From: Escherichia phage Phi1
DNA: 64,000 bases
Reading direction: 5' to 3' (one strand)
Sequence record: EF437941
Part shown: one piece after another, positions 1 to 64,000 of the stretch
How positions within the stretch are numbered: the stretch's first letter is position 1
Layout: the number at the start of each line of letters is the position of its first letter
Position numbers and translations under genes: made by a program
The notes under the pieces: model-generated
What the model was told of the DNA's origin: nothing
The model's input: only the letters and a program-made list of their open reading frames with translations
Database searches by the model: none

Positions 1-2109
1 TTAAAATTTAACATTCTTAACCAGTTTCATAAAGTCTTGTGCGCGTTTGTCATTATGCAGAATACGATACCAGTTATCTACAATATCATACAGTAACGGG
101 CTATTCTCTTTAAACTTCGCACAAACTGCTTTAATTCGTTCGTTTGCTGCCGTGAATTTTTCGTCACAGATCTTTTTAGTTTCTTCGTCCATAATCCAAC
201 GAGTACGAAGGAGTAACTTGGAAACCTCTTTATTATAATGACGACCGTACAGTCTGTCAATAAATTCTGGAATACAGCGTTCTAATTCATCGTCATGAAA
301 CAACATAGTGATCACACCCAGATATTCGCCATACCCCAGATGATTGGTCTTAACCTTCTTAGCCAGACCAGCCAGCTTACCGCGAACAAATTCTAGCGCA
401 CATTCCAATTGTTCGTCAACGAGATATTTTTGTGTCTCGTTTCGAGTAATAATATACTTTGTTACCCCGAAGTAGTCAAGCGCCGTGTGTAATGTATTTT
501 CATTATAGATCGATTGACGGCTACGGCTTTCGAATGTATCACCCACGCGGAACATGTGCAAGCCGGATAACTCGCGAATCTCTGCCGCTTTCATGTGATG
601 GCTGGTTTTATGCCAACTGTCACCAATCTTTTCCATGATATACACGTTAGGCAGCTTAGGAGTCGCTTCACGTTGTGTACGCTCGGTCTTCTCCGGCTTA
701 ACTGCTTTAGCACGCAGATCATCGGCCTCGGACACTTTAATCACGGTCATTTCAGATTCATCATAATACTGTTTGATGTACTCGAAAGTCTCCATATGTT
801 TTTCGTTTTTCTGACGGAACACCAGTACCTTTTTATTGATGCCGTATTCCTGGACCATACCGTTAAGAGTCAGTGCACGCAGTTTCGGTTTATCGGTGTC
901 ATCAATAAGACACGTAATATCTTCTTTATGCATCCATACAAAATGCGTAATGTTGTATTGACTGCTAACGAAAGCAGGGCGCAATTTACTGATTGTGTGA
1001 CGAGTATGATACAGAGTATACACTTGACCTTCTACGTCATTTGGCGAATCTTTACCCGCATTCACAAACTTATTATAGATTGCTACCGGGTCGTCCCATT
1101 GTCCGATCTTACCCATCTTGCTAATAATATTGCGTTGCGTCGATGAATACTCGCTCATAAATTGAGCAAGTTTACGCTCTGTTTTAATGTTGGCGATCTT
1201 TTCTTTAACCTTTTCCAACATCATTTCATTGATTTCTGCAATGCGTTTTTCGATGTTAGCTTTAGTCTCAATTGACAAGTGAACTTCTTCACGCGATGGC
1301 ATCAGGTCCAGATCACCCAACTCAAAATTAATGTAAATGGTCTGGTGCTGGCGGTTTACAGCTTCTAACCATGTTCCGCGAACATATTCATACGGGATCG
1401 GATACTGGATCTTACCCATGATTGCATATACCACATACGCATCATTATCTCGACCATTACAAACATAATAATTATCAAAGCTAGGGAAATAATTAATTTC
1501 GATTGCGTTGATATTCGGTTTGTGTTCCCCAAAATGACGCAGTACAAACTGTGCTTCTCGATGCCATGTCTGAATGTCTTTTTCTTTCACCGGAATAGTG
1601 ATTTTCAGACCATTGTCTTCATAGGTCGGTTCGTCGAAAATCTGCACCATTTTCGGCATAGAGTTTTGCACGAATGCGGTAAAGCCATAAGCGCGACCAT
1701 TGTAGTAGTTTACGATTGTAAAGGTGTCGGTGTAGCTATAAGCAGATTTCGCACCCAAACCAAAAGATCCGATATAATCATTAGTTTGGTCTTTTGTTGA
1801 TTCAAAGTAAACCGTAAACAGTTGTTCTAATTCTTTCTTAGACGGAATACCAGTACCATAATCACGCACAGAAAAATACGGTTCGATTGCAGTCGGTAAA
1901 TGAATATCAAACGGACGATCTAAGGTTCCGGCTTCTTTGTGGGTGTCGGTAGCATTGCATGAATACTCACGGACGCAAGCACGCTCACAATATTGATAAG
2001 TGTTCTTAGAAAGCACCATAAAAGCCTTGCTACTTGCTTTCAGTGAAAAATCAACCGCACCGCTCAAGTCACTGCCAAATACTTCTTCATTATCAATATG
2101 CATTTTCAT
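1..2109 (-). CDS. rIIA: rIIA protein (membrane-associated; GHKL/HSP90-like ATPase fold in N-terminal half)
   Basis: 702-aa ORF; GTGIP and GSFGLGAKSAY ATPase-type motifs; GAGGA RBS before ATG; position next to topo II gene as in T4. Confidence 0.8.
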   Translation of the reverse strand: MKMHIDNEEVFGSDLSGAVDFSLKASSKAFMVLSKNTYQYCERACVREYSCNATDTHKEAGTLDRPFDIHLPTAIEPYFSVRDYGTGIPSKKELEQLFTVYFESTKDQTNDYIGSFGLGAKSAYSYTDTFTIVNYYNGRAYGFTAFVQNSMPKMVQIFDEPTYEDNGLKITIPVKEKDIQTWHREAQFVLRHFGEHKPNINAIEINYFPSFDNYYVCNGRDNDAYVVYAIMGKIQYPIPYEYVRGTWLEAVNRQHQTIYINFELGDLDLMPSREEVHLSIETKANIEKRIAEINEMMLEKVKEKIANIKTERKLAQFMSEYSSTQRNIISKMGKIGQWDDPVAIYNKFVNAGKDSPNDVEGQVYTLYHTRHTISKLRPAFVSSQYNITHFVWMHKEDITCLIDDTDKPKLRALTLNGMVQEYGINKKVLVFRQKNEKHMETFEYIKQYYDESEMTVIKVSEADDLRAKAVKPEKTERTQREATPKLPNVYIMEKIGDSWHKTSHHMKAAEIRELSGLHMFRVGDTFESRSRQSIYNENTLHTALDYFGVTKYIITRNETQKYLVDEQLECALEFVRGKLAGLAKKVKTNHLGYGEYLGVITMLFHDDELERCIPEFIDRLYGRHYNKEVSKLLLRTRWIMDEETKKICDEKFTAANERIKAVCAKFKENSPLLYDIVDNWYRILHNDKRAQDFMKLVKNVKF

Positions 2110-2123
2110 AATATAATCCTCAC

Positions 2124-2381
2124 TTAATTAAAATCTTCTTTGTCCATCTCTGCGTAGATTACATCCCACGCCCATAAATCAATAAACGCATTATATGTCA
2201 CGGTGCAATCGTTGTCAATCACTTCTTTCGCATATTTCTTGATGTTTTCGTAGGAAACTTGCGGATCAATTTTGTGTTTACGAAGGTGCGCATATTCATA
2301 CCTCAAACATTTCATAAACAGGTCCATCGATTTCTTTTCTCGATGGTACTTGGCGATCAGAAAATCAAAACTTCGACTCAT
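2124..2381 (-). CDS. hypothetical protein (rIIA.1 position)
   Basis: 85-aa ORF tightly packed downstream of rIIA neighbour genes; no recognisable motif. Confidence 0.5.
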   Translation of the reverse strand: MSRSFDFLIAKYHREKKSMDLFMKCLRYEYAHLRKHKIDPQVSYENIKKYAKEVIDNDCTVTYNAFIDLWAWDVIYAEMDKEDFN

Positions 2382-2392
2382 TTTCTACTCCC

Positions 2393-2587
2393 TTATACAT
2401 TTTCAATCACCCATTGCAGATGGGCTTCTGCGTCAACCAGTTCAGCGCGGCTTTTCTCTAAGAACTTGCTGTATTCTTTACGTTCCCAATCAGCAATTTC
2501 GTTTTTCAGGACTTCTTCATAGTAAGCAATTACGCCTTTCAGGTCTGAAACTTTACGGCTTGCCAGTTCGATGTAATGGTTACGCAT
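2393..2587 (-). CDS. hypothetical protein
   Basis: 64-aa ORF, start overlaps stop of upstream gene. Confidence 0.45.
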   Translation of the reverse strand: MRNHYIELASRKVSDLKGVIAYYEEVLKNEIADWERKEYSKFLEKSRAELVDAEAHLQWVIENV

Positions 2588-2774
2588 TTTGATTCTCCTT
2601 TGTTACTAGATAACGAATTTGGTCTTGCATTGCGATCAGTTCCCAGCGTGCTACTTTCATCATGGAAACTGACTCTTTGAACATAATATTAGCTTTTTCC
2701 TTCTCCCCTGTCAAGTAGATTTCTGCAATTTTTTCACAAAATTTTTGAGTTTCTTCATTCTTAAACGGTTTCAT
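2580..2774 (-). CDS. hypothetical protein
   Basis: ORF track start is TTG; first ATG (MKPFKNEE) chosen; promoter cassette immediately upstream. Confidence 0.45.
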   Translation of the reverse strand: MKPFKNEETQKFCEKIAEIYLTGEKEKANIMFKESVSMMKVARWELIAMQDQIRYLVTKENQNA

Positions 2775-2804
2775 ATAAGTCAACCTTTTGTTTTTGATGG
2801 GGAC

Positions 2805-2833
2805 ATTATGCTATATCCCCGATCCAGTGTCAA
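2805..2833 (-). promoter_or_regulatory. early sigma70-like promoter with stem-loop around -10 (PeSL-type)
   Basis: minus strand TTGACA-N17-CATAAT; GGGGATATAGCATAATGTCCCC hairpin. Confidence 0.5.
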
Positions 2834-2840
2834 TAACTTT

Positions 2841-3140
2841 TTAATCTTTTTTCAGTGCATCCATTACTCGCGCTGCGATCAGTTCTCGTAAGCACTGATA
2901 ACCATGATATTTGATGGCAATATCACGCAGGTCATTAACCAGTTCCCGTACTTCATGGTCTTTCAAATCGTCTCTGTATTTCGATTTAACCGTGTCTTTA
3001 GGTGGATTGCGGATAACCTGAAAACCTTGTTCTGCAATCACTGCGGCTTCTCGCTGGCGTTCATGCTGTACTGTATTTTTGATCAGGTCTACTTCCATGA
3101 ACTTTGCCATACTCATCATCATGTTATTCTTTTTGCTCAT
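2841..3140 (-). CDS. hypothetical protein
   Basis: ORF 2841..3221 trimmed to internal ATG (MSKKNN) because a promoter cassette occupies 3175..3202. Confidence 0.5.
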   Translation of the reverse strand: MSKKNNMMMSMAKFMEVDLIKNTVQHERQREAAVIAEQGFQVIRNPPKDTVKSKYRDDLKDHEVRELVNDLRDIAIKYHGYQCLRELIAARVMDALKKD

Positions 3141-3174
3141 TATTAAATCCTCATAAAAGAAAAGGGAGACTCCC

Positions 3175-3202
3175 ATTATAGAGAATCTCCCTTGTATGTC
3201 AA
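3175..3202 (-). promoter_or_regulatory. early promoter (PeSL-type)
   Basis: TTGACA ... TATAAT with GGGAG..CTCCC inverted repeat flanking -10. Confidence 0.5.
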
Positions 3203-3205
3203 GTG

Positions 3206-5029
3206 TTATGATTGCATCCAAATTTTGCGTTGATCTGCATCTTCACTATAGAGCAAATCGAATAGCTCTTTATAGTTTTCCGGCAACGTGATGATCTCCA
3301 TTACAGGATCGTTGATCACGCGATGATAATCTGATTCTGTAAGAGATGCTAACCCTTTGATATATCGAATGCTATAACCTTTGATATTATCTCGGTCGTT
3401 CTCAAAATCTTCTAGGTCATAATACCATCGAACATCATCACCTTTCTTTGGTTCCGCAATGATAATAGGTGTTTTGATAAACCGGATTCGACCATCTTCG
3501 AACAATTCAGGCCAACGTGCAAAGAAAGAGATCAGACTAGGTTTAATAGACCCGATCCCGTCAGTATCAGCGTCAGTCATAATCGCAATATTTTTGTATT
3601 GCATAACTTCCAATGCATCAACACCAAATTGCAAGCCAGTGATCGCCATGATGTTAAAAATTTCGGCGTTCTTAACGATCTTTGCCTCCGGTTGTTCCCA
3701 CGTTGTAAGAGTTTTGCCTCGCAACGGGAAACCGCCATGTAAATCTTGATCACGTACAGAGATCAGATAGTTGATCGCGGAATCACCTTCCGTCAAAAAC
3801 AGGGTAGTTTCTGCGTCAGTTCCAATAAGGTTAGCTTTAACGTGCTTTGCTACCTTAGCCCGTTTTGCTGCCTTTGCTGCCTTAGTCGCTGCCGCTTTAT
3901 CTGCTGCCTCTTTGCGTGCCAGGACTACAGCAATAATAGGCATAATAATGTTTTCTTTCTTCGCAATGACTTTAGCCAGCTTTTTAAAATCCAGATCAAT
4001 ATGACGCTTGATATCACCAGTTGGATTAGTCAAGCGTTCTTTTGTCTGTGAATCAAAACGAAGGTTAGGCAATTCACGAACAATCAAAATACAGGTCAAT
4101 CCAGACTTAACCGCAGCTTTAGTAACATCAACCTTATATTCTTTCTTGATTCGTTTTACAATCTCTTCACAAAGATCATCTGTCACGTAGTCTACGTGTG
4201 TTCCCCCGTTTTTGGTAAACAGACCATTAGCAAAGGATACTGATTTAAAACCTTCTCCCTCGACCGCAGGAACTAGGGCAAGTGAAAAGTTTTTATCTTC
4301 AATGACAAACGGATCATCATTGTATAGTTTAGCATAATCCTTGAACTTACTAACAATACGTTTACCATTAAACTTAAACGTGATCTTAGGAAAGATTACG
4401 CTCAATGATTGCAGACGATCATGAACAATATCTAAAACAGAGTTGTCCATCATATAACCTTCGAAGTGGTCGAAGTCTGGGCAAAATGTAACCTTTGTTC
4501 CCTTCAATTTTGATGGTTTTGATGACCATGTGATATTTTCAGCACCGTTTGTGCACTGTACGGTCATTTCTGTTTCGCCGTCACAAGTTACACCAGTAAA
4601 CCAATCGCTAAAGAAATTTGACAACGACGACCCCACACCGTTCATACCTTGCGTTAATCGATTGGTATCATCAAAGTTAGACCCTGCTTTTGTTCGTGTC
4701 CATGCGGCTACAGGTTGAGGAATCTGTGTACCCTCTGGGGTAGTAACCATATGTTGAGGAATACCGCGACCATTGTCTGTTACCGTAACAATATTGTTTT
4801 GGATATCGACGCTAATCACATTGGCAAATTCAAAATTAGTGCGGATCGCCTCGTCTACAGAGTTATCGATGATCTCATCAATGATTTTAACCAGTCCAGG
4901 AACATATGAAATTTTTGTCCATTTACCGAACAGGAAACGTTGATGTTCTTCGTAAGTTGTTGATCCTATATACATTCCTGCACGCTTAAGGACATGTTCA
5001 CGATCAGATAAAATGCGAAACTCACTCAT
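3206..5029 (-). CDS. 39: DNA topoisomerase II large subunit (gp39, 39/60 fused form; GyrB-like ATPase + Toprim)
   Basis: 607 aa; GHKL ATPase motifs (NGRGIP, GxxGxG), Toprim EGDSA and DxD motifs; size matches unsplit gp39 of T2-type phages. Confidence 0.9.
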   Translation of the reverse strand: MSEFRILSDREHVLKRAGMYIGSTTYEEHQRFLFGKWTKISYVPGLVKIIDEIIDNSVDEAIRTNFEFANVISVDIQNNIVTVTDNGRGIPQHMVTTPEGTQIPQPVAAWTRTKAGSNFDDTNRLTQGMNGVGSSLSNFFSDWFTGVTCDGETEMTVQCTNGAENITWSSKPSKLKGTKVTFCPDFDHFEGYMMDNSVLDIVHDRLQSLSVIFPKITFKFNGKRIVSKFKDYAKLYNDDPFVIEDKNFSLALVPAVEGEGFKSVSFANGLFTKNGGTHVDYVTDDLCEEIVKRIKKEYKVDVTKAAVKSGLTCILIVRELPNLRFDSQTKERLTNPTGDIKRHIDLDFKKLAKVIAKKENIIMPIIAVVLARKEAADKAAATKAAKAAKRAKVAKHVKANLIGTDAETTLFLTEGDSAINYLISVRDQDLHGGFPLRGKTLTTWEQPEAKIVKNAEIFNIMAITGLQFGVDALEVMQYKNIAIMTDADTDGIGSIKPSLISFFARWPELFEDGRIRFIKTPIIIAEPKKGDDVRWYYDLEDFENDRDNIKGYSIRYIKGLASLTESDYHRVINDPVMEIITLPENYKELFDLLYSEDADQRKIWMQS

Positions 5030-5132
5030 TATTAAACCTCTTCATAACATAACCATAACTTACTGCAACCGCCACAAAGACGGCTGCAACAATCATATTA
5101 AAAATTGAGTGATTGTCAAGTATATGACTCAT
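5022..5132 (-). CDS. small hydrophobic protein (36 aa)
   Basis: short ORF MSHILDNHSIFNMIVAAVFVAVAVSYGYVMKRFNNE; ATGA overlaps both neighbours; not in ORF track (<60 aa). Confidence 0.3.
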   Translation of the reverse strand: MSHILDNHSIFNMIVAAVFVAVAVSYGYVMKRFNNE

Positions 5133-5302
5133 GACACACGCACATTTTTATCGTAATACCCGCCATTAATCCCGCGCGGGGCAGTTAATCCCTGTTTGCA
5201 TTCTTTACCACATTCAGGACATTCTGCCTTTTCACGCTCGGAAATTTTGCGGATTTTCTGAAATTGACCATGTTCTTCACAAGAATAATCATATAATGGC
5301 AT
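5129..5302 (-). CDS. FmdB-family zinc-ribbon protein
   Basis: MPLYDYSCEEHG...CPECG: N-terminal MP-x-Y-x-Y-x-C and paired CxxC typical of FmdB zinc ribbon; internal ATG chosen. Confidence 0.6.
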   Translation of the reverse strand: MPLYDYSCEEHGQFQKIRKISEREKAECPECGKECKQGLTAPRGINGGYYDKNVRVS

Positions 5303-5303
5303 A

Positions 5304-5972
5304 TTATCCCCTTTGTTTCTTAACTGAATTTGGATCTGGATTTTCTGGCAAGTCTTCCAGACCCATAGCATAACGTTGTGCATAGATTAGCATAAGAATA
5401 TCGCGAGCGCAATCATGAATTGCATCATGCGCGATAAATCCGTCTAGCGTACCCATTGGTAACGGACACTCACACATCCCGCGATGCATCAATGTACGCT
5501 CAATGGCGGTACGAACATCTCGGATGTTCCAGAATCGCACAGGTTCAAGATTGAACGTCTCTCGTGTATTGTGTGCACGTCGAATCATATCAACTAGTAA
5601 TGGAATATCAAACGCATTACCGCGTGACCACATTACGGATTTAACCGGATCTACTCCTACGGATTCACAGAATGCGTTAAAACGCGCTAAACCTTCTTTA
5701 GTTGATACTTCCGTACCATTTGTGATTAATTGCTTTCTCATGCCTTCTGAGGCGGTATTCTTCCACCATTCAACCACACCATGATCAAACACCCTTACAC
5801 CTTTCTGGGAAGGAATATCAAATTTTACCAGAAAGGAATTGTCAACCAGTTCTTTAAATGTAGGTGGGTTGTGCGGATCTTCTTTAAATCCGATTGCTGC
5901 CATATTGATCACCGCCCCATCAGGCGGATAACCTAAACTTTCAAAGTCAATCATTAAATCCACAGGAAGCAT
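5304..5972 (-). CDS. dexA: exonuclease A (DexA, DnaQ-like 3'-5' exonuclease)
   Basis: DFESLG exo motif I, HDAIHDC motif III; close resemblance to T4 DexA as I remember it; internal ATG chosen. Confidence 0.85.
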   Translation of the reverse strand: MLPVDLMIDFESLGYPPDGAVINMAAIGFKEDPHNPPTFKELVDNSFLVKFDIPSQKGVRVFDHGVVEWWKNTASEGMRKQLITNGTEVSTKEGLARFNAFCESVGVDPVKSVMWSRGNAFDIPLLVDMIRRAHNTRETFNLEPVRFWNIRDVRTAIERTLMHRGMCECPLPMGTLDGFIAHDAIHDCARDILMLIYAQRYAMGLEDLPENPDPNSVKKQRG

Positions 5973-5973
5973 T

Positions 5974-6216
5974 TTAAATATCCTCCGCGATATGCCGGAA
6001 CAACTCCAGATCGTTTTTATCAAGAATGAAACCACTACAATCAATAATTCCTTTACCGTAATTATCGGTTAACAATCGGTCCGTTGCCATGTATGCGCGT
6101 ACTTTGTTGTTAAAATTCATTACATGTTGTGCATAGTCACAATGAATCTTTTGACGGTTCCACGCGACAATTGACTGTAGATGTATTACATTAGCCATAT
6201 CATTAATAACAACCAT
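5974..6216 (-). CDS. hypothetical protein
   Basis: 80-aa ORF; same TGA-T-ATG junction architecture as the two genes upstream. Confidence 0.45.
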   Translation of the reverse strand: MVVINDMANVIHLQSIVAWNRQKIHCDYAQHVMNFNNKVRAYMATDRLLTDNYGKGIIDCSGFILDKNDLELFRHIAEDI

Positions 6217-6446
6217 ATCAAAAACCTCGCTTAGTGAAATGTTCTGTCATTTTATTGATACATACATCTTGGTAGTCACGAGATTTTTTTGACGAATTAA
6301 GAGCTACAGCCAAAAAATCCTGTAACTGTTCGTTTGTCATTTTTGGCTTACAACGCGTATCTAAACTCTTCGTTCTTCTAGCTTCATTAGCCATATCAAA
6401 AACCTCGCTTAGTGAAATGCTCGATCATTTTATTGATACATGCAGC
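6213..6446. repeat. direct repeat pair (about 56 bp each, at 6213..6268 and 6391..6446)
   Basis: ccatatcaaaaacctcgcttagtgaaatg...cattttattgatacat repeated with few mismatches; covers 3' end of one small gene and start of next. Confidence 0.7.
6218..6394 (-). CDS. hypothetical small protein (paralog, C-terminal CINKMTEHFTKRGF)
   Basis: 58-aa ORF found by manual translation; shares C-terminal 14 aa with next gene. Confidence 0.45.
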   Translation of the reverse strand: MANEARRTKSLDTRCKPKMTNEQLQDFLAVALNSSKKSRDYQDVCINKMTEHFTKRGF

Positions 6447-6563
6447 TTCACTATCGCCGGACACGTTCCAGCCGTATAGACCCCATCTAAAGCACATGGT
6501 AACAGTTCCATTGTGACGGCTTACCGTCACATCATTAAATTCTGGGATACTTCGCATAATCAT
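6396..6563 (-). CDS. hypothetical small protein (paralog, C-terminal CINKMIEHFTKRGF)
   Basis: 55-aa ORF found by manual translation; GAGGA RBS. Confidence 0.45.
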   Translation of the reverse strand: MIMRSIPEFNDVTVSRHNGTVTMCFRWGLYGWNVSGDSEAACINKMIEHFTKRGF

Positions 6564-6573
6564 AATAATTTCC

Positions 6574-7965
6574 TCAAATATAGTCTACTCGATACCGCGC
6601 ACGGGTAACACCCACATATAATAACTGCATTGCCAATTCGAAGTCAACATTGTCTGTACACATGCAAGGAGTATACAGGAACACGCGGTCTACGCTGATC
6701 CCTTGTGACTTATGAATGGTGCAAGCTGGTAATGCTTTTACATTCAAGAACATACGTTTCATAGTCCAGAAAGAGTCCCAATCTGGTTTAAATTTTGGAT
6801 TCTCTTTCTTCATTTCGCGATATTGTCCGGCGACCGTATTCAGATAGATAGAGAAAATGTTCTTCTGACGTTGTTCTGTCAGAATGTTGATTTCTACCAA
6901 ATCCGGTTTATCTGTAGTGATTCCGACTGCATCTAAACCGACTTTCTGATTTAGGATTTCTTTGTCTTCGTCATCATCGACGCTTTCCACTTTCAGAGTA
7001 TAGCCTAAAACTGGTTGCGGGTCTACTCCCGTGCAACGTAATGTAAATTCACGCGGGATGACCTCTTTAACTCGGATCATCTCACCATTGTTAAAAATGA
7101 CATTGGGAATCTTCTTCCCGCGTTCATCTCGCAGATATTCGATCAACGGTTCCTGAGTAACCAGAATTTCATCTACAATCACTGGTTCATCGGTGTTATA
7201 AACGCGCTTGCGCACAATTTCATTGAGTTTTTCGACGCTCTTGTTAGTGTAAGCCAGAATACGGTTTTCTAGAAGGTCTTCCGGCGTTTTAACGGTTTCG
7301 AAATAATGTTTCATAAACTCCGGCAGAGTTGAGCTATGGAATACACCCTCGTTACCGCACTGCTTTTCGAATACCCATTTACCGTTACGGACAGCGGTCG
7401 CCACATCAATGATCGGTGCATTAGATCGTTTAATTTCTGTCAACTCCACGTTTTGAAAATTTTCATCCGTGAAGAAAGGAGAAATTGACGTTGCACCGCT
7501 CGGATCAACTGGTCGTAACTGGTGCGGATCGCCCACGGCAATAATAACAATTCGACCGTTGATACTCTTCATGAGAATATCAAATAACTTCTTATCGACC
7601 ATACTCGCTTCATCAACAATGATGATCTGAACATCATCTAGTTTAGGAGTATCTTTTTGTTCAAATACTTGAGTATCTTCATAGTTGGTCGGGTTAAGAC
7701 GCAATAAAGCATGTAAAGTAAATGCTTGACGACCTACCGCTTTACTCAAAACCTTTTTAGCCTGGTGGGTAGGCGTTGCCAAAACCACACCAGTTACACC
7801 ACGGCGGACCATTTCCTGAACAATGAATTTCATCATTGCGGTTTTACCAGTACCCGCCGCACCCCGGACAGTTGTATGCTTCTTTTGTTCAATGCGTTTC
7901 ATTAGAACATCAAAAGCATGTTTTTGCCCGTCTGTCAACATATCGAAAGTTAATACTCTGCTCAT
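6574..7965 (-). CDS. dda: Dda DNA helicase (SF1)
   Basis: 463 aa; Walker A GAAGTGKT, DEASM Walker B; strong similarity along length to T4 Dda as remembered. Confidence 0.9.
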   Translation of the reverse strand: MSRVLTFDMLTDGQKHAFDVLMKRIEQKKHTTVRGAAGTGKTAMMKFIVQEMVRRGVTGVVLATPTHQAKKVLSKAVGRQAFTLHALLRLNPTNYEDTQVFEQKDTPKLDDVQIIIVDEASMVDKKLFDILMKSINGRIVIIAVGDPHQLRPVDPSGATSISPFFTDENFQNVELTEIKRSNAPIIDVATAVRNGKWVFEKQCGNEGVFHSSTLPEFMKHYFETVKTPEDLLENRILAYTNKSVEKLNEIVRKRVYNTDEPVIVDEILVTQEPLIEYLRDERGKKIPNVIFNNGEMIRVKEVIPREFTLRCTGVDPQPVLGYTLKVESVDDDEDKEILNQKVGLDAVGITTDKPDLVEINILTEQRQKNIFSIYLNTVAGQYREMKKENPKFKPDWDSFWTMKRMFLNVKALPACTIHKSQGISVDRVFLYTPCMCTDNVDFELAMQLLYVGVTRARYRVDYI

Positions 7966-8279
7966 TATCCTAAAATCCTCACCTTGCGAACACAGATAGT
8001 ATTGAGTTCTCGCCGTACCCGTTCTTTTTCATATTCCGGAATTTTATATTCGATACCATCCCGAACAATGTCAGAGGACCGGATTATACCAAATTTCCTT
8101 TTGGGCACAACCTTGTATTTCGGTTCACCTGCTAATAGACTCTCACGATAATCTATCTGATCACACATTGACGCTAACGCAGCATCATGTGTTTCGCAAG
8201 TTAGGACGCGACCCTTCGCGTCCACTGAGTATTGAAAGAATCCGTCTTTATCACGATAACATACAGCAAATACATGCAT
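7965..8279 (-). CDS. hypothetical protein (dda.1 position)
   Basis: 104-aa ORF, stop overlaps dda start (TAATG). Confidence 0.5.
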   Translation of the reverse strand: MHVFAVCYRDKDGFFQYSVDAKGRVLTCETHDAALASMCDQIDYRESLLAGEPKYKVVPKRKFGIIRSSDIVRDGIEYKIPEYEKERVRRELNTICVRKVRILG

Positions 8280-9034
8280 TATAAACCTACCTTCGCTTTC
8301 ATCAATTCAATCCACGACGCATCAATCGGAAGCCCGTATTTCACGCGTTCTTTTTGTGCTGGCGTTAAGTTCTCATACTTAGAAAGAGATTCAATCAAAA
8401 CGCTGGTATATTTTAGCACGATTTCGGTATTGTTTGCAATAGCCTTAAGTTTTTCTTCTTTCTTGTTGATTTCGCTAAGTGCTTGCTTGAGATCTGCAAT
8501 TTTCTGATAACGTTCTTCCATACGGAAGAGAGTATTTTTAATCGCTCGCTCGGCTGCCTCTGCTTTCTCCGGTTCGTTGTGCTTTTTGTGGCGCTCGATT
8601 GCTAATTTCTTTTCTTCGATTGCCAGTTCCTGATTTTTGATGCGATTCTCGTTAAGTTCGATCCACTCGATGTACTTCGCACGTAGGGCAATTTCATCAT
8701 CAGAAAGTTTACCGTTAGTTCCTAGTTCCTGGATCTCTTTAAGAGATTCGATAGTGTGATTGCCACGGAAAGAATTATATTTCAGTTTAACCGGAATTAC
8801 ATTGCCATCAACATATCCCAGATTGCAATCAATGCGCTCTAAGGAGAGTCCGTCATCACCTTCACCGAAAGCCTCACCCGAATAGGCGCAACGAGTCTGA
8901 CGGTAAATGTTGCGCACAGTGACTAAGCTCATAGAGAAGTCTTTGTTGCGACGTGAAGCGCCAGCCATGATAGAGTTCAGACGGAAAACAACCAGCGCCA
9001 ATTCTTCGTTAGATTTAAAAGCAAATAGTTTCAT
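8279..9034 (-). CDS. hypothetical protein at srd position (possible Srd-like)
   Basis: 251 aa, coiled-coil C-terminal half; assignment positional only. Confidence 0.5.
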   Translation of the reverse strand: MKLFAFKSNEELALVVFRLNSIMAGASRRNKDFSMSLVTVRNIYRQTRCAYSGEAFGEGDDGLSLERIDCNLGYVDGNVIPVKLKYNSFRGNHTIESLKEIQELGTNGKLSDDEIALRAKYIEWIELNENRIKNQELAIEEKKLAIERHKKHNEPEKAEAAERAIKNTLFRMEERYQKIADLKQALSEINKKEEKLKAIANNTEIVLKYTSVLIESLSKYENLTPAQKERVKYGLPIDASWIELMKAKVGL

Positions 9035-9063
9035 AATTGATTCTCCTTAGTTGGTATGTGTGT

Positions 9064-9092
9064 ATTATTGTCTATCTGGTTTGTGTTGTCAA
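9064..9092 (-). promoter_or_regulatory. early promoter
   Basis: TTGACA-N17-AATAAT followed by GGAGAATCAA RBS. Confidence 0.45.
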
Positions 9093-9095
9093 CAC

Positions 9096-9599
9096 TTAAA
9101 TTAAAGAAAATTTGTAAATCTCTATCAGATCGCCGTTACACGCGTAAACTTCCTCGATCTCATCAAGGATCATGGTCGTCCCTGTCTTGTATATGCACTC
9201 GCGCTCATCTGCCAACATAGCATACAAAGACAGTCGAGTAGTCGGATTGTCATACTCTTTAGACACCACTCGGTCAATAGCATGTTCGTAATAATTCATG
9301 CAAGGCTTGGTGGGTTTTATCGCAATAATCTTTCCTGTTGCATAAACATCGGTTGCAAAGTCCTCGGCTGTTGATTGCAGTGGCGTAAAGCTCATAGGAC
9401 GCTCTACAACGAAAGAATCACCTACAATTAAGGTATCCAACTTACGGCCTTCTCTTTTGCTCACACCGCGATACAAGGCTTCATGATGCACTAACCGTTC
9501 AGTCTTTTCGATCAATCCATTAAGGATCGACATATCGATATTTTCTTTAGAGTTCATCACTTCATCAATGATATTAAGTTCTTCTGGTGTAAATTGCAT
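9096..9599 (-). CDS. ADP-ribosyltransferase, ModA/ModB-like
   Basis: candidate R-S-ExE triad (YRG ... SFT ... ERE) in order; position between srd-like gene and gene 56 as modA/modB in T4; internal ATG with GGAGG RBS. Confidence 0.5.
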   Translation of the reverse strand: MQFTPEELNIIDEVMNSKENIDMSILNGLIEKTERLVHHEALYRGVSKREGRKLDTLIVGDSFVVERPMSFTPLQSTAEDFATDVYATGKIIAIKPTKPCMNYYEHAIDRVVSKEYDNPTTRLSLYAMLADERECIYKTGTTMILDEIEEVYACNGDLIEIYKFSLI

Positions 9600-9667
9600 A
9601 ATAAAAAGCCTCCAATCTTTCGACGGGAGGCATAATAAAACCATTATAGATTAGTGTCAACTAATTT

Positions 9668-10192
9668 TTAGTAGCCGCGTTCTTGACGGGCGAAGTTTTC
9701 AGCATTTTTCAGATAGTACAGAATAAAGAGTTCTTGAGCCTCAATACCCAGCGGGATCATCTTTGACAGAATGAAGTGGATAGCGTCCACAAATTCAAAT
9801 TTCACTTCAAGCTGATCTTCTGGTGACAGTTCAGAGAATTTACGCGCTCGCGCTTCCCCGTGGTTCTTTTTCCACATTTTCCAGATTGCGCTTGCATCTT
9901 TACCGTTGGACATTCCACCCAGCGATGTGTAAAGCTCTCGTGTTTCGTCTGCGATAGCGTCATCCATCCGTTGCATCCAATCCAGCATTTCACCGCAAGT
10001 CTCTAGCTTAGTTGGATTTGGGACCCAATCAAATTTTTCGGATAATGCAACCTGCAAACCAGTTTGCATTTCGAGCATCACCTGAAACGGATCTTTACCT
10101 TCTGCAATCGCGTGATGATATGCGGCGATAGCCGCGTTAATATCTTTTTCGTTAACCAGACCAGCACAAGAATTAAATTCTGACATATTCAC
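9668..10192 (-). CDS. 56: dCTP pyrophosphatase gp56 (MazG-like)
   Basis: 174 aa; C-terminal LYYLKNAENFARQERGY and central MazG-like helices match T4 gp56 as remembered. Confidence 0.8.
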   Translation of the reverse strand: MNMSEFNSCAGLVNEKDINAAIAAYHHAIAEGKDPFQVMLEMQTGLQVALSEKFDWVPNPTKLETCGEMLDWMQRMDDAIADETRELYTSLGGMSNGKDASAIWKMWKKNHGEARARKFSELSPEDQLEVKFEFVDAIHFILSKMIPLGIEAQELFILYYLKNAENFARQERGY

Positions 10193-10200
10193 CTCATTAA

Positions 10201-11229
10201 TTAAAATTTACAATATTTCATAAACCGCATTTTAGCCATCAGACCTTGTACGGTGTTCTCTTTGATGTATTCCATGATCTGGTCGCGTGTAGCGCCCTCG
10301 TCCTGAATCATGGCATTAACGTCTTTAGAATGCCACGGGCAACGATCCCACAAAACAATCTTTTCCCCTGCATTGATAAACTTTTCCAGTCGGTGCATTG
10401 TATCGGCTGACCGTGGTTCCGCATCAAGTACAAACACTCGTTGGTCTGGGAAAGGGATTTCATCTAATCCCAACGTACCGCCAGTAATTGCACACCCGTT
10501 ATCAATAAACAATGAATCGATCGGACCTTCTAAGAAATACACTGGTTTACTCGGATCGGCGCGTTCAAGACCATAGACCTTACTCGCTAACTCGTGAGTT
10601 TTAATCGTCATATATTTGGTCTTTCCGTAATCCTTTCTCAATGCTCGCCCCTGAATGGATTCTATCTTGTTCTCGCGGTTAAAGATAGGAATCACTAAAC
10701 GCGGTTCAGGTTGTGGATTCTTGAAAGTATCAGCCTTAATGTGATTTGCTACCTTTTGCCATTCTCTCGTGAAATACAGAAGATCCCATTTATCGTGGGG
10801 AATGCAACGATCACTGACATACTTTATTATAGGATGATTAGCCGGAAGAGTATCTAATCTCTCGCAGAAAGGCAATGTTTGCACTTTCTTAATCTCCGGC
10901 TTTTCTACCTTTTTCAGTGGCTTGAACGTGGTGTTCTTGTGGTCGCCTTGTTCCTTCCGTCGTTCCATAAGCCATTCCCTGAATAGGTCCGGCTTATATT
11001 GTTTGAGAAATTCACCTAACGGCTGATTGTAGTTACAGTTGAAACAGCCGCAACGCAAACTATCCTTATAGGTATAGATACGGAATCGCGCTTGAGTATG
11101 ATTTTTCTTTGAGTCACCGCAGATCGGACAACTACAGACCAGCGTAAATGAGCTAGTATGCAACCGTTTAAAATTTCGTTCGCCGTATATGGCTTTTTCC
11201 GCTATTTCATAATCTGCGTAGTAAATCAT
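10201..11229 (-). CDS. 61: DNA primase gp61
   Basis: 342 aa; N-terminal CPICGD zinc ribbon, Toprim-like core, C-terminal MAKMR..KY; same length as T4 gp61. Confidence 0.9.
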   Translation of the reverse strand: MIYYADYEIAEKAIYGERNFKRLHTSSFTLVCSCPICGDSKKNHTQARFRIYTYKDSLRCGCFNCNYNQPLGEFLKQYKPDLFREWLMERRKEQGDHKNTTFKPLKKVEKPEIKKVQTLPFCERLDTLPANHPIIKYVSDRCIPHDKWDLLYFTREWQKVANHIKADTFKNPQPEPRLVIPIFNRENKIESIQGRALRKDYGKTKYMTIKTHELASKVYGLERADPSKPVYFLEGPIDSLFIDNGCAITGGTLGLDEIPFPDQRVFVLDAEPRSADTMHRLEKFINAGEKIVLWDRCPWHSKDVNAMIQDEGATRDQIMEYIKENTVQGLMAKMRFMKYCKF

Positions 11230-11238
11230 AATAACCTC

Positions 11239-11442
11239 TTATAGCTCAAATTTCATGAAAGTTCCTACACTTTCATTTTCATTCTCTCCGTTTTCATCTA
11301 AGCCAAATTTATAGACACTACCATCTGGCGATGTGTAAGAGAATACACGAAAACGGCCTACCGGATCAAGTTCTGTAAATTCATATTCTTTTCCGGCTTC
11401 AAAAAGTGCATATGTGCTTTTAAGACATTTCATCGTAATCAT
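11239..11442 (-). CDS. hypothetical protein
   Basis: 67-aa ORF. Confidence 0.5.
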   Translation of the reverse strand: MITMKCLKSTYALFEAGKEYEFTELDPVGRFRVFSYTSPDGSVYKFGLDENGENENESVGTFMKFEL

Positions 11443-11582
11443 TTAAGCGCCACCGACAACAGAATGAGAACTACACCAACATACATTGTGATCTCGGATA
11501 ACTTTTCTGTTTTTGTTTTGTGTCCAGATAATCCGAAAACAACAACACCGATAATAGCGGACAGCAAGCCAACGATAAACAT
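11439..11582 (-). CDS. small membrane protein (47 aa)
   Basis: manual translation MFIVGLLSAIIGVVVFGLSG...; stop overlaps next ATG. Confidence 0.4.
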   Translation of the reverse strand: MFIVGLLSAIIGVVVFGLSGHKTKTEKLSEITMYVGVVLILLSVALK

Positions 11583-11589
11583 GATGATA

Positions 11590-11766
11590 CTAAGCACCGT
11601 CTTTCTCCTTTTTGCGTTTTTCTTTACCCGCTACACTAGGTCCACGATTGGTAATAGATCCGTTCGTTTCACCTGCTGCGATCTTCTCAGGATTGCCGCC
11701 AGCATCGCCAGCGGTCATATCTTCTTTGAGTTTATTTTCTTCAACAAACTGTTTAAAGCCAATCAT
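11590..11766 (-). CDS. small protein (58 aa)
   Basis: manual translation MIGFKQFVEENKLKEDMTAGDAGG...; ATGA overlap with upstream gene. Confidence 0.4.
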   Translation of the reverse strand: MIGFKQFVEENKLKEDMTAGDAGGNPEKIAAGETNGSITNRGPSVAGKEKRKKEKDGA

Positions 11767-12140
11767 AGAATAATCTCTTTCAGTAAGTCAACAATCTGGT
11801 CTTTTGTCAGTTTATCCTGATTCTCTACAATCTTGATAACACAAGCGTTAACATCTTTTCGAGTCACGCGGGAGATCGTTTTAATACGATGAAACGGTTC
11901 GTAGAAATATACTGCTTCATTATAGAGAGCGGATACTTTACGACGCATTTGATCTTTATCCGACAAGAAAACAAGTGCTGTTTTATGACCTTCTACACCC
12001 GCCACGTTATATAGTTCAGCAACACCCCAGCGACCGTCCGGTTCAATCATTCCGGCGTGTTTACCGTCGATAAAAATAAGAATATCTCCGTTGAATGCGG
12101 TTTTGAATGCTACATCTTCCGGCGTAATCATATTTTTCAT
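11763..12140 (-). CDS. hypothetical protein
   Basis: 125-aa ORF. Confidence 0.55.
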   Translation of the reverse strand: MKNMITPEDVAFKTAFNGDILIFIDGKHAGMIEPDGRWGVAELYNVAGVEGHKTALVFLSDKDQMRRKVSALYNEAVYFYEPFHRIKTISRVTRKDVNACVIKIVENQDKLTKDQIVDLLKEIIL

Positions 12141-12170
12141 AATATAGTCTCCTTAGAGTTTCATTATAAA

Positions 12171-12806
12171 TTAATCTAATGTAGAAAGCAAATGTTTTGT
12201 TTCTTTCAGTTGTCGTTCAAGATTTTTGCGTTTCTCTTTAAGTTGCATTTTAGCATTATTTCGCTCTCTTGTAACCTCTTTATCAATGCTCTTATTCCAG
12301 TTATCAATATCAGAATAAGTTGGCATACCCAATTCTAGACCTAATGCGGTTGGATGCAGGGTAACAGTCCATAAACCGCTAATCTTCTTAAACAGGTCTG
12401 GGTGTATTGTACTACCTACATCTTCCGGTGTCAACTCTTTTTCTTCTTTCAGTGGTGGGGTCTCGTCATATGGTTCCAGTGCATTTACTTTAATATCAGA
12501 TACCTCATCAAAGAATCCTCGTACATCCGCAGGAAATACACAAGCAATTTCCCAACCGTGATCACGCAGAGAAGTAATATTTTTCACTCCCCCACCATGT
12601 GTGATGATTGATGTGACATTGCCATCAAGGTCCACCGAATTTACGAGAAATGGCTTATCGTCTGTCAGATCATTATAAAACTGTGCTTCGGCTGTAGTCA
12701 TCTCCAGAAACAGATCTCGGATCGGACGACCATCAGGTGCGTTACCTTCCTTGAGAGTATAAAAGCGACTTACGATCCATTTTGGCGGTAAAGCATTAGC
12801 GATCAT
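12171..12806 (-). CDS. hypothetical protein
   Basis: 211-aa ORF with C-terminal coiled coil. Confidence 0.55.
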   Translation of the reverse strand: MIANALPPKWIVSRFYTLKEGNAPDGRPIRDLFLEMTTAEAQFYNDLTDDKPFLVNSVDLDGNVTSIITHGGGVKNITSLRDHGWEIACVFPADVRGFFDEVSDIKVNALEPYDETPPLKEEKELTPEDVGSTIHPDLFKKISGLWTVTLHPTALGLELGMPTYSDIDNWNKSIDKEVTRERNNAKMQLKEKRKNLERQLKETKHLLSTLD

Positions 12807-12856
12807 GTTATATCTCCTATCAAATCATTCACCAGCGCCCCGCAGGGCGCATTTTA

Positions 12857-14269
12857 TTAGAAAGTCATGTTATTTGCTAGCTCGTCGAGTTTTTCTCGTT
12901 TCTCGGCTTGCTGTGCGCTTTGTGGTTTAACTTGTGCATTCTCCTGATCTGCGATCTGGTTTGGTACTTCATACCAACGCTGATTGCCTTTTTTCACACC
13001 AACGTTAAACCGTGAATAATAGTTCTTGTCACCGTAACGAGACTTGATCTGCTTCATGAGTTGAACGCCCATTTTAGCCAGGTCTTCGGTTTCGATAACA
13101 CCCAACATAAAATCGGCTGTAGCCGGAAGACCTGCTGATTCAGCGGTATCACTCATGTTAAGGTCGGAAGCATCCCAACCCGCGCGGGTAGTCTGTGCCG
13201 CAGTCCAACCAACAACATCCCACTTAACAAAAAATCCTCGCAGTTCTTCCGCAATCGCCTTAACTAGTGTGTAACTATTTTCAGAGTATACACGCAAGCG
13301 AGACGATGCGCAAATCCCCAGATAGTCAACAATCACAACATCAGGTTTAAACTGTTTCTTGAGTCGCAATTCATTCATTAACGCCTCAAAGTGATTGGAG
13401 TTCGCGCCACCAGTCGGATACTGCTTGATCATCAATTTTCCAACCGGACGATCTCCGATCTTCTTATTCTTAACACGCTTCATACGTGCTGAATATTCCG
13501 CAAAAGAAACATTACCATTATCCAATTCATCTAATGTAATGTCAAGCAAGTTTGCGTCGATACGTTTGGCTACGACATGCTCTGCCATCTCCATTGAGAT
13601 ATACAATACATCATAACCACATTCCATATAATCCGCAGCAAGAGAACACAATCCAAGCGATTTACCAACATTTACACCAGCAAGCAACACATTTAGCGTT
13701 TTTCTTTCCGCCCCTCCTTTCGTGATTTTATTCAACATCGGCAGCTTAAACGGGATCTTATTCGCTTTAGTCTGATATAGCAAGAATCGTTTTTCAAAGT
13801 CATTAAACCAGTCATGACCTACATCAGAATCAAACGTAATGGATAGTGCTTCCTGCATGATCTCAGGAATAGCTCCCTCACTCGGCAATTTCTTATTCTG
13901 TTTCTCTTTTGGTAGTTGTGCGTTCGCCTGAATCTCTAGCGCCCGTGACATTGCATTATACATGGCACGGTCACGAATAAATTTTTCGGTTTCCTTCATT
14001 AACCAATCAAGGTCTTCCGGTGTATTCTCCAGCGAATCGAGAAGAGTTTTAGCCCCTTCATATGTTGTCTGATTGCCTCTCTCCTTGTCCAAAGCAATCT
14101 GTAATGCAGTTGGCGTAGGAATATTGGAATATTCGTCTACGTGCTTTTTAATCAGCTTATAAATCAGTTTTTCTTCGTCTTCGGTGAAGTAGTCCGCTTT
14201 AAGGTGAGGCCATACATTCGTAAAGAATGCGCCATTGTAAATCAACTGTGAAAAGATAGTTTTAATCAT
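12857..14269 (-). CDS. 41: replicative DNA helicase gp41 (DnaB-like)
   Basis: 470 aa; Walker A GVNVGKS; RecA-fold C-terminal domain. Confidence 0.9.
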   Translation of the reverse strand: MIKTIFSQLIYNGAFFTNVWPHLKADYFTEDEEKLIYKLIKKHVDEYSNIPTPTALQIALDKERGNQTTYEGAKTLLDSLENTPEDLDWLMKETEKFIRDRAMYNAMSRALEIQANAQLPKEKQNKKLPSEGAIPEIMQEALSITFDSDVGHDWFNDFEKRFLLYQTKANKIPFKLPMLNKITKGGAERKTLNVLLAGVNVGKSLGLCSLAADYMECGYDVLYISMEMAEHVVAKRIDANLLDITLDELDNGNVSFAEYSARMKRVKNKKIGDRPVGKLMIKQYPTGGANSNHFEALMNELRLKKQFKPDVVIVDYLGICASSRLRVYSENSYTLVKAIAEELRGFFVKWDVVGWTAAQTTRAGWDASDLNMSDTAESAGLPATADFMLGVIETEDLAKMGVQLMKQIKSRYGDKNYYSRFNVGVKKGNQRWYEVPNQIADQENAQVKPQSAQQAEKREKLDELANNMTF

Positions 14270-14583
14270 ACATAGCCCCCAACTACACGCATAACAAAGG
14301 TCTTGAGTTTATACCAGAAAGTTTCTTTTTTCAACTTTTCTTCTGCTTCTTTGATCTGCGCGGTTAACGCCTTAATGACGTGTGGATATACCACATCACG
14401 ATCTGACGGCGTGGAGTAGTCGACCACAATACCTTTAGTGTCTGGATCGTATTCAACATTATGAATATAGACAATATGATGTTCTCCCTCTTCATCAACA
14501 ATTATCAGTTCCTGAATAACTGTCTTCATTGCTTCTTGAATCAAGCCGTGTGCTTCTTCTAAACTTGTTGGCTTCTTATCCAT
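14266..14583 (-). CDS. hypothetical protein (gene 40 position)
   Basis: 105-aa ORF between gp41 and uvsX. Confidence 0.5.
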   Translation of the reverse strand: MDKKPTSLEEAHGLIQEAMKTVIQELIIVDEEGEHHIVYIHNVEYDPDTKGIVVDYSTPSDRDVVYPHVIKALTAQIKEAEEKLKKETFWYKLKTFVMRVVGGYV

Positions 14584-14605
14584 AATATAATCCTCTCTAG
14601 ATATG

Positions 14606-14625
14606 AAAAAGGGGCACGTAGCCCC
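14606..14625 (-). terminator. rho-independent terminator
   Basis: GGGGCACGTAGCCCC hairpin followed by T-run on minus strand, downstream of uvsX. Confidence 0.55.
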
Positions 14626-14638
14626 TTTACTACCATTG

Positions 14639-15709
14639 TTATGCTAACATATCTTCGATTTCTTTGTCAACTGCTTCGTCGCTGATCACTTGCCCCAGCT
14701 TATAATGATCGTTGATTGCTTCGTTAAACTTATCGTTTGTCAGAAGTGGTTTCCAGAACTCAATGCTATTGGTTTCTTTAGCACGGAACTTGCGTTCTTC
14801 GGTTTCCATCTCTCCGGTCTCAGTATTCAGGATTGAACGAGAATACCAGCCGTTTGACGGTTTCACTACCCAGCCTAACTCTACAGCCAACTCCAGCAAA
14901 CCGGAATAAGGATCGATGCCACCGCTAAATGTTACGCTAATCGGGAACTTAGATTTTTCTTTAACGGTTCGTGATTTTTCCGCATTCAGGATAAAATCAT
15001 AACCAGTAATTTCGGTTCCTTCTTTCTGCTGACGACGACCAATAATAAAAACTTCATTGGCTGAATACATTGCGCCAGTACCGCCGGACATAACGGTCTT
15101 ACTAAACATTTCTTGCGTTTCGTAAGTGTGGTTAATAGCGATGCACGGGATATCATTCATAGTCAGATACGGCGTAACCATACGGAACAAGCCTTTAAGT
15201 GCTTTAGCTCGCGTCATATCCTGTGCGGATTTCTCATTAATCGCGTCTTCAACTTCTTTTTTACTTGCTAAGTTACCGATTGAGTCAATAAAGATGATCA
15301 CTTTATCTTCACGGGTAATTTGCTCAAGCTGGTTCATGATTTCAAATTTAAGTTCTTCGATGTTCTTGATTGGAACATGCACCACGCGATCAGGATCTAC
15401 ACCCATAGATTCAAGATAAGCGGATGTAATACCGAACTCAGAATCAAAGAACAAACACGCCGCATCAGGATTCTGTTTCATGTATGCACTAACGCAAGTT
15501 AATCCCATGTTTGATTTAAAGTGCTTAGACGGACCAGCAAAGAAAATCAGACCAGATTGAAAGCCTTTTTTAAGATCACCTGAAAACGCAATATTCAGCA
15601 TCGGGATCTTAGTGCGAGTATTTGTTTTTTCGTTAAAGAAGCTGGATTTAGACAGTACCGCAGTAGTTTTCAGGGTAGAGTTCTTTTTCAGTTTTTCCAG
15701 TACAGACAT
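14639..15709 (-). CDS. uvsX: UvsX recombinase (RecA-like)
   Basis: 356 aa; Walker A GPSKHFKS; RecA core. Confidence 0.9.
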   Translation of the reverse strand: MSVLEKLKKNSTLKTTAVLSKSSFFNEKTNTRTKIPMLNIAFSGDLKKGFQSGLIFFAGPSKHFKSNMGLTCVSAYMKQNPDAACLFFDSEFGITSAYLESMGVDPDRVVHVPIKNIEELKFEIMNQLEQITREDKVIIFIDSIGNLASKKEVEDAINEKSAQDMTRAKALKGLFRMVTPYLTMNDIPCIAINHTYETQEMFSKTVMSGGTGAMYSANEVFIIGRRQQKEGTEITGYDFILNAEKSRTVKEKSKFPISVTFSGGIDPYSGLLELAVELGWVVKPSNGWYSRSILNTETGEMETEERKFRAKETNSIEFWKPLLTNDKFNEAINDHYKLGQVISDEAVDKEIEDMLA

Positions 15710-15720
15710 TATTAATACCT

Positions 15721-15948
15721 CTATTCAGTTAATCCGTAATACTTTAATTGCTTCATTGTTATTCGATCTTTGTAGTGCTCTTGAATTAACTTTTTCATCG
15801 CATCAACATCGATCGTCACAAATACTTCGTTGCTGTGATTTCCGTGAACTTTCTTGAAATGCTCTATGCCTTCCTCACGTTCGCGTTTAATCTTTTCAAT
15901 GTCTCTCATAATATATTTCTCACGTTGGCGGGTATCGTCACCCAACAC
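15721..15948 (-). CDS. hypothetical protein
   Basis: 75-aa ORF between DNA polymerase and uvsX, where T4 carries beta-gt and gene 42. Confidence 0.5.
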   Translation of the reverse strand: MLGDDTRQREKYIMRDIEKIKREREEGIEHFKKVHGNHSNEVFVTIDVDAMKKLIQEHYKDRITMKQLKYYGLTE

Positions 15949-15970
15949 CCGCCATTATACACACTTTATC

Positions 15971-18649
15971 TTAAATGTCAAACAGGTCCGTAAGCGATGC
16001 CACCTTTTCATATTGCAGCTTTGCAGCCGTGGTAATGTTCTCAAGCGGTTTGACGAAAGTCTTATTAAACAACAAAGGCCAGTCTAACCACTTCAACACT
16101 TCTGATTCAATTTCTGGAGGAATACGAGTACCAGACAACCAACCAAAACAGATTTCTCCAAACGGATTTCGATCTTTAAGCGGTACAATCATAACCTTCT
16201 CGCCTTCACGAATCGGATCTAGTCCGAATTTTCGAGCATTACGATTATAACACAATACACTCTTAACCGCATACGGACAACCCTTAATCGGATACCCGTT
16301 TGAATCGCTGTATTTCTGTAGGTTGTTTGCCGATGATACCGCAGCAACCTCAAGATAGTCAAGTTTTCTAAACTCTTGCTCAAAAATACCGTAGTATTCC
16401 TGCAATGACTCTTCACCTTCCTGCAACATACGGCGAATACATTCTTTCAGTGATTTCTGACATGCTTTAGGTGTAGAACTACGCTGTGTTTCCAAACCCA
16501 TGATTTTTAGCTTAGGTTCAGCAAAGCGCGTTCCTTCCATATCCCAAACATTAAGAGCATAGCGTTTTTTACCCGTCCAGAATCCACCGATACCCGCAGA
16601 TTTCAACGGAGGACCAGCAATTGCCTCACGGTCCATAAACATCAAGTGCTCGTAGTTGTTCATGTACTCGCATAACTCGCGATATCCCTTGTCGATAATA
16701 GGTTCCATTCGATGTTTACCGAAATTATCAAGGAAGTCAACAAGTTTTTCGGTATCGTCGAAACGGTCTTCCCCGCCAACCTTATCAATAACATTATTAA
16801 CCAGCACATAAACGGAGTCAGTATCACAATAACGAACATATGCAAAATCGGTTGTTCCGCAAAGCTCGTTTAAGTATTCGTTAATCTTACGCTCAATCCA
16901 CTGAATTGCAAGCTGACCGAACAGTGTGATCGCACTCGCGTTACGGAGATCATAAAAACGGAATTTAGGATTCCCCAACGCACCATAAAGGGAGTTGATC
17001 AAAACTTTACGAGAAAGCTGGTTTGTATTGCACAAGATCGACTCGTCTTTACATTCTTCCAGCAATTTCTCTAAGGCATCTTTACTTAATTCAGAAAGCA
17101 TCGATTTAAACGCTTCATCAAAGTCGTGACGCACTTCAACGCTATAGCTAATGGTTCCCCCATAAACATGATTTTCATCGTGTAGAATCGCTTTACAGAG
17201 TTCAGCATTGCGATCACATGCCAACATCATGTTTTTGTACTGCTTACGCTGATCGAATACCTTTTTAATCTCAATCGGTACGATACCATGAATATCTTTT
17301 CGATACATCCACCCGTTAGGCGAGCAAGAATACTCATCACTAGGACGCGGTGCAGTTTTATTGATATACGCGTGCATCGGTGCAGCATCAAAAGATCCCG
17401 CGATTGTTTCAGGCGAAATATTAACCTGTCGAATAATAGATGGATACAGACTTGTCAAGTCAAAGCTCATCATCCAACGGTAAGCATTCGGCACAGGTTC
17501 TTTTACGAATGCGCCAGGATAAGTCTGCTTCGGCTGTATCTTGTTCTCTGGTACTACTTTACCCTCAGCTTTCAGAGATCCGAAGATAATAGCATCCCAT
17601 ACTTTCATCGGGTTATAAACATGGTTAAATTTAATCTTTGCATAGAAACATAGGCTATACACCAGATCAATAAAACCACGCTTTTTATCAATCGCCAGCA
17701 CACGATCAACGTCGCCGATGTTATAATCGATGTAAAGTTGATGGTTGTCATCACGCAATTTCTTTAACGGACCATCATAATCAACCTTACCGATTCCGGT
17801 CTCATATTCAGCAACATAATCTAATGCATATGTTGGTTGAGTCGTAAAGCTAAATTTCTTGTACAGGTCAATATAATCAAGGCTTTCGATCCCCATGATC
17901 GTAAATGCTTCACGCTCGTTGCCAAAATCATCCTGTGAGATTCGGGATTTAATCTTACCGCACGGGCTTAGACGGTTAGCGGTTCTACTTCCGAACTTAT
18001 TACTGATACGTTTAATGATATATGGAATATCGAATGTTTCTGTGTTCCAGCCAGTGAAACCAACGGGTCGGTTTTCCTCAAAGAATCGGATGTATTCTAA
18101 TAGCAATTCATCTTCTGTGTCATAGACGTTATAAACAACGCGCTCTACAATATCAGGTCGAAGAATAGACTTGCTTGCTTCCCAGATTTCACCGCTTTTT
18201 CCTTTCAAATCAAATACAAAGAAACGATCATGCACGGAATCATAATGCGTAATTGCATCGATAGGATATTTCGCTTCTTCTGGTTTAGGAAATTCCGGTG
18301 CAGTGACCTCGATATCAACCCATGCTACACGGATTTTATTTCGGTCATATCGAATCTCGCCTTTATACGTATCGGACAGATATGAGATGATAAAATCATC
18401 CATCCCTAGTGCCTCTTGCCCCATTTCTCCCATCTTTTTACGCCATTTGTTGGCCTCGTTCATAGATGGGAATTTTTTAGCAATGCAAGGCTTGCCATAG
18501 ATATCTTTATAATTCGTAACCATACCAGGCGCGGCATGATGAAATAAAGTTGGCGTGTATTCAACGTAACGCTCTTGTTCTTGTCCAACATCATCAATAT
18601 AACGCTCGTAGATCTTATCACCCACTCGCTCACATGACAGAAAATACAT
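15971..18649 (-). CDS. 43: DNA polymerase gp43 (family B)
   Basis: exo motifs, DxxSLYPS and YGDTDS polymerase motifs; start set at internal ATG with AAGGAG RBS (MYFLSCERVG). Confidence 0.95.
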   Translation of the reverse strand: MYFLSCERVGDKIYERYIDDVGQEQERYVEYTPTLFHHAAPGMVTNYKDIYGKPCIAKKFPSMNEANKWRKKMGEMGQEALGMDDFIISYLSDTYKGEIRYDRNKIRVAWVDIEVTAPEFPKPEEAKYPIDAITHYDSVHDRFFVFDLKGKSGEIWEASKSILRPDIVERVVYNVYDTEDELLLEYIRFFEENRPVGFTGWNTETFDIPYIIKRISNKFGSRTANRLSPCGKIKSRISQDDFGNEREAFTIMGIESLDYIDLYKKFSFTTQPTYALDYVAEYETGIGKVDYDGPLKKLRDDNHQLYIDYNIGDVDRVLAIDKKRGFIDLVYSLCFYAKIKFNHVYNPMKVWDAIIFGSLKAEGKVVPENKIQPKQTYPGAFVKEPVPNAYRWMMSFDLTSLYPSIIRQVNISPETIAGSFDAAPMHAYINKTAPRPSDEYSCSPNGWMYRKDIHGIVPIEIKKVFDQRKQYKNMMLACDRNAELCKAILHDENHVYGGTISYSVEVRHDFDEAFKSMLSELSKDALEKLLEECKDESILCNTNQLSRKVLINSLYGALGNPKFRFYDLRNASAITLFGQLAIQWIERKINEYLNELCGTTDFAYVRYCDTDSVYVLVNNVIDKVGGEDRFDDTEKLVDFLDNFGKHRMEPIIDKGYRELCEYMNNYEHLMFMDREAIAGPPLKSAGIGGFWTGKKRYALNVWDMEGTRFAEPKLKIMGLETQRSSTPKACQKSLKECIRRMLQEGEESLQEYYGIFEQEFRKLDYLEVAAVSSANNLQKYSDSNGYPIKGCPYAVKSVLCYNRNARKFGLDPIREGEKVMIVPLKDRNPFGEICFGWLSGTRIPPEIESEVLKWLDWPLLFNKTFVKPLENITTAAKLQYEKVASLTDLFDI

Positions 18650-18681
18650 AATATAAACTCCTTCACTTACGAAAGACACTC

Positions 18682-18710
18682 ATTATAGGGGAATCGACTT
18701 AGTTTGTCAA
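18682..18710 (-). promoter_or_regulatory. promoter upstream of gene 43
   Basis: TTGACA-N17-TATAAT on minus strand, about 30 nt before the polymerase ATG. Confidence 0.5.
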
Positions 18711-18731
18711 TACCCCTATCCCATCAGTATC

Positions 18732-19094
18732 TTAGCGTCCGATCTGATATTTCTCGATCAGCGTCCACTCTTCTTTCTGTTTGAAAGACAGTACACGGAA
18801 ATTATTAACTTCGGTAGTTTCAAAATCACTATCAATCAAGGTACACAGATTCCACTGCGCCAGAAGTTTTGCAATGTTATTACGGCGTAATTCATCTTCC
18901 CACGTCATTTTAACACTACGACCATCTAATTTCAACAACTCCTTGAAATGAACGATGTAATAGCGCCCCTTCTTCTGGAGAATATGACAAGACTGATACA
19001 GTGTCTTGTCTCGATTGTTGGCAATGCCGCAGCGGGTTAAAGTTTCCTTAATTTTAAGGAAGTTTTCAGGACTAATCAAATTAATTTCAATCAT
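18732..19094 (-). CDS. regA: translational repressor RegA
   Basis: 120 aa; near-collinear match to T4 RegA as remembered. Confidence 0.9.
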   Translation of the reverse strand: MIEINLISPENFLKIKETLTRCGIANNRDKTLYQSCHILQKKGRYYIVHFKELLKLDGRSVKMTWEDELRRNNIAKLLAQWNLCTLIDSDFETTEVNNFRVLSFKQKEEWTLIEKYQIGR

Positions 19095-19095
19095 T

Positions 19096-19674
19096 TTACC
19101 ACCTTTCTATAATCTTTTTAAGTCGTTTCCTTTCTGTCTGATTCTGAGTAACACCCGCAAAAAGTTCATCGGTCGCATACGGTTTAATGTGCTTCAATAA
19201 CTTGTCCATATATCCCTTTTCATTAGCCAAATCGAGATAAAACCGGGCGTCATCCATATTTACACAATATGCTTTCGCCACTGCCATTAAAACCAATTTT
19301 TGGTCCAATTCTTCTGTTAGTTTAGCCCATTTACCGTATCGTTTCCCCTTAGAAATACTCTGTAAGAGATAATCAAAATGCATTTGATCTGGGAGGCCAT
19401 GACCGATTAAATTCATCACATACGCGCTATATAGACAATCTGCGTGCTGGGAAAGAGCGGTGTTAATCCATCTCTGGTTATATGCAGAATTGTTTCCCAC
19501 ATTAACGCGCTGTTTATCTAAGGTGATATGATCCATCAGAGCAAATAATGCATTGTCGGTTTTCTCGGTGAATGTATCCGCTAATTCAGACACCTTTTCC
19601 CAATCACGAGAGCGCCATGCAATTTCATGCTCGTTTAATTGTGTATCATCTTCACCGAAAAATTGACCTAACAT
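19096..19674 (-). CDS. 62: clamp loader small subunit gp62
   Basis: 192 aa; position between regA and gp44. Confidence 0.8.
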   Translation of the reverse strand: MLGQFFGEDDTQLNEHEIAWRSRDWEKVSELADTFTEKTDNALFALMDHITLDKQRVNVGNNSAYNQRWINTALSQHADCLYSAYVMNLIGHGLPDQMHFDYLLQSISKGKRYGKWAKLTEELDQKLVLMAVAKAYCVNMDDARFYLDLANEKGYMDKLLKHIKPYATDELFAGVTQNQTERKRLKKIIERW

Positions 19675-20648
19675 TATACGAACTCCAATTCAACCATTAA
19701 TTGCATTAACAAAAAGACAATATGAATCTCTTTATCAGCCGCGTGCGCAAACATCTGATTATTTTCACCGATAATCTCAGTGAGACGAATAATAGAAGCT
19801 GGCTTAACTTGAGTATACAACTCATTATAAAGTTTCTTGACAAATTGAGCGTATGTATTGGTATATCGCGGTGCAAGTTTACGCACATTAGCAAACTGTT
19901 TAGTTTTAAGTGCTTCCACCACATCGGTTACTTCGGTATTGCTACTTTCGATAACCATGCTCAATACGCCAGCATCAATTTTACCATGTTTAGCGTAGCG
20001 ATCCAAAAGTTTCATTACGCGCCGGAAGTCTGGAAAGTTCTGCTTAACCAGTTCCGCTAATACGCGCATTTCTTCTACTGGCACACCTTCTTTATCAAGA
20101 ATTGCTTTACACCGGACGATCATTTCTTTCATCATGCGAAGCTGATCATCTTTAGTCGGAGATCCAAACGTGATGGGATCAAATCGAGATCGTAACGCCG
20201 GGATAATACCTTCTAGATCGTTTGCTGTGATAATGAATGTCACGTTGTTTGAGTATGCCTCAGAGAAACTACGCAAGTGTCTTTGAGCGTCAGCTAGCCC
20301 CGCTCGGTCATACTCATCGATAATAACAACTTTGCCTTTTTCTCGTTTTTCTTCATCGAGTGATACACTCTGCGCAAAGCGTGTAATCTCATCGCGGATA
20401 AAATCAATCTTACAATCTGCGCCGTTAACAAACAGATAATCAACACCCACATCTTCGCAAAGCGCCTTAGCAACGGTTGTTTTACCAGTACCCGGCGATG
20501 GGCTATGCAGAATCATTGAAGGGATTCGGCCTTGCTTAACAATCTGCGCGAAGATCTTTTTATCTGCTTCCGGCAGAATACATTCAGAAATTGATTTCGG
20601 ACGGTATTTCTGTTCCCACTGAAACTCATTTTCATTAACACTCAGCAT
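19674..20648 (-). CDS. 44: clamp loader large subunit gp44 (AAA+)
   Basis: Walker A SPSPGTGKTT, DEYD Walker B, SRC motif-like; internal ATG with GAGGTGA RBS. Confidence 0.9.
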   Translation of the reverse strand: MLSVNENEFQWEQKYRPKSISECILPEADKKIFAQIVKQGRIPSMILHSPSPGTGKTTVAKALCEDVGVDYLFVNGADCKIDFIRDEITRFAQSVSLDEEKREKGKVVIIDEYDRAGLADAQRHLRSFSEAYSNNVTFIITANDLEGIIPALRSRFDPITFGSPTKDDQLRMMKEMIVRCKAILDKEGVPVEEMRVLAELVKQNFPDFRRVMKLLDRYAKHGKIDAGVLSMVIESSNTEVTDVVEALKTKQFANVRKLAPRYTNTYAQFVKKLYNELYTQVKPASIIRLTEIIGENNQMFAHAADKEIHIVFLLMQLMVELEFV

Positions 20649-20713
20649 ATAATCACCTCTCACAAATTACATCATTAAAACGGGGAGTATTTACACTCCC
20701 CACAAACATTATA

Positions 20714-21403
20714 TTAGTCGGTGTAGCTGGAGTCAAGGTCACACGCGATCATATAAGATACGGTTTCACTTGCCAGCCATACAGCCTTACGGCGAGTGAA
20801 GCTCAGTTTGTAATCGCCGAAGTCAGTAGCAACCAGTTTCATGTTATCTTTACGAATAAAGAAATGGAAGTCTGCGGTTCCGGTATATTCGCCCATATCA
20901 AGACAAAACATCTCATTAGGATTATTTTTGTCAATCTCTTCCCAGCCTTTGATCATAAGACGACCATCAATCGGCAGAAATTCAAGGCGATCCACTTTAA
21001 GCTGATTGCTCATTTTCATAAGCTGTTTCAGATCGTCGTTGCTCAGTTCGTAATCTACATCGCTTGCAGGTGGAGTAACTCGGCCTTTCGGTGACACGAT
21101 AGCGGCAGCACTAGCACCAGGATAATTAATTTTCAGACGATCATTAGACACACGAATGTTTCCGGTGCGGTCATCAACCGTAATATCTGCTTCATCGCCT
21201 ACCAGATTCAGAATACCCAGGAAAGAGTTAAGATCATAGATCCCAATTTCGTGTTCCAGTTCTTGATTCAGAGTCGCTTCACCATATACAACGTTTGTCA
21301 TGTTTTTGGTGATCAGGACGTTTCCTTTTTTCAGGATGATACCTGGGTTAATAGCGGAAAAGTTTTTCAGGGTAGCAATGGTTTCTTTAGTCAGTTTCAT
21401 CAA
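20714..21403 (-). CDS. 45: sliding clamp gp45
   Basis: 229 aa; position and size. Confidence 0.85.
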   Translation of the reverse strand: MMKLTKETIATLKNFSAINPGIILKKGNVLITKNMTNVVYGEATLNQELEHEIGIYDLNSFLGILNLVGDEADITVDDRTGNIRVSNDRLKINYPGASAAAIVSPKGRVTPPASDVDYELSNDDLKQLMKMSNQLKVDRLEFLPIDGRLMIKGWEEIDKNNPNEMFCLDMGEYTGTADFHFFIRKDNMKLVATDFGDYKLSFTRRKAVWLASETVSYMIACDLDSSYTD

Positions 21404-21430
21404 ATCACCTTTATCATGTTAATCAATTAA

Positions 21431-21808
21431 TTACGGGTTTACTTCGTGTTCGTTACGAATCTTGAGCATTTTGTTTTGGAAGTTTTCCGCAGCTTGCTCA
21501 TCAATATTATGAGTATACTTAAATCCAATGTATGCTGTCAAGTATTGTTGCAGAGCATAGACAGTAACAGGATTCTTTGCGGTCTTCTTGCCTTCTAGAT
21601 ATACCAGATCACCACGAACATCAAACGCAAGTTTACGACGAATCACATTATCAACAAACTCATCAACAACAAAATGCCAAATGTTGCTATCGGTTCCAAT
21701 ATCAAAATTAACCACACAGCCATGTTTGACATAATCAAACGGTATCGGGAATAGTTTATAGTCAAGTTCGATAAACATTAATTGTTCTTTTAAGCTCATA
21801 CGTTTCAT
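21431..21808 (-). CDS. hypothetical protein (rpbA position)
   Basis: ORF downstream of gene 45; start ambiguous. Confidence 0.5.
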   Translation of the reverse strand: MKRMSLKEQLMFIELDYKLFPIPFDYVKHGCVVNFDIGTDSNIWHFVVDEFVDNVIRRKLAFDVRGDLVYLEGKKTAKNPVTVYALQQYLTAYIGFKYTHNIDEQAAENFQNKMLKIRNEHEVNP

Positions 21809-21812
21809 TCTA

Positions 21813-22190
21813 TCACTTCCCATCAGCAATTGCGATCAGACGAGTTACTACTACGCTAGCGGCTTCAATCAGCAGTTCATCAGTGTCAATCTGATAACCC
21901 TTTTCGAGAATATCTTTACCTCGAATAGTTTTAGCGCCTTTAGCAATTGAATCATTATAATACTTGCGCATTGCCGCGATCCATTCTTTTTGCACCATAT
22001 CGTCAATATGCGCGTACAGTTCAAAGCGTGCTTGCTGCGGGATAACCTTCATTTTAGCTTTCTCGCTTTCCGGCATTTGTAGTACCCACGCTTTACGGAT
22101 CTTATTCATTGCTCGGTCAAATTCGAGGCTGGTTTTCTTGTTCTGAATGTCTGCTACAGTAATTTTAGCCAGGTTTGCGGAAGTAGTCAT
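21813..22190 (-). CDS. hypothetical protein
   Basis: ORF 21813..22205 with start moved to ATG after GGAGA RBS. Confidence 0.5.
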   Translation of the reverse strand: MTTSANLAKITVADIQNKKTSLEFDRAMNKIRKAWVLQMPESEKAKMKVIPQQARFELYAHIDDMVQKEWIAAMRKYYNDSIAKGAKTIRGKDILEKGYQIDTDELLIEAASVVVTRLIAIADGK

Positions 22191-22220
22191 AATATTAATC
22201 TCCAAAATAAAATCAGTATA

Positions 22221-22451
22221 TCACGTTCTAAAGTTTGTTGCAACCCCAGCATCAGGGTAATCAAGTTTATCTAAGTTGGGGACCAGCATAAACTCATGAT
22301 GACGACAAGACAACATTTTTGTTATGTCTTCATCGCTGTATATGCTGTTTTTCATATCCCCCATACTAACTACATATTCTTCACCGGAATATAGATTGAT
22401 TAAGGTATACAATTCTAACTCCGGCTGCGTTACTCTGTCAAATGTTAACAT
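22221..22451 (-). CDS. hypothetical protein
   Basis: 76-aa ORF. Confidence 0.45.
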   Translation of the reverse strand: MLTFDRVTQPELELYTLINLYSGEEYVVSMGDMKNSIYSDEDITKMLSCRHHEFMLVPNLDKLDYPDAGVATNFRT

Positions 22452-24120
22452 TCATTTCAGTGAATCGCCCACGTTTAACCATCTTGAGATGACGGCTAAA
22501 ATCATCAGGGTTATGGTCACGATGGCTGATAATATACACGTTATCATCTAACTTGTCAATGATGGAATCAAGTGCTTTTACGCCTTGAACGTCCGTAGCC
22601 CCATCATAAATTTCGTCGAGTACCAACAAAGAAATATTAGTACCAGATACCTTACCAGCAACATCACGCCATGTAAAGAGCATCGCAAGATCAATACGTG
22701 CTTTTTCGCCTTGACTGAATGATGTATACGAAAACGATTCACGCCCCCGTGATTTGATTGTTTCGTTAAACTCTTCATCTAGCGTAAAGATATAATCCGC
22801 TTCCATGATATCAAGATAATACGCAATCCGATCATTGAAATATGGAATATATTTCTTGACGATAGACGCCTTAACACCGGAATCTTTCAACATTTCTGTT
22901 ACAAATCCACGGTGATATTTTTCAAGAACTAGCTTTGATTTTTCATTAGTGATCTCTACCAGTTCGTGTTCCAGTTTAGCAAGTTCTTCGGAATTGTCAA
23001 CCCTTTCTTTTTGCAATTCTTGCATTGCTTTCTGGATCTGCTTAGCACGACCTACAGATGCCGTTAAATTCGCTCTCTGTAACTCTATAGCGCGTTTAAT
23101 TTCCAAGACCTTAGTTTGTGCTGTCTGGAAAGAATTGGCCTTCTCTGCGTACTCTACGCGTTTCTCGTCAATCAGAGACAGTTTATGTTCTGCTTGTGCT
23201 TTTTGTTCGCGTACAGCTTGATCATTACCCTGAATGATCGGTTGTGTGCACGTAGGACAGATCCCGCCTTTCTCATGCATATGAATAACACGGTCAAAGT
23301 TCTGGATCTGCGCACCAATCTGTGCGATGGCCGTATTAATTTTAGCCAATGCCGCGCTAGGATCTTCCGGCATAACAACAGCCAATAGCTCATCGGTCAA
23401 GCGCGTTTCTTCGGCTTTAAACGCTTTAGCTGATTCTACTTCTTTCTCGTACATATTCTGCAAACGCTGTAGATTCTCGGCACTCGCCTTGCTAGCGTCT
23501 TCTATGTACTTTTTATGAGTGTTGATTTGTTGCTGAACGTGATTAGCTTTCATTTCCTGCATTTGGATATTCTGGGTAATCTCGCGCACATACGCTTTAT
23601 TCAGTTTATCCATTTCGCCTAGCGTAGCAATATCTAATAGGTCTTCTACCAGTTTACGGCGACCCGCTGCCGGAAGACTCATAAACGGAACATAACCAGC
23701 AGTGCCTAAAACAACGATCTGTTTGAAGCTGGCTAGGTTCATGCCTATGATACCTTCAAAATATTCCTGAAAGTCTTTGGTGCTTGCGCTCTCGTCGATC
23801 TTTTGACCGTCGCGATGCACTTCGAATACTTCCGGCTTTTGACCACGTTTGATATAAAACTCTTTCCCGTCCAGTTCAAACCAGACTTCGACTAACAGTT
23901 TCTTTTTGTGAACGCTGTTAATCAATTGGCCTTTCTTGATACTACGAAACGGTTTACCGAACAACACAAAGCAAAGCGCCTCGATCATTGTTGATTTACC
24001 AGCACCGTTAACACCAGTGATTAGTGTCTTTTTGAATCCGTCTAGCTGAATCTCTACAGGTTCAGCACCCACGCTCATTATATTTTGATAGCGCAAGGTT
24101 TTAAAATTTAACTTTGCCAT
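22438..24120 (-). CDS. 46: recombination endonuclease subunit gp46 (Rad50/SbcC-like ATPase)
   Basis: 560 aa; Walker A GVNGAGKST, coiled coil with CPTC zinc hook, signature and D-loop at C-terminus. Confidence 0.9.
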   Translation of the reverse strand: MAKLNFKTLRYQNIMSVGAEPVEIQLDGFKKTLITGVNGAGKSTMIEALCFVLFGKPFRSIKKGQLINSVHKKKLLVEVWFELDGKEFYIKRGQKPEVFEVHRDGQKIDESASTKDFQEYFEGIIGMNLASFKQIVVLGTAGYVPFMSLPAAGRRKLVEDLLDIATLGEMDKLNKAYVREITQNIQMQEMKANHVQQQINTHKKYIEDASKASAENLQRLQNMYEKEVESAKAFKAEETRLTDELLAVVMPEDPSAALAKINTAIAQIGAQIQNFDRVIHMHEKGGICPTCTQPIIQGNDQAVREQKAQAEHKLSLIDEKRVEYAEKANSFQTAQTKVLEIKRAIELQRANLTASVGRAKQIQKAMQELQKERVDNSEELAKLEHELVEITNEKSKLVLEKYHRGFVTEMLKDSGVKASIVKKYIPYFNDRIAYYLDIMEADYIFTLDEEFNETIKSRGRESFSYTSFSQGEKARIDLAMLFTWRDVAGKVSGTNISLLVLDEIYDGATDVQGVKALDSIIDKLDDNVYIISHRDHNPDDFSRHLKMVKRGRFTEMNVNI

Positions 24121-24364
24121 TAATCCACTCCGCGATCACACATTCCATAATATTAAATGCTAACACATCTTCATCAATGTTGTAAACACTTGCCGCCTTC
24201 ACTTTAACTAGTGTGTCTTTGCGATCTGGCAACATGATCACATAATCCAGTGTCGCAGGATCATATGTCATAAAGGGATCAATGTAAATCCCTTTATTCA
24301 ATGCCAGATATTCGCGAAGACCTTCTATAACCCTGTGTCTAAGGTAGGTCATCGATAGAATCAT
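24101..24364 (-). CDS. hypothetical protein
   Basis: 87-aa ORF. Confidence 0.45.
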   Translation of the reverse strand: MILSMTYLRHRVIEGLREYLALNKGIYIDPFMTYDPATLDYVIMLPDRKDTLVKVKAASVYNIDEDVLAFNIMECVIAEWINGKVKF

Positions 24365-24957
24365 TTTAGTTTATGTTCCTCTAAAAATTCTTCAATTTCA
24401 CCTTGCAGGTCTTCCGCTTGTTGTTCCAGAATATCGCGAAATTCACCTACAGTCAAGCGGTAATCACATTTCACCAGTCGATGTGGGAGAATATACCCTT
24501 TATACATCGTCTCTGACGCTTCCAGGAATACCCCACTATGCATGACAGAGATCCAACCTGTTAACGTCAATGGAGTATTAGGGAAATAATACTTGCTGGA
24601 TTGTTTCCACTGGACGAAAGCACCATATACAATCGGATTATATTCACCAACCACACTCTTAATAATGGATTCTACTTTGTCTTTTACAAAGTCGCCAATG
24701 CCCATAGTCACCATCAATTCTTGTGGGTGAATCACTTTAAGGTAACGACGGTAGCCGTCATCATACCACATCTTAACAACTGGCTGACCCCACATTTTAG
24801 CAATACGCGCTTTCAGATAACCATAGATCGGATTCTTGTAATATGATTGTTTTATTGTGTATGCGTGCACCAATTCAATAAAATATTCCATTGCTATCGA
24901 ATCAGGATCAGCCGCGACCATAGTCGTATTCATAATATGTTCCTCGTTCAATTTCAT
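24361..24957 (-). CDS. hypothetical protein
   Basis: 198-aa ORF. Confidence 0.5.
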   Translation of the reverse strand: MKLNEEHIMNTTMVAADPDSIAMEYFIELVHAYTIKQSYYKNPIYGYLKARIAKMWGQPVVKMWYDDGYRRYLKVIHPQELMVTMGIGDFVKDKVESIIKSVVGEYNPIVYGAFVQWKQSSKYYFPNTPLTLTGWISVMHSGVFLEASETMYKGYILPHRLVKCDYRLTVGEFRDILEQQAEDLQGEIEEFLEEHKLK

Positions 24958-25225
24958 ATTGTTTCAGGTCTTCTAAAAGTTCATCCACTGCTTGTTTCAG
25001 CACATGACGCAGCGTAAAGTAATAGCTTTCATCAAATTCTATTTCCGCGCGAGGAATAGAGCGAAACTTACACTTAACGGTAGTATCAGTGAGTCGCTTT
25101 TCGACCATCATCCGAACTTCTTCATGCTCTTTGGAATACCATACATCAACGGAGATCCCCTTACGTCGAGCAAACATAGGCAATGCCGCATTAAATTCCA
25201 TTACCTTTTGTGCAAGTGTTTTCAT
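24908..25225 (-). CDS. hypothetical protein
   Basis: 105-aa ORF. Confidence 0.45.
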   Translation of the reverse strand: MKTLAQKVMEFNAALPMFARRKGISVDVWYSKEHEEVRMMVEKRLTDTTVKCKFRSIPRAEIEFDESYYFTLRHVLKQAVDELLEDLKQYEIERGTYYEYDYGRG

Positions 25226-25485
25226 CGTACAGACCCCATAGATCCACGCGCAATAACATTCTGGGTAATATCAGCAACCTTACGGGATACGATGTTTGTT
25301 AGCCCCTCTTTGGTGATATTTTCACGATCAAATGGGATTTCGTCATGAGTCCACAAACCATAGTTAGATCGAAATGATAGCATATACTGACCATCTCGCA
25401 CAACTTCAAATACATGGATCTTAGTGAATTTCGATAAACCTTCGTTGATTTCTTTCAGTGCATTAGCAATCATAACAACCTCCAA
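25222..25485 (-). CDS. hypothetical protein
   Basis: 87-aa ORF. Confidence 0.45.
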   Translation of the reverse strand: MEVVMIANALKEINEGLSKFTKIHVFEVVRDGQYMLSFRSNYGLWTHDEIPFDRENITKEGLTNIVSRKVADITQNVIARGSMGSVR

Positions 25486-25527
25486 TCAATTTTTAGAGAG
25501 TATAACGGGGATTTCTCCCCGCGTCAA

Positions 25528-26553
25528 CTAACTTTTTGCGCTATTTACTTCGGCTAAAAGTTCATCAGAAATACGCTTAACTGCCGCAAGTTCTTCCGGT
25601 TCTAGGTTTTGTTCTTCCAGATATTCGTAGACCATCTGAATAGTGCTTTTAACTTCAATAACACCTGTTTCCTGTGATGCGCTACTCTCCAGCTTATGGA
25701 CCACTTTTAGCTTGTGTACAACGGCCTCTAACGCGCTTTCTAACTTACTTAACCCATTATCAGCAACCGTTGCGATAAGACGCACACTAAGCCCCTTAAA
25801 GCGTTCTACATCGATTTTATCATCTGACGGGTAAGTGATACGCACATGATAAGTTTTGTCATTCTGGATAAACTCTTTTTTGTGTGTATCGGTATCGAAT
25901 ACCCAAAACCCACGCGGATCGTTTTCGTCACCCGCCGTTAGTGTGTATGGTGTACCAATATACGTTACGTTACCGCCATCACTGATAGTATGAAAGTGAC
26001 CGGAAAACACTTCACGGTATTTCTTTAGGAAGTCCGCGCTATAACCTTCGGATTTTAGACCTTTATAGAAATAGTAACCGGACAATTCCCAATGGCCTAC
26101 ACAATATTCGCTGAATGAGTTTTGAATAAACTCTAAAATCTCTGATTTGTTATCATCACAAAACCACGGGAACAGATCAAATGATACACCATCAAAGGTG
26201 AATGTTTCCGGCTTATCAATAACTTTAATACAATCATACTGGCTTAACACTTCACGCGGTGCGTTAGGCTGGATCTTGTTTCGTTTAAACATATCATGAT
26301 TCCCAACCGTGATATAACAAGTAATACCAGCCTCTTCCAGTAGCGGGATAATTTTCGTTCTATTAAAACGCATAGTTGCATGTGTGATTGCTTTTCGGCA
26401 ATCAAACCAGTCCCCTGTCTGAATCCATACCTTAATATTATGCTCTTTGGAGTATTCAACCGCTTTCTTGATGGTATCAAGAATATACTCATGCACCCAC
26501 GGATCATCGCCACCGATACCAGTATGCAGATCACCTAAAAGCAAAATTTTCAT
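25528..26553 (-). CDS. 47: recombination nuclease gp47 (Mre11/SbcD-like)
   Basis: 341 aa; calcineurin-like phosphoesterase motifs GDLH, GDWFD, GNHD. Confidence 0.9.
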   Translation of the reverse strand: MKILLLGDLHTGIGGDDPWVHEYILDTIKKAVEYSKEHNIKVWIQTGDWFDCRKAITHATMRFNRTKIIPLLEEAGITCYITVGNHDMFKRNKIQPNAPREVLSQYDCIKVIDKPETFTFDGVSFDLFPWFCDDNKSEILEFIQNSFSEYCVGHWELSGYYFYKGLKSEGYSADFLKKYREVFSGHFHTISDGGNVTYIGTPYTLTAGDENDPRGFWVFDTDTHKKEFIQNDKTYHVRITYPSDDKIDVERFKGLSVRLIATVADNGLSKLESALEAVVHKLKVVHKLESSASQETGVIEVKSTIQMVYEYLEEQNLEPEELAAVKRISDELLAEVNSAKS

Positions 26554-26599
26554 AGTCTCTTCCTCTCTTCGTTTTCGATGCTCTCACTATATCACAGAA

Positions 26600-26625
26600 A
26601 AATAAAAAGGGAAACCCCTTTCAGA
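26600..26625 (-). terminator. weak hairpin/terminator
   Basis: AAAGGGGTTTCCCTTT followed by T-run on minus strand. Confidence 0.3.
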
Positions 26626-26643
26626 GTCTCCCTTATAAAGCCA

Positions 26644-26958
26644 TTACAGCATACTTAATACCGTTTGCCTTGTACTAATCCACATAGCAGAAAGCAGTTC
26701 TGGCGTGTGTGGCTGTTTGTAGATATCACGTAACTTTCCGATAGCGTAGATATACGCATCACGGTTATCATCGATGATAGCTTGTTCAGCCCACCGCTTA
26801 AGGCGTGCAATCTCTCGCGAGTTCTTACGCAAGATCTTTTCCGCTTTCTTAGCGGCTTTAGCCTCTAGTTCTGCTTGTACTTTGTCTACTTCATTCACTG
26901 CAATCTGGTCATGCTGTTCATCGTAAGTCATGTTATTTTCCTTCCGGGATATAGTCAA
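26644..26958 (-). CDS. hypothetical protein
   Basis: 104-aa ORF. Confidence 0.5.
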   Translation of the reverse strand: MTISRKENNMTYDEQHDQIAVNEVDKVQAELEAKAAKKAEKILRKNSREIARLKRWAEQAIIDDNRDAYIYAIGKLRDIYKQPHTPELLSAMWISTRQTVLSML

Positions 26959-27166
26959 TTATTAAAGAAAATTCATCTTCTGATACATTATAGCTATGTG
27001 AGATTGTACCCGTCAAGACCTCAAGATCCGGTGATTTGATATTGCACGGATCGATAATCACCGGAACACCGCAATCTCTCAAAAATAATTTGGCGAAATA
27101 CGGCACAAGGTCAGTTTCAAACTCGGCTTCTTCCAGCAAACGGGAAATGTTAATTTTCAATCTCAT
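26933..27166 (-). CDS. hypothetical protein
   Basis: 77-aa ORF. Confidence 0.45.
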
Positions 27167-27683
27167 AAAATTGGTCCAGGCTAGGCAATTCCTCGGTCAA
27201 TACATCTTCAACCTTTGGCGCTTTCGGTTTATTGACCGATTCCTCGTAGTTGTTGATTTTATCGTAAATGTCCTGTATGAATGCCTCATCAGCAATCTGG
27301 CACATATCAGCGTCGCGTTCGTCATATACATGATGCACAAAATATTTGTATTTTGCGGCTGTCGCTGTTCTTTCTTTTTTAATGCGCTGCACAAAAGCAT
27401 TAAAGCACGCTTGCGTGATGTAAGCATGAGGATTTTTATACTTTGTCTCGTCAAAATTAATCAAACCCTTGACCGCCGCTTCGATTCCGTCGTCGATCAT
27501 TTCTTCGCGCCATGTTTGACTATAACCAGAAAAGTTAAAACGCCGTGATAGATTTTTAGAGATTTGCATAATTGCCAGGCCGATTTGATCGCTCATTGGC
27601 ACTTGCCGACCTTCTGCTGCAATTCGTTGTTTCCAACGGCAAATTTCTTCGTAAAGCTCTTTATTGTTTACATAATCAGACAT
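27150..27683 (-). CDS. 55: late-transcription sigma factor gp55
   Basis: 177 aa; strong similarity to T4 gp55 as remembered ([31 protein letters not shown]). Confidence 0.9.
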
Positions 27684-27723
27684 TTCGCACCCTCGCTATT
27701 ATTTAGGAAATAACCCTTTCGGG

Positions 27724-29193
27724 CTATTCCCCATTGCCATTATACTTTCTTTGCTTAGTTATCCACACTCTAACCATCTCTACTGATTCGCCGTCAGAGG
27801 GATCAAGAGTTTTTCCTTTTTTCTTCATGCGGTACTTAAATCCGTTAAATCTTGCATTCTCTTGCTCGTTAAAGTCGAACATCTTTTTAAATGATTTTCT
27901 CCCTTTACGCTCACCGCATTCTAGCGGAATCATTCGATCTGTTATTACATTGGCATTAGGCAGAAACGTTTTTAGATAATCCACCAACGCCCAATCAGGA
28001 ACATATAGATTAACATTCTCCTTGCTCTCGTTGTCTCTCAGGTTACAACGCAAACATAATTGAAATGCTGGTTCCAGATAATCAGACACATGACGCGCTT
28101 TCAAAAACTCGTTTGTCGGGAGATCACAACTATTAGCAAGACCTTTTAAAATATCAATCTCCCATCGTTGAGGGTTAAAGCTGAACATCACAGCAACATT
28201 TTTATGATGAATGTAAGAGTTAAGACCATAAGATCCGTAAGGTATCCGCTCACCAATACCATTTGTGCACGCTTCACGGTCCCGATTCACGGTATAAATG
28301 AAGTCATCACCACATTCATTTTTAACCATATCAACAAGACGTTCAAAGGTATTGTTTGTTTCTGACTGGTGACGTGACCAGCGTTCGGAGTCCGTCATAA
28401 GGATGATGTTAACTCTATCTGTATTTTTATACTCTTTGAAATATAGTCTGGATTCTAGCGCACTCGGAACAAAATCGCAATTTGCATAGTATCGTAGATA
28501 CTTCCCACTATATGTATCAAAGAGATTTGCACATGCTATCGTAACCTTTTTAAAGTCTCCCCACGTAACGTGTTTGTTATCGTTCAAGAAAACAATTTTC
28601 GACCCATTCTTCCGGTGTCCTTCGTTATGTTTTACCATAACGTTGATTTTCTTCTCTAATAACGCCTCATAAAGCCCTCTAAGAGAAGAATCGATCATAT
28701 CAGTACCATCCTTTGCACTTTCTATCTTTTCTTTGATAGCGGCCTTCTCAGAGTCTTTTAGAACTAAGTTCTGTAGGCATTCCGATTCGTCGGCGATTGG
28801 TTCGCAATGCTTCGTGATAAGTTCAAGATTAGACTTAAACGGATACTCATTAAATTCAACCAGTTGAGGAACTTCATCAATGTAAAGAGCATATTCACCA
28901 AACATTTTTGAACGTTCCATATTAGATAACGCTGTATGTGTAATGAATATCACATCAGCACCATCTTTAACTGATTGCATTATAGACGCTTGCACTGTCT
29001 TAAGGCTTCTTAGTCTTGTGCTATCAATCAAGACAGCACGACCGCCCATTCTTTTAAACTTATTGTAAGATTGTTCACTTAAAACACGAGATGGCGAAGC
29101 AATAACCGCTTTTTCTTTTGTCTCTAGGACGTGGGAAAGTATAGCATCAGTTTTCCCCGCCGCTGGCAATGCGATTAATGTTTCAATCTTCAT
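27724..29193 (-). CDS. P-loop NTPase, helicase-like (function unknown)
   Basis: 489 aa; Walker A ALPAAGKT at residues 8-15, SPSRVL (motif Ia-like), YIDEVPQ Walker B; remaining 370 aa without motifs I recognise. Confidence 0.65.
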   Translation of the reverse strand: MKIETLIALPAAGKTDAILSHVLETKEKAVIASPSRVLSEQSYNKFKRMGGRAVLIDSTRLRSLKTVQASIMQSVKDGADVIFITHTALSNMERSKMFGEYALYIDEVPQLVEFNEYPFKSNLELITKHCEPIADESECLQNLVLKDSEKAAIKEKIESAKDGTDMIDSSLRGLYEALLEKKINVMVKHNEGHRKNGSKIVFLNDNKHVTWGDFKKVTIACANLFDTYSGKYLRYYANCDFVPSALESRLYFKEYKNTDRVNIILMTDSERWSRHQSETNNTFERLVDMVKNECGDDFIYTVNRDREACTNGIGERIPYGSYGLNSYIHHKNVAVMFSFNPQRWEIDILKGLANSCDLPTNEFLKARHVSDYLEPAFQLCLRCNLRDNESKENVNLYVPDWALVDYLKTFLPNANVITDRMIPLECGERKGRKSFKKMFDFNEQENARFNGFKYRMKKKGKTLDPSDGESVEMVRVWITKQRKYNGNGE

Positions 29194-29498
29194 TAGAAAC
29201 CCTTACGTCGTGCTTTCTGGCATTTCTTAATCATTTTATCAGAAATTTCGCGCTTAGGTGCAATCTCTTTCACACCGAAAGCACTAATGCCAAATTCAGA
29301 GAGAATATATTCAACCAACAATTCACGCACACGCGCTTTACCGATATTCACGCCGTTATTTTTCAGATATGTCTGGCCTTCGACTTGCATCAGATCTAAG
29401 TCTGCGTCGGTAATATTGATTTCTTCCATGCGCCCAAATCGAGAATAAACCATGTGTGCGATTGCATTGTGTACTAACATAATATATTCCTCACTCAA
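29193..29498 (-). CDS. hypothetical protein, translationally coupled to NTPase
   Basis: 101-aa ORF whose stop overlaps NTPase start. Confidence 0.5.
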   Translation of the reverse strand: MSEEYIMLVHNAIAHMVYSRFGRMEEINITDADLDLMQVEGQTYLKNNGVNIGKARVRELLVEYILSEFGISAFGVKEIAPKREISDKMIKKCQKARRKGF

Positions 29499-29501
29499 GA
29501 A

Positions 29502-29660
29502 TTACTTAATGATACTTACTTTACCAGATCCGTGACAATGAGCGCAACACCCATCACCACGCAATCCTGTTCCGTTACAGTGTTTACACTTCTTCAACGG
29601 TAAAGCCATTATAGCAAATAAAGCAATAATGAACACAGAAACTAAATTCTCAATAATCAT
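29502..29660 (-). CDS. small membrane-anchored zinc-finger protein (52 aa)
   Basis: manual translation: N-terminal hydrophobic segment then CKHCNGTG...CAHCHGSG (DnaJ-type CxxCxGxG x2); GAGGG RBS. Confidence 0.4.
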   Translation of the reverse strand: MIIENLVSVFIIALFAIMALPLKKCKHCNGTGLRGDGCCAHCHGSGKVSIIK

Positions 29661-29919
29661 AAATCGCCCTCAGTTCTTTATAGCCTCCAATGTGCTCGTT
29701 GTCAATGAATATCTGGGGGTATACAAATCGGAGGCTCTTTGAGTTCAGCCTCCCCGCCAGTTCTTCAATCATATCACGGTCGGGAATAATGTCAACCCCG
29801 ACCTGCTTGAATACTGGTTTAAGTGTATACGGAATACCCAGATCATCCAGTAGCTTCATTGCACCAATACAACCATAACAATGATAAGCCTCTTTCGGTA
29901 TGCCGTATATCTCGATCAT
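29650..29919 (-). CDS. glutaredoxin/NrdH-like redoxin
   Basis: 89 aa; CYGC dithiol motif near N-terminus, glutaredoxin-like length; nrdH position. Confidence 0.6.
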   Translation of the reverse strand: MIEIYGIPKEAYHCYGCIGAMKLLDDLGIPYTLKPVFKQVGVDIIPDRDMIEELAGRLNSKSLRFVYPQIFIDNEHIGGYKELRAIYDY

Positions 29920-30392
29920 TTCTCAGCCTTTAATCTTTCTAGTTCTTCTTGCAGTTCCTTGATCCGTTGGTCACGTTCAAAGTCACGCTGCAACTTAGTG
30001 GCAAATACTCGTTTAAACTGTTTGTAATCATCGATTTTAAACACTTCTTCTTCGCCATAGCGACGCACAGAAACTTCGTAGTTATTGAAGAATTGTTGCA
30101 TCATTGCTTCGGATGATAGTTCTGCTGATACTACTTTAAAATATTGATCTTCGGTAGGTGAAAACCAATTACAAGCATAAAGATAAACCTTTTCATTGTC
30201 TGGACACTGGTAAGCCTTACCATCGATTTCAATCACAGAAACATATTCAGGTATAGTAGATGAATCAATAGCTAAGACTTTAAACGAACGGTCCCCGATA
30301 AACTCGGAGATCACACGATTCGCATCACTGGTTGCAAAGGCTTTACGCGCTTGTTCGCTTTTCCACTGATAGGTCATACCAACAACAAACAT
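29916..30392 (-). CDS. paralog family A protein
   Basis: MFVVGMTYQWKSEQARKAF...IEIDGKAY...; shares the about 90-aa N-terminal domain with seven neighbours. Confidence 0.55.
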   Translation of the reverse strand: MFVVGMTYQWKSEQARKAFATSDANRVISEFIGDRSFKVLAIDSSTIPEYVSVIEIDGKAYQCPDNEKVYLYACNWFSPTEDQYFKVVSAELSSEAMMQQFFNNYEVSVRRYGEEEVFKIDDYKQFKRVFATKLQRDFERDQRIKELQEELERLKAEK

Positions 30393-30393
30393 A

Positions 30394-31218
30394 TTACCAA
30401 CCTCGCTCTTTACCAATCAAAAATTCAACTTCACGACGTTTAATGTCTTCTTGAAGGTCTTTAATCTTCTGGCGATCTTGCATGATTTCGTCCATTTTGT
30501 CAAGTGCTGCAATAAAATCATCGAAACGTTCAAAGGTTTTACCTTCATTTGCTTCGCCAAATTTAACCATTGTCAGGCCGTAACGACTACTAAACAGACG
30601 TTTCAACTGTCCAACGATCTTAGAATCAGTGGTTATAACTTCCAATTCTTCTACTTCTTGAAAGAATTTTCTATCAGAATCAATAAACCAGCTAGTTCCT
30701 TTATGGTCTTTATCCTCGGTTGCGCTCATTAGAGTATGGTCTTTACCATCAATTTCAATTACATCAATTTGCCCACATGGACTAACCTTTTTAACAGTAA
30801 AAGGTCTATAATTTATTGCTCGTGCAATAACATAATTAAGGTTAGATACGTTTTCAGCATAATGACAGAAGTCGGTCATAGCCTTATCATCTTTCCCAGT
30901 GTAAGTTTTACCAACCTCCCATTTCTGGAGAACTTCTTCAACTTCACGAAAGAATTTTCTATCGAATGGACTAAAGAAATATGTTGCAGTCCAAATGTCT
31001 TTTCCTGTAGCAGTTTTCGCCGTATGATAAACACCGTCTAGCTCTATTGCATTAATCCAACCGTTACCCTCGATCTCGATGATGGTAAATGGCTTGTCAC
31101 CAATAGCTACGCTAATATCGCTATTAAGTGGAGAAAGAACACCTTCTCCGTTAGTAATAAACTCAGTTTTAGAGTTTTCATCTTTCCAAGTGTAAGTTTT
31201 ACCAATTTCCCATTTCAT
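30394..31218 (-). CDS. paralog family A protein (two tandem domain copies)
   Basis: MKWEIGKTYTWKD...DRKFFREVEE then KWEVGKTYTGKD...DRKFFQEVEE, followed by coiled-coil tail. Confidence 0.6.
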   Translation of the reverse strand: MKWEIGKTYTWKDENSKTEFITNGEGVLSPLNSDISVAIGDKPFTIIEIEGNGWINAIELDGVYHTAKTATGKDIWTATYFFSPFDRKFFREVEEVLQKWEVGKTYTGKDDKAMTDFCHYAENVSNLNYVIARAINYRPFTVKKVSPCGQIDVIEIDGKDHTLMSATEDKDHKGTSWFIDSDRKFFQEVEELEVITTDSKIVGQLKRLFSSRYGLTMVKFGEANEGKTFERFDDFIAALDKMDEIMQDRQKIKDLQEDIKRREVEFLIGKERGW

Positions 31219-31230
31219 AATATATTCCCC

Positions 31231-31695
31231 TTAACCGATTTTATCAAGTTCGTTTAATGCTTTCTCTGCTTCCTGTATAGCTTGCACCCTTTCCGGCATT
31301 TTGTCAAGAAAATCTTTCAACTCTTCAAAACTGGAGATATGACGCAAGGCGTTAGCACCGATAGCCGCATGTGATTTGCATTCAAAGCGAATTTTATAAT
31401 TATCCATCGCCAATTTGAGAAGATCAATTAGTTTAGATTCTTCTGGAATACTAATTTCTTCAAATCTGCTACGGTCGTGATCCAGAAACCAACAATATAG
31501 ACCTACATCGGTTGAACTCATATAAGTTCCATCATGAAGATATACAGATCGCACGTATCCTTTTTTCACATCAACCGACGCAACTTTAAACGGTAATCTC
31601 AGATATTTCAAATAATCAACATCATACCATTTAAAAAATTGGTTTGCATCTTTTACATCTTTCCACGCATAGGTCTTACCAACTTCCCATTTCAT
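31231..31695 (-). CDS. paralog family A protein
   Basis: MKWEVGKTYAWKD ... DRSRFEEI; helical C-terminus. Confidence 0.6.
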   Translation of the reverse strand: MKWEVGKTYAWKDVKDANQFFKWYDVDYLKYLRLPFKVASVDVKKGYVRSVYLHDGTYMSSTDVGLYCWFLDHDRSRFEEISIPEESKLIDLLKLAMDNYKIRFECKSHAAIGANALRHISSFEELKDFLDKMPERVQAIQEAEKALNELDKIG

Positions 31696-31699
31696 AATA

Positions 31700-32227
31700 T
31701 CATCTCTCATTTTTGATACGTGATTCTAATTGGATCATACGGTCGCGCGTTTGCTTGTATTCGCGGATAGCACCGATCCGGCTAGGCATACCATCCAGTA
31801 CGCTCTTAATCCCTTCTAGGGTAGTGATTTTAGCAATGCTATTATGTAACCCCATCTTATCGATCAACTGAATGTCGTAGGCTTCCATAAGCAGACCCAG
31901 GCGTTCTAAAGTTAGGTCTTCTTCCTTTTCTTCCGATTCTGGAATCTTAGGTTCAATAGTAACTTCTGTAAAGAAACGACGCTCACCCGACCAAAACCAC
32001 ACGCCGGAACAACCAATAGGGGATTCTTTTAACGTCATAGAGTCGTAACCACTGCCGATAATAGTAATTTCTCTAACATCACCATCATCGTCAATGTCTT
32101 CTACCCTAAACGGGCGACCAGCCAACAAGTCAACAATACATCTGTTAATAGACGACGAAAATTTAGTCAGTTCGGCTTTCGACGCTTCGCATTCAATCTT
32201 GTAAGTTTTACCAACTTCCCATTCCAT
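31700..32227 (-). CDS. paralog family A protein
   Basis: MEWEVGKTYKIE ... ERRFFTEV; helical C-terminus; GAGGTGA RBS. Confidence 0.6.
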   Translation of the reverse strand: MEWEVGKTYKIECEASKAELTKFSSSINRCIVDLLAGRPFRVEDIDDDGDVREITIIGSGYDSMTLKESPIGCSGVWFWSGERRFFTEVTIEPKIPESEEKEEDLTLERLGLLMEAYDIQLIDKMGLHNSIAKITTLEGIKSVLDGMPSRIGAIREYKQTRDRMIQLESRIKNER

Positions 32228-32237
32228 AATAATCACC

Positions 32238-32741
32238 TCAAATAATTTTCACTGGAATACTATTAACAATCTTGTATTGTACTTGATTGTCAGACCCCCG
32301 CCACGGCTTCTTCGTTGGCATATCTTTAATATAACGACCATCGATGAACATGTCAACTGATTCTACAATTTTTCTTTGCTCATCATTCAATTGGTCAAGG
32401 GTATAACCGGACCATAGCCAAATATCTTTATTTGGCATCCATGATTTTACTTCATCGATGATCCGCTGTACACCCTTTAAATTGCGTTTATACAGTGGAT
32501 CTCCACCTAAGAATGTTAGCCCCTGAATAAAATCAGGTCTAAGCAGATCCAGAATCAATCCCATTGTATCATCGGTGAATGGTTCCCCGTTCTTAGGATT
32601 GAGTATACTGGAATTAAAGCAACCATCACATGCGTGTGAACATCCGGTAACGTAAAGGGAGACTCTCACTCCCTCACCGTTAACCATATCACAATCTTTA
32701 ATATCGGCATAGCGTAGTTTGCCGTATGTATCAGAACTCAT
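32238..32741 (-). CDS. nrdG: anaerobic ribonucleotide reductase activating protein NrdG (radical SAM)
   Basis: CSHACDGC (Cx3Cx2C-type cluster) near N-terminus; about 167 aa. Confidence 0.85.
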   Translation of the reverse strand: MSSDTYGKLRYADIKDCDMVNGEGVRVSLYVTGCSHACDGCFNSSILNPKNGEPFTDDTMGLILDLLRPDFIQGLTFLGGDPLYKRNLKGVQRIIDEVKSWMPNKDIWLWSGYTLDQLNDEQRKIVESVDMFIDGRYIKDMPTKKPWRGSDNQVQYKIVNSIPVKII

Positions 32742-32883
32742 ATTCAATTACCCCGAACTCGTTTACAATCTGCGCTTTATAGTAACCGCCGCGAGATGCC
32801 AATAGATAAGCTGGGCTTAGGTATTCGTATTCACGGATTTCTACTTGTGCGTTTTCAGTTTCCCAAATCAGTAAAGTCCACAT
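32731..32883 (-). CDS. small protein (50 aa)
   Basis: manual translation MWTLLIWETENAQVEIREYEY...; preceded by cassette RBS GGAGAATCAAAT. Confidence 0.4.
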   Translation of the reverse strand: MWTLLIWETENAQVEIREYEYLSPAYLLASRGGYYKAQIVNEFGVIEYEF

Positions 32884-32924
32884 ATTTGATTCTCCTGTAA
32901 AGTTGTATCTCGTCTTGATGAATA

Positions 32925-32955
32925 TAGTATAGGGGATCTCGCGATCCCAGTCAAG
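32925..32955 (-). promoter_or_regulatory. early promoter (PeSL-type)
   Basis: TTGACT GGGATCGCGAGATCCCC TATACT: the 17-nt spacer is a perfect hairpin. Confidence 0.5.
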
Positions 32956-32958
32956 CGT

Positions 32959-33486
32959 TTATTTTAAATTTTTTCGAATGTATTCAGACCATTCCTTCCC
33001 TGTCATTTCGGACCCGTTCTGGAAACTGAAATATTCATACGGCATCGAGTCAAGATAAAACAGGATCATACATCGCGCCATATAATACCAATCACGATTA
33101 AAGTAAACTACGTTATCACCAGTACCATCAACCCCTTTATCATAACCATCGCGGGTACGGGAGACCCATTGAATAGTATCAGTTTTCTCACGGATAGTAA
33201 CAGGTTCCCAATATCCAGCACATCCAGCATGACCACACGAACAAGTAAGGAAATATTGTCCTTTTGCTTTGTTGTCATCCCATTCACGATGGATTGGTTC
33301 GATCTCGTGAAACAGTGCCAAACAATCATGATTATGCAACACTGGCTTACCATCAATCAATGCATGGAATGTATGCAAACGACCAGTAGACAAATAGCTA
33401 TCCTCACGCTCAACCAGTTCAATAGCAATCCTTTTAGCTCGTTCTTTGTGTCGTTGTGCTTTACGCTTACGGTTTAATGATTTCAT
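32959..33486 (-). CDS. hypothetical Cys/His-rich protein
   Basis: HNHDC ... CSCGHAGCAGYW; start at ATG after GAGGTGA RBS. Confidence 0.5.
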   Translation of the reverse strand: MKSLNRKRKAQRHKERAKRIAIELVEREDSYLSTGRLHTFHALIDGKPVLHNHDCLALFHEIEPIHREWDDNKAKGQYFLTCSCGHAGCAGYWEPVTIREKTDTIQWVSRTRDGYDKGVDGTGDNVVYFNRDWYYMARCMILFYLDSMPYEYFSFQNGSEMTGKEWSEYIRKNLK

Positions 33487-33503
33487 ATTCACCTCACACA
33501 TTA

Positions 33504-34046
33504 TCAAAGGTCGCGATATAGTACATTATGAAAATGAGAACTTGCATTACCAATATTGTAGATAATAAATTCTTCATCCGGCGCTTGCGCTACAAATTGA
33601 GTATGAGCAACCGCCACAACCTTAAAAATACGATCCGTTATCTTGTGTTTAATTTCTGCTCCTACTTCCATAGGAACATATTCCTGTGTTTCTGTTTCAG
33701 TCGCAAAACAGCCATCTTCTTCATAAGCACGAACAAATCGATCGCAATCAGTACGCTTAACAAATTCAAGAGTATACAATTCTCGTGAATTGTCGGTATA
33801 GACCAATACAGAATTATTATGATAGCGAATCACATACAGGTTATTATCATCGTCAATTACGCAAAAGCTACGGATTCCTTCGCCTTTACTCCAGCAGATA
33901 TTAACCACCGTTCCTCTAATAAAAAAACTTTCCTTTAAATTAAAACTAGTCAATGTGCTAGCGTGCATTTTAACAACAACACCATCGCCAATTTCCAGTT
34001 TACGAAGTTTAACTTCTTTGCTCAGTACACAAAACATCATCATCAT
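33504..34046 (-). CDS. hypothetical protein
   Basis: 180-aa ORF. Confidence 0.5.
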   Translation of the reverse strand: MMMMFCVLSKEVKLRKLEIGDGVVVKMHASTLTSFNLKESFFIRGTVVNICWSKGEGIRSFCVIDDDNNLYVIRYHNNSVLVYTDNSRELYTLEFVKRTDCDRFVRAYEEDGCFATETETQEYVPMEVGAEIKHKITDRIFKVVAVAHTQFVAQAPDEEFIIYNIGNASSHFHNVLYRDL

Positions 34047-34075
34047 GTTGTCCTCTCGTTGTTTTCGATGTGAGC

Positions 34076-34103
34076 ATTATACATTAGCTAATCACGTTGT
34101 CAA
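34076..34103 (-). promoter_or_regulatory. early promoter
   Basis: TTGACA-N16/17-TATAAT. Confidence 0.5.
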
Positions 34104-34113
34104 CACCCCAAAA

Positions 34114-34140
34114 CGAAAAAGCCGACCCTTTCGGATCGGC
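34114..34140 (-). terminator. rho-independent terminator after nrdD
   Basis: AGCCGATCCGAAAGGGTCGGCTTTTTCG; same hairpin family as terminators at 47362 and 53276. Confidence 0.6.
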
Positions 34141-34146
34141 TAAAAA

Positions 34147-36009
34147 TTACATGTGCTTAACGCGGTTTACCATCTCGGAGTGTTTCCCGTGGTTAAATGG
34201 ACGCAGATCAACAGATCCAAGATATCCACTAACGCGACGGATAACATTCATTTTTTCCAGATTATCATTGCCGCAATCAGGACAAACAAAACCAGTCTCG
34301 GTCGCTCTCATTTCCTTAGTAGATCCGCATACATGACACACATCAGAAGGAGTATTAACACCGAAGTAGTGCAATTTATCCATTGCATAGTCTACTACAG
34401 TTTCAAGACCTTTCAGGTTGTTTTTCATGTCTGGGAACTCAACATAAGAGATCATGCCACCGGACGCCAGCCAGTGATAATCTTTCTCAAAGTCGATTTT
34501 CTCAAATGGAGTGACTTTCCGGTCTACGTCGAGGTGGAATGAGTTGGTGTACCAGTCTTTATCGGTAGCGCCCTTAACAATACCAAATTGCTCTCGGTCC
34601 AGTCGATTAAATCGATAGCAAAGGCTCTCGGCTGGCGTACCGTAAAGACTAAACCCAAGTCCGGTTTCGTCCTTCCATTTTTCAGTATAATGACGCAAGA
34701 TCTTAAGAATATGTTTACCGTATCGCTGCACATCTTCCGAATCAAACGGATGAACACCAAACAGGACGCTCAATACCTCATGTAAACCAATATATCCAAG
34801 AGAGATACTAGCGCGACCATCTTTCAGCACTTCAAAAATTTCATCGTTTTGATGAATACGGAAAAATGCACCTTCGGTATACAGTACAGGAGCAACATTG
34901 GCTTTAGCCCCTTTTAAAGCGTCTACGCGACTCATGAGCGCATCAAAGCAAATAGGCATACGATTAGCTAGCTCTTGTTCGAATAGCTCAATTCTGCGCA
35001 TTACAGACGCTTTACCAGCACGACGCGCGGCAATAAGGGCAATACGCGGAAGATTCAGAGTCACAACACCTAAGTTATTACGTCCGTCTAATACTTCTTC
35101 GCCTTTCTCATTATGCCACACACCCAGGAAGCTACGACAACCCATCGGGCTAACCGGAACACTAGATCCAGTGATACTACGGTTATTCTTCGCAGAGATA
35201 TAATCAGGGGTAAGACGCTTACTAGAACATTCCAATGCAAGTTGCTTAATGTCGTAGTTCGGATCTTCCGGGTTAAGGTTTAATCCTTCTTCTAAGAACA
35301 TCACCAGCTTAGGAAACACCGGAGTTATACCATCTTTACCTAAACCTTTAGTTCGAACTTTCAGGATCGCTTTCTGAATCAGTTTTTCTTCCCAGCTAGT
35401 ACCCATACCAAATGTTAAAGTCACAAAAGGCGTTTGACCGTTGGTGGAGAACAAAGTGTTGATTTCATATTCCAACGCTTGATACCCGTCTAGCGTTTCT
35501 TTTTCTGTCTTCTCTTGTGCATAGAGAGTATCAGCTTTGATTCCGTAGGTTTCGGCATCAGCAAGGTGTTTATGATATGTTTTCTCAACATACGGTGCTA
35601 ACACCTGATCGATGTTTGCAATTGTGGTCCCGCCATATTGATGACTTGCCACCTGTGCGATAATTTGAGCGGTTACAGCACAAGCAACACCGATCGATTT
35701 AGGACTTTCGATTTGTGCGCTACCCAATTTAAAACCATTCTCTAACATGTCTTTGAGATTAACAAGACAGCAGTTAGTAAACGGCATAGCGGGTGCATAA
35801 TCCATATCATGATAATGAATATCACCGTCTACATGCGCTTTATAGATGTGCTCAGGTAACACGGTTTTAGCAATCTGTTTAGACACAGCGCCAGCAATCA
35901 GATCTCGACGTGTCGGGAATGTTCGCGCGTCTTTGTTCGCGTTCTCTTTGCTTACTTCGTTTTCTTTACCCGTTGCGATCTCTGTAATGTCTTTGATTAG
36001 TTTTTCCAT
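34147..36009 (-). CDS. nrdD: anaerobic ribonucleoside-triphosphate reductase NrdD
   Basis: 620 aa; C-terminal zinc ribbon CHVCGS...CPDCG and glycyl radical motif RVSGYLG; continuous ORF (no intron). Confidence 0.95.
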   Translation of the reverse strand: MEKLIKDITEIATGKENEVSKENANKDARTFPTRRDLIAGAVSKQIAKTVLPEHIYKAHVDGDIHYHDMDYAPAMPFTNCCLVNLKDMLENGFKLGSAQIESPKSIGVACAVTAQIIAQVASHQYGGTTIANIDQVLAPYVEKTYHKHLADAETYGIKADTLYAQEKTEKETLDGYQALEYEINTLFSTNGQTPFVTLTFGMGTSWEEKLIQKAILKVRTKGLGKDGITPVFPKLVMFLEEGLNLNPEDPNYDIKQLALECSSKRLTPDYISAKNNRSITGSSVPVSPMGCRSFLGVWHNEKGEEVLDGRNNLGVVTLNLPRIALIAARRAGKASVMRRIELFEQELANRMPICFDALMSRVDALKGAKANVAPVLYTEGAFFRIHQNDEIFEVLKDGRASISLGYIGLHEVLSVLFGVHPFDSEDVQRYGKHILKILRHYTEKWKDETGLGFSLYGTPAESLCYRFNRLDREQFGIVKGATDKDWYTNSFHLDVDRKVTPFEKIDFEKDYHWLASGGMISYVEFPDMKNNLKGLETVVDYAMDKLHYFGVNTPSDVCHVCGSTKEMRATETGFVCPDCGNDNLEKMNVIRRVSGYLGSVDLRPFNHGKHSEMVNRVKHM

Positions 36010-36054
36010 TGTATCACCTATGAAAAAGCGGGATTTTCTCCCGCTCGTTGATAG

Positions 36055-36549
36055 TTATTTTACCAGTTCTGCTAATTCTTTTTCTTTAGCTTCCAGTTCA
36101 GCCTTAAGCTGTTTAATCTCTTGTCGCTTCTTATTAGCGGCTTCCTGCTTACTATTTCGGATAATCTGATCTAGATACAACTCCCAATCCTGAATATTTT
36201 TGATAATATAACCGTCAACATTAATTGGTCGGATATTTAGTACAGCTTCCAGTTTAGTCGCAAAAACTTTAATTGCTGGTGTGAAGTATTCATATTCGTT
36301 ATCTTCAAACCAATAACCTAGACTTGCATTCTCAATGCGAAGACGAAGTTCAAGATCAAGGTCTTTATCTTCGGTGTAAAGATCTTGCACATGTCCCATC
36401 GAGCTAACAACAACTTTAAAACGAATTTTATCAACACCACCAAACACATCAGTAAGGATACCAGCAATTGAGCTATTAGCGCAAGATTGGTCGCTGAATG
36501 CGTCAAGGTTTTCTTTAGTTACAGTATACCAAACATCTTGTACCCACAT
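36055..36549 (-). CDS. paralog family A-like protein (divergent)
   Basis: divergent copy of the N-terminal domain plus coiled-coil C-terminus (KQLKAELEAKEKELAEL). Confidence 0.5.
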   Translation of the reverse strand: MWVQDVWYTVTKENLDAFSDQSCANSSIAGILTDVFGGVDKIRFKVVVSSMGHVQDLYTEDKDLDLELRLRIENASLGYWFEDNEYEYFTPAIKVFATKLEAVLNIRPINVDGYIIKNIQDWELYLDQIIRNSKQEAANKKRQEIKQLKAELEAKEKELAELVK

Positions 36550-36579
36550 AATATAATCCTCTCGTTGTTAAGTGGGAGT

Positions 36580-36607
36580 ATTATAGCATACTCCCTTTGC
36601 ATGTCAA
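36580..36607 (-). promoter_or_regulatory. early promoter (PeSL-type)
   Basis: TTGACA ... TATAAT inside GGGAGTATGCTATAATACTCCC hairpin. Confidence 0.5.
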
Positions 36608-37782
36608 GCACGAACTTTTTTCTTTACTGCTTTCACCTTCTGGCGAATTGCTCGAATCTCTTCGATCTCTTTTTCAGTCTCTTTAACAATTTCTTTGCGA
36701 TTCTGAATATCTGTATCGAGATTATCATCAAGTTTAGGCAGCATGTCAATCAAGAACTTTTTAAAGTCTTTCAGGTTTCGGATAACAGCACCTTCACCCA
36801 TTACCGCCACCCCTACACCATCCGGCAGATCACCAAACAGCTTAACCAGTTCAGATAGATGACCATGATCTTCTAGTGCTTCTTCCGGTTCAGATGGCAG
36901 TTCAACAAAGTAATAACGTTCATCATTGCTGATCAGGTGATACCAGCAAAGCCCAAAAGATTTAGGAGTATATTCTACACCACCAACTTCAACCGCGTCA
37001 ACACTTCCGAAAGAATCTACTTTAGTTACCTTAAATCCATGTTCCAGCGTTTTAATAATTTCAATAACATGACTGGATACGGTTTCAGTATTAAACCAAT
37101 GAGGCAAATTATGTGGATTTGGTTTGTATCGTTCGCCTACTTTAAATCTCTGACCACGCTCTTGCATACGGACATATTCAACTCGCGTGATTTCCGCGAA
37201 GTATTCAAATTCGCTACCGTCAAACAAGCAATTCCATTGATCACAAAAACGATCCGCCTTAACGGTTTCACCTTTCGCGGTGATCATGGTAGCCGACCCG
37301 TGCAATTCTTCTTCAACTAAAAAGCCATATTCGACAAAATCAACAAGTTTCATGGCTTCTTTGTGCTCTGGATCATGCTCTCCCCAGAATCGCTTAAATT
37401 CTTGCAAACCTTCCGGGGTAAACGAATAACATTTACCTTTTTCAAAGTAAGTCGGCATTGCATCCTCTTTCTTGTTCATCGCTTCGTATGCCTCTTTTGA
37501 GATACGTTTAAAGAATTTACGCTCATCGTGCATAAGCATAACAGCCCAATAATAAACGATATCCTCAGCGGAATAAACTACATCTCCAGCTTCAATAGTA
37601 ATAACATGACCGTGGTCATCTTTTTCTAATACTTTAAAGCCCTTTTCTACGATTCCAGCAACCCGAATATGACCACGGCGCGAAGCATCGGTCGGAATAG
37701 TTGAATAGCGAGAAAAGTCTAGAAACTCATCTTTACCACCTTCACGGAATGCATAGTAATGCCCTTCAAAGAATTTAGCCAT
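36604..37782 (-). CDS. paralog family A protein (multi-domain, 392 aa)
   Basis: three to four repeats of the family domain (e.g. HDERKFFKRI, NDERYYFVEL) plus coiled-coil tail. Confidence 0.6.
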   Translation of the reverse strand: MAKFFEGHYYAFREGGKDEFLDFSRYSTIPTDASRRGHIRVAGIVEKGFKVLEKDDHGHVITIEAGDVVYSAEDIVYYWAVMLMHDERKFFKRISKEAYEAMNKKEDAMPTYFEKGKCYSFTPEGLQEFKRFWGEHDPEHKEAMKLVDFVEYGFLVEEELHGSATMITAKGETVKADRFCDQWNCLFDGSEFEYFAEITRVEYVRMQERGQRFKVGERYKPNPHNLPHWFNTETVSSHVIEIIKTLEHGFKVTKVDSFGSVDAVEVGGVEYTPKSFGLCWYHLISNDERYYFVELPSEPEEALEDHGHLSELVKLFGDLPDGVGVAVMGEGAVIRNLKDFKKFLIDMLPKLDDNLDTDIQNRKEIVKETEKEIEEIRAIRQKVKAVKKKVRA

Positions 37783-37813
37783 AATATAATCCTCTCGTTG
37801 TTTAAATGGGAGT

Positions 37814-37842
37814 ATCTTACTACTCCCGTTTCATCATGTCAA
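37814..37842 (-). promoter_or_regulatory. early promoter (PeSL-type)
   Basis: TTGACA-N17-TAAGAT with GGGAGTAGTAAGATACTCCC hairpin; -35 overlaps upstream stop codon. Confidence 0.5.
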
Positions 37843-38405
37843 GCGTTAAATGACTTTTGGATCTCTTTCAGTTCAGCTACTTTATCGGCGCTATACTTTG
37901 CTTGATGTTCCATGCGCTTAAGCTCACCTTTGATATAGGTTTCTAGCTTAGGTTTATTCTCAATCAGAAAATCTTTCAAGTCATCGGCATTTTTAAAGTA
38001 TAGCTGATTATCAAAGCTAAAATCTTCCAGCGTCAATGATACCAAAGAAGACTTCGCAAACAAGTTAATCAGATCTTCCAGAGATTCTTCTTTCTTAACT
38101 GGTTTCATTTCTTCAAACTGCTTTTTAGTGATGCGTTTAAAGTATTTGCGCTCGCTTGCATCAATCATTATTGACGCGCCCTCATAATCATGAGTTTCTA
38201 CCAAATACACTTTACCCATAACATTAACCGTAAGAACTTTAAAGCCCCGGTGAAGCACACCATACAGGAACTTGTTATGTTGTGGATAGCGTTTAACAAA
38301 TTCCTCTGCGGACTCAGAATTACGGAAAGTGTAATAACGACCTCGTTCAAAAACAGCATCATTTGAAGACTTAGACGGATACAATTTATACGTTTTCTGT
38401 ACCAT
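37839..38405 (-). CDS. paralog family A protein
   Basis: MVQKTYKLY ... SERKYFKRI; helical C-terminus. Confidence 0.55.
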   Translation of the reverse strand: MVQKTYKLYPSKSSNDAVFERGRYYTFRNSESAEEFVKRYPQHNKFLYGVLHRGFKVLTVNVMGKVYLVETHDYEGASIMIDASERKYFKRITKKQFEEMKPVKKEESLEDLINLFAKSSLVSLTLEDFSFDNQLYFKNADDLKDFLIENKPKLETYIKGELKRMEHQAKYSADKVAELKEIQKSFNA

Positions 38406-38419
38406 AATATAATCCTCTA

Positions 38420-38692
38420 TCATTTCACTAATTGAACAGCACGAAACAGAATGCGGTCACACGGAAGCAGCATAAATTCCCAACGCGGATCAAAGTCTTT
38501 AGCGGTGTATGTTTTCCCATCAACAGAGATTTCACTTACATAACCAATAGGTGACACTTTAAGAACAGTAAATCCATTCTTGATTGCTTCGTAGGTATCT
38601 TTCAGACCTTCGTAGTCGTCCTCTAAGAAGTCTTTACGTGCTTGCTCAGATTTAAAAACATAGGCCACGCCAGCTTTAAACATCTTACGCAT
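38420..38692 (-). CDS. paralog family A protein (single domain)
   Basis: MRKMFKAGVAYVFKSEQARKDF ... VDGKTYTAKDF; AAGGAGAATCAACA RBS. Confidence 0.55.
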   Translation of the reverse strand: MRKMFKAGVAYVFKSEQARKDFLEDDYEGLKDTYEAIKNGFTVLKVSPIGYVSEISVDGKTYTAKDFDPRWEFMLLPCDRILFRAVQLVK

Positions 38693-38723
38693 TGTTGATT
38701 CTCCTTCTTGATTAGATGGGAGC

Positions 38724-38752
38724 ATTTTACTACTCCCATTTCTTATTGTCAA
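38724..38752 (-). promoter_or_regulatory. early promoter (PeSL-type)
   Basis: TTGACA-N17-TAAAAT with GGGAG..CTCCC hairpin. Confidence 0.5.
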
Positions 38753-38755
38753 CTA

Positions 38756-39229
38756 CTATCTTAATCTTTGTATGAATTGTTTCTTATACTTCTTCGTGAT
38801 TTCTTCTCGTGTATCAGCGTCGCAGTAATCGAAACCTTCTGCGTCCATAATAGCAACCATCTCCGCTCGTGTCAAGCGTGAAAATCGTTTTACTTTATCA
38901 ACGGCATATTGAGGATGTAAATGATTGTTGGTGTAGTCTCCTTTGATGTAATTAACATAGTTTGTAGCCCAAACAACGAAATCAGCACCTAAAGCACCAA
39001 CACCAAACCGTTTAAAGTCTCCGGTCAACGATCCTTCTAGGCGGTTGCAACACGAATGAAGCAATCCCCTTACGCGGCCTTGCCCTTTCCCTTCTAGATC
39101 GTGGTCGTGGTCAAGATGGTTTTTGCTCATATCCTCAAAAAGTGGCAATTGACAAAGGGGGCAAATGCCCCCCTGTTTTTCGAATAGTTCTTGTTTGTAC
39201 TCTTTAGCACTCTTAGCAGTCAGTAACAT
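38756..39229 (-). CDS. 49: endonuclease VII (gp49, Holliday junction resolvase)
   Basis: 157 aa from internal ATG; CPLCQ ... HLDHDHDL ... RGLLHSCCN zinc/His-Cys box matches T4 endo VII. Confidence 0.9.
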   Translation of the reverse strand: MLLTAKSAKEYKQELFEKQGGICPLCQLPLFEDMSKNHLDHDHDLEGKGQGRVRGLLHSCCNRLEGSLTGDFKRFGVGALGADFVVWATNYVNYIKGDYTNNHLHPQYAVDKVKRFSRLTRAEMVAIMDAEGFDYCDADTREEITKKYKKQFIQRLR

Positions 39230-39253
39230 AAATTCACCCTCCAAAGAAGGTAT

Positions 39254-39535
39254 TTAACCATTAATCTTGTTTTTGACTACAAAGGATCGGAACTCATCAA
39301 AGCCACCGATATAATCACCATCATAGAAAATCTGCGGCATGGTGGCAATAACTTCTACCCCTGCGCGATCCTGAATATCGGCAATGATAGAATCAATCTT
39401 TACCGGGCGACCGTTTTCGTCCACACCATCATTAACCGGAATGTAGATGTAAGGGATCTTACGCGCTTCACAAAGGCGCTTTGCATTCTGGCAATACTTA
39501 CAGTTGTAACCTTCAAAACCAAAAATTTCTACCAT
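39254..39535 (-). CDS. nrdC: NrdC thioredoxin/glutaredoxin
   Basis: CKYC active site followed by NAKRL as in T4 thioredoxin (CVYC..NAKRL); about 93 aa. Confidence 0.75.
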   Translation of the reverse strand: MVEIFGFEGYNCKYCQNAKRLCEARKIPYIYIPVNDGVDENGRPVKIDSIIADIQDRAGVEVIATMPQIFYDGDYIGGFDEFRSFVVKNKING

Positions 39536-39543
39536 GTTATACC

Positions 39544-40356
39544 TCAATCTACGTTAGTTACATAAACTTCTTGCGTATCAGAAGACTTGCCACCTGAACG
39601 ATCTAGGCAATAGGTCTTATTCAACAAGACGCAGTTTAAATCATTCCGCTTGATAAAGTCAAGAAGATGATCATTTGCCTTTCCCTTATGATGCGTGACA
39701 TTACTTATACCAAACTGAAAACCACGCGCCATAATAGATTCTACCCACTGATAGAATTTAATCTCTTCCTCGTCACTCCAGAACTTATTATATTCCGCAG
39801 AAGTGATAAGGTACGGCGGGTCCAAATAAACGAAATCACCTGGCAAGATCTCGATCTCGTCATAACGACCGGACGTAAAACTGATTCGACCGTCTTTGTT
39901 TTCTTCCTTAAAATTCAGGACACGCTCTACCGCGTTTTCGTTAAAAGTCCGGCGACCAAAATTAGCATTAAATTCGCCCTTCCTGTTATGGCGGTTAATG
40001 TTGCTAAAACTGTGCTGAATCAGAACAAACAGAGATAGCGGATCTGGATTCTCATTATACTTCTTACGGAATGCCATGTAAGCATCTTTATCATCACGAG
40101 ACAAATCATTCTCGGCAATAATCCGCTTGATCGTAGAAACCGGATCAGGACACTCGTCAATCGCTTTGTACGCTTCAATTAAGCGGTGATCATAGTCATT
40201 AGCCAGCACATCCCCTTCGACGTACAGAGACACGCTCAAGCCGCCACAAAAGGCATCAACAAAGCGGTTATAGTGCTTAGGGAAATACTTACTAACACCT
40301 GGCAATAGCTTTTCCTTATTGCCAGTATAGGGAATTAAACCTAATGCTTTCTTCAT
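39544..40356 (-). CDS. dam: DNA adenine methyltransferase Dam
   Basis: 270 aa; FCGG SAM-binding motif and DPPY catalytic motif; collinear with T4 Dam as remembered. Confidence 0.9.
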   Translation of the reverse strand: MKKALGLIPYTGNKEKLLPGVSKYFPKHYNRFVDAFCGGLSVSLYVEGDVLANDYDHRLIEAYKAIDECPDPVSTIKRIIAENDLSRDDKDAYMAFRKKYNENPDPLSLFVLIQHSFSNINRHNRKGEFNANFGRRTFNENAVERVLNFKEENKDGRISFTSGRYDEIEILPGDFVYLDPPYLITSAEYNKFWSDEEEIKFYQWVESIMARGFQFGISNVTHHKGKANDHLLDFIKRNDLNCVLLNKTYCLDRSGGKSSDTQEVYVTNVD

Positions 40357-40787
40357 TATCCCTTCCTCAAATAAGTTCTCTCAATCTCTACCAGTTCGAA
40401 AAATTCTTGCCAATCACACGGAAAATTGCAGTTTCCGAAATGATCCTCTTTGTAAAGTTCTTTACCGGATGGCAGCTTAATATCTGTTACGCTGTAGTAT
40501 CCGCAACAATCGCAATCACCCTCTGTATATTTTGTTTTAGTCGGAATATCCATCATTGCCAGATACAAAGGTACATCGTCTTGCTCAAAGTTCATGTAAC
40601 CTTCATGGTCGAATGAAACAAAGTTATCATCGCCACCGAAAGGGATATAATGGTCATAATCGGTTACAGGTTGACCGTGTAATTCCCATTCTACAATTTT
40701 AACATTACCACTAAACTTTATACCCATAATTTCAACAAGAAAATGAGTATCGTCAATGTAAATCTTACTAGGGGTTGGATAAACCAT
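40356..40787 (-). CDS. hypothetical protein
   Basis: 143-aa ORF. Confidence 0.5.
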   Translation of the reverse strand: MVYPTPSKIYIDDTHFLVEIMGIKFSGNVKIVEWELHGQPVTDYDHYIPFGGDDNFVSFDHEGYMNFEQDDVPLYLAMMDIPTKTKYTEGDCDCCGYYSVTDIKLPSGKELYKEDHFGNCNFPCDWQEFFELVEIERTYLRKG

Positions 40788-40797
40788 TATATAATCC

Positions 40798-41094
40798 TCA
40801 TATCTCAGAGAATAGAATCTCTGTTAGCTTCACTGACTGCTCTCTGAATGTTAGCGTATACTCGAAAGGAAAGTCAACACCTAATTTCAGAAGAGAATAG
40901 CCTACCGCCTCTTTATGTTTATCGGTTAGGGCGATCCTAACCAATTCCCGTTGAATCTCTTTAGGCGGTGAATGGATAGTAACACGGGTATCATGTAATG
41001 TCCAGTCACCATTTCGAATTAAGATTAACGGTTTATCATCATTGAAGATCACCGACCCCTTTCCGGTCGGTGAGTGTTTTATATTAATCATCAA
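40798..41094 (-). CDS. hypothetical protein
   Basis: 98-aa ORF. Confidence 0.5.
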   Translation of the reverse strand: MMINIKHSPTGKGSVIFNDDKPLILIRNGDWTLHDTRVTIHSPPKEIQRELVRIALTDKHKEAVGYSLLKLGVDFPFEYTLTFREQSVKLTEILFSEI

Positions 41095-41305
41095 ATTCTA
41101 AGAAATATTCTGGAACGATATAACCGTTAAAGTCATTACACTTATAAAAATGTGGTGCATTTAATGCTGGATGAGCATTAGTAAAGAGTTTACCCTCTAG
41201 AAACAGAATGTAATTAATAGGTCTAATACCGACAGAATCAGGGTCTAAACCTTTTTCTTTCAGTTCAGCCAGCGTTAAAACTCGTCCAGATCGTAACTTA
41301 GCCAT
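41084..41305 (-). CDS. hypothetical protein
   Basis: 73-aa ORF. Confidence 0.45.
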   Translation of the reverse strand: MAKLRSGRVLTLAELKEKGLDPDSVGIRPINYILFLEGKLFTNAHPALNAPHFYKCNDFNGYIVPEYFLEFDD

Positions 41306-41591
41306 GATTTACCCCCAATTCATCAAGATTATGTCGCAGCATTTCAGAGTATTTTTCTACTTCCTTAATCTTAGTGTGGATCTCCACGATCTCATCTTCA
41401 CTATCAGAAAGTTTAATGGCAATAGGGGTGCTGCTTTTACCCACCTTGATCGCTTCTTTCAGTTCAACCAACATGTCCGCGTGTTTCAATAGTAATTCTT
41501 CACGTTGAACATAAGCTACGGTCAAAGCCTCATCAGCGATTTCTAAAGCATTTTCAGCGACACCAACAACCATTTTACGAGTAGACAGCAT
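41298..41591 (-). CDS. hypothetical protein
   Basis: 97-aa ORF. Confidence 0.45.
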   Translation of the reverse strand: MLSTRKMVVGVAENALEIADEALTVAYVQREELLLKHADMLVELKEAIKVGKSSTPIAIKLSDSEDEIVEIHTKIKEVEKYSEMLRHNLDELGVNHG

Positions 41592-41605
41592 AAATTCACC
41601 TCACA

Positions 41606-41914
41606 TTATTTCACATTAACGCCGTCATCAATCCAGCCGACGCTATTTGGTTTAACAGTTTTACCATAGGATGCATACTTAATCAAGCATGGTTTAACAT
41701 CATTATCAAATCTTCCTAAACGTACCCCAAGATCAGGAATATCCATGTATGCGGCTTTATATCCCCATGTGCCATATTCAGAATCAATCTCAACCGGACG
41801 GCCTTTAAAAGCATACACTACACCGTGACGGTCAACGATAACATAGCAATAACCAGCCGGAAGATACACAGTTTCGCCGTAAACTTTAACTGGAGTAGCA
41901 GAAGAGATAAACAT
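41606..41914 (-). CDS. hypothetical protein
   Basis: 102-aa ORF. Confidence 0.5.
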   Translation of the reverse strand: MFISSATPVKVYGETVYLPAGYCYVIVDRHGVVYAFKGRPVEIDSEYGTWGYKAAYMDIPDLGVRLGRFDNDVKPCLIKYASYGKTVKPNSVGWIDDGVNVK

Positions 41915-41984
41915 AATATAATCCTCACATCGTTCATTTGATGCGGTTATTATAGATTAACCGCATTTTCATGTCAAACAGTTT

Positions 41985-42293
41985 TTAAAAATCTTCTTCC
42001 GGTTTATATCGACCGTCATCGACTGGTTTTGGACTGAATCCGGTATGTGTGCGCGGCTTCGCTTCCGGTTTACCGGCAATCATCAAACCAAAACATTTCA
42101 GCCCTTTATAACACATAACAATATTAACCACGCTCCAAGTTATAGGCCATATAATAGAACAAATGGCATATGCTCCAATATCGACCTCTTTGGTGTCCTT
42201 GTCGAATCTGGCATACAAGCAAATTATAAGATAGGTGATCATTGCACCAGTAGGCCAAATATAAAGCACATTAACAATATCTTGTGTTGTCAC
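41985..42293 (-). CDS. hypothetical membrane protein
   Basis: 102 aa, two hydrophobic segments. Confidence 0.5.
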   Translation of the reverse strand: MTTQDIVNVLYIWPTGAMITYLIICLYARFDKDTKEVDIGAYAICSIIWPITWSVVNIVMCYKGLKCFGLMIAGKPEAKPRTHTGFSPKPVDDGRYKPEEDF

Positions 42294-42302
42294 GTTATCC
42301 TC

Positions 42303-42581
42303 CTACATGTCTTGCAGAGCATAAAAGCATTTTTCTTCGTAGTCATAGAAAATGTCAAAGTATGCTTTTTCTACATACTCACCATTGATCCAAGCGGCAG
42401 TAACAATCAGAGTGGTCCAGTTAGATCCGCTCTCAACGGTAAAGGTTTTAATACCCAGCTTAACAGCCAAGTCACGAGCAAACTGGTCGCAACCACGACA
42501 GGATGTGATATTGGAAGTTTTGATTTTAAAGCCACCGCGAGTTTTAGAAATTTCTACTTTAGCGAAAGACAGGTTGCTCAT
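42303..42581 (-). CDS. hypothetical protein
   Basis: 92-aa ORF with cassette RBS. Confidence 0.5.
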   Translation of the reverse strand: MSNLSFAKVEISKTRGGFKIKTSNITSCRGCDQFARDLAVKLGIKTFTVESGSNWTTLIVTAAWINGEYVEKAYFDIFYDYEEKCFYALQDM

Positions 42582-42623
42582 TTTGATTCTCCTTAAGAAA
42601 GTATGTTTCGTTTTGATGTGTGT

Positions 42624-42652
42624 AGTATAGGGGATACGTGATCCCCTGTCAA
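42624..42652 (-). promoter_or_regulatory. early promoter (PeSL-type)
   Basis: TTGACA GGGGATCACGTATCCCC TATACT: spacer is a perfect palindrome. Confidence 0.5.
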
Positions 42653-42659
42653 CAACTTT

Positions 42660-42989
42660 TTATGATTTTAGTGAATTAACTACTACATCAAAATGATGTA
42701 CAGAGTACACCTTACGAAACACGTATTCATCATGTTTAGGAATCGCCCCTAACCGCTCTATTTCGCTCGCTGACACGATAAACCGCTTATCTGGTGCATT
42801 TACCTTATATGCTTCAACAACGCACGGAAAACGCGTTTTAGCGAGTTCTGGATAGTTTTCCGAATCCATCAGGACAATGAATACCCTATTACATTGATTG
42901 TAGAATCCTGTTTTTGATTTCATCAAGTTTTCTTCTCTGTGAAATTCGTGCAATCTTCCTTTCATGATTTCGTTGGTTCCTGTCTTCAT
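42660..42989 (-). CDS. hypothetical protein
   Basis: ORF; start uncertain (overlaps upstream ORF). Confidence 0.45.
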   Translation of the reverse strand: MKTGTNEIMKGRLHEFHREENLMKSKTGFYNQCNRVFIVLMDSENYPELAKTRFPCVVEAYKVNAPDKRFIVSASEIERLGAIPKHDEYVFRKVYSVHHFDVVVNSLKS

Positions 42990-43230
42990 AGTCTACCCAC
43001 TCAACAAGGTCTTTACCTAACTCGAAAGCCCATTCTCGGTCCTGCTTTACGTTTTGTAGGTATGGGCTTTCCGACACTCGACGAAGTGATGTTGTCGTAA
43101 CAAGAATGATCCCAGGAATGGTCGGATGTTCCTTGCCATATACAATAGGACGCGAGTTACTATCAATACCTTGTAAGAAGGTGTATCCTGAATCACTTAG
43201 AATCATATACTTTTTCATTTCACACATCAC
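42889..43230 (-). CDS. hypothetical protein
   Basis: 113-aa ORF. Confidence 0.45.
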   Translation of the reverse strand: MMCEMKKYMILSDSGYTFLQGIDSNSRPIVYGKEHPTIPGIILVTTTSLRRVSESPYLQNVKQDREWAFELGKDLVEWVDYEDRNQRNHERKIARISQRRKLDEIKNRILQSM

Positions 43231-43487
43231 AGTTTCCTCAACCAGTTATTAAAGCGAGTAAACCATGATGCTTTTCGTGCTTCTTCTTCGGCTTTGCACG
43301 CACGCAAACCACTGAAACACCATTCATAATCATCACTGAAACATGATTCAACAGGAACACCCGCATTTCGTAGTTCTCTGGTCGTTATCATGAATCCTTG
43401 ACATAATGGGCGACCTTCAACAATGATAGGAAGTTTAACTTTTTCCATGAAAGTATACCCAGCACGGTCAATAATTTCAATCTTCAT
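43227..43487 (-). CDS. paralog family B protein
   Basis: MKIEIIDRAGYTFMEKVKLPIIVEGR...; paralog of 43505..43702 and 45820..46041. Confidence 0.5.
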   Translation of the reverse strand: MKIEIIDRAGYTFMEKVKLPIIVEGRPLCQGFMITTRELRNAGVPVESCFSDDYEWCFSGLRACKAEEEARKASWFTRFNNWLRKL

Positions 43488-43504
43488 AATATAATCTCAA
43501 TTAG

Positions 43505-43702
43505 TTATACCGCCCAGGCTTCATTTGCACGAAAACACCATTCATACTCAGGAAAATAACCTTTAATTGGTACGCCAGCTTTTTGTAGTTCCTGCGTTTC
43601 TACAAGATAATCAAGCCCATAACGACGACCTTCCACGATGATAGGAAGTTTAACGCCATTCATGAAAGAAAATCCACCGTCATCAATAATTTCAATTTTC
43701 AT
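43505..43702 (-). CDS. paralog family B protein
   Basis: MKIEIIDDGGFSFMNGVKLPIIVEGR...YEWCF. Confidence 0.5.
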   Translation of the reverse strand: MKIEIIDDGGFSFMNGVKLPIIVEGRRYGLDYLVETQELQKAGVPIKGYFPEYEWCFRANEAWAV

Positions 43703-43946
43703 TTACATTATCTCCATAGATCTTTCCAGCAATATCAATTTCACCAGCGCGAACATCTAGGATAAGATGCGGTAGGTGTATGCAGTTTTCCCACCCTACG
43801 CGCTTCATTTCTTCTACGGTAACGTAAGCCCACCCGTTCGCTGTAATAAAGTCTACTTCAACCTTGATAGGAAAGCAAGACTTTTCTATGTCTTCGAATC
43901 CGACAATATGTTTTGTTGTTGAATATGGAATATATCCGGTGATCAT
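43692..43946 (-). CDS. hypothetical protein
   Basis: 84-aa ORF. Confidence 0.45.
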   Translation of the reverse strand: MITGYIPYSTTKHIVGFEDIEKSCFPIKVEVDFITANGWAYVTVEEMKRVGWENCIHLPHLILDVRAGEIDIAGKIYGDNVNEN

Positions 43947-44404
43947 TTTGTGATCTCCTTATACTCAACACACCATAAGCGGGTAGCCCATGATAAACGC
44001 TCATAACGCTGGCAGAAATCGGACCATAGATATTGTGCACCGTTCGGCATAGTTGAAATATGCGTTTTCTCTCCAACTTTCACGAAAGAAGTATTCGATT
44101 TTGTGATCTCGACCGGAGTATATCCGAAAGCGGGTTCCAATCCAACATCTGAACTAAATTCCAATTTAACAGAATTTGTTTTTCTGACCGCTGTACGGTT
44201 TCCTTCTGGGTATAGCACAGCAGGTTTAGCGCCTAAGCGGATAAACTCAGTGTTTTTAATAAACAGAATATCATGATAACCGTCATATTCCGACACTTCC
44301 ATAGTAACAGGAAAATCGATATGTGCTAAACCTGGTAGATCTCGCATATCATGAAATGTAGCCATCAACTTTTTCATCTTGTATGCCTCACTCTTCTGTT
44401 TCAT
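43943..44404 (-). CDS. hypothetical protein
   Basis: 153-aa ORF. Confidence 0.5.
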   Translation of the reverse strand: MKQKSEAYKMKKLMATFHDMRDLPGLAHIDFPVTMEVSEYDGYHDILFIKNTEFIRLGAKPAVLYPEGNRTAVRKTNSVKLEFSSDVGLEPAFGYTPVEITKSNTSFVKVGEKTHISTMPNGAQYLWSDFCQRYERLSWATRLWCVEYKEITK

Positions 44405-44624
44405 TTCTTTTATATGGTACTATAACAGGATTAATACAGCAAGCACCAATTACGTTATGAGCACCACAATTTAAACATTTATAGTCATGGAACTTATTAA
44501 GAAATCGACCAAACTCATAACCGACTAGCGCCGCATGTACTTGAGTCTCGATCTCATCCATATCAGCCAATGTTTTAACCTTCATAGTATAATCCTCAAA
44601 TGGTAGTTTTGCGAAGATGGTCAT
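44388..44624 (-). CDS. hypothetical protein
   Basis: 78-aa ORF. Confidence 0.45.
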   Translation of the reverse strand: MTIFAKLPFEDYTMKVKTLADMDEIETQVHAALVGYEFGRFLNKFHDYKCLNCGAHNVIGACCINPVIVPYKRNETEE

Positions 44625-44886
44625 TACATGCTTTTAATGCATCGGTCGCGGTGTCATAGCGAGTATTATCATAGCACCAATAACCATCTGTCAACTGATA
44701 AATTAATCCATCCTTTTTAGCTTCGATGAAAGACAACTCTTTGAAAGTTTCTACTTTCTTTGCTGATACTCCACGGTCACGGCGTTTATAGAGTTTAGCT
44801 AAAATGCGTTCAGCTTGTTCCTCTTTATCGCCAGACAGATCCCAGATGATGCTTCGGATATGCTTGATTAATTGTTCAGTGGTCAT
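44596..44886 (-). CDS. hypothetical protein
   Basis: 96-aa ORF with cassette RBS. Confidence 0.5.
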   Translation of the reverse strand: MTTEQLIKHIRSIIWDLSGDKEEQAERILAKLYKRRDRGVSAKKVETFKELSFIEAKKDGLIYQLTDGYWCYDNTRYDTATDALKACNDHLRKTTI

Positions 44887-44915
44887 CTTTGATTCTCCTT
44901 AGTTGGTATGCGTGC

Positions 44916-44943
44916 ATTATAGCATTGTGATTATCTTTGTCAA
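44916..44943 (-). promoter_or_regulatory. early promoter
   Basis: TTGACA-N16-TATAAT. Confidence 0.5.
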
Positions 44944-44947
44944 CACC

Positions 44948-44981
44948 CAAAAAACAAAAAAGGCTATCCCGAAGGATAGCC
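44948..44981 (-). terminator. rho-independent terminator
   Basis: GGCTATCCTTCGGGATAGCC hairpin followed by T-run on minus strand. Confidence 0.6.
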
Positions 44982-44988
44982 CATAAAA

Positions 44989-45765
44989 TTACACGCGAGC
45001 ACCGTAGATCGTGCCTACTTTATCCCAACGAGGGGCATTACCAGTAACGGCTTTACCAGCAGCACCACCGTTATATTCTGTACCGTTACCCTGAGTATTA
45101 CATCTTCCTCCAGCAGCACCAACGTTACCTCCAGCACCGCCTGTATATGCACTAAGAGACCCCGAACCAACAGATCCTTTACCTGGAGCGGAAATGGAGC
45201 CAGCGGTTGCACCAGAACCCATATTAGAGGAAGACCCACCAGCACCGAATGGGCGACCACCGCCACCACCAAATACTAGTATACCCCTGTTACCGCCACC
45301 ACCACCGCCACCGCCGCCAACGATAGCACCGTTATTTGTAATTCGTAGACGTGTACCGATAGCGTTATTGATTGCGTTTCCACCAGCAGCGCCAGCAGCG
45401 TTACTACCACCATTACCCCCACGTCCGTAGACAGTCACACCGGAGTTAATGATCAATGTTACATATTCGTTTGTTAACGAGCTAGGGAAGTCAAGACAAG
45501 GAACGCCAGTAGAATGAGAAACAATATTACCAGTGATAGTAATTACTACCGGAGTAGATCCTTGTGCTTTCATCCAGTTAATAAGAGTGTCTTTATTGTA
45601 AGAGTTACTAGCACCAATGCTATAATGAATCTCTTTAGAGCGTCCGACCATTGCCGACATATACGCCGGACGACCTAAGCGTACAGCTTGCATTGCGGCG
45701 CTCATCCACCGTTGACCAGTCTCGGACACCGCAGATGATCCTACCCATCCAGAAGATATTGCCAT
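44989..45765 (-). CDS. glycine-rich protein (function unknown)
   Basis: 258 aa; globular N-terminal region then long Gly/Ala/Ser/Asn low-complexity region with G9 run; GAGGA RBS; own terminator. Confidence 0.6.
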   Translation of the reverse strand: MAISSGWVGSSAVSETGQRWMSAAMQAVRLGRPAYMSAMVGRSKEIHYSIGASNSYNKDTLINWMKAQGSTPVVITITGNIVSHSTGVPCLDFPSSLTNEYVTLIINSGVTVYGRGGNGGSNAAGAAGGNAINNAIGTRLRITNNGAIVGGGGGGGGGNRGILVFGGGGGRPFGAGGSSSNMGSGATAGSISAPGKGSVGSGSLSAYTGGAGGNVGAAGGRCNTQGNGTEYNGGAAGKAVTGNAPRWDKVGTIYGARV

Positions 45766-45819
45766 AAAATTTCCTCACAAGAAAAGCCCCAATTAAGGGG
45801 CATTGATTGATAATATTAC

Positions 45820-46041
45820 TTAGATGACCTCTGCTTCACCATCCAGGAAGAAAGACCATGTTTTGTTAGGATAGCGAAGCGCCCATGATTCAGCAGTTTT
45901 AACACCAGCTTCGAACAATTGACGGCTGGTTACTTTAGCCATACCATCTTCGATGGCAACGTTTTCAATAATCATCGGGTACTTAGCGCCACGCATGAAA
46001 CCGAAACCAGCGGAAGATTTGATAATTTTAACAGTTGCCAT
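45820..46041 (-). CDS. paralog family B protein
   Basis: MATVKIIKSSAGFGFMRGAKYPMIIENV...; internal ATG after GGAGAATCAAAA. Confidence 0.5.
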   Translation of the reverse strand: MATVKIIKSSAGFGFMRGAKYPMIIENVAIEDGMAKVTSRQLFEAGVKTAESWALRYPNKTWSFFLDGEAEVI

Positions 46042-46080
46042 TTTTGATTCTCCTAGAAAGTGTCGTGTTTCGATGGGTGT

Positions 46081-46110
46081 ATTATGCAATAACACCGGAA
46101 CGATGTCAAC
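46081..46110 (-). promoter_or_regulatory. early promoter
   Basis: TTGACA-N17-CATAAT. Confidence 0.5.
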
Positions 46111-46127
46111 ACTTTCTAAGAAAAATT

Positions 46128-46412
46128 TTAAATTAATCGAATATAGCCCAGAATTTCAGCACCTTTAGCTAGTCCTAAAACCTCCCATTCAAGGTCGCCG
46201 TAGTCATAATTTGCAACCATCAGTTCACCGTTTTTCATGCAGCAATCATGAGAGAAAATTTGCCCCGCATAAACTACGATAGTAATAAACTTTCCTGATT
46301 CTGGCGGTATGGAAGACAAAGCGACCATATGACCATTCAGCTTAGTCACCAGTGATGGAACAATAAAATTCGGGCTTACCTGAATACCGTTAAATTCGTT
46401 TGTGTCTTTCAT
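46128..46412 (-). CDS. hypothetical protein
   Basis: 94-aa ORF. Confidence 0.45.
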   Translation of the reverse strand: MKDTNEFNGIQVSPNFIVPSLVTKLNGHMVALSSIPPESGKFITIVVYAGQIFSHDCCMKNGELMVANYDYGDLEWEVLGLAKGAEILGYIRLI

Positions 46413-46759
46413 GCCAGACCTCGCAAAACACTAATAGCATAATCATGCTGGTTATTCATAATATCAATTGCATTGTGATAACGAGCTAAACCATCAAGGA
46501 TAAATTCTTGTTTATCCTGTTTCAGTTTGGTATCACGCGCAGCCATAAGAGCATCGAGAACAGGTCCAAAGTGATTATCTAATTCATCTTCGGTTGCAAT
46601 GTTTCCTATTGCATCGTCGATCCGTGATTCTAATGCTTGCTTTTCGTTGATCACTTGCTGGGTATATTCCAACACATCAAGAATATCGCGGGTAACGTCG
46701 CCATGATAAGGTATCCCCGCATGAAGATGATCAATTAATCGCTGAATATCAATGTTCAT
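46409..46759 (-). CDS. hypothetical protein
   Basis: 116-aa ORF. Confidence 0.5.
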   Translation of the reverse strand: MNIDIQRLIDHLHAGIPYHGDVTRDILDVLEYTQQVINEKQALESRIDDAIGNIATEDELDNHFGPVLDALMAARDTKLKQDKQEFILDGLARYHNAIDIMNNQHDYAISVLRGLA

Positions 46760-47094
46760 TTGTAACCCTCCTCTGAAAGCACATCCCAGATCGTTGCGTC
46801 AAGATGCATTAAATTCCACATAATAGAGTCATAACTACCGAAGCCAGAAGTAAAAATTACATCACACTGGCGATAAGTCTTATGAAAATCGGTAGCGGTC
46901 TTTGCGTCAATAGGCATATCGTCACCGGAAAGCACCAGACATTTAAGAATCATAACTCTGTTAGCCGTTGGCGCTTGCTTAGTCTTTTCAGCATATTTTT
47001 CGATGATCCGTTTTGCCTTTTCTTCTTTGATACGTCCAGACCAAATCCGGTTTCGGTATTGATTCATAATAATTTCAATCACATCATTTTGCAT
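46756..47094 (-). CDS. hypothetical protein
   Basis: 112-aa ORF. Confidence 0.5.
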   Translation of the reverse strand: MQNDVIEIIMNQYRNRIWSGRIKEEKAKRIIEKYAEKTKQAPTANRVMILKCLVLSGDDMPIDAKTATDFHKTYRQCDVIFTSGFGSYDSIMWNLMHLDATIWDVLSEEGYK

Positions 47095-47293
47095 TCTTCA
47101 CGGTCTCCATAATTGTTTTGTAAGCCAGTTTAAGATGATCACCGAAAAACTTTGCAGTGTTACCCTTCGGATCGCGGAGCATGGTTTCTACGATCTCATC
47201 GGCAGTAACAATTTCTCCTTTCTTTGCTGCATGTTCTACCATATACTTCAAAGTTTCTTCGGAAGCAAGTGCTGCGGCTACTGGATTAATCAT
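47084..47293 (-). CDS. hypothetical protein
   Basis: 69-aa ORF with cassette RBS. Confidence 0.5.
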   Translation of the reverse strand: MINPVAAALASEETLKYMVEHAAKKGEIVTADEIVETMLRDPKGNTAKFFGDHLKLAYKTIMETVKNAK

Positions 47294-47322
47294 TTTGATT
47301 CTCCTTTGTTGTCGATGTGTGC

Positions 47323-47351
47323 ATTATGCTATACCATGATCCGGTTGTCAA
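47323..47351 (-). promoter_or_regulatory. early promoter
   Basis: TTGACA-N17-CATAAT. Confidence 0.5.
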
Positions 47352-47361
47352 CACCTAAAAA

Positions 47362-47387
47362 CGAAAAAGCCACCCTTTCGGATGGCT
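47362..47387 (-). terminator. rho-independent terminator
   Basis: AGCCATCCGAAAGGGTGGCT hairpin followed by T-run. Confidence 0.55.
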
Positions 47388-47402
47388 TTTGATTATATTT
47401 TA

Positions 47403-47700
47403 TTCACGTCCATTTGTATAGTAGTGTTTGAATCGACCGTAACCAGTTTCAATGGTCATTGTTCTTTGGTGAACAATAGCCCAATAACCGTTACAGGAAT
47501 ATTGCAGATACAAATCTTTACCTTTCATAAACTCATTAAAGATTGTTTCTGCCAGTCATAATAGACAACATCTTCAAGTTACCCATCCATGCGGGTCTTC
47601 CGATTCGGCAGTAATTGAACACGCGAAAGTATGAGGAAGCCAAATGGTTGTGTTAATGCTAGTTTTCTTTTACTTCTGGTATGTATCCCACTGTGACTAA
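47403..47700 (-). pseudogene. possible decayed gene / gene remnant
   Basis: three short minus-strand ORF fragments (14, about 40, and 42 codons) in different frames, no long ORF, no obvious RBS. Confidence 0.25.
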
Positions 47701-47702
47701 CA

Positions 47703-48101
47703 TTAAGCCAGTCGAGTGAGTTTATAAATTGTTTTAAAGCATAGAGCTTTGATATCGTCTAAAACACTCTGTAACGAGCTATCAACATCATTATAAATCT
47801 CACTAGCCATTTGCGTTAACTCTTGCAAATAGGCAATTTCGCTAATCTCCTTGCGGACGACCAACGTTGGCTGATAACGACCAGTGATCCCAATATTGGT
47901 TTCAGTGAAATTATCAACCAATTCTTGCATTTCAAGATAGAACTCTTCTAGAGCCTTATGTTTTGCATAAGACCCCGGACCAGTTACCCCAAAATGCGCA
48001 GAATGCATATAAGTAACACTCATCAGACATTCACCGATAAAGCGGTCAACTTTATTAGCTTTCCCATCTTCGGACGTCTTTCGAAAATCACTGAATTTCA
48101 T
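47703..48101 (-). CDS. hypothetical protein, possibly ferritin/Dps-like
   Basis: YMHSAHFGVTGPGSYAKHKALEEFY resembles Dps helix-A/B signature; shorter than Dps; start set at internal ATG. Confidence 0.45.
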   Translation of the reverse strand: MKFSDFRKTSEDGKANKVDRFIGECLMSVTYMHSAHFGVTGPGSYAKHKALEEFYLEMQELVDNFTETNIGITGRYQPTLVVRKEISEIAYLQELTQMASEIYNDVDSSLQSVLDDIKALCFKTIYKLTRLA

Positions 48102-48390
48102 GTTCTCGATTCTCCATATTATGCAACATAACAAATTGTTGTGCGGCATATTCCCCCATAATAAAACACTGCTTAGAATCCATACATTTACTACGAGCAT
48201 ACATCTTCATAATATGGGCATGAAATTTCTGGCTGGTTTCAATGGAAGGAGATATTTTGTTTACATATACTATCATTGCACCGTCGAAATAATCAGTAAA
48301 GTCACCAGTTGGATCATATTGATCAGCACTAACGCTTCCGACCGCAGTAAAGCATATTGCCGCTGTTAGAGTTTTACGAATAAATGACAT
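48088..48390 (-). CDS. rI: RI lysis-inhibition antiholin-like periplasmic protein
   Basis: 100 aa; N-terminal signal/anchor; two Cys in C-terminal domain; adjacent to tk; late-promoter motif upstream. Confidence 0.55.
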   Translation of the reverse strand: MSFIRKTLTAAICFTAVGSVSADQYDPTGDFTDYFDGAMIVYVNKISPSIETSQKFHAHIMKMYARSKCMDSKQCFIMGEYAAQQFVMLHNMENREHEIQ

Positions 48391-48423
48391 AAGTCATTCC
48401 CCCAGATTTAAAATATTCAGTTA

Positions 48424-48431
48424 TATTTATA
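48424..48431 (-). promoter_or_regulatory. T4-type late promoter motif TATAAATA
   Basis: exact TATAAATA on minus strand about 35 nt upstream of the rI-like ATG. Confidence 0.45.
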
Positions 48432-48458
48432 ATCTGGGGCTTTATTTATGATTAACTC

Positions 48459-49055
48459 TTATTTGGTAGTACCGTCAATAAAATGTTTACGGCACACAGA
48501 AACATATTTATCCTCTGCACCAACTTCTATTTGAGCACCATCGCGAATAACATTACCATCTTTATCTACTCGAAGGACCATTGTTGCTTTCTTGCCACAA
48601 TGACAAATACCCTTCATTTCGACCAGCTTATCGGCAAATGCCATTAATGCCGCAGATCCTTCAAATAGATTGCCCTGAAAGTCAGTGCGAAGGCCATAGC
48701 ACAGTACAGGGATATTTGCATCATCAACAAGCGCACACAAGCCTAAAACATGCTCTTTAGTCATAAATTGGGCTTCGTCTACAAAAACTGCATCTGGACG
48801 CCATCGATCCGGTCTACGCTTACCTAACGATTCACGATAAACCAAGTCGAAAAGATCATCAGATTTAGTGAAGGTGATCGCTGGAGCACTTAGGCCAATT
48901 CGGGAAACGACTTCACTTTCTGAATCTCGATTATCAATCGCTGGCTTAAGAATTAATACTCGCATATCACGTTCGGTATAGTTATAAGCACTTTGTAATA
49001 GGGAAGTTGATTTGCCAGCGTTCATAGATGCATAGTAGAAATATAATTGCGCCAT
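48459..49055 (-). CDS. tk: thymidine kinase
   Basis: 198 aa; P-loop MNAGKST, VDEAQF, zinc ribbon CHCGKKA ... CRKH. Confidence 0.9.
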   Translation of the reverse strand: MAQLYFYYASMNAGKSTSLLQSAYNYTERDMRVLILKPAIDNRDSESEVVSRIGLSAPAITFTKSDDLFDLVYRESLGKRRPDRWRPDAVFVDEAQFMTKEHVLGLCALVDDANIPVLCYGLRTDFQGNLFEGSAALMAFADKLVEMKGICHCGKKATMVLRVDKDGNVIRDGAQIEVGAEDKYVSVCRKHFIDGTTK

Positions 49056-49348
49056 TAATTAATCTCCAAAAATCCAGCAAGACCTAAACCGATATAAGTC
49101 CATATACCAATAAAAAAGATGTTAATGCTCATGGCAAGGATAAACCCTTTCAGCGTTTTGGGATACCCAACCCAATATTCCCGACCATCTTCTAACCGGA
49201 TCAACTTATTGCCTTGCGAGTCCATATCAACTACAACATGTTTATTTCGAGATTGCACTAGATATTGTTTTACAATCTCTACACCCGCCATAATAACAAT
49301 AACGAAAATAAAAGTCCACACAACAAGATTAATGATAGTCTCAAGCAT
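49055..49348 (-). CDS. hypothetical membrane protein
   Basis: 97 aa, two hydrophobic segments. Confidence 0.5.
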   Translation of the reverse strand: MLETIINLVVWTFIFVIVIMAGVEIVKQYLVQSRNKHVVVDMDSQGNKLIRLEDGREYWVGYPKTLKGFILAMSINIFFIGIWTYIGLGLAGFLEIN

Positions 49349-49391
49349 TTTCTATCACCTCCACCCAATCAGGTGTTTCCTGAAAGACTCC

Positions 49392-49583
49392 TTAGCCTTC
49401 ATGATGGTCGCAACCTTTATTGCTACAGTACATCCACCAATCCCACATTCCCCACGGTAAACGCTGCATATCGTCGTTACAACAAGTGAAGATGATAGGC
49501 CAACCACATCTAACACATCGGCAGTTTTCTTTCATGTGAGCGGTATTAGGCTTCTTCATAGATGACTCCAATATAATCGACAT
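49392..49583 (-). CDS. Cys-rich small protein
   Basis: 63 aa; CRCVRCG ... CCND ... CSNKGC. Confidence 0.4.
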   Translation of the reverse strand: MSIILESSMKKPNTAHMKENCRCVRCGWPIIFTCCNDDMQRLPWGMWDWWMYCSNKGCDHHEG

Positions 49584-49786
49584 TTACATTTAGGGCAATG
49601 CGGTTCTTTAATATAATACCCGTCTGTCTTTGGAACACTAACAGGAGCGGTTTTTATATTATATTCAGTGAAACAACGAAAACAAGTTACGTTTTCTACA
49701 GACTGACGTTTCACCCAATCACCGGAATATAGATCATTTTTATTTGTCATATTCAACCACCACAATGTTAATGTCTGGAGTAGCAA
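49556..49786 (-). CDS. Cys-rich small protein (zinc-ribbon-like)
   Basis: CFRCF ... CPKCKC. Confidence 0.4.
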   Translation of the reverse strand: MLLQTLTLWWLNMTNKNDLYSGDWVKRQSVENVTCFRCFTEYNIKTAPVSVPKTDGYYIKEPHCPKCKCRLYWSHL

Positions 49787-50195
49787 TATTAATAATCTCT
49801 TCTACACATTCCCACTCAAGGCCACCGATACCGCAACCGATTTTAGGAATATAGAAAGGCTGTATAGCACCTTCAAAAACATCATTGAGAGACTCAAATC
49901 CTTTCAGGATAGCACCATATTCAGCATTTGGACCCGGTCGGAATTGGGTATAGAGATTCACCCCGCACCAGTTATAACCATTAACTTGATGCGTCCAGAT
50001 ACTAAACCCACCCAACTTTTCTACCTTACCGCGAGAAGTTTGCTTGTCAATCTCTAACGCTTGCGGGAACTCTTTCGCGATCTTTGCAGCAATACCAGCG
50101 CCCATAGTATGAAAACAATTACAACCATGAATTAAATGACCGTTTCCTTGTTTAAACAGGGCGATGAGATCGCCCTTTACAGTATCAATAATCAT
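49740..50195 (-). CDS. macro domain protein (ADP-ribose binding/processing)
   Basis: 151 aa; HGCNCFHTMGAGIA and GCGIGG motifs typical of macro domains. Confidence 0.65.
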   Translation of the reverse strand: MIIDTVKGDLIALFKQGNGHLIHGCNCFHTMGAGIAAKIAKEFPQALEIDKQTSRGKVEKLGGFSIWTHQVNGYNWCGVNLYTQFRPGPNAEYGAILKGFESLNDVFEGAIQPFYIPKIGCGIGGLEWECVEEIINIATPDINIVVVEYDK

Positions 50196-50210
50196 AATAT
50201 AAACCTCTCA

Positions 50211-50570
50211 TTAGTCACGGGAAGACAACCCAGCCATAAAACGGCTTAACAGTGTGTCGCGATAAGCAAAGCATAATTGCTTATCAGGGGCAGTATCACA
50301 CAGGTTGCGTTTTGTTTTAGCAAAGCTGGCAATACTCAGATCCCATGCTCGATTTTTTCGTTTTTCGTCTCGACCTTGTTTGTATGCTTCATCAAGTTCG
50401 AGCGCGATAAAATCACTACACATGTTATCATCATCACAGAAAGTTTTAATTATCTTTTTGTTGATCTCAAATCCTTTGTATTCGAACTTTGGATAAGGGC
50501 GCTCATTACTAGCAAGCGCACCAGCCGAGAACATCATAGCAATCATAGCAATTATTGTCAACTTTTTCAT
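50211..50570 (-). CDS. secreted/periplasmic hypothetical protein
   Basis: 119 aa; N-terminal signal peptide (MKKLTIIAMIAMMFSAGALA), four Cys. Confidence 0.5.
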   Translation of the reverse strand: MKKLTIIAMIAMMFSAGALASNERPYPKFEYKGFEINKKIIKTFCDDDNMCSDFIALELDEAYKQGRDEKRKNRAWDLSIASFAKTKRNLCDTAPDKQLCFAYRDTLLSRFMAGLSSRD

Positions 50571-50577
50571 ATATTCC

Positions 50578-51168
50578 TCAATAGCGTTTAGTCTTAAGAA
50601 TGCCTTTACTCTTTAGATGGTTAGCCTTTTTTAGTACGTCATCAGCATAACCTAATCCGGCTTTATAGTTCCATCCAGCATTGTAAGAAGCTAGCGCGAG
50701 TCGGATATTACCGTTTCGAATATCCAGCCAGTATGCTAACTCATCCATCGCGTAGAATGCAGAAACCTCGCGATTCATGATAAAGTTGATAGTCTGGCGA
50801 TCACTCATTTTAACACCACGCTTTGCATTTTTCGCTTTCACCGTTTTAAGGTAATTTTGAAATAATCCATAAGCATGATGATTTTTCTTTGGTGCTAAGT
50901 TTGCACCCGCGCTTGATTCTTGCCATGCGATACCCGCTAGGATGTGGCCTAAACCCTTTCCGTTATAGCGAATATTCGGATGGTACTTTTTCAACTTACC
51001 GCTTTTCTCGAATTGCTCGCCGTATTGATAGGCGAAATGTAAATTATCTAGTTGGTGTGCTGTAAAGTTGTCTATCGGCGCTTTTTTGATCGGTGCGCTA
51101 GTCGATGCGTGTGTAGCACCAACGGCTAGTGACAGACTCAATACTATCGCTTTTAGAACTTTTAACAT
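50578..51168 (-). CDS. soluble lytic transglycosylase-like protein with signal peptide
   Basis: 196 aa; signal peptide; SLT motifs GIAWQES (catalytic Glu) and SYNAG. Confidence 0.65.
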   Translation of the reverse strand: MLKVLKAIVLSLSLAVGATHASTSAPIKKAPIDNFTAHQLDNLHFAYQYGEQFEKSGKLKKYHPNIRYNGKGLGHILAGIAWQESSAGANLAPKKNHHAYGLFQNYLKTVKAKNAKRGVKMSDRQTINFIMNREVSAFYAMDELAYWLDIRNGNIRLALASYNAGWNYKAGLGYADDVLKKANHLKSKGILKTKRY

Positions 51169-51204
51169 TAATTTCTCCTGTTTGGCTTAACTTTCTGATT
51201 CCAT

Positions 51205-51231
51205 AATATAGCCCTATCACCAGAAAGTCAA
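51205..51231 (-). promoter_or_regulatory. promoter (TTGACT-N15-TATATT; possible MotA-box-like TGCTTGA)
   Basis: minus strand AATGCTTGACT...TATATT upstream of SLT gene. Confidence 0.35.
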
Positions 51232-51254
51232 GCATTATTTTTAACCAATTTCCA

Positions 51255-51677
51255 TTATTGGTCTACCTTCAAAACAACCGCCGACATTTTACCCGCCAGT
51301 CGTTTTGGATTCTCTATAATCATTCGGCAGCATAGACCGTGATATGGCTTACCCTCTTCGATTAGATCTACTGTCATCCCGATCCACATGTTACCGTCAG
51401 TAATTTCTAATCGATTAGGTCGGTCTTCCATTTTCAGGAAGTCGAAGATCTCCGGCAAACGAGTTTCTATCTTATTGAATAGTTCCATTGTCTTATGTTC
51501 ATCAATATGACGATCGGTTAGACGGTCGATCATATGCGGACTAAAGCGAATGAAAATATACTCACCATAACCATCATTCAAGCACTTTTCTTTGATCTTC
51601 GCATTGGTTTTGCGCATTTCGGTTTCGAAGAATCTACGCAGCTTACTACGGCGAACATGTACGTTAATTGTTTCCAT
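51255..51677 (-). CDS. regB: RegB site-specific endoribonuclease
   Basis: RRSKLRRFFETE, RLEITDGNMWIGMTV, CRMIIENPKRLAGK match T4 RegB as remembered; start at ATG after AAGGA. Confidence 0.85.
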   Translation of the reverse strand: METINVHVRRSKLRRFFETEMRKTNAKIKEKCLNDGYGEYIFIRFSPHMIDRLTDRHIDEHKTMELFNKIETRLPEIFDFLKMEDRPNRLEITDGNMWIGMTVDLIEEGKPYHGLCCRMIIENPKRLAGKMSAVVLKVDQ

Positions 51678-51681
51678 TTTA

Positions 51682-52017
51682 TTATCCTTTCTTAAACAAA
51701 TTGCGAATCCAGTATACAAACGGGATTTCTTTAAACTTGAATTTCTCTATAGTTAATTCTTTAGTAGCAAGATGAATACCATAAGCATCATGTGTCACGA
51801 TATGCCATTTTCTATAGTCCAAATGTGAACAACCGTCTGGATCTAGGTTAATAAGAGTTTCTCGCTCACTAGGATTATTTTTCCACAATTTTGTAATAGG
51901 ATCGCACATAATTCGACCTAGCGTACCATGAATAATCTCACAACGGTAAAGTTTTCCAGCAGTGAGATAGGCGCACCCGTCATAGTCGGTATAAACAAAC
52001 ACTTCTTTAACACTCAT
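51682..52017 (-). CDS. paralog family C protein
   Basis: DGCAYL ... DPDGCSHLDYRKW; internal ATG after AAGGAG. Confidence 0.5.
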   Translation of the reverse strand: MSVKEVFVYTDYDGCAYLTAGKLYRCEIIHGTLGRIMCDPITKLWKNNPSERETLINLDPDGCSHLDYRKWHIVTHDAYGIHLATKELTIEKFKFKEIPFVYWIRNLFKKG

Positions 52018-52045
52018 TTTAATACTCCTTTGTTTCGATGGGGGT

Positions 52046-52074
52046 ATATTACTACCCCCGTTTTGTTGTGTCAA
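52046..52074 (-). promoter_or_regulatory. early promoter (PeSL-type)
   Basis: TTGACA-N17-TAATAT within GGGGGTAGTAATATACCCCC hairpin. Confidence 0.5.
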
Positions 52075-52320
52075 CTACTTTTTCAAGATTTTTTTAATTG
52101 CGTTCCAAAGACCTTTATTCTCAGGTTGTTTTGGTTCTTCGATCAGTGTCCAGGTTCGACCGTCTAAGTGTGCACAATTTTTAAGACAAATAAAAATCTG
52201 GTGTCCCTTATCATCACGGATATAACCACTATTCGCAAATCTTTCATGTGGTGTATATTCATACAGTGTATTTGGTGTAATATACTTGCGGTTACTATAA
52301 GGTGTCATCACATACATCAT
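52075..52320 (-). CDS. paralog family C protein
   Basis: NCAHLDGRTW motif. Confidence 0.5.
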   Translation of the reverse strand: MMYVMTPYSNRKYITPNTLYEYTPHERFANSGYIRDDKGHQIFICLKNCAHLDGRTWTLIEEPKQPENKGLWNAIKKILKK

Positions 52321-52511
52321 GGTACTAACTCCCATTTATCACCGCGAAGATGAGAACATCCACCATCAAGAAGGATCGTAATACGAAACCCCGCATCATC
52401 TTCAATATACCCGATAGTCGGTGGATATTCGTCGTCTCGTGCCGGGGTAAAATCATACATCTTTCCCGGTGTGATATCAGTGCCTTTATTGCTATTGGTA
52501 TAAACTTGCAT
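52317..52511 (-). CDS. paralog family C protein
   Basis: GGCSHLRGDKW motif. Confidence 0.5.
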   Translation of the reverse strand: MQVYTNSNKGTDITPGKMYDFTPARDDEYPPTIGYIEDDAGFRITILLDGGCSHLRGDKWELVP

Positions 52512-52532
52512 TTTCTTAATCTCCTATATTAA

Positions 52533-53231
52533 CTAACCACGGGTATAGTGTTCCAGAACAACTGTCAGATGAATATATTCTAATAGATCTTTCCAAAAGT
52601 CAACATCTGGTTCTTCCGGCATACCGTTTTTCTTTGCCTCTTCACGAGCGAGTTTAACACGCTCGTAGAGATCTTTCAATTCTTCCCGCACATTATCAAA
52701 GGTTCTTTCTCCTAACTTACACGCTAAAATAGAAGAACGTCGCGCGAGCGGGAATTGTAGATCACCTGTCTGATAGATTTCAAGTAGCTGATAACCAACA
52801 CGCAGAGCATGAGAAAGATCTTTCCAGTTACTGAAATACTTTTCAGATTTGGCTACCTGTTTCTTGAGATAACCAGACAAACCCCACATCCCAACATGAT
52901 AGAATTTATCGCGATGTGTTCGGATGTATTCCCATTCTCTGGAGGATTCGATCAACATGTTACTAGGAGCGTGCACCATGTCAATAGCGCCGATATCACC
53001 TTTACATGCCAGATTGATAAACCGTTTTAGACTGAACATATTAACGTCAATATCGTCTTTGGTGTTCTTGATACCTTGACCGCTAGTGCTTTGGTCATAG
53101 TGTTCTTTCATCGATCCTAAGATAATTTCTTTCGCAGTCGGAACAAAGATACCACGATAATCTTTATCGGAATTTTCAGTATCAAGGCCGTATAAGTGAG
53201 ATCCGAAGACCATTTTAACCATTGTATGCAT
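52533..53231 (-). CDS. Pol-beta superfamily nucleotidyltransferase (function unknown)
   Basis: 232 aa; N-terminal FGSHLYG-x6-SDKD = G[SG]x(9-13)DxD nucleotidyltransferase signature; helical C-terminal half; GAGGG RBS. Confidence 0.65.
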   Translation of the reverse strand: MHTMVKMVFGSHLYGLDTENSDKDYRGIFVPTAKEIILGSMKEHYDQSTSGQGIKNTKDDIDVNMFSLKRFINLACKGDIGAIDMVHAPSNMLIESSREWEYIRTHRDKFYHVGMWGLSGYLKKQVAKSEKYFSNWKDLSHALRVGYQLLEIYQTGDLQFPLARRSSILACKLGERTFDNVREELKDLYERVKLAREEAKKNGMPEEPDVDFWKDLLEYIHLTVVLEHYTRG

Positions 53232-53275
53232 AATTAAACCCTCAGTTGATTAAGAGATTGCATCATATCATCATA

Positions 53276-53308
53276 AAACGAAAAAGCCAACCCTTTTCGG
53301 ATTGGCTT
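53276..53308 (-). terminator. rho-independent terminator
   Basis: GCCAATCCGAAAAGGGTTGGC hairpin followed by T-run, downstream of grcA-like gene. Confidence 0.55.
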
Positions 53309-53317
53309 GATGAAAAA

Positions 53318-53734
53318 TTAGAGAGATTCGGTAAAGGTACGCGCGATAACGTCACGCTGCTGGTCTGGAGTCAGACTATTGAAGCGCACCGCGTAACCAG
53401 AAACGCGAATTGTAAGCTGCGGGTACTTCTCAGGATGTTCAACAGCGTCCAGCAACATTTCTCGTAACAATACGTTAACATTCAAATGCTGACCACCTTC
53501 GACAACCGGAGCACCATTATCTACAATGACAGGGCGGAAGCTAGTTGTGTGCAGTGCCAGCGAATCGACGTCTTCTGCGGTGATCACATGATCTTCTGCG
53601 AAAGTTTTACTAACAATTACTTTAGCGCCGATCAGTGCTTTCGGTTCGGATACCAGAATCATAGGCGCGAAGTGTCCACCAATAATAGTACCTTTATGCT
53701 CACCTTTCATGATTTGAATTGCTTTAAATTCCAT
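53318..53734 (-). CDS. grcA: autonomous glycyl radical cofactor GrcA/YfiD-like protein
   Basis: 138 aa; C-terminal about 60 aa nearly identical to E. coli GrcA as I remember it ([11 protein letters not shown]...[32 protein letters not shown]). Confidence 0.85.
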
Positions 53735-53744
53735 AATTCACCTC

Positions 53745-53870
53745 TTATAGATCAGGACGTTCGTCATTAACTTTTCCAACCAAAACACCATAGAGTTTAT
53801 CAGGTTGGACTTTACGATTCTTTTTAATTGTAGCACGAAATCGACGAGCTACGCTATCTTTATTTTTCAT
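53745..53870 (-). CDS. small basic protein (41 aa)
   Basis: manual translation MKNKDSVARRFRATIKKNRKVQPDKLYGVLVGKVNDERPDL; TAATG overlap with upstream gene. Confidence 0.35.
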   Translation of the reverse strand: MKNKDSVARRFRATIKKNRKVQPDKLYGVLVGKVNDERPDL

Positions 53871-54355
53871 TAGTTGATACCTAAGCCAATGAAAATAGGT
53901 TGGTCTTCTACATTACCCATCCCAACACTAAGTCGATTTACTTCTAAAAACTGCAATACGCTGTCAGTAAATCCGCGCATGGTAGTATCTAGGATAAAAA
54001 TTGTTTTGTCAAGACTACGACCTCGCCATGTGATCGGATTCAGGAAAGTTCGGATCGACGTACAATCTACATTTGAAATATTTACATTTTCACCGCGACC
54101 GCGATCTCGGATCGTTTTGACATGTTCCCGCGTTGTTGAAACGATAAAGACACTATAGCCTTTTCGCGTATAATGATCATATAACTTGATTGTAGCGTCT
54201 GTATGCCCTGTTTGACGGCCTAAATTGATTGAGACGATGGAATCTAGGTCATCAGCAAAATTGCGTCGCTTACGGCGTTCTATGATGCCATTTACGGCAG
54301 ATACACACGCAGCATAAATCAAATCTTTACTTTCTAATTTTACATCAATATTCAT
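53870..54355 (-). CDS. hypothetical protein
   Basis: 161-aa ORF. Confidence 0.5.
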   Translation of the reverse strand: MNIDVKLESKDLIYAACVSAVNGIIERRKRRNFADDLDSIVSINLGRQTGHTDATIKLYDHYTRKGYSVFIVSTTREHVKTIRDRGRGENVNISNVDCTSIRTFLNPITWRGRSLDKTIFILDTTMRGFTDSVLQFLEVNRLSVGMGNVEDQPIFIGLGIN

Positions 54356-54417
54356 GGTAAAGTCTCCAGTGAACGGGGAGAGATCCTTAGATGGTCTCCC
54401 CGTTGATGGTTAATATT

Positions 54418-54807
54418 TTATTTTTGGTCTGGGTATTTGCTGTGTGGTAATTGTAGATGAGGACCATCTTTAAACGATACCCAATCCCCACCCCATTCAA
54501 CAGGAACACCCAATTCTCGACCAGCTTGTTTAAATGCATCAGCGATCATGCGGTAATATTTCATATTCCATGTATCTTTATCTTTCGGATACGCTACAAC
54601 GTCAACCGCGAAACCGTGAAGATGACGAGATTTCATAGTCTTAGATTTACCTTCCGCAACATATTTCTTTTGCGTTGCGAGACTACGCACACCTTCCGTA
54701 ATACCAAAATCGACCGGAGTCAGTTCTAACGCACGATGAACGACTTTTACCAGGTCTGGATGTACACCAACAAGCCGATCTTTGCTTCTTTGAGATAATT
54801 TAAACAT
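54418..54807 (-). CDS. endolysin, L-alanyl-D-glutamate peptidase (peptidase M15/VanY-like)
   Basis: 129 aa; SRHLHGFAVDV zinc-binding motif (SxHxxGxAxD) and C-terminal His; occupies the position of lysozyme e. Confidence 0.8.
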   Translation of the reverse strand: MFKLSQRSKDRLVGVHPDLVKVVHRALELTPVDFGITEGVRSLATQKKYVAEGKSKTMKSRHLHGFAVDVVAYPKDKDTWNMKYYRMIADAFKQAGRELGVPVEWGGDWVSFKDGPHLQLPHSKYPDQK

Positions 54808-54835
54808 TATTCACCCCCTTTGTGAGTGATAATAT

Positions 54836-55027
54836 TTAGATTCCGGCGATCCTGCATAGAGTTCTTGTATTAGCACCAATAAGGATAGCATTAACGACAA
54901 CCATTCCCCAATCAACCCACGGATTATTATAAATGTTAAATCCGTTTGTTAGGCCAAATACAAGCATTCCAGTACACATACTCAGAGCAACAATCAACAT
55001 CACGGTAAAACCAAATGCAAATCTCAT
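54836..55027 (-). CDS. small membrane protein
   Basis: 63 aa, two hydrophobic helices. Confidence 0.45.
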   Translation of the reverse strand: MRFAFGFTVMLIVALSMCTGMLVFGLTNGFNIYNNPWVDWGMVVVNAILIGANTRTLCRIAGI

Positions 55028-55028
55028 A

Positions 55029-55295
55029 TCATTTTCCTTTTCTCTGTTTACGTTTATAAAAGTAATACATTACATCATCACGTCCGGTGATCCAACATGC
55101 TAGGGCAGTAAACAGGTTTACAATTCCCAACACACCTACTGACGCGGCGCTGTCAACAGACATAGGAACAGTAAAGGCCATAGCTAACATAGCAACGCCA
55201 CAAATGACATTAAGCACCATTATAATAAGACCGAAGAAAACCATTGTCAATCCTCCCAAATAAGAAAACCAACAATCACGCCAGTGATAAGACAT
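55029..55295 (-). CDS. small membrane protein
   Basis: 88 aa, hydrophobic. Confidence 0.45.
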   Translation of the reverse strand: MSYHWRDCWFSYLGGLTMVFFGLIIMVLNVICGVAMLAMAFTVPMSVDSAASVGVLGIVNLFTALACWITGRDDVMYYFYKRKQRKGK

Positions 55296-55438
55296 GATGC
55301 GCCGCTAATAAGACAACCCGCGCCAAGTGATTCCCACCAGATCAGAGAAGCGACAATAACGCAAAATCCCCAGACTACCGCAATCACAACATAGGCAATG
55401 GTCGCCCAAAACATATATTTGTTCATAATAAACCCCAT
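55247..55438 (-). CDS. small membrane protein
   Basis: 63 aa, hydrophobic. Confidence 0.4.
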   Translation of the reverse strand: MGFIMNKYMFWATIAYVVIAVVWGFCVIVASLIWWESLGAGCLISGASCLITGVIVGFLIWED

Positions 55439-55611
55439 TCACCAAACAAATAAGAAAAAAGCCATATCAACAGAAACGAGGCAATTGATCCGGCAAGCAA
55501 AATGATATTAGAGAATCCGCCGTCTATCCAGGCGACAAAACAGAATACGCCAGTATAGAAGCATAAACCCATTACAAAGCATACTATAAGCAACCATAGA
55601 CAAAACGCCAT
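55423..55611 (-). CDS. small membrane protein
   Basis: 62 aa, hydrophobic. Confidence 0.4.
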   Translation of the reverse strand: MAFCLWLLIVCFVMGLCFYTGVFCFVAWIDGGFSNIILLAGSIASFLLIWLFSYLFGEWGLL

Positions 55612-55672
55612 AGAAAGCCCTCCATCGAGATAAATTAGTGCGGGTAGGGGACTGCACTACCCGCTTTGTTAA

Positions 55673-55831
55673 TCAACGCAGAGCTTGTTCTAGCGCGATC
55701 CCAAACCATCCACAAACAACGCCCATACAGACAGCTACAAGAAGATTCATTCTCTCTTTAGGGATCATTGCAATCATAACAACAACCATACAGAAAGCCA
55801 TTACCATTGAAGTTAACATTTGTTCAACCAT
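55673..55831 (-). CDS. small membrane protein (52 aa)
   Basis: manual translation MVEQMLTSMVMAFCMVVVMIAM... Confidence 0.35.
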   Translation of the reverse strand: MVEQMLTSMVMAFCMVVVMIAMIPKERMNLLVAVCMGVVCGWFGIALEQALR

Positions 55832-55833
55832 TA

Positions 55834-56172
55834 TCACACCTTTAAAGTCATAGACGCATAAACATTAATGCCAGGCCAGTTAGGATCGCAATTATACTCA
55901 ACATCCCACAAATAAAGCGGTTTAGATGTATCAGCCAAGTTTTTAAAATCTTCTACCCACATTTCAATGCTATATGATGGATAAACTAGGCTGTCATATC
56001 CTCCGTAACGTTGGCCTACTGGTCGGTCAGTAAAAACTACCTCAAGATCCGGTAATTCTTTTTCAAGGATAACCGCCAGCGCATAAATCAGACGGTCTTC
56101 CTTGTTACGCTGCCGAAGGACCGTTGTCAGTTGGTTTTTCTGGTTCACTAGCAAGCACCTCCACATTTTCAC
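55834..56172 (-). CDS. hypothetical protein (start uncertain; overlaps upstream ORF by 68 nt)
   Basis: 112-aa ORF. Confidence 0.4.
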   Translation of the reverse strand: MKMWRCLLVNQKNQLTTVLRQRNKEDRLIYALAVILEKELPDLEVVFTDRPVGQRYGGYDSLVYPSYSIEMWVEDFKNLADTSKPLYLWDVEYNCDPNWPGINVYASMTLKV

Positions 56173-56425
56173 AGAATGAAATTTTCACAGACACAATTTT
56201 ACCATAAGTGAAGAATGAATATACATTATCGATATATTCAACGTCACCTACAATCACATCAAACTGCGGATCAGCAACCGCCGCAACATATTCTACCAGT
56301 TCATCAAGAGAATGCAACTTAATTTCATCAATTCGGCTGTATTTGGTTGCATCTTTGATTTTAAAACCACGTTCTTTCAGCTTATCAATTAGAATTTCAC
56401 GCGGAGTTTCAAACAGTTTGCTCAT
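56105..56425 (-). CDS. hypothetical protein
   Basis: 106-aa ORF with GAGGATT RBS. Confidence 0.5.
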   Translation of the reverse strand: MSKLFETPREILIDKLKERGFKIKDATKYSRIDEIKLHSLDELVEYVAAVADPQFDVIVGDVEYIDNVYSFFTYGKIVSVKISFCENVEVLASEPEKPTDNGPSAA

Positions 56426-56446
56426 AATATAATCCTCACATTAAAT

Positions 56447-56647
56447 CTAAAATTTGTTAACGACGAATTGCATAATTAGACTAATCACAAACATTGCAAA
56501 CCAAGTATAAATGCAACAGATAAAAGCTACATACAATTCAATCTGGTCAGAGAATACACCGGGTAAAAGCATTAGCAAAATAACAACAGTAAAGACGCTA
56601 GCGATACCCGCAACAAAACCAATATCATTTTTACTAATCGTCATCAA
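56447..56647 (-). CDS. small membrane protein
   Basis: 66 aa hydrophobic. Confidence 0.45.
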   Translation of the reverse strand: MMTISKNDIGFVAGIASVFTVVILLMLLPGVFSDQIELYVAFICCIYTWFAMFVISLIMQFVVNKF

Positions 56648-56853
56648 GTCACCGTTTTGTAAAGAAACACAATAAAATCCAAGACAAGAAAGACAGTGTA
56701 AATGATCATCGTCAAGACAGTAAACACTGTCAAATTTTCATCGTTAGTTAATTCATAGTCGCCCATCCATACAATCACAAGATATAGCATTGAAAGAATG
56801 GAAGCACCTACGAAGTTAAAAAACATATTCTTGAGCGTCATATTAACAACCAT
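56644..56853 (-). CDS. small membrane protein
   Basis: 69 aa hydrophobic. Confidence 0.45.
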   Translation of the reverse strand: MVVNMTLKNMFFNFVGASILSMLYLVIVWMGDYELTNDENLTVFTVLTMIIYTVFLVLDFIVFLYKTVT

Positions 56854-57025
56854 CGCGGCTTAAGTCAACAGCAATTGCATACAGCATAATGAATATGCTA
56901 GCAGATCCAAGAATCAATACACCCTCACATTTTGAAACTCGCTCATCAAAATGTAACATTATCCATCCGAGGATGTTAAAGGCGCAGACCGCGCCTATGT
57001 TCGCTAACCAATTAATCTTTTTCAT
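56843..57025 (-). CDS. small membrane protein
   Basis: 60 aa hydrophobic. Confidence 0.4.
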   Translation of the reverse strand: MKKINWLANIGAVCAFNILGWIMLHFDERVSKCEGVLILGSASIFIMLYAIAVDLSRDGC

Positions 57026-57033
57026 AATATACC

Positions 57034-57360
57034 TTAGAAAGAAACAGTTTTCAAGAAATCCAGATTTTCAGTACCGAAAACAGAAAAGTAGTGTTTTCCT
57101 TTTTCGGTTTTAGAGAAAGCGATTGTCTTCTCTACATGGTGACGGAAGCCAGACAGACGATCACCCAGGTCAAGGCGGCAAGCGTAAGTAGTGCCGTTTT
57201 CGAAAGTAACCTCGATTTGAGTTTTGTCATATTCGCTTTCATAGGCTTTTGCTGCCGCGTCCTGTGCTTTACGCTCGAAGTCTTCGAAGTGGAATACTTC
57301 GTTTGCGTTAGCGAATACAGAAGATTCAGAGAAGATAACTTTAACAGATACTGGTTTCAT
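57034..57360 (-). CDS. hypothetical protein
   Basis: 108-aa ORF with cassette RBS. Confidence 0.5.
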   Translation of the reverse strand: MKPVSVKVIFSESSVFANANEVFHFEDFERKAQDAAAKAYESEYDKTQIEVTFENGTTYACRLDLGDRLSGFRHHVEKTIAFSKTEKGKHYFSVFGTENLDFLKTVSF

Positions 57361-57402
57361 TTTGATACTCCTTAGTAGTTCGTGTTTCGTTTCGATGGGT
57401 GT

Positions 57403-57431
57403 ATTATGCTATACACCCTCTTGTGTGTCAA
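57403..57431 (-). promoter_or_regulatory. early promoter
   Basis: TTGACA-N17-CATAAT. Confidence 0.5.
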
Positions 57432-57439
57432 CAACTTTT

Positions 57440-57628
57440 TTAGTCTTTTTTCATAATTTCTAGAGCAGTTTCTACAGCACCTTTCCAACCCTCCCACATA
57501 ATGGACATAGTAATGAAGTTAAAGCACCCGCAGGAATCAACCTTTTTAGAGATAAACCATTCAACAAATCCTTCGCTCATACCATGCTCTTTAGCGGATT
57601 CGCGTAATTGTTCAATTTGGTCTTCCAT
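57440..57628 (-). CDS. hypothetical protein
   Basis: 62-aa ORF. Confidence 0.45.
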   Translation of the reverse strand: MEDQIEQLRESAKEHGMSEGFVEWFISKKVDSCGCFNFITMSIMWEGWKGAVETALEIMKKD

Positions 57629-57637
57629 AGTATCACC

Positions 57638-57826
57638 TCAACACTTAACGTTATTCAAACGATTTTGAAAGTACATATAGCAAGCATAATTTTGCTTTGG
57701 TTGTACCGTATCAGATAGACACGCTTTTACAGCCTCGCGGTCCGATGGATCTACACCCTCAGCTTTAAGTAATGCTAAAATCTGGTTATATCGTACTCTT
57801 AGTTGTACTAATGGTTTATCCCCCAT
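57638..57826 (-). CDS. hypothetical protein
   Basis: start at internal ATG after GGGGG RBS. Confidence 0.45.
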   Translation of the reverse strand: MGDKPLVQLRVRYNQILALLKAEGVDPSDREAVKACLSDTVQPKQNYACYMYFQNRLNNVKC

Positions 57827-57836
57827 ATTACCCCCA

Positions 57837-58064
57837 TTATAGTTGATCAGCAATGTATGCGGTGCATTTGCGGAGTTTAGCCATAGCACCACCTTTCATG
57901 TCGCTTGCGCCTACAATGTTCATGATCTCTAAGCGATCAGCCGGATTCAGTCTAGTAGCCCAGATCTGGTTAGCCAGTTCCATTTTACCCATCTGCGGTT
58001 CCATCTCAAACAGTTCACGCTCAAAGTCGATAATTTCTTTTGCGGCGTCTTTAAAGTTAATCAT
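57837..58064 (-). CDS. hypothetical protein
   Basis: 75-aa ORF with cassette RBS. Confidence 0.5.
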   Translation of the reverse strand: MINFKDAAKEIIDFERELFEMEPQMGKMELANQIWATRLNPADRLEIMNIVGASDMKGGAMAKLRKCTAYIADQL

Positions 58065-58093
58065 TTTGATTCTCCCGTTTCGTTGATGGTTGT

Positions 58094-58122
58094 ATTGTAG
58101 GGGAGTTATCCTCCCCTGTCAA
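58094..58122 (-). promoter_or_regulatory. early promoter (PeSL-type)
   Basis: TTGACA GGGGAGGATAACTCCCC TACAAT: spacer is a hairpin. Confidence 0.5.
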
Positions 58123-58130
58123 CACTTTTA

Positions 58131-58316
58131 TCAGAAATATGCAATATAGTTTGCCAGTCCTACAGAGTCATCATTCGGCATTGCTTTTACTGCCAGTTCA
58201 AACCCTGCTTCAACTTTCTGTTTAGCGGATTCTTCGTTATAACCCCAGATTACCAGAATAGCTACTACGTTTTCTTTGCTTACTGCTTTCAGTGCTTTAG
58301 TGATGCGACGTGCCAT
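58131..58316 (-). CDS. hypothetical protein
   Basis: 61-aa ORF. Confidence 0.45.
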   Translation of the reverse strand: MARRITKALKAVSKENVVAILVIWGYNEESAKQKVEAGFELAVKAMPNDDSVGLANYIAYF

Positions 58317-58362
58317 AATTTGATTCTCCGTTTAAGAAAGTGTGTTTCGTTTCGATGGGTGT

Positions 58363-58391
58363 ATTATGCTATAGGCCGGATCTGGTGTCAA
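58363..58391 (-). promoter_or_regulatory. early promoter
   Basis: TTGACA-N17-CATAAT. Confidence 0.5.
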
Positions 58392-58415
58392 CAACTTTTT
58401 TAAAAAAATTTTAGG

Positions 58416-58444
58416 CAATAAAAAAGCCACTCCGAAGAGTGGCT
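58416..58444 (-). terminator. rho-independent terminator
   Basis: AGCCACTCTTCGGAGTGGCT hairpin (UUCG loop) followed by T6. Confidence 0.6.
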
Positions 58445-58448
58445 TATA

Positions 58449-58590
58449 GGGAAGGTAGCGAATCTTCCTTGTCTCCAACCTGCTAGCGGCCTAGCAAGTG
58501 AATGCTTTAGCGTACCGGATCGCCCACATACGCTGTAATAAATGCGGCTAGGTGACGTCCAAATCATTCTAACCGCGCTGTCTTTAGTTC
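58449..58590 (-). ncRNA. candidate small structured RNA (untranslated region between late-promoter motif and terminator)
   Basis: no plausible ORF; two stable hairpins; TATAAATA motif at 58596..58603 upstream and terminator downstream. Confidence 0.25.
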
Positions 58591-58594
58591 ACTA

Positions 58595-58813
58595 TTATTT
58601 ATATCGCTTTCTCTCGCGACGTTTTTGATCTTCTTCCTTGATAGAGTTAAATGCATCAAAAAGACACATGACACTGATAATGAACATAACCGTATTTTCT
58701 ACGATATCCAACGGCTTCGCATCAGTACAGATCACCCAAACGGTAAGAAATGCAAATAAGGCAGAAGAGATCACAAGCATGATACTTGCTAAGATATAAA
58801 AAGTCATTTTCAT
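58595..58813 (-). CDS. small membrane protein
   Basis: 72 aa, two TM helices then basic tail. Confidence 0.45.
   Translation of the reverse strand: MKMTFYILASIMLVISSALFAFLTVWVICTDAKPLDIVENTVMFIISVMCLFDAFNSIKEEDQKRRERKRYK
58596..58603 (-). promoter_or_regulatory. T4-type late promoter motif TATAAATA
   Basis: exact TATAAATA on minus strand. Confidence 0.35.
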
Positions 58814-59004
58814 GGTTTTACCTCAATTCTTCGATATTCATCACACATCCACGCAGTAAGCAAGAATCCCAACACATAAGCAACAAAATACGTTAATGCT
58901 TCTTCTGGTTCGGTGCTATGCGCCATCATCAGACCAGCGAGAAAGGTCTTAACAATTACATTTAAAATAATTAGCCACGCAAATAATTTCATCGTTTGCC
59001 CCAT
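58810..59004 (-). CDS. small membrane protein
   Basis: 64 aa. Confidence 0.45.
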   Translation of the reverse strand: MGQTMKLFAWLIILNVIVKTFLAGLMMAHSTEPEEALTYFVAYVLGFLLTAWMCDEYRRIEVKP

Positions 59005-59228
59005 TTCGGACGAGTCTTTTCAAACTTATACATTACGCAACAATCTCGAATCATCCACGTAACAAGAGCACCAGTCAACACAGACAACACACAGAAGAAG
59101 TAAAACGGTCCGGTTGCATTATCAACATGAGCAAGCCATGTAAAGAAAACACATGCAAGGAATGTAAAGAACATCATAAAACACAAGAAAGCAAAATATT
59201 TTATGCTACTCATAGCGCCACCATACAA
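58989..59228 (-). CDS. small membrane protein
   Basis: 79 aa. Confidence 0.45.
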   Translation of the reverse strand: MYGGAMSSIKYFAFLCFMMFFTFLACVFFTWLAHVDNATGPFYFFCVLSVLTGALVTWMIRDCCVMYKFEKTRPKWGKR

Positions 59229-59316
59229 CAGATCATAAGAAAACCCAACGCAATAAGAATTGCATCAAATTTAGTGAACTCCGGTCCACCTATCAACATC
59301 ATTCGTTCCTGTTCAG

Positions 59317-59559
59317 TTATAGATCACAGAGCCATCTTAAAGCACCACATAAAGCGAGCAGAATACTAGGTATAAACGAGATCAAAACAAGTTTGCAAAA
59401 ATCATCTAAGGTAACACCGGAATAGCTACCAACTGTAACAACACCGATCATAAGACACAGAAAGAAAACAAATGCAATCAGAAACAAAGTATTGCTAAAC
59501 AGTTTAGTGATCATTAGACACCCCACGACGGTCAATTTCAAAAACTTTTTTATCATCAA
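59317..59559 (-). CDS. small membrane protein
   Basis: 80 aa. Confidence 0.45.
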   Translation of the reverse strand: MMIKKFLKLTVVGCLMITKLFSNTLFLIAFVFFLCLMIGVVTVGSYSGVTLDDFCKLVLISFIPSILLALCGALRWLCDL

Positions 59560-59707
59560 CGAAGCATGTCACAACTGCCTCGTTGACTTCCGCAAATTGT
59601 TGTGTTACCCACTTAAGGTCAGATCGAAACAATGTTCTATTAATAACAAATGTTTTACCGCTCTTATCCTTACCCATAAATTTTGCTTTAACCATATCCA
59701 ATTCCAT
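59504..59707 (-). CDS. hypothetical protein
   Basis: 67-aa ORF with AAGGTGA RBS. Confidence 0.45.
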   Translation of the reverse strand: MELDMVKAKFMGKDKSGKTFVINRTLFRSDLKWVTQQFAEVNEAVVTCFVDDKKVFEIDRRGVSNDH

Positions 59708-59716
59708 ATTATCACC

Positions 59717-59875
59717 TTATTTGCTAATCGCTAAACCTAATCCGAAGAGAGCACCCGACGCTACAGTATACCCGAAAGTTTCAAAGGCAGTAAAGATATC
59801 TAAGCCACCAGCTAACAGAGTTGCAGTAAACAGAGTACCAGCTACGAACATAAAAGTTTTACCGATAAATTTCAT
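59717..59875 (-). CDS. small membrane protein (52 aa)
   Basis: manual translation MKFIGKTFMFVAGTLFTATLLAGGLDIF... Confidence 0.4.
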   Translation of the reverse strand: MKFIGKTFMFVAGTLFTATLLAGGLDIFTAFETFGYTVASGALFGLGLAISK

Positions 59876-59906
59876 TTTGATTCTCCTTTCGTTTGTTTGT
59901 GGGGGT

Positions 59907-59935
59907 ATCTTACTACCCCCGTTTCATGTTGTCAA
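59907..59935 (-). promoter_or_regulatory. early promoter (PeSL-type)
   Basis: TTGACA-N17-TAAGAT inside GGGGGTAGTAAGATACCCCC hairpin. Confidence 0.5.
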
Positions 59936-59941
59936 CTATTT

Positions 59942-60316
59942 TTAAGAATATTTTACTTCGTCTACAATGTCTTTCATGACATTGATTTCCATTCCGGTCA
60001 GAACACGTTGGAACATGTGCTGAACATACGCTTTCAGGTATTCATTTGATGGCTTGCTATCGAAAGTCTTTTTAGTGTAGTAGTCATCACCGAAAGCTAC
60101 TGTAATTACATTTTCGTCGTCGTTCCAAGCGATATAAGCAAATTTGCCGTTATCCCAGAAGCGAGCACTAATTGCTACTTTTGTTGAATCGAATCCTACT
60201 TCGCTGTGAGATTCAAGAACTACTTGCGTGCCAGTTTCTTTATGAATGTAGTAGCGGGATACTAAGTCAAAGTTACGGGTGTAGTGACATTCGAACTTAT
60301 CTTTAAACATCATCAT
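59942..60316 (-). CDS. hypothetical protein
   Basis: ORF with GGAGAATCAAAA RBS. Confidence 0.5.
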   Translation of the reverse strand: MMMFKDKFECHYTRNFDLVSRYYIHKETGTQVVLESHSEVGFDSTKVAISARFWDNGKFAYIAWNDDENVITVAFGDDYYTKKTFDSKPSNEYLKAYVQHMFQRVLTGMEINVMKDIVDEVKYS

Positions 60317-60354
60317 TTTTGATTCTCCCAAGTGTTTTTCGTTTCTATGTGTGC

Positions 60355-60383
60355 ATTATGCTATAGTCGTTTATGGTTGTCAA
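60355..60383 (-). promoter_or_regulatory. early promoter
   Basis: TTGACA-N17-CATAAT. Confidence 0.5.
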
Positions 60384-60391
60384 CACATAAA

Positions 60392-60420
60392 AACAAAAAA
60401 ACCCCGAAAAATTTTCGGGG
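60392..60420 (-). terminator. rho-independent terminator
   Basis: CCCCGAAAATTTTTCGGGG hairpin followed by T-run. Confidence 0.6.
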
Positions 60421-60427
60421 TATAGAA

Positions 60428-60898
60428 TTACAGTTTGGTCGTCCACTCCAGGTCTAGATCTTCGACATATTCATGAGATCGGACAATCTCTAAATCGAAC
60501 TCTAGGTCAGTGCCAAATTTACGCGCACCAACATCATAAGAAAGCGTGATATGCGGTACATATTCAGGATAATCCCACGTCGCACCTAAAGCAGTTCCGA
60601 TATCGTGTCTGAATTGCATGTAGTCGCTTTCAAATGCCAACACAAGCGCATTAGTACCGGATTGAGTTTCAAACACTTTCAGATGGCATAGAGAGCCTAA
60701 AAACTTTTCACCCTCTTCTGGGATAAACGGAACATAGACACGAGAATATAAGATAGTGCTATGCAGTTTATCACGAGGAACGGCATTAGGCAGATCGTAG
60801 AACTCCTGCAATTTTTCAATGCGGTCTAGTGTATCCTCAGTGAATTTAACAGCCGCATATGTACCTTTAACGGATTCTCGAAACGGGGTCATAATCAA
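60428..60898 (-). CDS. 57B: 2H phosphoesterase, gp57B/Acb1-like (anti-CBASS cyclic-nucleotide phosphodiesterase candidate)
   Basis: 156 aa; two H-x-T/S-x motifs (HSTI, HITL) at the spacing of 2H phosphoesterases; immediately downstream of 57A-like and gene 1 as in T4. Confidence 0.65.
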   Translation of the reverse strand: MIMTPFRESVKGTYAAVKFTEDTLDRIEKLQEFYDLPNAVPRDKLHSTILYSRVYVPFIPEEGEKFLGSLCHLKVFETQSGTNALVLAFESDYMQFRHDIGTALGATWDYPEYVPHITLSYDVGARKFGTDLEFDLEIVRSHEYVEDLDLEWTTKL

Positions 60899-61161
60899 GC
60901 CTCCGTGATCAGTTCTACTTCCTCTTTATCGTCTTCCGCTGCTTCGTCTTTAGGGAGAAGTGCTTTCACTTCTTCGACAATCGCATCAAGGGAAACAGTG
61001 CCGTTTTCGTCTGGCTGAATACCCAGAATGCGTACCAGTTCCATCAATACACGCTCACGATCTTTCAGTTGGCCTTCTAAGAATGCGGCCTTTTCTTGAG
61101 TGTCAAACAGACGTACTTTCAGGACATTAATCATTTGTTCATGCTGATTGGACATATTCAC
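60895..61161 (-). CDS. 57A: tail-fibre assembly chaperone gp57A-like
   Basis: 88 aa, acidic coiled coil; position between gene 1 and 57B. Confidence 0.55.
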   Translation of the reverse strand: MNMSNQHEQMINVLKVRLFDTQEKAAFLEGQLKDRERVLMELVRILGIQPDENGTVSLDAIVEEVKALLPKDEAAEDDKEEVELITEA

Positions 61162-61187
61162 ATCTCCTACTTGTTGATAACTTTTTA

Positions 61188-61844
61188 TTAAATGTTCGCG
61201 AGAATCGCGCTTTCAAATTCTTCTAATGTGCCATTATTTATAATGATGGTTTCACCGTCAATAGGCAAAATTCCTTTTTCGGTGGAGTGAGTCGATACAA
61301 TACCAGTATCACGCTGAATATGCAACACCTTAGCACCCATAGAACGCATGAGAGCAATTTCAATAGGCTGACGCACATCAACCACTACAAAATACCCTTC
61401 TTCATTTTTGCGCTTCATAAACTCATCCACAAAGAGATTACACCAATAAAGCGGATTGATCAAGTTAACCATTATATCAGTACCGAGAGTGGTTAACATG
61501 AGACGAATAGACCAGACGTTATTATGTTTTTCGCCGATCTCATTAACGACCTTGTAAATCTCAGCCAGACGATCACAAGTAAAGGAGCTACCGCCATACT
61601 TCGAATCTAGCATAAGCAGACACTGAATAAACCACTTATGCGCGGTGTAGGTATCAATACCTAGATCGGCTTCTCTGTCACGCCCTAACCCGTCAAAGTC
61701 AAGATAAGTCAGACCTAAGTCTGGTTGACATTCGCATAAGATTTCTTTGATCGGTGCTGCCAGTTGATAACTGTGTCCATCAATGATTAACGCGGCAGTG
61801 TCTTTTCCTACTCGCTTTTTACCACAAAGTGCAATCAATTTCAT
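61188..61844 (-). CDS. 1: deoxynucleoside monophosphate kinase gp1
   Basis: 218 aa; P-loop GKKRVGKDT, TLGTD, VVVDVRQ; collinear with T4 gp1 as remembered. Confidence 0.85.
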   Translation of the reverse strand: MKLIALCGKKRVGKDTAALIIDGHSYQLAAPIKEILCECQPDLGLTYLDFDGLGRDREADLGIDTYTAHKWFIQCLLMLDSKYGGSSFTCDRLAEIYKVVNEIGEKHNNVWSIRLMLTTLGTDIMVNLINPLYWCNLFVDEFMKRKNEEGYFVVVDVRQPIEIALMRSMGAKVLHIQRDTGIVSTHSTEKGILPIDGETIIINNGTLEEFESAILANI

Positions 61845-61859
61845 TATATAAGCCTCTTA

Positions 61860-62450
61860 TTACTTTCTAAAAGCAGGGTGCATAGCTTTAATACCTTCCA
61901 CCCGCTGACGATCCGCCGCCTGAATTGCTGGGCGAGGAACGATCAGTTGACCATCACGTTCAATGCTCATTGTTTTAAATGGAAGAATTGCAGTACACAC
62001 CAGAGATTCATGCATATCATCGGTGTATGTTAACTCAAGTTCCCCCAATTGTGAACACCAACAACCATAAAAGTTAAAGGTGCAAACAATGTTACGTCGT
62101 TCATTGTCCATCATGTGAACTTGAACGGCTTCCGGCATTGAATCCTTCCACGCTGTGGAATTACCGTTATTGTAGTCTACTATAGAAAGCATCCATGTGT
62201 AAAGGTTTAGATAGCTTTCTAGATGTTCATCGACAATAAACCGAACTACCAACGGGTCAAACTCCACATGACTAGACGGATAATCAGCAACCGCCAAACC
62301 ATATTGACCAGCAACTTGCTTAGTCGGTGGAATGGTTATAGCAGGAAGTGTAACACCTTGACAGTTTAAAGTAAAGCCTTTTGTTAGTTGTCCATCTGGA
62401 ATATTGATCTGCCAGTTACTAGGGTTAGCATAGTTAAAGAGATTAGACAT
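61860..62450 (-). CDS. hypothetical protein at gene 3 position (possible tail completion protein)
   Basis: 196-aa ORF following gene 1; positional inference only; GAGGAA RBS. Confidence 0.4.
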   Translation of the reverse strand: MSNLFNYANPSNWQINIPDGQLTKGFTLNCQGVTLPAITIPPTKQVAGQYGLAVADYPSSHVEFDPLVVRFIVDEHLESYLNLYTWMLSIVDYNNGNSTAWKDSMPEAVQVHMMDNERRNIVCTFNFYGCWCSQLGELELTYTDDMHESLVCTAILPFKTMSIERDGQLIVPRPAIQAADRQRVEGIKAMHPAFRK

Positions 62451-62639
62451 TACTGATTCCTCAAATGAAAATATTTATTAACAATTGTCGCTTTGCGACG
62501 TGCCGTAGGCACTGACTACTTTTTAACCGAAACAAATTTTTATTATTCTAAAGATCTTTCTTCGTTTTGGTTATGTTTTAACCAATAACTATATTTTTAT
62601 ACAGTAATAAATAAAACGGGTACTATACGAGGACTTCTT

Positions 62640-62894
62640 ATGACAGAAGACATTTTGTTAAAACTCTATGATCGTTTGGATAACGAATTAGCAACATTGC
62701 GGGGTGAAGTTCTCTATTTGTCTAAATGCAATACAGATCTGCTTAAGCAGATTGCAGAAAGGGATGACCAAATAAAATCCCTTTCAGGTGCATTACGTGA
62801 TCGCGACAAGGCATTAGAGATTTTACAGCGTGTTACCAATAAGGAAGAATTAAAAGACTTCTTACATGGTTATGCTCATGCTATCGATCTATAA
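62640..62894 (+). CDS. hypothetical coiled-coil protein (plus strand)
   Basis: 84-aa ORF with GAGGA RBS 7 nt upstream; followed by strong bidirectional terminator. Confidence 0.5.
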   Translation: MTEDILLKLYDRLDNELATLRGEVLYLSKCNTDLLKQIAERDDQIKSLSGALRDRDKALEILQRVTNKEELKDFLHGYAHAIDL

Positions 62895-62895
62895 T

Positions 62896-62926
62896 AAAAA
62901 AGCCCGTCAATGACGGGCTTAATTTT
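62896..62926. terminator. bidirectional rho-independent terminator
   Basis: AAAAA AGCCCGTCAATGACGGGCT TAATTTT between convergent genes. Confidence 0.6.
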
Positions 62927-63977
62927 AATATGTATCAGCTAATTTAATTATGTTATCAAGTTCCGTGATTGGTAAAGTTTCTGTGTATCCATCTTTCAAC
63001 ATGGATTTGTCAACAACGCCACAATGATAAGTTCTCTTTATTTCCTTTTCAAGTTCCCACGGAATCCAGCCATCAACACTTTGTTTGACGTAAACAAGTT
63101 TGTGAACAAACTTAGATTTCTGCATATGTTGTTTCATTCTGGTTTCTGGTAATTCATTGGTTACACCAAACTTTATAAATTTATCATCTAACGTCTGGAT
63201 ATAAAAATATCCCATCTCAGATGGACGATAGCCAGAAGAACTACATTTCGGACACCCTTTAGATCTATGACCATCAAAAGTACAAAATCTAACAGAAAAC
63301 TCCTGATTGTGTTTATTGCACTTCATTTTCAACCATGATTTATCAGATCCTATCCATCCACCATCAAATTCAATAAAACTATAATTTAATTGGTCGCATC
63401 TTTCAATTATTCGTTTAATAGCCACACTTTCTGGTAACAAGTGTGTTGTCTTTTTACTTTCGTTTACACATTTCTTACAACCACATGTCCCACACTTCGT
63501 GAAGTTAAAGAATTGTGTGTTCTTCCAAATATGGTTATGTTTCTTACATTTTAATATCATTTTAGTAGTGACGTGCTTCCACGCACCAACAAAACCTAAA
63601 AATTCATAGTTTAATTCCTCACATCTTTCTTTTGCTATTTTAATAGCGTCTTCTTCTAGTAAAGACCCGTTACACTGCGGACAGCCTACTATAACCTTTT
63701 TACCATAGAAACTATTGCTAGAAACATCATAGATAGACCCGTGCTTATTGCATTGGATAACAGATCTAGTCAATTTTCCTTTCCATTCTCCAGAAAATCC
63801 TAAGAATGTATGGTCGACAAGTTTACACCTTTCAATAACTTTATCCGCAAATTCTCTAGGAGATTTTGTTACCTTGTTTACTCTGTATTCTATTTCTTCC
63901 GGTTGACGAAGATCATAAACGTGGGGATTGCTCCCCACGGAATTAATATTACGCATCTTTCCACACCTTCCTTGCAT
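62925..63977 (-). CDS. multi-zinc-ribbon protein with C-terminal T5orf172/GIY-YIG-like domain (homing-endonuclease-like)
   Basis: 350 aa; three repeated modules with CxxC pairs; C-terminus GYFYIQ...KFGVT...R...E pattern resembling GIY-YIG/T5orf172. Confidence 0.5.
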   Translation of the reverse strand: MQGRCGKMRNINSVGSNPHVYDLRQPEEIEYRVNKVTKSPREFADKVIERCKLVDHTFLGFSGEWKGKLTRSVIQCNKHGSIYDVSSNSFYGKKVIVGCPQCNGSLLEEDAIKIAKERCEELNYEFLGFVGAWKHVTTKMILKCKKHNHIWKNTQFFNFTKCGTCGCKKCVNESKKTTHLLPESVAIKRIIERCDQLNYSFIEFDGGWIGSDKSWLKMKCNKHNQEFSVRFCTFDGHRSKGCPKCSSSGYRPSEMGYFYIQTLDDKFIKFGVTNELPETRMKQHMQKSKFVHKLVYVKQSVDGWIPWELEKEIKRTYHCGVVDKSMLKDGYTETLPITELDNIIKLADTY

Positions 63978-64000
63978 CGTAATTTTTTCCCTTTGACAAG

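Follow-up and report, generated by a model that had tools for sequence, protein, structure and literature searches.

Do two small, overlapping reading frames of Escherichia phage Phi1 represent one gene, broken by an error or joined by frameshifting, or two genes of which the second starts inside the first? In the analysed stretch of this genome (sequence record EF437941, 64,000 nt; hereafter the window), the ORF listing gives ORF1 at 56425..56105 on the minus strand (106 aa, ATG start at 56425, TAA stop at 56107-56105) and a maximal ORF2 at 56172..55834 on the same strand (112 aa, GTG start, TGA stop at 55836-55834). ORF2 is read in the +1 frame relative to ORF1, as (56425-56172) mod 3 = 1. 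The earlier note had reported a 68-nt overlap (56105..56172), and the listing is identical; this value applies to the maximal ORFs, and the likely overlap of the genes is 44 nt. The note was also correct that ORF2 has no start outside the overlap, since its frame contains neither ATG, GTG nor TTG from the ORF1 stop up to the first internal Met codon. Inside the overlap, the in-frame candidates are GTG 56172, ATG 56166, TTG 56154, and GTG 56148. We consider it very likely that ORF1 and ORF2 are two independent, co-transcribed small genes of the early region, and that ORF2 starts at GTG 56148 inside ORF1, giving a 44-nt overlap. The two genes and their overlap are the following.

56105..56425, minus strand: ORF1 (RB49p109, phrog_16584), placed by the ORF listing, the RB49 annotation, pN/pS, and the distant homologues P0004 and P0008.
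55834..56148, minus strand: ORF2 in its likeliest form of 104 aa (RB49p108, phrog_16246), placed by annotation, pN/pS, and the homologues P0003, P0005, and P0006.
56105..56148, minus strand: 44-nt out-of-phase overlap of the ORF1 tail with the N-terminal 14-15 codons of ORF2, characterized by substitutions and pLDDT.

The window derives from a Krischvirus, an RB49-like T4-type coliphage. Megablast with positions 55600-56700 as the query retrieved 57 phage records, all of them Krischvirus (RB49, JSE, GEC-3S, ECD7, and others), at 90-99% identity. ORF1 corresponds to RB49p109 (NP_891680) and ORF2 to RB49p108 (NP_891679), both hypothetical proteins in the RB49 record. The RB49 proteins and their Krischvirus orthologues are 98-100% identical, lie in the same order, and have the same GTG-based 44-nt overlap; the window shows no material difference from the RB49 pair and represents another Krischvirus isolate. 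The 106-position profile phrog_16584 matches ORF1 over its full length (residues 1-106, E = 7e-72), and positions 1-104 of phrog_16246 match residues 9-112 of the maximal ORF2, that is, from the GTG start (E = 1.3e-71). Pfam returned no match for either protein, and a literature search found no mention of ORF1 or ORF2 and neither proteomics nor initiation mapping for either. The pair is located in the hyperplastic early region between the dNMP kinase and endolysin genes, and the ORF1-ORF2 interval contains neither a convincing terminator nor a strong promoter.

Both proteins were recovered by tblastn at full length and at least 95% identity in all 57 Krischvirus records, and the same search of 50,697 phage records found nothing outside Krischvirus. 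A related-locus search of IMG/VR gave the ECD7 copy only, and a metagenome scan gave only three Krischvirus-like contigs. We aligned 24 copies, consisting of the window, 20 GenBank copies, and the three metagenomic copies. Their alignment runs for 592 nt without a gap or indel, and the TAA stop of ORF1 is invariant in it. These results bear on the suspicion, raised in the earlier note, of a sequencing indel, and on the related reading that an indel from assembly or a frameshift of recent origin split one ancestral gene and left a pseudogene. The overlap does contain a homopolymer:

56135..56139, minus strand: A5 run, the sole homopolymer in the overlap able to slip or to carry an indel, not conserved in the 24-copy alignment.

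A one-base deletion would join the two ORFs into a product of about 197 aa. However, an identical layout with both frames kept is found in all 57 independently sequenced genomes and in the three metagenomic contigs, no indel separates the aligned copies, both halves bear the marks of purifying selection, the sister lineages described below carry a separately started gene for each half, and no fused homologue was found. The chance that an indel or a split gene explains this locus is therefore minute.

The substitutions in the 24 copies also speak to the coding status of each frame. In the 253 nt of ORF1 outside the overlap, pN/pS is 0.05 with 0.130 variable sites per nt; in the corresponding 268 nt of ORF2, pN/pS is 0.20 with 0.187 variable sites per nt, and 30 of the 50 ORF2 substitutions fall at codon position 3. 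Judged from these substitutions, the cores of ORF1 and ORF2 are under purifying selection. The same figures weigh against the reading that no gene lies behind ORF2, the frame downstream of ORF1 being open by chance. Such a reading could appeal to the missing Pfam match and to the absence of ORF2 from the annotation of three isolates (PHB13, FL04, and W115), but it conflicts with the third-position bias and the low pN/pS, with homologues that are 38-57% identical in syntenic position in three lineages, with a confidently predicted core (AlphaFold2 pLDDT 81-92), and with a strong Shine-Dalgarno (SD) sequence. We give it almost no credence.

The SD sequence is the element that the earlier note overlooked: GGAGGTG (56162-56156) lies inside the overlap, 7 bases before GTG 56148. 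The features relevant to the ORF2 start are listed here.

56156..56162, minus strand: SD of ORF2, GGAGGTG, within ORF1 codons 88-90, assigned from the 16S duplex energy and conservation.
56146..56148, minus strand: likeliest ORF2 start, a GTG spaced 7 nt from the SD, unchanged among the 24 copies and favored by SD energy.
56164..56172, minus strand: upstream GTG 56172 and ATG 56166, the source of the apparent overlaps of 68 and 62 nt, probably unused to judge from SD energy and substitutions.

SD energies were calculated for the duplex between the 20 nt upstream of a candidate start and the 3' end of 16S rRNA. The arrangement GGAGGTG-N7-GTG at 56148 gave -13.0 kcal/mol, compared with -10.9 for the strongest SD in a set of 34 long ATG genes of the window, and energies of -11 or below occur at 1.1% of background positions. 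TTG 56154 would use the same SD at a spacing of 1 nt, which is too close. GTG 56148 is invariant and the SD core AGGT is kept in 24 of 24 copies. When the junctions are aligned, GGAGGTG and GTG 56148 correspond to the SD and ATG of the ORF2 homologue in the metagenomic lineage L010. By these comparisons, ORF2 most likely begins at GTG 56148, with a product of 104 aa and an overlap of 44 nt. The suggestion of an unusual internal start was thus essentially right, with GTG 56148 standing behind a very strong SD within ORF1.

A separate ORF2 could instead start at ATG 56166 (110 aa, 62-nt overlap) or at GTG 56172 (112 aa, 68-nt overlap), or both starts could be used. ATG is the canonical start codon, and among the 20 GenBank records examined, five annotate ORF2 from this ATG, 12 annotate the GTG start, and three lack ORF2 (the isolates named above). 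A similar GAAAATG context is found at the true start in lineage L012. Two stop variants, each from one deposited genome and each possibly a sequencing error, also concern this codon. In G37-3 (MK327941, locus 412-414), GAG is changed to TAG at 56161, and the ORF1 stop created in this way shares bases with ATG 56166 in ATGTGTAG, a junction of the classic coupling type. In PHB13 (MK573636, locus 416-418), two substitutions together create a TAG in the ORF2 frame at codon 6, upstream of the GTG start and between it and ATG 56166; since this stop separates the two codons, ORF2 in PHB13 can start only downstream of the ATG. ATG 56166 and GTG 56172 moreover have no appreciable SD, both giving -3.7 kcal/mol against a background mean of -3.8. 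The 24 copies differ by four substitutions across the 24 nt from 56172 to 56149; each alters the ORF2 residue (W4L, W4C, C6Y, and C6W) and two leave the ORF1 protein unchanged, so that codon 4 changes from Trp to Leu or Cys and codon 6 from Cys to Tyr or, in PHB13, to a stop. The distant homologues start still further downstream. An upstream start is accordingly unlikely, and GTG 56148 is retained as the start of ORF2 in what follows.

Distant homologues were sought with an exhaustive HMMER search of 1.84 billion protein representatives, using an artificial ORF1-ORF2 fusion as the query. P0004 (83 aa) and P0008 (88 aa) match ORF1 at residues ~4-86, and the matches to ORF2, which begin near residue 24, are P0003 (105 aa), P0005 (88 aa), and P0006 (84 aa). 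No genuine fused homologue spanning both halves was found among the 1.84 billion representatives. One further match across the artificial junction, P0007 (E 1.4e-7), is an 801-aa repeat protein with LPQTG and was judged an unrelated repetitive match. A word-indexed search of 5.8 billion proteins with the fusion query returned no match at E <= 0.01, despite the proteins deposited in GenBank. A paralogous origin of ORF1 and ORF2 is not claimed here, as the hhalign alignment between the two families is topologically sensible and non-significant (E 0.025, probability 2%).

The homologues of ORF2 occupy the syntenic position in three lineages other than Krischvirus, whose junctions were read from short metagenomic (Logan) contigs of uncultured origin (L010, L011, and L012; runs SRR8048113, SRR6474908, and SRR8048119). 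L010 and L011 are syntenic with the dNMP kinase-endolysin region of Krischvirus at ~69-75% nucleotide identity over the alignable parts, and on this basis they are sister lineages. In L010, the TGA of P0008 is followed by one base and then by the ATG of P0003, a 1-nt gap, with the motif GAGGG-N5-ATG. In L011, P0004 and P0005 overlap by 8 nt, with GAGGTG-N4-ATGAATAA, and in L012 an ORF1-like frame and P0006 likewise overlap by 8 nt, with GGAG-N6-ATGATTGA. In every one of these contigs the ORF2 homologue is preceded by an SD of its own and begins with ATG, and the +1 relation of ORF2 to ORF1 holds across the four lineages. The comparison with orthologues thus gave the outcome that the earlier note had named in advance as refuting, with separate genes and independent starts in L010-L012 and a 44-nt overlap that is annotated in RB49. 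A TAA interrupts the reading frame of the ORF1 homologue at L012:1-266 not far from its 5' end (LREMIV*WLTDDGF) and from the contig end, and this homologue is either a pseudogene or affected by a contig-end error.

The separate homologues also bear on programmed frameshifting or a merged gene, which the earlier note had proposed. The version best suited to this locus is a prfB-like +1 frameshift that produces a minor ORF1-ORF2 fusion besides the two separate products. The shift site of prfB (RF2) is AGGGGG-N3-CUU UGA. As in prfB, ORF2 is in the +1 frame, and a strong internal SD-like element, GGAGGUG, lies 0-2 nt upstream of a CUU codon (56155-56153); in addition, the overlap is long, and both frames are open in all but one of the 24 copies. 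Unlike prfB, the sequence GGAGGUG CUU GCU AGU places GCU in the A site, which is neither a stop nor a rare, slow codon, and re-pairing of tRNA-Leu on UUG in the +1 frame is poor by established codon logic. The site also varies among isolates, as PHB13 has GUU instead of CUU, and both the ORF1 stop of G37-3 and the ORF2-frame stop of PHB13 lie upstream of it, so that no shift site is common to both. The A5 run reads AGAAAAACC in 14 copies, AGAAGAACC in seven, AGAAAACCC in two, and AGAAAAGCC in one, and is broken in 10 of the 24. A 126-nt region folds less stably than its shuffles (z = +1.54; 192 of 200 shuffles were equally or more stable), which leaves no downstream structure and speaks against an RNA fold that stimulates shifting or masks the SD, and Rfam gave no match anywhere in the window. 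The downstream ORF, again unlike that of prfB, has its own start, its homologues are separate genes, and a fused homologue is absent from the search. We consider a programmed +1 shift highly improbable.

GGAGGUG abuts CUU in the position of an SD-like stimulator, but its role as the SD of ORF2 accounts for it fully. There is a very slim chance that in most Krischviruses it does both, starting ORF2 and pausing ribosomes on ORF1, which might cause a low-level prfB-like +1 shift and a minor fusion of ~23 kDa. If so, the fusion would join two possibly ancient paralogues acting as a pair, and isolates like G37-3 would have lost it without lethality. A -1 frameshift based on a heptamer and a structure was rejected, since the ORF2 frame is +1, an X XXY YYZ heptamer is absent, and no structure is found. 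The tail-assembly chaperone pairs that use -1 shifts (lambda gpG/gpGT; the T4 gp26/gp28 region) resemble the present locus in that their ORFs overlap and the downstream ORF seems to have no start outside the overlap. Unlike those pairs, ORF1 and ORF2 are related by +1 instead of -1, have neither the heptamer nor a conserved slippery run, and belong to the early region instead of the tail genes.

With two separate genes as the preferred reading, the length of the overlap can be considered through the proteins that it encodes. In the family alignment, the conserved core of ORF1 ends at about residue 87 (…ISFCEN), the homologues stop 0-5 residues later, and the 19 residues that follow in Krischvirus are not present in the distant homologues.

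56105..56164, minus strand: C-terminal tail of ORF1, VEVLASEPEKPTDNGPSAA, with its stop, Krischvirus-specific and predicted to be disordered, delimited by the family alignment, AlphaFold2, and the G37-3 stop.

On the other side, the conserved core of ORF2 starts with NKED at residue 15 (104-aa numbering), at the end of the overlap. AlphaFold2 predicted folds of moderate-to-high confidence for the cores of both ORF1 and ORF2. The block-mean pLDDT is ~50 for residues 81-106 of ORF1 and below 50 for residues 85-96; in ORF2, pLDDT is < 50 for residues 1-14 and 81-92 for residues 21-40 and 61-104. The ORF1 tail and the ORF2 N-terminus are thus predicted to be of low confidence or disordered. The 44-nt overlap has nine substitutions (0.205 per site) and is the most variable segment of the alignment. 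Since pN/pS is 0.40 in both of its frames, the overlap shows no sign of double constraint. By these comparisons, it is loosely constrained, comprising a lineage-specific ORF1 tail and the N-terminus of ORF2.

The stop in G37-3 falls at ORF1 codon 89, shortens ORF1 to 88 aa, and removes the tail while recreating an 8-nt junction; the GenBank record is annotated accordingly. We infer from this natural variant that the ORF1 tail is dispensable. The probability that 19 random codons remain open is ~0.4, and the open tail therefore needs no selective explanation.

Since the sister lineages have short junctions and Krischvirus has a long overlap, the loss of a stop codon seems to be the most economical history, as drawn from four lineages only. 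The ancestral stop of ORF1 would have been at or beside the ORF2 start, with a 1-nt gap or an 8-nt ATGnnTnA overlap, as in the three sister lineages. Krischvirus would then have lost that stop, and ORF1 would have been extended by ~19 codons, reading across the 15 codons with which ORF2 opens, up to a fortuitous TAA. This read-through may have added a disordered, weakly constrained, and dispensable tail to ORF1. In the present-day phage, ORF1 and ORF2 would be carried on one early-region transcript, ORF1 would be translated from ATG 56425 at a stereotyped GAGGATTATATTATG site, and ORF2 would be initiated independently from the SD GGAGGTG (56162-56156) and GTG 56148 inside the 3' end of ORF1.

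56423..56437, minus strand: stereotyped ribosome-binding region of ORF1, GAGGATTATATTATG, with 15 copies in the window versus 0.23 expected.

Exact copies of this motif occur on the minus strand at 2107, 14581, 36547, 37780, 38403, 41912, and 56423, and eight more have one or two mismatches. It is also present before the homologues in L010:661-675 and L011:3515-3529. Given this distribution, GAGGATTATATTATG may serve some of the early genes as a ribosome-binding cassette that is conserved and possibly regulated. Elsewhere in the window, near-consensus sigma-70 promoters (TTGACA-N17-CATAAT) are found at 58363-58391(-) and 57403-57431(-), and stem-loops adjoin them at 58424-58445(-) and 57397-57418(+). 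The sequence around these sites is repeated, and two spurious ORFs read it as ...YSIIHPSKRNT... Cassettes of promoter and stem-loop (PeSL) have been described for RB49 and phi1 (PMC2839356), and the pairs in the window look like these by analogy.

The arrangement itself is already known, having been annotated for years in RB49 and its relatives, and it is an ordinary though unusually long overlap. As in ordinary bacterial and phage overlaps that arise by stop loss or start shift, the genes are on the same strand in +1 phase, the SD and start of the second lie inside the first, the overlapping termini are lineage-specific and poorly constrained, and the sister lineages have short ATGA-type or 8-nt junctions. 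It differs from them in its length, 44 nt against the usual 1, 4, or 8 nt. Between 30 and 80 kb of RB49, with ~100 pairs of neighboring genes, it is the longest overlap, followed by 35, 19, 19, and 14 nt. The 35-nt overlap belongs to RB49p071/p072 (RB49 43269-43303; L027:13270-13304), equivalent to ~43 kb in the window.

The SD of ORF2 includes GGAG (56159-56162, minus strand), which is the cleavage motif of RegB in a subset of T4 mRNAs, according to the regB note in the RB49 record. By analogy, the RB49-like window probably encodes a regB homologue too. Purely as an inference, if RegB cleaves the ORF2 SD, the mRNA of ORF1 would be cut and initiation of ORF2 would be lost together.

Beyond annotation hygiene the finding carries little weight; public Krischvirus records disagree on ORF2, and the comparative evidence favors the 104-aa GTG form. 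The locus would also provide a small, clean example of a long overlap formed via the loss of a stop codon, which G37-3 seems to have reverted by a new stop.

Follow-up and report, generated by a model that had tools for sequence, protein, structure and literature searches.

The window, a stretch of 64,000 nucleotides from sequence record EF437941 (Escherichia phage Phi1), belongs to a Krischvirus genome (RB49-like, T4-type) and shares 97-98% identity with 57 public records, which bears out the T4-like origin proposed in a preliminary description of this DNA. That description had singled out two runs of very small hydrophobic ORFs, and they were found where it had placed them, all on the minus strand, as orthologues of RB49 ORF110c-112c (run 1, here cluster B) and ORF118c-122c (run 2, cluster C); its count of three ORFs in run 1 holds, whereas run 2 contains five rather than four, a 30-aa ORF having been missed. 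Outside these runs lie five further ORFs at 54836-55831 (cluster A) and one at 59717-59875, which brings the total between 54.8 and 59.9 kb to 14 small hydrophobic ORFs, TMHMM predicting two helices in 12 of them. By a crude ORF call, this region holds all the small minus-strand two-TM ORFs of the 64-kb window, and 13 of the 20 TMHMM-positive novel ORFs of RB49 fall within the same 5-kb stretch (Fisher p = 7e-9), a clustering well beyond chance expectation. The locus is an accessory island specific to the genus, set in the hyperplastic region that extends from the endolysin gene to 57B. Its ORFs and their TM predictions are already public: the ORFs have been annotated since 2003, the TM helices were tabulated in 2006, and annotations of the ORFs exist in 57 genomes. 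The features, named after their RB49 orthologues, are as follows.

54836..55831, minus strand: cluster A, orthologues of ORF103c-107c (63, 71, 59, 62 and 52 aa), small and hydrophobic
56447..56644, minus strand: cluster B, ORF110c orthologue, 65 aa, two-TM hairpin, full-length phrog_15379 match
56644..56841, minus strand: cluster B, ORF111c orthologue, 65 aa, two-TM hairpin with acidic loop (hydropathy, TMHMM, PHROG)
56843..57025, minus strand: cluster B, ORF112c orthologue, 60 aa, two-TM hairpin (hydropathy, TMHMM, PHROG)
57034..57360, minus strand: ORF113c orthologue, 108 aa, soluble, LPD25 domain, heading the operon with cluster B
57403..57431, minus strand: putative sigma70-type early promoter of ORF113c and cluster B, TTGACA-17-CATAAT, 11/12 matches
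58424..58445, minus strand: putative intrinsic terminator at the end of the dmd/cluster C operon, 9-bp GC-rich stem and T run
58595..58813, minus strand: ORF118c orthologue, last gene of cluster C, 72 aa, two TM and basic C-terminal tail
58810..58992, minus strand: ORF119c orthologue, 60 aa, two-TM hairpin (hydropathy, TMHMM, PHROG)
58989..59213, minus strand: ORF120c orthologue, 74 aa, two TM and basic tail (hydropathy, TMHMM, PHROG)
59210..59302, minus strand: ORF121c orthologue, 30 aa, one TM (TMHMM 13-35; hydropathy, PHROG)
59317..59514, minus strand: ORF122c orthologue, 65 aa, two-TM hairpin (hydropathy, TMHMM)
59504..59707, minus strand: dmd, antitoxin against RnlA/LsoA (annotation), predicted to be co-transcribed with cluster C
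59717..59875, minus strand: ORF124c orthologue, 52 aa, glycine-rich hydrophobic hairpin, first in the dmd operon
59907..59935, minus strand: putative sigma70-type early promoter of the operon ORF124c-dmd-ORF122c...118c, TTGACA-17-TAAGAT, 10/12 matches

The flagged ORFs are genuine conserved genes. They are undamaged in 12 Krischvirus loci with the sole exception of ORF120c (11/12), and their reading frames are also open in four metagenomic contigs; counted over aligned loci, ORF110c is undamaged in 8/8, ORF112c in 11/11, and ORF121c and cluster A in 12/12. Pooled pN/pS is 0.29 (p = 3e-39), with values of 0.12-0.41 for cluster A, 0.37 for ORF112c, 0.16 for ORF118c, 0.19 for ORF119c, 0.14 for ORF120c, 0.12 for ORF124c and 0.37, from 12 changes, for ORF121c. 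An SD-like motif lies 5' of every annotated ATG. The alternative, that T-rich sequence open by chance is being read as hydrophobic peptides from spurious or decaying ORFs, could draw on their very small size, on homologues confined to one genus, on evolution faster than that of their neighbours, on ORF121c, the least certain of all the genes, whose start differs among genomes, and on a homopolymer frameshift (T6-to-T5) of ORF111c in two records, W115 and JK32. It is largely refuted, and we consider it extremely improbable: the annotated frame is under strong purifying selection, pN/pS being about 1 or more for four of the five other frames and low also for the fifth, an antisense frame whose third-codon positions are common with the coding frame, and SD motifs, translational coupling, frames open in relatives and motifs retained at 45% identity all speak against it.

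The overlapping stops and starts reported earlier are present as TGATG and ATGA junctions. In cluster B, stop and start share TGATG at 56644 and a single base separates 56843-57025 from 56644-56841; cluster C has ATGA overlaps at 58810-58813, 58989-58992 and 59210-59213, so that ORF119c has one at either end. SD motifs and PHROG profiles that match over the full length back the starts in run 1, which follow the RB49/GEC-3S annotation. The last ORF of run 2 had been extended to 59559, an upstream TTG that would make ORF122c overlap dmd; this start was rejected in favour of the ATG at 59514, which is most likely correct because the PHROG profile spans residues 16-80 of the long ORF.

As the preliminary description had held, these are real, TM-rich mini membrane proteins, on which Kyte-Doolittle (KD) hydropathy, published TMHMM predictions for the RB49 orthologues, AlphaFold2 (AF2) hairpins and intact frames concur. 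KD hydropathy gives two TM segments in each flagged ORF and one in the 30-aa ORF. Published TMHMM helices lie at 10-32 and 39-61 in RB49 ORF110c and at 7-29 and 33-50 in ORF124c, and AF2 models ORF110c as a hairpin of H5-30/H34-64 (pLDDT 79) and ORF118c as one of H2-29/H34-71 (pLDDT 85.5). The architecture is therefore that of a membrane helical hairpin. Basic residues (K/R) are located at the termini and acidic ones in the loops, from which we infer that most of the hairpins would keep their two ends in the cytoplasm and expose a short acidic loop to the periplasm.

No family in Pfam, PADLOC or NCBIfam matches the membrane ORFs of the island, and our searches found no homologues outside Krischvirus or Krischvirus-like phages. 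The preliminary description had named absence from relatives as the result that would count against it; the ORFs are conserved within the genus, to which they are restricted, and none was found in phages outside it. An exhaustive phmmer search with ORF118c over 1.84e9 representatives returned only its own cluster and two repeat-protein artefacts, and for ORF120c 5.8e9 sequences yielded just three protein clusters, each with 96% identity or more. Nor is paralogy detectable among the 14 ORFs: the best blastp match in a database of the 14 sequences has E 0.016, and the top hhalign score is 21.1 against 22.8 for reversed-sequence controls. With similarity no higher than this null and every island ORF in a separate PHROG, we rejected a single family of tandem duplicates.

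Selection on these genes coexists with rapid change. The membrane ORFs evolve faster than their soluble neighbours, with an Nd:Sd ratio 2.7-fold higher (p = 2e-9); ORF122c is the fastest-evolving member (pN/pS 0.58; alleles at 84-89% nucleotide identity). In JSE, phiS, SSG23 and Makalu, one ORF that is 32-34% identical to ORF110c stands in place of ORF110c and ORF111c, and in one contig ORF111c and ORF112c are at 45-47% identity while the flanking genes are at 94%. Alleles of ORF111c at 74% and 45% identity retain the ELTNEEN loop and the WDF.VFLYKTVT end. The soluble ORF113c is 94-97% conserved, divergent metagenomic contigs included, and nearly the entire ORF set is kept by all 57 genomes.

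Promoter-like sites and the annotation of GEC-3S place clusters B and C in predicted early operons, as would be expected of host-takeover or exclusion genes, and expression early in infection is what these sites suggest for the timing in vivo. Both putative promoters (57403..57431 and 59907..59935) are also annotated in GEC-3S, and a motif search found no late promoter motif, TATAAATA, upstream of either cluster. The terminator at 58424..58445 is annotated in GEC-3S, Makalu and G2248, and matches a TransTerm prediction in Nolan 2006. The promoter of cluster B is part of a 61-nt repeat (family D1), present at 57382, 58342 and 60334, that combines TTGACA-17-CATAAT with adjacent terminators. It corresponds to the PeSL, the promoter-plus-stem-loop cassette of hyperplastic regions in RB49 and phi1, for which promoter and terminator assays are described in Arbiol et al. 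2010 (PMC2839356). The island ORFs resemble the PeSL-flanked ORFans of that work in phage group and locus type, being database orphans in a hyperplastic region that has repeated sigma70 promoter and stem-loop cassettes at its borders. The paper treats the shuffling mechanism rather than the ORFan products, and membrane proteins go unmentioned. Unlike PeSL shuffling, the allelic replacement of ORF110c/ORF111c occurs within an operon and not between PeSLs.

Cluster A raises the question of lysis, as the gene for a T5-type M15 endolysin (54418-54807) lies directly downstream of it. Holins are late genes adjoining the endolysin gene, and class II holins or pinholins, such as S21 of lambdoid phage 21, are proteins of ~70 aa that span the membrane twice, keep both ends inside and carry a highly charged C-terminus. 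The ORFs could thus be class II holins, pinholins or antiholin-like hairpins that partner the M15 endolysin and set lysis timing. ORF104c, ORF118c, ORF119c and ORF120c share with S21-type holins the size, the two TM segments, a charged (here basic) C-terminal tail and, by the positive-inside rule and charge distribution, probably both ends inside; ORF107c has a weak, sub-threshold match to Phage_holin_5_2 (PF16079; E = 0.054, 14.2 bits, cutoff 29.2). We nevertheless consider a role in lysis very unlikely. No Pfam holin family scores above threshold for any island ORF, clusters B and C lie 1.6-4.7 kb from the endolysin gene behind promoters predicted to be early rather than late, and RB49 is already equipped elsewhere with the full T4-type lysis set, including t holin, rI antiholin and homologues of pseT.3/pseT.2, the spanin pair of T4.

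RB49 thus has a full T4-type lysis set and also retains rIIA and rIIB, but imm and sp homologues are absent from its complete genome (T4 Imm by tblastn, best E 8.8), and superinfection exclusion is therefore a reasonable guess for the island ORFs. An apparent Sp candidate in RB49 (tblastn E = 0.049) was spurious, lying within gene 41. We hold exclusion as a tentative reading, and its operation and target in these hairpins are speculative. Support for it is circumstantial: besides the lack of imm and sp alongside rI and t, it comes from the place of cluster C relative to dmd, from fast, conflict-type evolution with allelic replacement, and from a likeness to T4 Imm. According to this reading, sigma70-type early promoters would yield translationally coupled strings of hairpins within minutes of infection; once inserted in the inner membrane of the host, these would shield the infection in progress at the level of the envelope, with superinfection exclusion or immunity as their leading specific role. 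Individual hairpins might bind the membrane-inserting ejection proteins of incoming phages, much as T4 Imm engages gp29, so that a second genome would be kept from crossing the inner membrane, and the set could functionally substitute for the imm and sp missing from the genus.

The likeness to T4 Imm is one of design. Imm, an early inner-membrane protein (83 aa, two hydrophobic segments, charged C-terminal tail), is reported in a preprint to halt genome entry via the tape-measure protein gp29 in the membrane, with its N-terminus in the periplasm. The island ORFs are likewise small inner-membrane proteins (KD, TMHMM, AF2) with early timing suggested by promoter-like sites, and ORF104c, ORF118c, ORF119c and ORF120c come closest to Imm in size and architecture. 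They differ from it in sequence, as T4 Imm gives a best blastp E of 2.9 against the 14 ORFs and PF14373 (Imm_superinfect) matches none of them at E <= 0.1; in number, with 14 unrelated proteins against one; and probably in topology, where the positive-inside rule suggests both ends inside. T4 Sp (Spackle, gp61.3), the product of an early exclusion gene, is a 97-aa periplasmic protein, secreted by way of a signal peptide, and an inhibitor of the gp5 lysozyme, whereas the island ORFs (30-74 aa) are without a soluble domain and show no similarity to it. The gene found two places downstream of dmd in T4 is sp, and cluster C has the corresponding place here, relative to a dmd whose product is 47% identical to T4 Dmd (E = 2e-14); the analogy is weak because dmd sits in a different genome region in Krischvirus. 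To our knowledge, Imm is the only small membrane exclusion protein of T4, Sp being periplasmic, so the earlier statement that such proteins of T4-like phages "often" mediate exclusion was too strong. Further points weigh against exclusion: the ORFs are unlike Imm and Sp by Pfam, blastp and tblastn, no sequence or profile match ties them to an annotated exclusion protein, 14 unrelated hairpins exceed the needs of one exclusion function, and the neighbourhood of dmd and the LPD25 gene points equally to counter-defence. Our literature searches found no report of superinfection exclusion or lysis inhibition in RB49-like phages, and no expression or phenotype data on the island ORFs.

In the counter-defence model, the hairpins would disarm defence effectors, of host or prophage origin, that work in or at the inner membrane, in parallel to the cytoplasmic neutralisation of RnlA/LsoA by Dmd. 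Possible effectors are pore-forming or depolarising abortive-infection proteins, Rex- or Pif-like systems and membrane toxins. Cluster C shares one predicted operon with dmd, and cluster B is preceded by ORF113c, whose LPD25 domain (PF18840; E = 3e-14, 53.8 bits, cutoff 27) presumably belongs to a domain family of polyvalent proteins with a link to counter-defence. The fast evolution of the ORFs, their mosaic alleles and their confinement to one genus would also fit, as would the internal-protein genes in the syntenic region of T4, where IpI is reported to block GmrS-GmrD and IpII the fused GmrSD. We rate this model as possible but rather unlikely, since no ORF matches any known defence or anti-defence protein and nearly the whole set is present in all 57 genomes, while anti-defence genes are often patchy.

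A role in host takeover, in which the ORFs inhibit or redirect host inner-membrane machines and serve neither phage-phage conflict nor counter-defence, appears unlikely. Most T4 host-shutoff genes are early, as these genes are predicted to be; small phage proteins with one or two TM segments bind host membrane enzymes, as phiX174 E binds MraY; and the conservation of motifs in loops and tails hints at specific partners. The candidates would include respiratory complexes, proteases, transporters and enzymes of division or of cell-wall precursors. Highly conserved host targets are, however, hard to square with alleles at 45% identity and with allelic replacement in a genus that is ~97% identical, and in the syntenic region of T4, which infects the same host, such ORFs number only three or four, none of them homologous.

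A variant reading, which we find decidedly unlikely, takes the island as a battery of immunity-type hairpins, comparable to the orphan bacteriocin immunity genes that occur in arrays, with each hairpin directed at a different membrane-inserting attacker. Among bacteriocin/colicin-type immunity families, only a sub-threshold match of ORF119c to NF042932 BlpZ_fam was found (13.8 bits, cutoff 50). The attackers might come from different rival phages, as tape-measure or ejection proteins, or might be pore-forming colicins or the pores of abortive infection, and allelic replacement within the genus would then follow the arms race. Alternatively, translationally coupled neighbours might form one hetero-oligomeric membrane complex.

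Three features of the island seem not to have been stated before: that one 5-kb early island holds some two-thirds of the membrane ORFans predicted in the genome, that purifying selection is combined with evolution about threefold faster than that of neighbouring genes and with deep allelic replacement, and that the genus is without imm and sp yet retains rI and t. They bear on how T4-type phages other than the T-evens exclude competitors or withstand membrane-acting defences, and on the role of the abundant uncharacterised helical hairpins of phages. T4 itself carries hydrophobic ORFs (trna.4, e.3, e.4 and e.2) in the same hyperplastic region, between vs.8 and 57B. These are fewer and mostly larger (102-130 aa), with no detectable homology to the Krischvirus set, but trna.4 is a 61-aa two-TM hairpin, and e.3 and e.4 are neighbouring two-TM proteins with basic tails.

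Fourteen small hydrophobic ORFs lie within ~5 kb of the Phi1 genome, in a region whose genes are essentially all on the minus strand and whose GC skew is negative all through. A megablast search with positions 54300-60400 matched 57 phage records at 90-98% identity, all of them Krischvirus (RB49, GEC-3S, JSE, phi1-like), and 50 of the 57 span the interval end to end. With gene names taken from the GEC-3S and RB49 annotations (o118 denotes the orthologue of RB49 ORF118c, and so on), the ORFs and their landmarks are as follows.

Small hydrophobic ORFs and adjoining genes
59717-59875, minus strand: o124, small hydrophobic ORF, first in the dmd operon
59504-59707, minus strand: dmd, antitoxin gene
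59514 down to 58595, minus strand: cluster C, o122, o121, o120, o119 and o118
57025 down to 56447, minus strand: cluster B, o112, o111 and o110
54836-55831, minus strand: cluster A, five small hydrophobic ORFs, o103-o107
54418-54807: M15 endolysin gene, T5-type, with cluster A directly upstream

The preliminary description had noticed only clusters B and C, as runs of three and four transmembrane (TM)-rich ORFs with overlapping stops and starts. The overlaps are there (ATGA three times in cluster C, TGATG in cluster B), as are the ORFs of the second run, which number five because o122 and o120 are separated by the 30-aa, one-TM o121 (59210-59302). The start proposed for the ORF at 59317-59559 is probably not the true one: it is a TTG running into dmd, and PHROG profiles, database annotation and the position of Shine-Dalgarno (SD) motifs favor the ATG at 59514. 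The same evidence favors starts at 56644, 56841, 58992 and 59213 for other long-ORF calls. A crude ORF call across the 64-kb window found no further small minus-strand ORF with two TM segments, and the stretch holds 13 of the 20 TMHMM-positive novel ORFs of RB49 (Fisher p = 7e-9). No tRNA genes were found in the DNA examined. No part of the window has a stronger AT skew than 54001-56000 (+0.119 on the plus strand), which would fit the use of T-rich codons to encode the hydrophobic residues of cluster A on the minus strand.

Kyte-Doolittle scans found two TM segments in each flagged ORF and one in o121, in agreement with published TMHMM predictions for the RB49 orthologues (Nolan et al. 2006, Additional file 2) and bearing out the original call of TM-rich proteins. 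AlphaFold2 models of o118 (H2-29/H34-71, pLDDT 85.5) and o110 (H5-30/H34-64, pLDDT 79.4) are helical hairpins. Most of the proteins carry K/R in their N- and C-terminal segments and an acidic loop between the helices, so that by the positive-inside rule both termini would be cytoplasmic and the loop periplasmic. The basic PKERMN loop of o107 suggests the opposite orientation and makes it the clear exception; o105 and o106 are nearly chargeless, and the charge distribution of o112 is ambiguous. Basic C-terminal tails occur in o104, o118, o119 and o120, that of o104 being holin-like; a resemblance between the tails of ORF104c and ORF120c was not significant. GenBank has carried the ORFs since 2003, a supplementary table of 2006 gives their TM helices, and one database record labels 11 ORFs of the region "putative membrane protein"; the observation is real but ordinary.

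Comparison with relatives indicates that these are genes, and not chance reading frames. We aligned each window gene with 12 Krischvirus loci; the small ORFs are intact in all aligned loci, except that o120 is intact in 11 of 12. In the annotated frame, pN/pS (a simple consensus-based Nei-Gojobori count, not tree-based, with tiny counts for o110) ranges from 0.12 to 0.58 across the small ORFs, and values of 0.12-0.41 in cluster A indicate purifying selection. In four of five alternative frames pN/pS was about 1 or higher; the remaining one, which has its third-codon positions in common with the coding frame, also gave a low value.

Pooled pN/pS by gene group, with Fisher p
14 TM ORFs: 0.29, p = 3e-39
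Cluster B: 0.38, p = 3e-4
Cluster C: 0.29, p = 4e-18
12 soluble neighbors: 0.10, p = 1e-83

A purine-rich SD-like motif precedes every annotated ATG. Motifs survive in divergent metagenomic alleles: in o111 the acidic loop ELTNEEN and the terminal WDF.VFLYKTVT, in o110 the core GIY.W..FV, and in o107 the loop MIPKDRMN. The small ORFs are real, constrained protein genes, o121 being the least certain. We also considered whether they are pieces of one split polytopic transporter gene, and ruled this out because each has its own SD motif and ATG and is individually conserved, with no consistent partial Pfam matches.

Homology searches did not lead beyond the genus. Among PHROGs, each of the 14 ORFs hits just its own, a family of unknown function, and searches of Pfam, PADLOC and NCBIfam gave nothing above threshold. 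With tblastn against 50,697 phage records, matches came only from 57 Krischvirus records, 41 of which hold the complete 14-ORF set in one place. A word-indexed search of 5.8 billion proteins with ORF120c and ORF110c, in which no returned sequence fell below 74% identity to its query, gave only near-identical matches for o120 and matches at 74-89% identity in metagenomic assemblies for o110; the three contigs inspected for the latter have the Krischvirus gene order. An exhaustive phmmer search with o118 of 1.84 billion representatives recovered nothing but the o118 cluster itself and two tandem-repeat artefacts. With Foldseek, no BFVD model matched at E <= 0.001, and the matches below significance were all to other uncharacterised viral hairpins, a fold too simple for an informative structure search. 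No homology to T4 Imm, Sp, 61.4, e.2-e.4 or trna.4 was found. Paralogy or tandem duplication among the 14 was rejected, as all-versus-all blastp and hhalign did no better than reversed-sequence controls. A search for intermediate relatives through dmd synteny also failed: the only Dmd proteins are those of Krischvirus (at least 90% identity) and of T-even phages (<60%), with none between.

The expression context was predicted from the sequence and from another genome's annotation, that of GEC-3S, which places promoters and one terminator at the same spots.

Predicted regulatory sites and the repeat family
60383, 59935, 58391, 58122 and 57431, minus strand: consensus-like sigma70 promoter-like sites
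60421-60401 and 58445-58424, minus strand: terminator-like sites
57382-57442, 58342-58402 and 60334-60394: family of 61-nt direct repeats, TTGACA-17-CATAAT plus a conserved downstream leader

Three of the predicted promoters lie within the 61-nt repeats, two copies of which adjoin stem-loop terminators. This fits the make-up of PeSL cassettes (early promoter plus stem-loop), which PMC2839356 describes in RB49 and phi1, together with promoter and terminator assays. On these predictions, the cluster C transcript would be ordered o124-dmd-o122-o121-o120-o119-o118, and cluster B would be transcribed after o113, with readthrough that may take in o109 and o108 and go on through cluster A to the endolysin gene. 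Of the three copies of the late-promoter motif TATAAATA in the window, none is upstream of either cluster B or cluster C. The o113 gene (57034-57360, minus strand), first of the predicted cluster B operon, encodes a 108-aa LPD25 (large polyvalent protein-associated domain 25) protein that is 94-100% conserved.

Constrained as they are, the membrane genes change fast. The Nd:Sd ratio of the TM ORFs is 2.7-fold above that of their soluble neighbors (p = 2e-9). Mosaic alleles are found at o107, o111, o116 and o122, each in two classes at 82-86% nucleotide identity that are distributed differently among genomes. JSE, phiS, SSG23 and Makalu carry a single 64-66-aa hairpin ORF, 32-34% identical to o110, in place of o110 and o111 (positions 4548-4742 of the JSE locus, L003, corresponding to window 56447-56841; also in loci L005, L006 and L009). 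The flanking genes remain >95% identical; the swap is a deep allelic replacement within the operon, not at PeSL boundaries. Metagenomic contigs L018-L021 have the same gene order and diverge more widely. Contig SRR29290924_9968 (L019, 368-749) shows sharp local hyper-divergence in its membrane ORFs, with o112 and o111 only 47% and 45% identical to the window copies and the flanking o113 and o109 94% identical. In W115 and JK32 (L004, L007), a one-base deletion turns T6 into T5 near the 5' end of o111 (window ~56815-56820) and truncates the annotated gene, either a sequencing error or a natural inactivation of a dispensable gene. The evolutionary pattern of the island suggests genes engaged in conflict.

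We found no functional or expression studies of these ORFs in the literature searched. Superinfection exclusion, one of the roles put forward in the preliminary description, is the best single guess at their role, a tentative and circumstantial one that draws on several observations. Annotation and tblastn revealed no homologue of T4 imm or sp in the complete RB49 genome, and the Krischvirus uvsX-gene 43 interval holds only one 62-aa ORF. T4 has its sp gene two genes downstream of dmd, which has shifted from the T4 41-61 region to beside 57B in Krischvirus. T4 Imm is a comparably small protein of 83 aa whose sequence has two hydrophobic segments followed by a charged tail, and a 2026 preprint reports its binding to the tape-measure protein gp29 within the membrane. 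RB49 retains t, rI, rIIA, rIIB and pseT.3/pseT.2, the last two being the spanin pair in T4. Lysis inhibition in T4 through RI and T probably needs superinfecting DNA to be kept outside the cytoplasm; retention of rI and t would thus lead one to expect that some means of exclusion has been retained too. The same gene complement leaves a role in lysis itself largely taken, and clusters B and C are moreover predicted to be early and do not adjoin the endolysin gene. Counter-defense is nearly as good a reading as exclusion, given the predicted operon partners dmd and the LPD25 gene and the internal-protein genes in the syntenic T4 region; takeover of the host membrane is also nearly as good. In that T4 region the hydrophobic ORFs number just four (e.2, e.3, e.4 and trna.4), with no homologue in the Krischvirus set, so in this comparison their density is specific to Krischvirus. 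Exclusion remains a reasonable but unproven interpretation, and the island offers a compact group of candidates, open to testing, for the exclusion functions that the genus is missing.

Three neighboring features stood out. The ORF125c orthologue (59942-60316, minus strand) has a weak, sub-threshold match to T4 Gp30.7 (PF06919, E = 0.004, 17.3 bits versus a cutoff of 27). The ORF117c orthologue (58131-58316, minus strand; 61 aa, Pfam DUF7421), which has its own predicted PeSL promoter, is conserved better than any other gene of the region, with 98-100% nucleotide identity in all loci and a protein 100% identical even in the divergent contig L020. Finally, ~170 untranslated nt that separate the o118 stop codon from the terminator (58424-58603, minus strand) are 96-100% identical in 13 Krischvirus loci, whereas the adjacent o118 drops to 87.5% amino-acid identity. 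The stretch begins with one of the three copies of TATAAATA (58596-58603), which overlaps the Y-K-stop codons of o118, and ends in an intrinsic terminator. It showed no covariation across the 13 loci, no Rfam match (no Rfam family came near threshold anywhere in 53-62 kb) and no similarity to T4 rnaC or rnaD. It folds better than shuffled sequences (z = -2.83), and most of its changes map to a single predicted apical loop; a small late RNA and a regulatory 3'UTR are its candidate identities.

Follow-up and report, generated by a model that had tools for sequence, protein, structure and literature searches.

The locus and its operon

The window analysed here is the whole 64,000-nt stretch of Escherichia phage Phi1 DNA (EF437941). 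By megablast, its segment 58300-58900 matched 57 phage records at 95-100% identity, all of them from Krischvirus, the RB49-like T4-type coliphages. The stretch flagged in a previous sequence-only reading of this DNA is the gap between ORF118 and ORF117 in the annotations of RB49 and GEC-3S. Upstream on the same strand lie, in this order, gene 1, 57A, 57B, a terminator, an early promoter, ORF125 and a second early promoter (~59935-59907). The features of the locus are as follows.

60428-60898, minus strand: 57B homologue, with a Pfam Acb1 (anti-CBASS) domain
~59935-59907, minus strand: early promoter of the dmd operon, followed by seven small ORFs including dmd, with ORF118 last
59504-59707, minus strand: dmd, antitoxin mimic, in the same early gene block as 57B
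58595-58813, minus strand: homologue of RB49 ORF118, 72 aa, with two predicted hydrophobic helices; last gene of the dmd early operon
58596-58603, minus strand: exact T4-type late-promoter motif TATAAATA, overlapping the last ORF118 codons TAT AAA TAA
58363-58391, minus strand: sigma-70 early promoter of the downstream gene (TTGACA, 17 nt, CATAAT); promoter half of a PeSL cassette
58131-58316, minus strand: ORF117, 61 aa, DUF7421; the gene downstream, given for context and outside the element

No minus-strand terminator was found between the ~59935-59907 promoter and position 58445. It follows that the dmd early operon has its 3' end in the flagged region, a setting that had been missed before, and that this region is transcribed with or without a working late promoter. 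ORF118 itself ends in three tandem in-frame stops, TAA TAG TGA (58597-58589, minus strand), which are unchanged in 25/25 aligned copies; in RB49-type genomes a 62-codon open frame continues in phase beyond them. The presence of 57B, with its Acb1 domain, and of Dmd in one early block places the region in an anti-defence neighbourhood.

At 278 nt, the ORF118-ORF117 gap is long compared to the 67-110 nt of neighbouring promoter-bearing gaps. Part of it is a PeSL cassette of the type described for RB49 and phi1, i.e. a terminator hairpin, an AT-rich tract and a sigma-70 promoter (Arbiol et al. 2010, PMC2839356): a stem-loop terminator, an AT-rich tract and a sigma-70-like early promoter are all present within 58363-58445. 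That the terminator forms part of such a cassette had gone unnoticed in the sequence-only reading. Given the size of nearby gaps, this leaves about 150-170 nt for which the cassette does not account. The promoter part is similar to other PeSL copies of the window, whereas the 150-nt body (58446-58590) lies outside the repeated cassette and is unique in the genome. This body goes without mention in the PeSL papers, including PMC2839356, in which PeSL stem-loops are proposed as recombination targets. Another PeSL-like repeat is found inside 47294-47702, a 409-nt stretch with no minus-strand ORF of at least 45 aa and no plus-strand ORF of at least 110 aa. Three metagenome contigs (L003, L038 and L039) end about 200-250 nt past ORF118, inside the promoter cassette, as is expected if repeated PeSL sequence breaks assemblies.

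The 61-aa DUF7421 gene with a similar promoter and leader (58131-58391, minus strand) has relatives of 75-80% amino acid identity in phage genomes of about 50 kb (IMG/VR; L006-L021), so that this cassette is common to very different phages. These ~50-kb phages have the gene together with a similar promoter and leader, and lack the element; the idea that the element is part of the DUF7421 cassette was rejected on these grounds.

Predicted structure of the minus-strand RNA

The minus-strand RNA begins with an unpaired 14-nt 5' stretch, followed by four hairpins and the terminator, i.e. five stem-loops. Only two hairpins had been recognised in the sequence-only reading; four (H1-H4) lie between the stop codon and the terminator. 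Listed from 5' to 3', the parts of the element are:

58577-58590, minus strand: unpaired 5' segment GAACUAAAGACAGC, with one variable position, 58582
58544-58576, minus strand: hairpin 1, of 8 bp, an internal loop, 4 bp and the loop UUGGAC; its sole change is one loop base
58535-58543, minus strand: A/U-rich single-stranded linker AUUUAUUAC between hairpins 1 and 2
58509-58534, minus strand: hairpin 2, with a 7-bp lower stem bearing pair-preserving or compensatory changes and a hypervariable apex (58519-58527) with indels of 1-2 nt
58479-58498, minus strand: hairpin 3, of 8 bp with a GCCG loop, maybe extended to 58474-58502; stem invariant, one loop substitution
58473-58476, minus strand: unpaired GGAG, a RegB motif within the purine-rich stretch that links hairpins 3 and 4
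58450-58468, minus strand: hairpin 4, of 5 bp with the 9-nt loop AUUCGCUAC
58416-58445, minus strand: intrinsic terminator, whose hairpin (58424-58445) has a 9-bp stem with 5 GC pairs, a UUCG loop and a T6 U-tract

The strong terminator noted earlier is borne out as a 9-bp GC-rich UUCG hairpin with a U-tract at 58445-58424, and the corresponding terminator in RB49 has a TransTermHP confidence of 100. The same terminator, with a strong early promoter just downstream, was predicted for RB49 by Nolan et al. (2006). In phage FL15 (L025), the terminator loop, equivalent to 58433-58436, reads CGAA, versus TTCG in all other copies; this is an exact loop inversion, typical of template switching in a hairpin.

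Two of the single-stranded segments suggest sites of processing. RegB, a nuclease of T4-type phages, cuts the GGAG motif and requires an unpaired GGA for cleavage (review, PMC3014915). We infer that RegB might cleave at GGAG 58473-58476, and that the linker AUUUAUUAC might serve as an RNase E site. Long-range pairing may also contribute to the fold. The hairpin-4 loop AUUCGCUAC is complementary to UAGUGAA at 58587-58593, and RNAalifold favours an alternative in which UAGUGAACU, directly 3' of the stop codon, is paired with the hairpin-4 loop region. Seven of the UAGUGAACU pairs fit within the loop, so that a pseudoknot could form; in this model, a long-range helix or pseudoknot between UAGUGAACU and the hairpin-4 loop, with both strands invariant, is possible.

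With the terminator included (58419-58590), the folding z-score is -3.5 and 0/200 shuffled sequences fold as well. For the body without the terminator it is only -1.7, a level reached by 13/200 shuffles, and thermodynamic support is thus strong only when the terminator is included. The opposite strand yields a z-score of -0.7, and the folding energies are -44.3 kcal/mol for the minus strand versus -39.4 kcal/mol for the plus strand. The predicted RNA ends in a U-tail of at least 6, and GC content peaks at 52% over the element, compared to 33-40% around it.

Coding potential

The earlier view that about 150 nt carry no credible ORF holds: a coding frame conserved in relatives, which that reading had named as one possible refutation of its small-RNA proposal, was sought and none was found. 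A 55-aa frame starting with ATG (58400-58567) is cut to 15-24 aa in most relatives, and a 48-aa frame starting with TTG (58332-58478) varies from 11 to more than 43 aa among them. In hairpin 2 and in the T/A runs, relatives differ by indels of 1 or 2 nt, and these, together with premature stops, break every frame and rule out coding; as judged from the sequences compared, the stretch is non-coding. A tblastn search with the open frame gave no intact homologue elsewhere, and a gene remnant was rejected on this basis.

A small protein gene in either the ATG or the TTG frame is scarcely credible. Open frames are present and some pipelines call them, but in most relatives indels or stops reduce them to 11-24 aa, they run through the terminator and the promoter, they have no Shine-Dalgarno sequence at a proper distance, and they have no homologues beyond the same DNA. 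GenBank annotators disagree on the matter, with three different ORFs or none over the element. Records PQ351811, PP400778 and PP418985 (L024, L025 and L027) carry three "hypothetical protein" CDS in differing frames and strands, and most other records carry none.

Conservation and covariation in relatives

Copies of the element were gathered from 15 GenBank genomes, 2 IMG/VR contigs, 8 contigs retrieved via diverged ORF118 proteins (81-90% identity) and 3 retrieved by a metagenome DNA-pattern scan. When Dmd was used to look for distant loci in IMG/VR, nothing beyond the same two contigs came up. In every copy collected the element lies downstream of ORF118, and it is kept downstream of every diverged ORF118 homologue recovered (78-90% amino acid identity). 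It occurs once in each of 57 Krischvirus-like phage records, at 96-100% identity. Contig OQVL01013596.1 (L046, 1-50) was left out: from a point within hairpin 4 onwards its sequence is no longer that of the phage but reads as a bacterial uppS-like frame, and it is most likely a chimeric assembly.

Within the 25-sequence alignment, 15/150 columns vary outside the hairpin-2 apex, as against 18/57 at the ORF118 end (p = 4e-4 relative to the body) and 24/79 in the promoter part (p = 2e-4 relative to the body), so that across these 25 copies the body is about 3-fold less variable than either flank. The hairpin-2 apex itself varies in 7/9 columns. Low variability starts exactly at TATAAATA, with only 1/27 columns varying from 58603 to 58577. 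Nucleotide diversity is 0.009-0.017 in the element versus 0.10-0.18 in ORF118.

Stem positions are paired in 99.9% of alignment cells. The lower-stem pair 71-94 of hairpin 2 (alignment A2) occurs as GC in 15 copies, as GU in 1 and as AU in 2, and the aligned sequences read as a stepwise change from G-C via G-U to A-U with pairing kept. Three other hairpin-2 pairs, two in the lower stem and one near the apex, show one-sided changes to G-U, A-U or G-C, and hairpin 4 shows one change from A-U to G-U; the remaining substitutions fall in loops or linkers only. Every stem substitution thus preserves pairing on the transcribed strand, and the covariation score was reached by 4/500 shuffles. The stem changes would be mismatches if read on the plus strand, which makes the transcribed strand the likely source of the signal. 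A true double change is present in one pair only, and hairpins 1, 3 and 4, which lack stem variation apart from the one-sided change in hairpin 4, are neither supported nor refuted by covariation.

These figures are to be read in the light of the close relationship of all relatives, whose mean column identity is 97%. The locus is a recombination mosaic with other blocks of 100% identity, and the downstream gene is as invariant as the element, so that low variation could reflect recent shared ancestry rather than selection. Changes in quasi-palindromes can also arise by template switching at the DNA level, as in the terminator loop of phage FL15.

Relation to known RNAs and to phage T4

Failure to fit a tRNA cloverleaf, as reported from the sequence, was confirmed: ARAGORN found no tRNA or tmRNA gene in the 64-kb window, and no match to an Rfam family of the tRNA clan was obtained even at E-values up to 10. 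A tRNA or tRNA-like gene was rejected accordingly; RB49 has been published as lacking tRNA genes. None of the Rfam 15 families reached its gathering threshold anywhere in the window. The best sub-threshold matches, to EF3314_EF3315 (RF02634; 23.9 bits, threshold 100) and ColE1 RNAI (RF00106; 22.8 bits, threshold 47), are anchored on the generic terminator hairpin. Like the element, both the Enterococcus EF3314_EF3315 RNA and ColE1 RNAI consist of consecutive hairpins ending in a terminator, but with scores so far under the thresholds the element falls outside both families.

Copies in hosts or plasmids were also sought. In E. coli genomes and plasmids, matches were confined to the 24 nt of the terminator hairpin, and 185,579 genomes of bacteria and archaea gave none in exact-pattern scans; an origin from host or plasmid was rejected for these reasons. 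Among other phages, blastn at E-values up to 10 returned Krischvirus only, plus one chance match of 19 nt, and no second copy in the genome was detected by blastn. A covariance model of the element gave a match of 14.8 bits at 62641-62784 (plus strand), also present at the same place in L047; in view of its weak score and its position inside an 84-aa plus-strand ORF, it was judged to be due to chance and not a paralogue. The element contains no repeats or iterons. Perfect complements of at least 12 nt are absent from the 64-kb window, the best being of 10-11 nt, as expected by chance. The searchable literature yielded no transcriptome of RB49 or any other Krischvirus. The element is thus found only in Krischvirus, is single-copy and unannotated, and belongs to no known family.

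A T4 equivalent carrying tRNAs and small RNAs had been invoked for this neighbourhood. The comparison stands as synteny, in that T4 has the order 57A-57B-ipI-tRNAs-rnaD-rnaC and in Phi1 57B is found about 1.9 kb upstream of the element, but it does not extend to any relation in sequence or structure to rnaC, rnaD or tRNAs. Alignment to T4 rnaC and rnaD gave scattered identities (21/195 invariant columns) and no shared helices, and homology was rejected. The likeness to these species 1 and 2 stable RNAs is of a general kind: they and the candidate RNA are small and structured, belong to T4-type phages, are of similar size (119-139 nt in T4) and lie in the same early block downstream of 57A-57B. 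The T4 RNAs, however, arise by excision from the precursor of a tRNA cluster, and the 3' arm of rnaC is tRNA-like, whereas the 3' end of the element is set by a terminator rather than by processing and Krischvirus has no tRNA genes.

The late-promoter motif

The exact late-promoter motif described on the minus strand, TATAAATA, was found at 58596-58603 as claimed. By sequence, it agrees with the published rule for T4-type late promoters, whose essential element is TATAAATA at -13 to -6; applied here, this rule places the start at G 58590 and predicts an RNA of 170 nt. The motif is unchanged in 25/25 aligned copies, and its bases also encode Tyr-Lys-stop of ORF118. In the 64-kb window it occurs 3 times, versus 5.9 expected, and hence without excess over chance. 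Nolan et al. (2006) predicted 17 late promoters in RB49 with an HMM; the site at 58596-58603 is not one of them, but the site at 48424 is. This latter copy (48424-48431, minus strand) is intergenic, and 35 nt downstream of it begins a 100-aa ORF whose start resembles a signal peptide; the third copy (61235-61242, minus strand) is inside gene 1, about 75 nt upstream of 57A.

In one natural variant from a metagenome, MAVA01000028.1 (L045, 3331-3350), an insertion of 2 nt in an A-run and a deletion of 14 nt remove TATAAATA and two of the stops, leaving only the third, TGA. The C-terminus of ORF118 is rewritten in this variant, and the element is intact.

The proposal of a small non-coding RNA can therefore be retained in part. 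The stretch is non-coding, structured and conserved beyond its flanks, but its framing by a late promoter as a discrete transcript is unproven, the 8-mer being at chance frequency, unlisted among predicted promoters and deleted in one variant. An independent late transcript is possible, if somewhat doubtful, and the observations do not require it.

Interpretation

Structure on the transcribed strand combined with conservation beyond the flanks makes an RNA-level element the best reading. We propose, with moderate confidence, that 58420-58590 (minus strand, ~170 nt) is a Krischvirus-specific, non-coding, structured 3' tail of the dmd operon, and a small-RNA candidate. As the untranslated 3' end of the operon that starts at the ~59935 promoter, the element would be transcribed early, and the three tandem stops would keep ribosomes off the structured tail. 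The folded tail would then work at the RNA level, most simply by giving the operon transcript a 3' end that resists nucleases and so makes it more stable. In addition, the tail probably gives rise to a discrete and stable small RNA, either through cleavage in the AUUUAUUAC linker or at the unpaired GGAG or, alternatively, through late initiation at G 58590 from TATAAATA.

The last of these routes could also be the main purpose of the element, which would then be an independent, trans-acting late small RNA of about 170 nt, transcribed by the gp55 polymerase from ~58590 via TATAAATA to the terminator. We regard this as an unlikely but serious alternative. The exact consensus at the essential -13 to -6 element speaks for it, as do the invariance that begins at TATAAATA, the position of the motif copies in the window, each of the three being on the transcribed strand and preceding some feature, the z-score of -3.5 of a predicted RNA whose 5' end is unpaired and which closes with six or more U, and the nearby anti-defence genes for Acb1/57B and Dmd. 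It is weakened by the number of motif copies (3 versus 5.9 expected), the omission of the site from the 17 predicted RB49 late promoters, the deletion of the motif in MAVA01000028.1 next to an intact element, the double duty of its bases as Tyr-Lys-stop of ORF118, and the lack of extended complementarity elsewhere in the window and of homology to known small RNAs. Its extension to a regulatory or anti-defence small RNA of about 170 nt, encoded by the phage at the dmd-operon 3' end and/or from the late promoter and acting in trans on host RNA or protein, is distinctly improbable. A trans-acting or anti-defence role would be attractive, because 57B has an Acb1 domain and dmd encodes an antitoxin mimic.

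The stretch could otherwise be a neutral leftover, such as a decayed gene or an old junction from PeSL shuffling, whose conservation stems from close kinship and whose hairpins are due to chance or to quasi-palindromes in the DNA. The mosaic locus with its other perfectly identical blocks, a body folding energy only marginally below that of shuffles, and the 62-codon frame in phase past the stops in RB49-type genomes all agree with such an origin, and the G-run and C-run of hairpin 2 resemble PeSL stem-loops, within whose loops recombination is documented. We still consider it unlikely, since the density of variable sites is 3-fold below that of both immediate flanks in the same genomes, substitutions avoid stems or keep pairing in a strand-specific manner, and the element is kept in every relative of a compact genome with gaps of 67-110 nt; there is, moreover, no intact homologous gene and no repeat in the genome. 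Inverted repeats acting as DNA, be it in protein binding, as a recombination hot spot or as a replication site, are very unlikely. Hairpin 3 is a near-perfect inverted repeat of 8 bp, the hairpin-2 apex is a hot spot of mutations and indels, and PeSL stem-loops have been proposed as recombination targets; yet five invariant G-U stem pairs would be A-C mismatches on the other strand, the one-sided changes, including those to G-U, fit a minus-strand RNA and not a DNA duplex site, and no repeats, iterons or internal promoter-like site are present.

Comparison with other small RNAs and implications

The element as preferred here, a structured 3'-UTR or candidate small RNA, is of a familiar kind. 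Bacterial small RNAs derived from 3'-UTRs are either transcribed from their own promoter inside the upstream gene, such as DapZ and MicL, or released by RNase E, such as CpxQ and SroC. The element resembles this class in its location at an operon end and the common intrinsic terminator, the candidate promoter overlapping the upstream coding end, the A/U-rich single-stranded linker beside hairpins, the U-tail of at least 6 and a predicted size of about 115-170 nt. Differences are that the candidate promoter is of the phage late type rather than a host promoter, that four hairpins make for more structure than usual, and that no conserved seed with a target was found in the 64-kb window.

To our knowledge, no antitermination system like that of lambdoid phages operates in T4-type late transcription. 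Leader RNAs of lambdoid late promoters, namely lambda 6S RNA and StxS (PMC7547250), offer another parallel. In these, as in the late-transcript model of the element, transcription from a late promoter meets a strong terminator within about 170-200 nt and leaves a small RNA as by-product or regulator. Unlike them, the element has a terminator that also closes an upstream early operon, and the sequences are unrelated.

If the element merely stabilises the 3' end of the dmd transcript, it represents ordinary biology, and the benefit lies chiefly in better annotation; the spurious "hypothetical protein" calls over the stretch in several GenBank Krischvirus records are to be removed. According to a 2010 review, T4 had until then no functionally characterised riboswitch or trans-acting small RNA, and related genomes might yield candidates (PMC3014915). 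Should the element prove to be a trans-acting small RNA, it would be the first such RNA in a T4-type phage, and the hypervariable hairpin-2 apex, instead of marking a mutational hot spot, would be the product of diversifying selection during an arms race. As a candidate of this kind the element is well delimited: its coordinates are exact, a structure model and natural variants are at hand, and the coliphage that carries it can be cultivated.

Follow-up and report, generated by a model that had tools for sequence, protein, structure and literature searches.

The T4 gene 57B encodes Acb1, the founding anti-CBASS nuclease (Hobbs et al. 2022, PMC9117128), which represents a well-established phage counter-defence that destroys the cyclic oligonucleotide messengers of CBASS and can itself be sensed by Panoptes-type systems. 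T4 Acb1 cleaves 3'3'-cGAMP, cUA, cAAA and cAAG, while cGG and cA4 are left uncleaved, and the reaction needs no metal, breaks the bond 3' of adenosine and has a cyclic phosphate as its intermediate (PMC9117128). The HxT/HxT tetrad H44, T46, H113 and T115 is catalytic, Y12, W74, F107 and W147 are the stacking aromatics, E141 reads the N6 of adenine, and residues 145-152 form a C-terminal lid (PMC9117128). Both 3'3'-cGAMP and cAAA were cleaved by T4 Acb1 and by each of nine more homologues, and the protection of phage from CBASS in vivo was demonstrated with T4 Δacb1, which is restricted by CBASS operons from Yersinia aleksiciae and E. coli (PMC9117128).

More recently, T4 Acb1 was described as one of the least selective 2H phosphodiesterases of viruses, and its degradation of 2'3'-c-di-AMP was reported to trigger the Panoptes guard system (preprint 10.1101/2025.08.21.671373). 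According to the same work, product distributions and the activity on 2'3'-c-di-AMP vary within the T4 Acb1 structural group, and the specificity is set by the enzyme core (10.1101/2025.08.21.671373). The 2022 study lists the RB49-like phage vB_EcoM-G2494 among the 57 phages of its lysate screen (PMC9117128). We found that the Acb1 of this phage is identical at 153 of 154 residues to the protein described here. A literature search for RB49 with Acb1, and for G2494 or Krischvirus with cGAMP, returned no biochemical or genetic study of an RB49-type Acb1.

We analysed a 64,000-nucleotide stretch of phage DNA, hereafter the window, in which a reading of the sequence alone had proposed an Acb1-type nuclease at the position of T4 gene 57B. 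Over 2.6 kb around the gene, 56 full-length records of Krischvirus, among them MIZ6, GEC-3S, RB49 and JSE, share 98.0-98.7% nucleotide identity with the window, and by sequence the source of the window is an RB49-like Krischvirus, a T4-type coliphage. The gene is almost certainly acb1, the T4 57B orthologue of this phage, encoding a 154-aa single-domain 2H phosphoesterase that is predicted to cleave CBASS signals. This assignment is based on the family match, the fold, the conserved residues, the gene order and the layout of the transcription unit; from these we infer, strongly for its activity, how the RB49-type orthologue works as an enzyme, which substrates it takes and that it counters CBASS in vivo.

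The ORF list contains an uninterrupted minus-strand ORF at 60428..60898, which counts 156 aa from a TTG codon. The sequence-only reading had taken this whole ORF as the gene; the ORF is indeed intact, but its start had to be revised, as translation of acb1 most likely begins with the ATG at 60892, 6 nt inside that ORF, yielding a CDS at 60428..60892 (minus strand) of 154 aa plus a TAA stop, with a product that starts MTPFRESVKGTY. The identification of this CDS as gene 57B rests on its identity to the RB49 protein, the Pfam match PF23474 and the UniRef name.

The ATG at 60892 is favoured because of its Shine-Dalgarno spacing and the RB49 annotation: a GGAGG motif read from the sequence at 60900..60904 (minus strand) lies 7 nt from this ATG and only 1 nt from the TTG at 60898, and RB49 gp57B is annotated from the equivalent ATG as a 465-nt CDS. 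In the reverse complement, the start region reads ...ATC ACG GAG GCT TGA TT ATG ACC..., so that the alternative TTG overlaps the TGA stop codon of gene 57A (60895..60897). We therefore rejected TTG 60898 as the start, as it is 1 nt from GGAGG, overlaps the 57A stop and is not the codon used in RB49. Because the Shine-Dalgarno motif is located within the 3' end of 57A, translational coupling of acb1 to 57A is suggested.

The gene lies in the context known from T4, where 57B directly follows gene 1 and 57A and is co-oriented with gene 3. Immediately upstream of acb1, with its stop codon abutting the acb1 start, is the tail-fibre chaperone gene 57A (60895..61155, minus strand, 261 nt), assigned from the RB49 annotation; the ORF at 60895..61161 matches Pfam GP57 with 27.3 bits at a cut-off of 27. 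Upstream of 57A follow gene 1, encoding dNMP kinase (61188..61844, minus strand; Pfam DNMK, E 6.5e-68, and RB49 annotation), and gene 3 for tail completion (61860..62450, minus strand), which has a gp19-like tail tube fold according to Pfam and is also annotated in RB49. The order 3 - 1 - 57A - 57B on one strand was thus the same in the window, RB49 and T4. In this way, the GP57 and DNMK matches, the RB49 annotation and the gene order of T4 all bear out the earlier placement of the ORF at the 57B position, just downstream of a 57A-like gene and gene 1.

A terminator scan together with reading of the sequence identified an intrinsic terminator at 60391..60421 (minus strand), in which ACCCCGAAAA-loop-TTTTCGGGGT precedes a run of T. 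Its hairpin (60421..60401) has a 9-bp stem with 5 GC pairs and the tail TTTTTTGTTT, and it begins 6 nt past the acb1 TAA. By its layout, the group gene 3 - gene 1 - 57A - 57B looks like a unit that is closed by this predicted terminator.

With respect to family membership, the protein matched the Pfam family Acb1 (PF23474) from position 1 to position 143 of the 144-position profile, with 174.3 bits at a cut-off of 27 (E 1.5e-51). NCBIfam returned no match for the protein. It is 100% identical to RB49 gp57B (AAQ15381.1). The alignment to T4 Acb1 (NP_049750.1) that had been proposed as a check was run and extended over the full length with 47-48% identity (BLASTP E 3e-47) and with the functional residues conserved. 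The only significant solved relative is the Acb1 of Erwinia phage FBB1 (7T26/7T27), with 53% identity and a PDB match at E 1.9e-43; like the Pfam match, this exceeds chance by a wide margin.

In a collection of 5.8 billion proteins, 64 of 64 relatives carry PF23474, and the exact sequence occurs on 316 contigs and under the UniRef name 'Anti-CBASS protein Acb1 n=16 Tax=Krischvirus RepID=Q7Y455_BPRB4'. Using tblastn, we found the family in 1474 phage records, 50 of which are at least 99% identical; most of the others belong to T4-like phages that infect enterobacteria, Acinetobacter, Aeromonas or Vibrio. The Pfam score, the close match to 7T26 described below and the retention of all residues defined by Hobbs et al. 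agree in placing the protein in the Acb1-type family, as had been proposed from the sequence.

The two motifs from which a 2H phosphoesterase had originally been recognised, HSTI and HITL, were found in place: H44-S-T46-I at 60763..60755 and H114-I-T116-L at 60553..60545, numbered on the 154-aa product. The first HxT motif, H44-S45-T46 (CAT AGC ACT; 60755..60763, minus strand), aligned with H44/T46 of T4 Acb1, and the second, H114-I115-T116 (CAT ATC ACG; 60545..60553, minus strand), aligned with H113/T115. The spacing from H44 to H114 is 70 residues, which is identical to that in FBB1 Acb1 and one residue longer than that in T4 Acb1, and the earlier statement that the motifs are correctly spaced thus held.

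The substrate-contact residues follow the same pattern. Aligned to the T4 stackers Y12, W74, F107 and W147 are Y12, F74, Y108 and W150, with F74 and Y108 being the same residues that are found in the crystallised FBB1 Acb1. The C-terminal segment (residues 144-154; 60431..60463, minus strand) was delimited by alignment to T4 and FBB1 Acb1 and contains E144, which aligns with T4 E141, and the lid residue W150, which aligns with T4 W147; the C-terminal LEWTTKL falls on the T4 lid in this alignment. In a set of 62 diverse homologues, H44, T46, S50, H114, T116, L117 and Y119 are invariant, and G10, T11, Y12, R95, E141, Y142 and E144 are conserved in at least 90%. Overall, the alignment with T4 and FBB1 showed that all catalytic and contact residues defined by Hobbs et al. 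are identical or conservatively aromatic in the window protein, and none is lost.

Compared with T4 Acb1, the protein is therefore similar in size (154 versus 152 aa), in its single 2H domain, in the catalytic tetrad, in Y12, in the adenine-reading Glu and in the Trp lid, and it differs in its overall sequence (47% identity), by F74 in place of W74 and Y108 in place of F107, by one additional residue between the His motifs and by two before the last strand (LEFDLE against VQ--IP). It is closer to FBB1 Acb1 in whole-chain identity, His spacing, F74 and Y108, although the FBB1 enzyme stems from a phage of another host genus and lacks the two residues inserted into the loop that precedes the final strand, and the structure of the RB49-type enzyme is a predicted model.

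This AlphaFold2 model, which was built on the homologue alignment, reached a mean pLDDT of 91.6 and a pTM of 0.84, and low pLDDT was limited to the first 5 and the last 4 residues (151-154). The low-pLDDT C-terminus is consistent with a flexible lid that is disordered without ligand. In a Foldseek search against the PDB, the model matched 7T26 (FBB1 Acb1, apo) with a target-normalised TM of 0.97, an rmsd of 0.9 Å over 138 columns and 52% identity, and 7T27 (FBB1 Acb1 with 3'3'-cGAMP) with a target-normalised TM of 0.93, an rmsd of 2.0 Å and 52% identity. The predicted structure thus has the compact 2H phosphoesterase fold of the solved Acb1.

The next match in that search was the phosphodiesterase of Burkholderia phage BCSR5 (9Q2Y/9Q2G), with a TM of ~0.7, an rmsd of 3.3-4.8 Å, 16-18% identity and E ~1e-7. 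This enzyme, apparently '2H PDE-9' of the preprint, shares the 2H fold and is likewise a phage enzyme that degrades 3'3'-cGAMP, but it belongs to another sequence family, carries its lid at the N-terminus rather than the C-terminus and cleaves 2'3'-c-di-AMP poorly (10.1101/2025.08.21.671373).

By homology to the characterised enzymes, the following course of action can be proposed. The acb1 gene would be transcribed together with genes 3, 1 and 57A and would probably be translationally coupled to 57A. The enzyme would capture cyclic di- and trinucleotide signals of CBASS with one or more adenosines (3'3'-cGAMP, cUA, cAAA and cAAG) in a U-shaped pocket, in which Y12, F74, Y108 and W150 would stack on the bases and E144 would read the N6 of adenine, before the Trp-bearing C-terminal lid closes over the ligand. 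The ligand would be distorted so that the 2'-OH of adenosine can attack the 3'-5' bond, and H44/T46 and H114/T116 would perform a metal-independent acid-base cleavage on the 3' side of adenosine via a 2',3'-cyclic phosphate. Because the cyclic signal would be linearised, the CBASS effectors would stay inactive and abortive infection would be avoided.

An alternative that accepts the family assignment is that the protein is a true Acb1 whose substrate range has shifted relative to that of T4, with a different main target in Krischviruses; possible shifts concern 2'3'-c-di-AMP (the Panoptes decoy), the cyclic trinucleotides that type III CRISPR or type II Panoptes systems use, or other messengers. 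Because the identity to T4 Acb1 is only 47% and two residues are inserted before the final strand, quantitative substrate preferences could differ from those of the T4 enzyme, and the replacement of W by F at position 74 and the variation in specificity even inside the T4 Acb1 structural group (10.1101/2025.08.21.671373) point in the same direction. However, F74 and Y108 are the residues of the FBB1 Acb1 that was crystallised with 3'3'-cGAMP, 9 of 9 additional homologues cleaved both 3'3'-cGAMP and cAAA (PMC9117128), and none of the known substrate-contact residues is lost, which makes such a change of main target improbable.

We consider it quite improbable, too, that the RB49-type Acb1 has a shifted profile that is possibly less active on the 2'3'-c-di-AMP decoy and defeats CBASS without tripping Panoptes-type guards. 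If this were true, the frameshifted acb1 copy of phage Cognac, which is described below, might result from selection acting against Acb1 wherever these guards are widespread.

The assignment as an Acb1 of the expected activity also has to be weighed against its labels in the databases. The phrog_755 description is 'RNA ligase', and many RefSeq 57B records, T4 57B included, read likewise. Such labels would fit a LigT-type 2',5'-RNA ligase or cyclic phosphodiesterase that functions in RNA or tRNA repair instead of acting on immune signals. RNA-repair functions do occur in T4-type phages, and E. coli LigT (PDB 5LDI and others) shares with the window protein the 2H superfamily, two HxT/S motifs, metal-independent chemistry and a distant similarity in fold (E ~4e-4), but the substrates of LigT are RNA ends and 2',3'-cyclic phosphates rather than the cyclic oligonucleotides of immune signalling.

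The comparison with LigT, which had been named as the result that would speak against an Acb1, came out in favour of Acb1. In Pfam, LigT_PEase (PF02834) scored 14 bits against a cut-off of 23.3 and 2_5_RNA_ligase2 (PF13563) scored 19.4 bits against a cut-off of 27, both below threshold, compared to 174 bits for Acb1. Across E. coli LigT and other 2H enzymes, Foldseek gave TM values of 0.45-0.58, rmsd values of 4.5-7.8 Å and 10-13% identity; for LigT itself, a TM of ~0.5, an rmsd of ~6.8 Å and 11% identity stand against the TM of 0.97 and rmsd of 0.9 Å for Acb1. The features specific to Acb1 are all present, namely the base-stacking aromatics, the Glu that reads adenine and a C-terminal lid with Trp, and the 'RNA ligase' label is older than the 2022 characterisation of T4 57B, for which the RefSeq label is out of date. 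Because Pfam, sequence identity, fold and residues all favour Acb1, a LigT-type RNA-repair enzyme is very improbable, and we rejected this reading, since Pfam, NCBIfam and the fold search show similarity at the superfamily level only, to which the likeness of the model to LigT is confined. As a side observation, most GenBank and RefSeq records carry 'RNA ligase' or 'hypothetical protein' as a label, and few carry 'anti-CBASS protein'; the assignment made here corrects these outdated labels for most Krischvirus records.

The least probable reading, a decayed or catalytically dead remnant that is kept by its place in the gene 1/57A operon, could appeal to the split acb1 of Cognac, a single Krischvirus record, which implies that loss may be tolerated, but it is opposed by an intact ORF in the window, by the conservation of all catalytic and binding residues, by the good Shine-Dalgarno motif and own terminator of the gene, and by its occurrence at 99% identity or more in 50 phage records and in identical form on 316 contigs, which fits purifying selection.

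In Cognac (MZ504877.1, 529..992), acb1 has a 1-nt deletion in a T run and is annotated as two ORFs of 64 and 82 aa; the deletion corresponds to approximately position 60703 of the window, or position ~196 of the CDS. Either the sequencing erred in this homopolymer or the phage has lost Acb1 naturally.

The gene is thus an ordinary member of the Acb1 family, found in the usual place within a familiar phage genus, and brings nothing new biologically: its family, fold, mechanism and genomic position have been on record since 2022, and UniRef already lists the exact protein as Acb1. The case demonstrates that a true anti-defence enzyme can be recognised from raw sequence alone.

Downstream of acb1, the window departs from T4. 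Directly after the terminator, a sigma-70 consensus promoter with an 11/12 match (TTGACA-17-CATAAT; 60383..60355, minus strand) faces ORF125c and the small-gene cluster further downstream, and the predicted terminator and promoter together mark a clear transcription-unit boundary at 60355..60421 (minus strand). The ORF125c homologue (59942..60331, minus strand; 124 aa in the RB49 annotation) belongs to phrog_15253, function unknown, and its sole other match was a sub-threshold one to Pfam Gp30.7 (E 0.0045). As the downstream neighbour of acb1, it occupies the place of the anti-restriction gene ipI in T4, and on position alone it can be put forward as a candidate anti-defence gene, so far uncharacterised.

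Next comes a run of small ORFs at 58595..59875 (minus strand). It includes a homolog of dmd at 59504..59707 (Pfam Dmd, E 7.6e-16); T4 Dmd is an antitoxin against RnlA/LsoA. Around dmd lie several visibly hydrophobic ORFs of 50-80 aa (phrog_16462, 17225, 15290, 15717 and 15168), all of unknown function. When we searched the region downstream of acb1 for known anti-defence genes such as T4 ipI, only dmd was recognisable. In its composition, the run of ORFs resembles a Krischvirus-specific accessory or anti-defence neighbourhood.

On the other side of the unit, a 350-aa ORF at 62925..63977 (minus strand) matched phrog_681 'endonuclease' (E 1.4e-76) and contains two stretches of homology to Pfam CapR. 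This ORF is absent from RB49, where gene 2 directly follows ORF130w, and it is covered by only 9 of 57 Krischvirus records at ~89% identity, some of which give it the label of a GIY-YIG nuclease. The ORF resembles a variable insertion of the homing-endonuclease type between gene 3 and gene 2.
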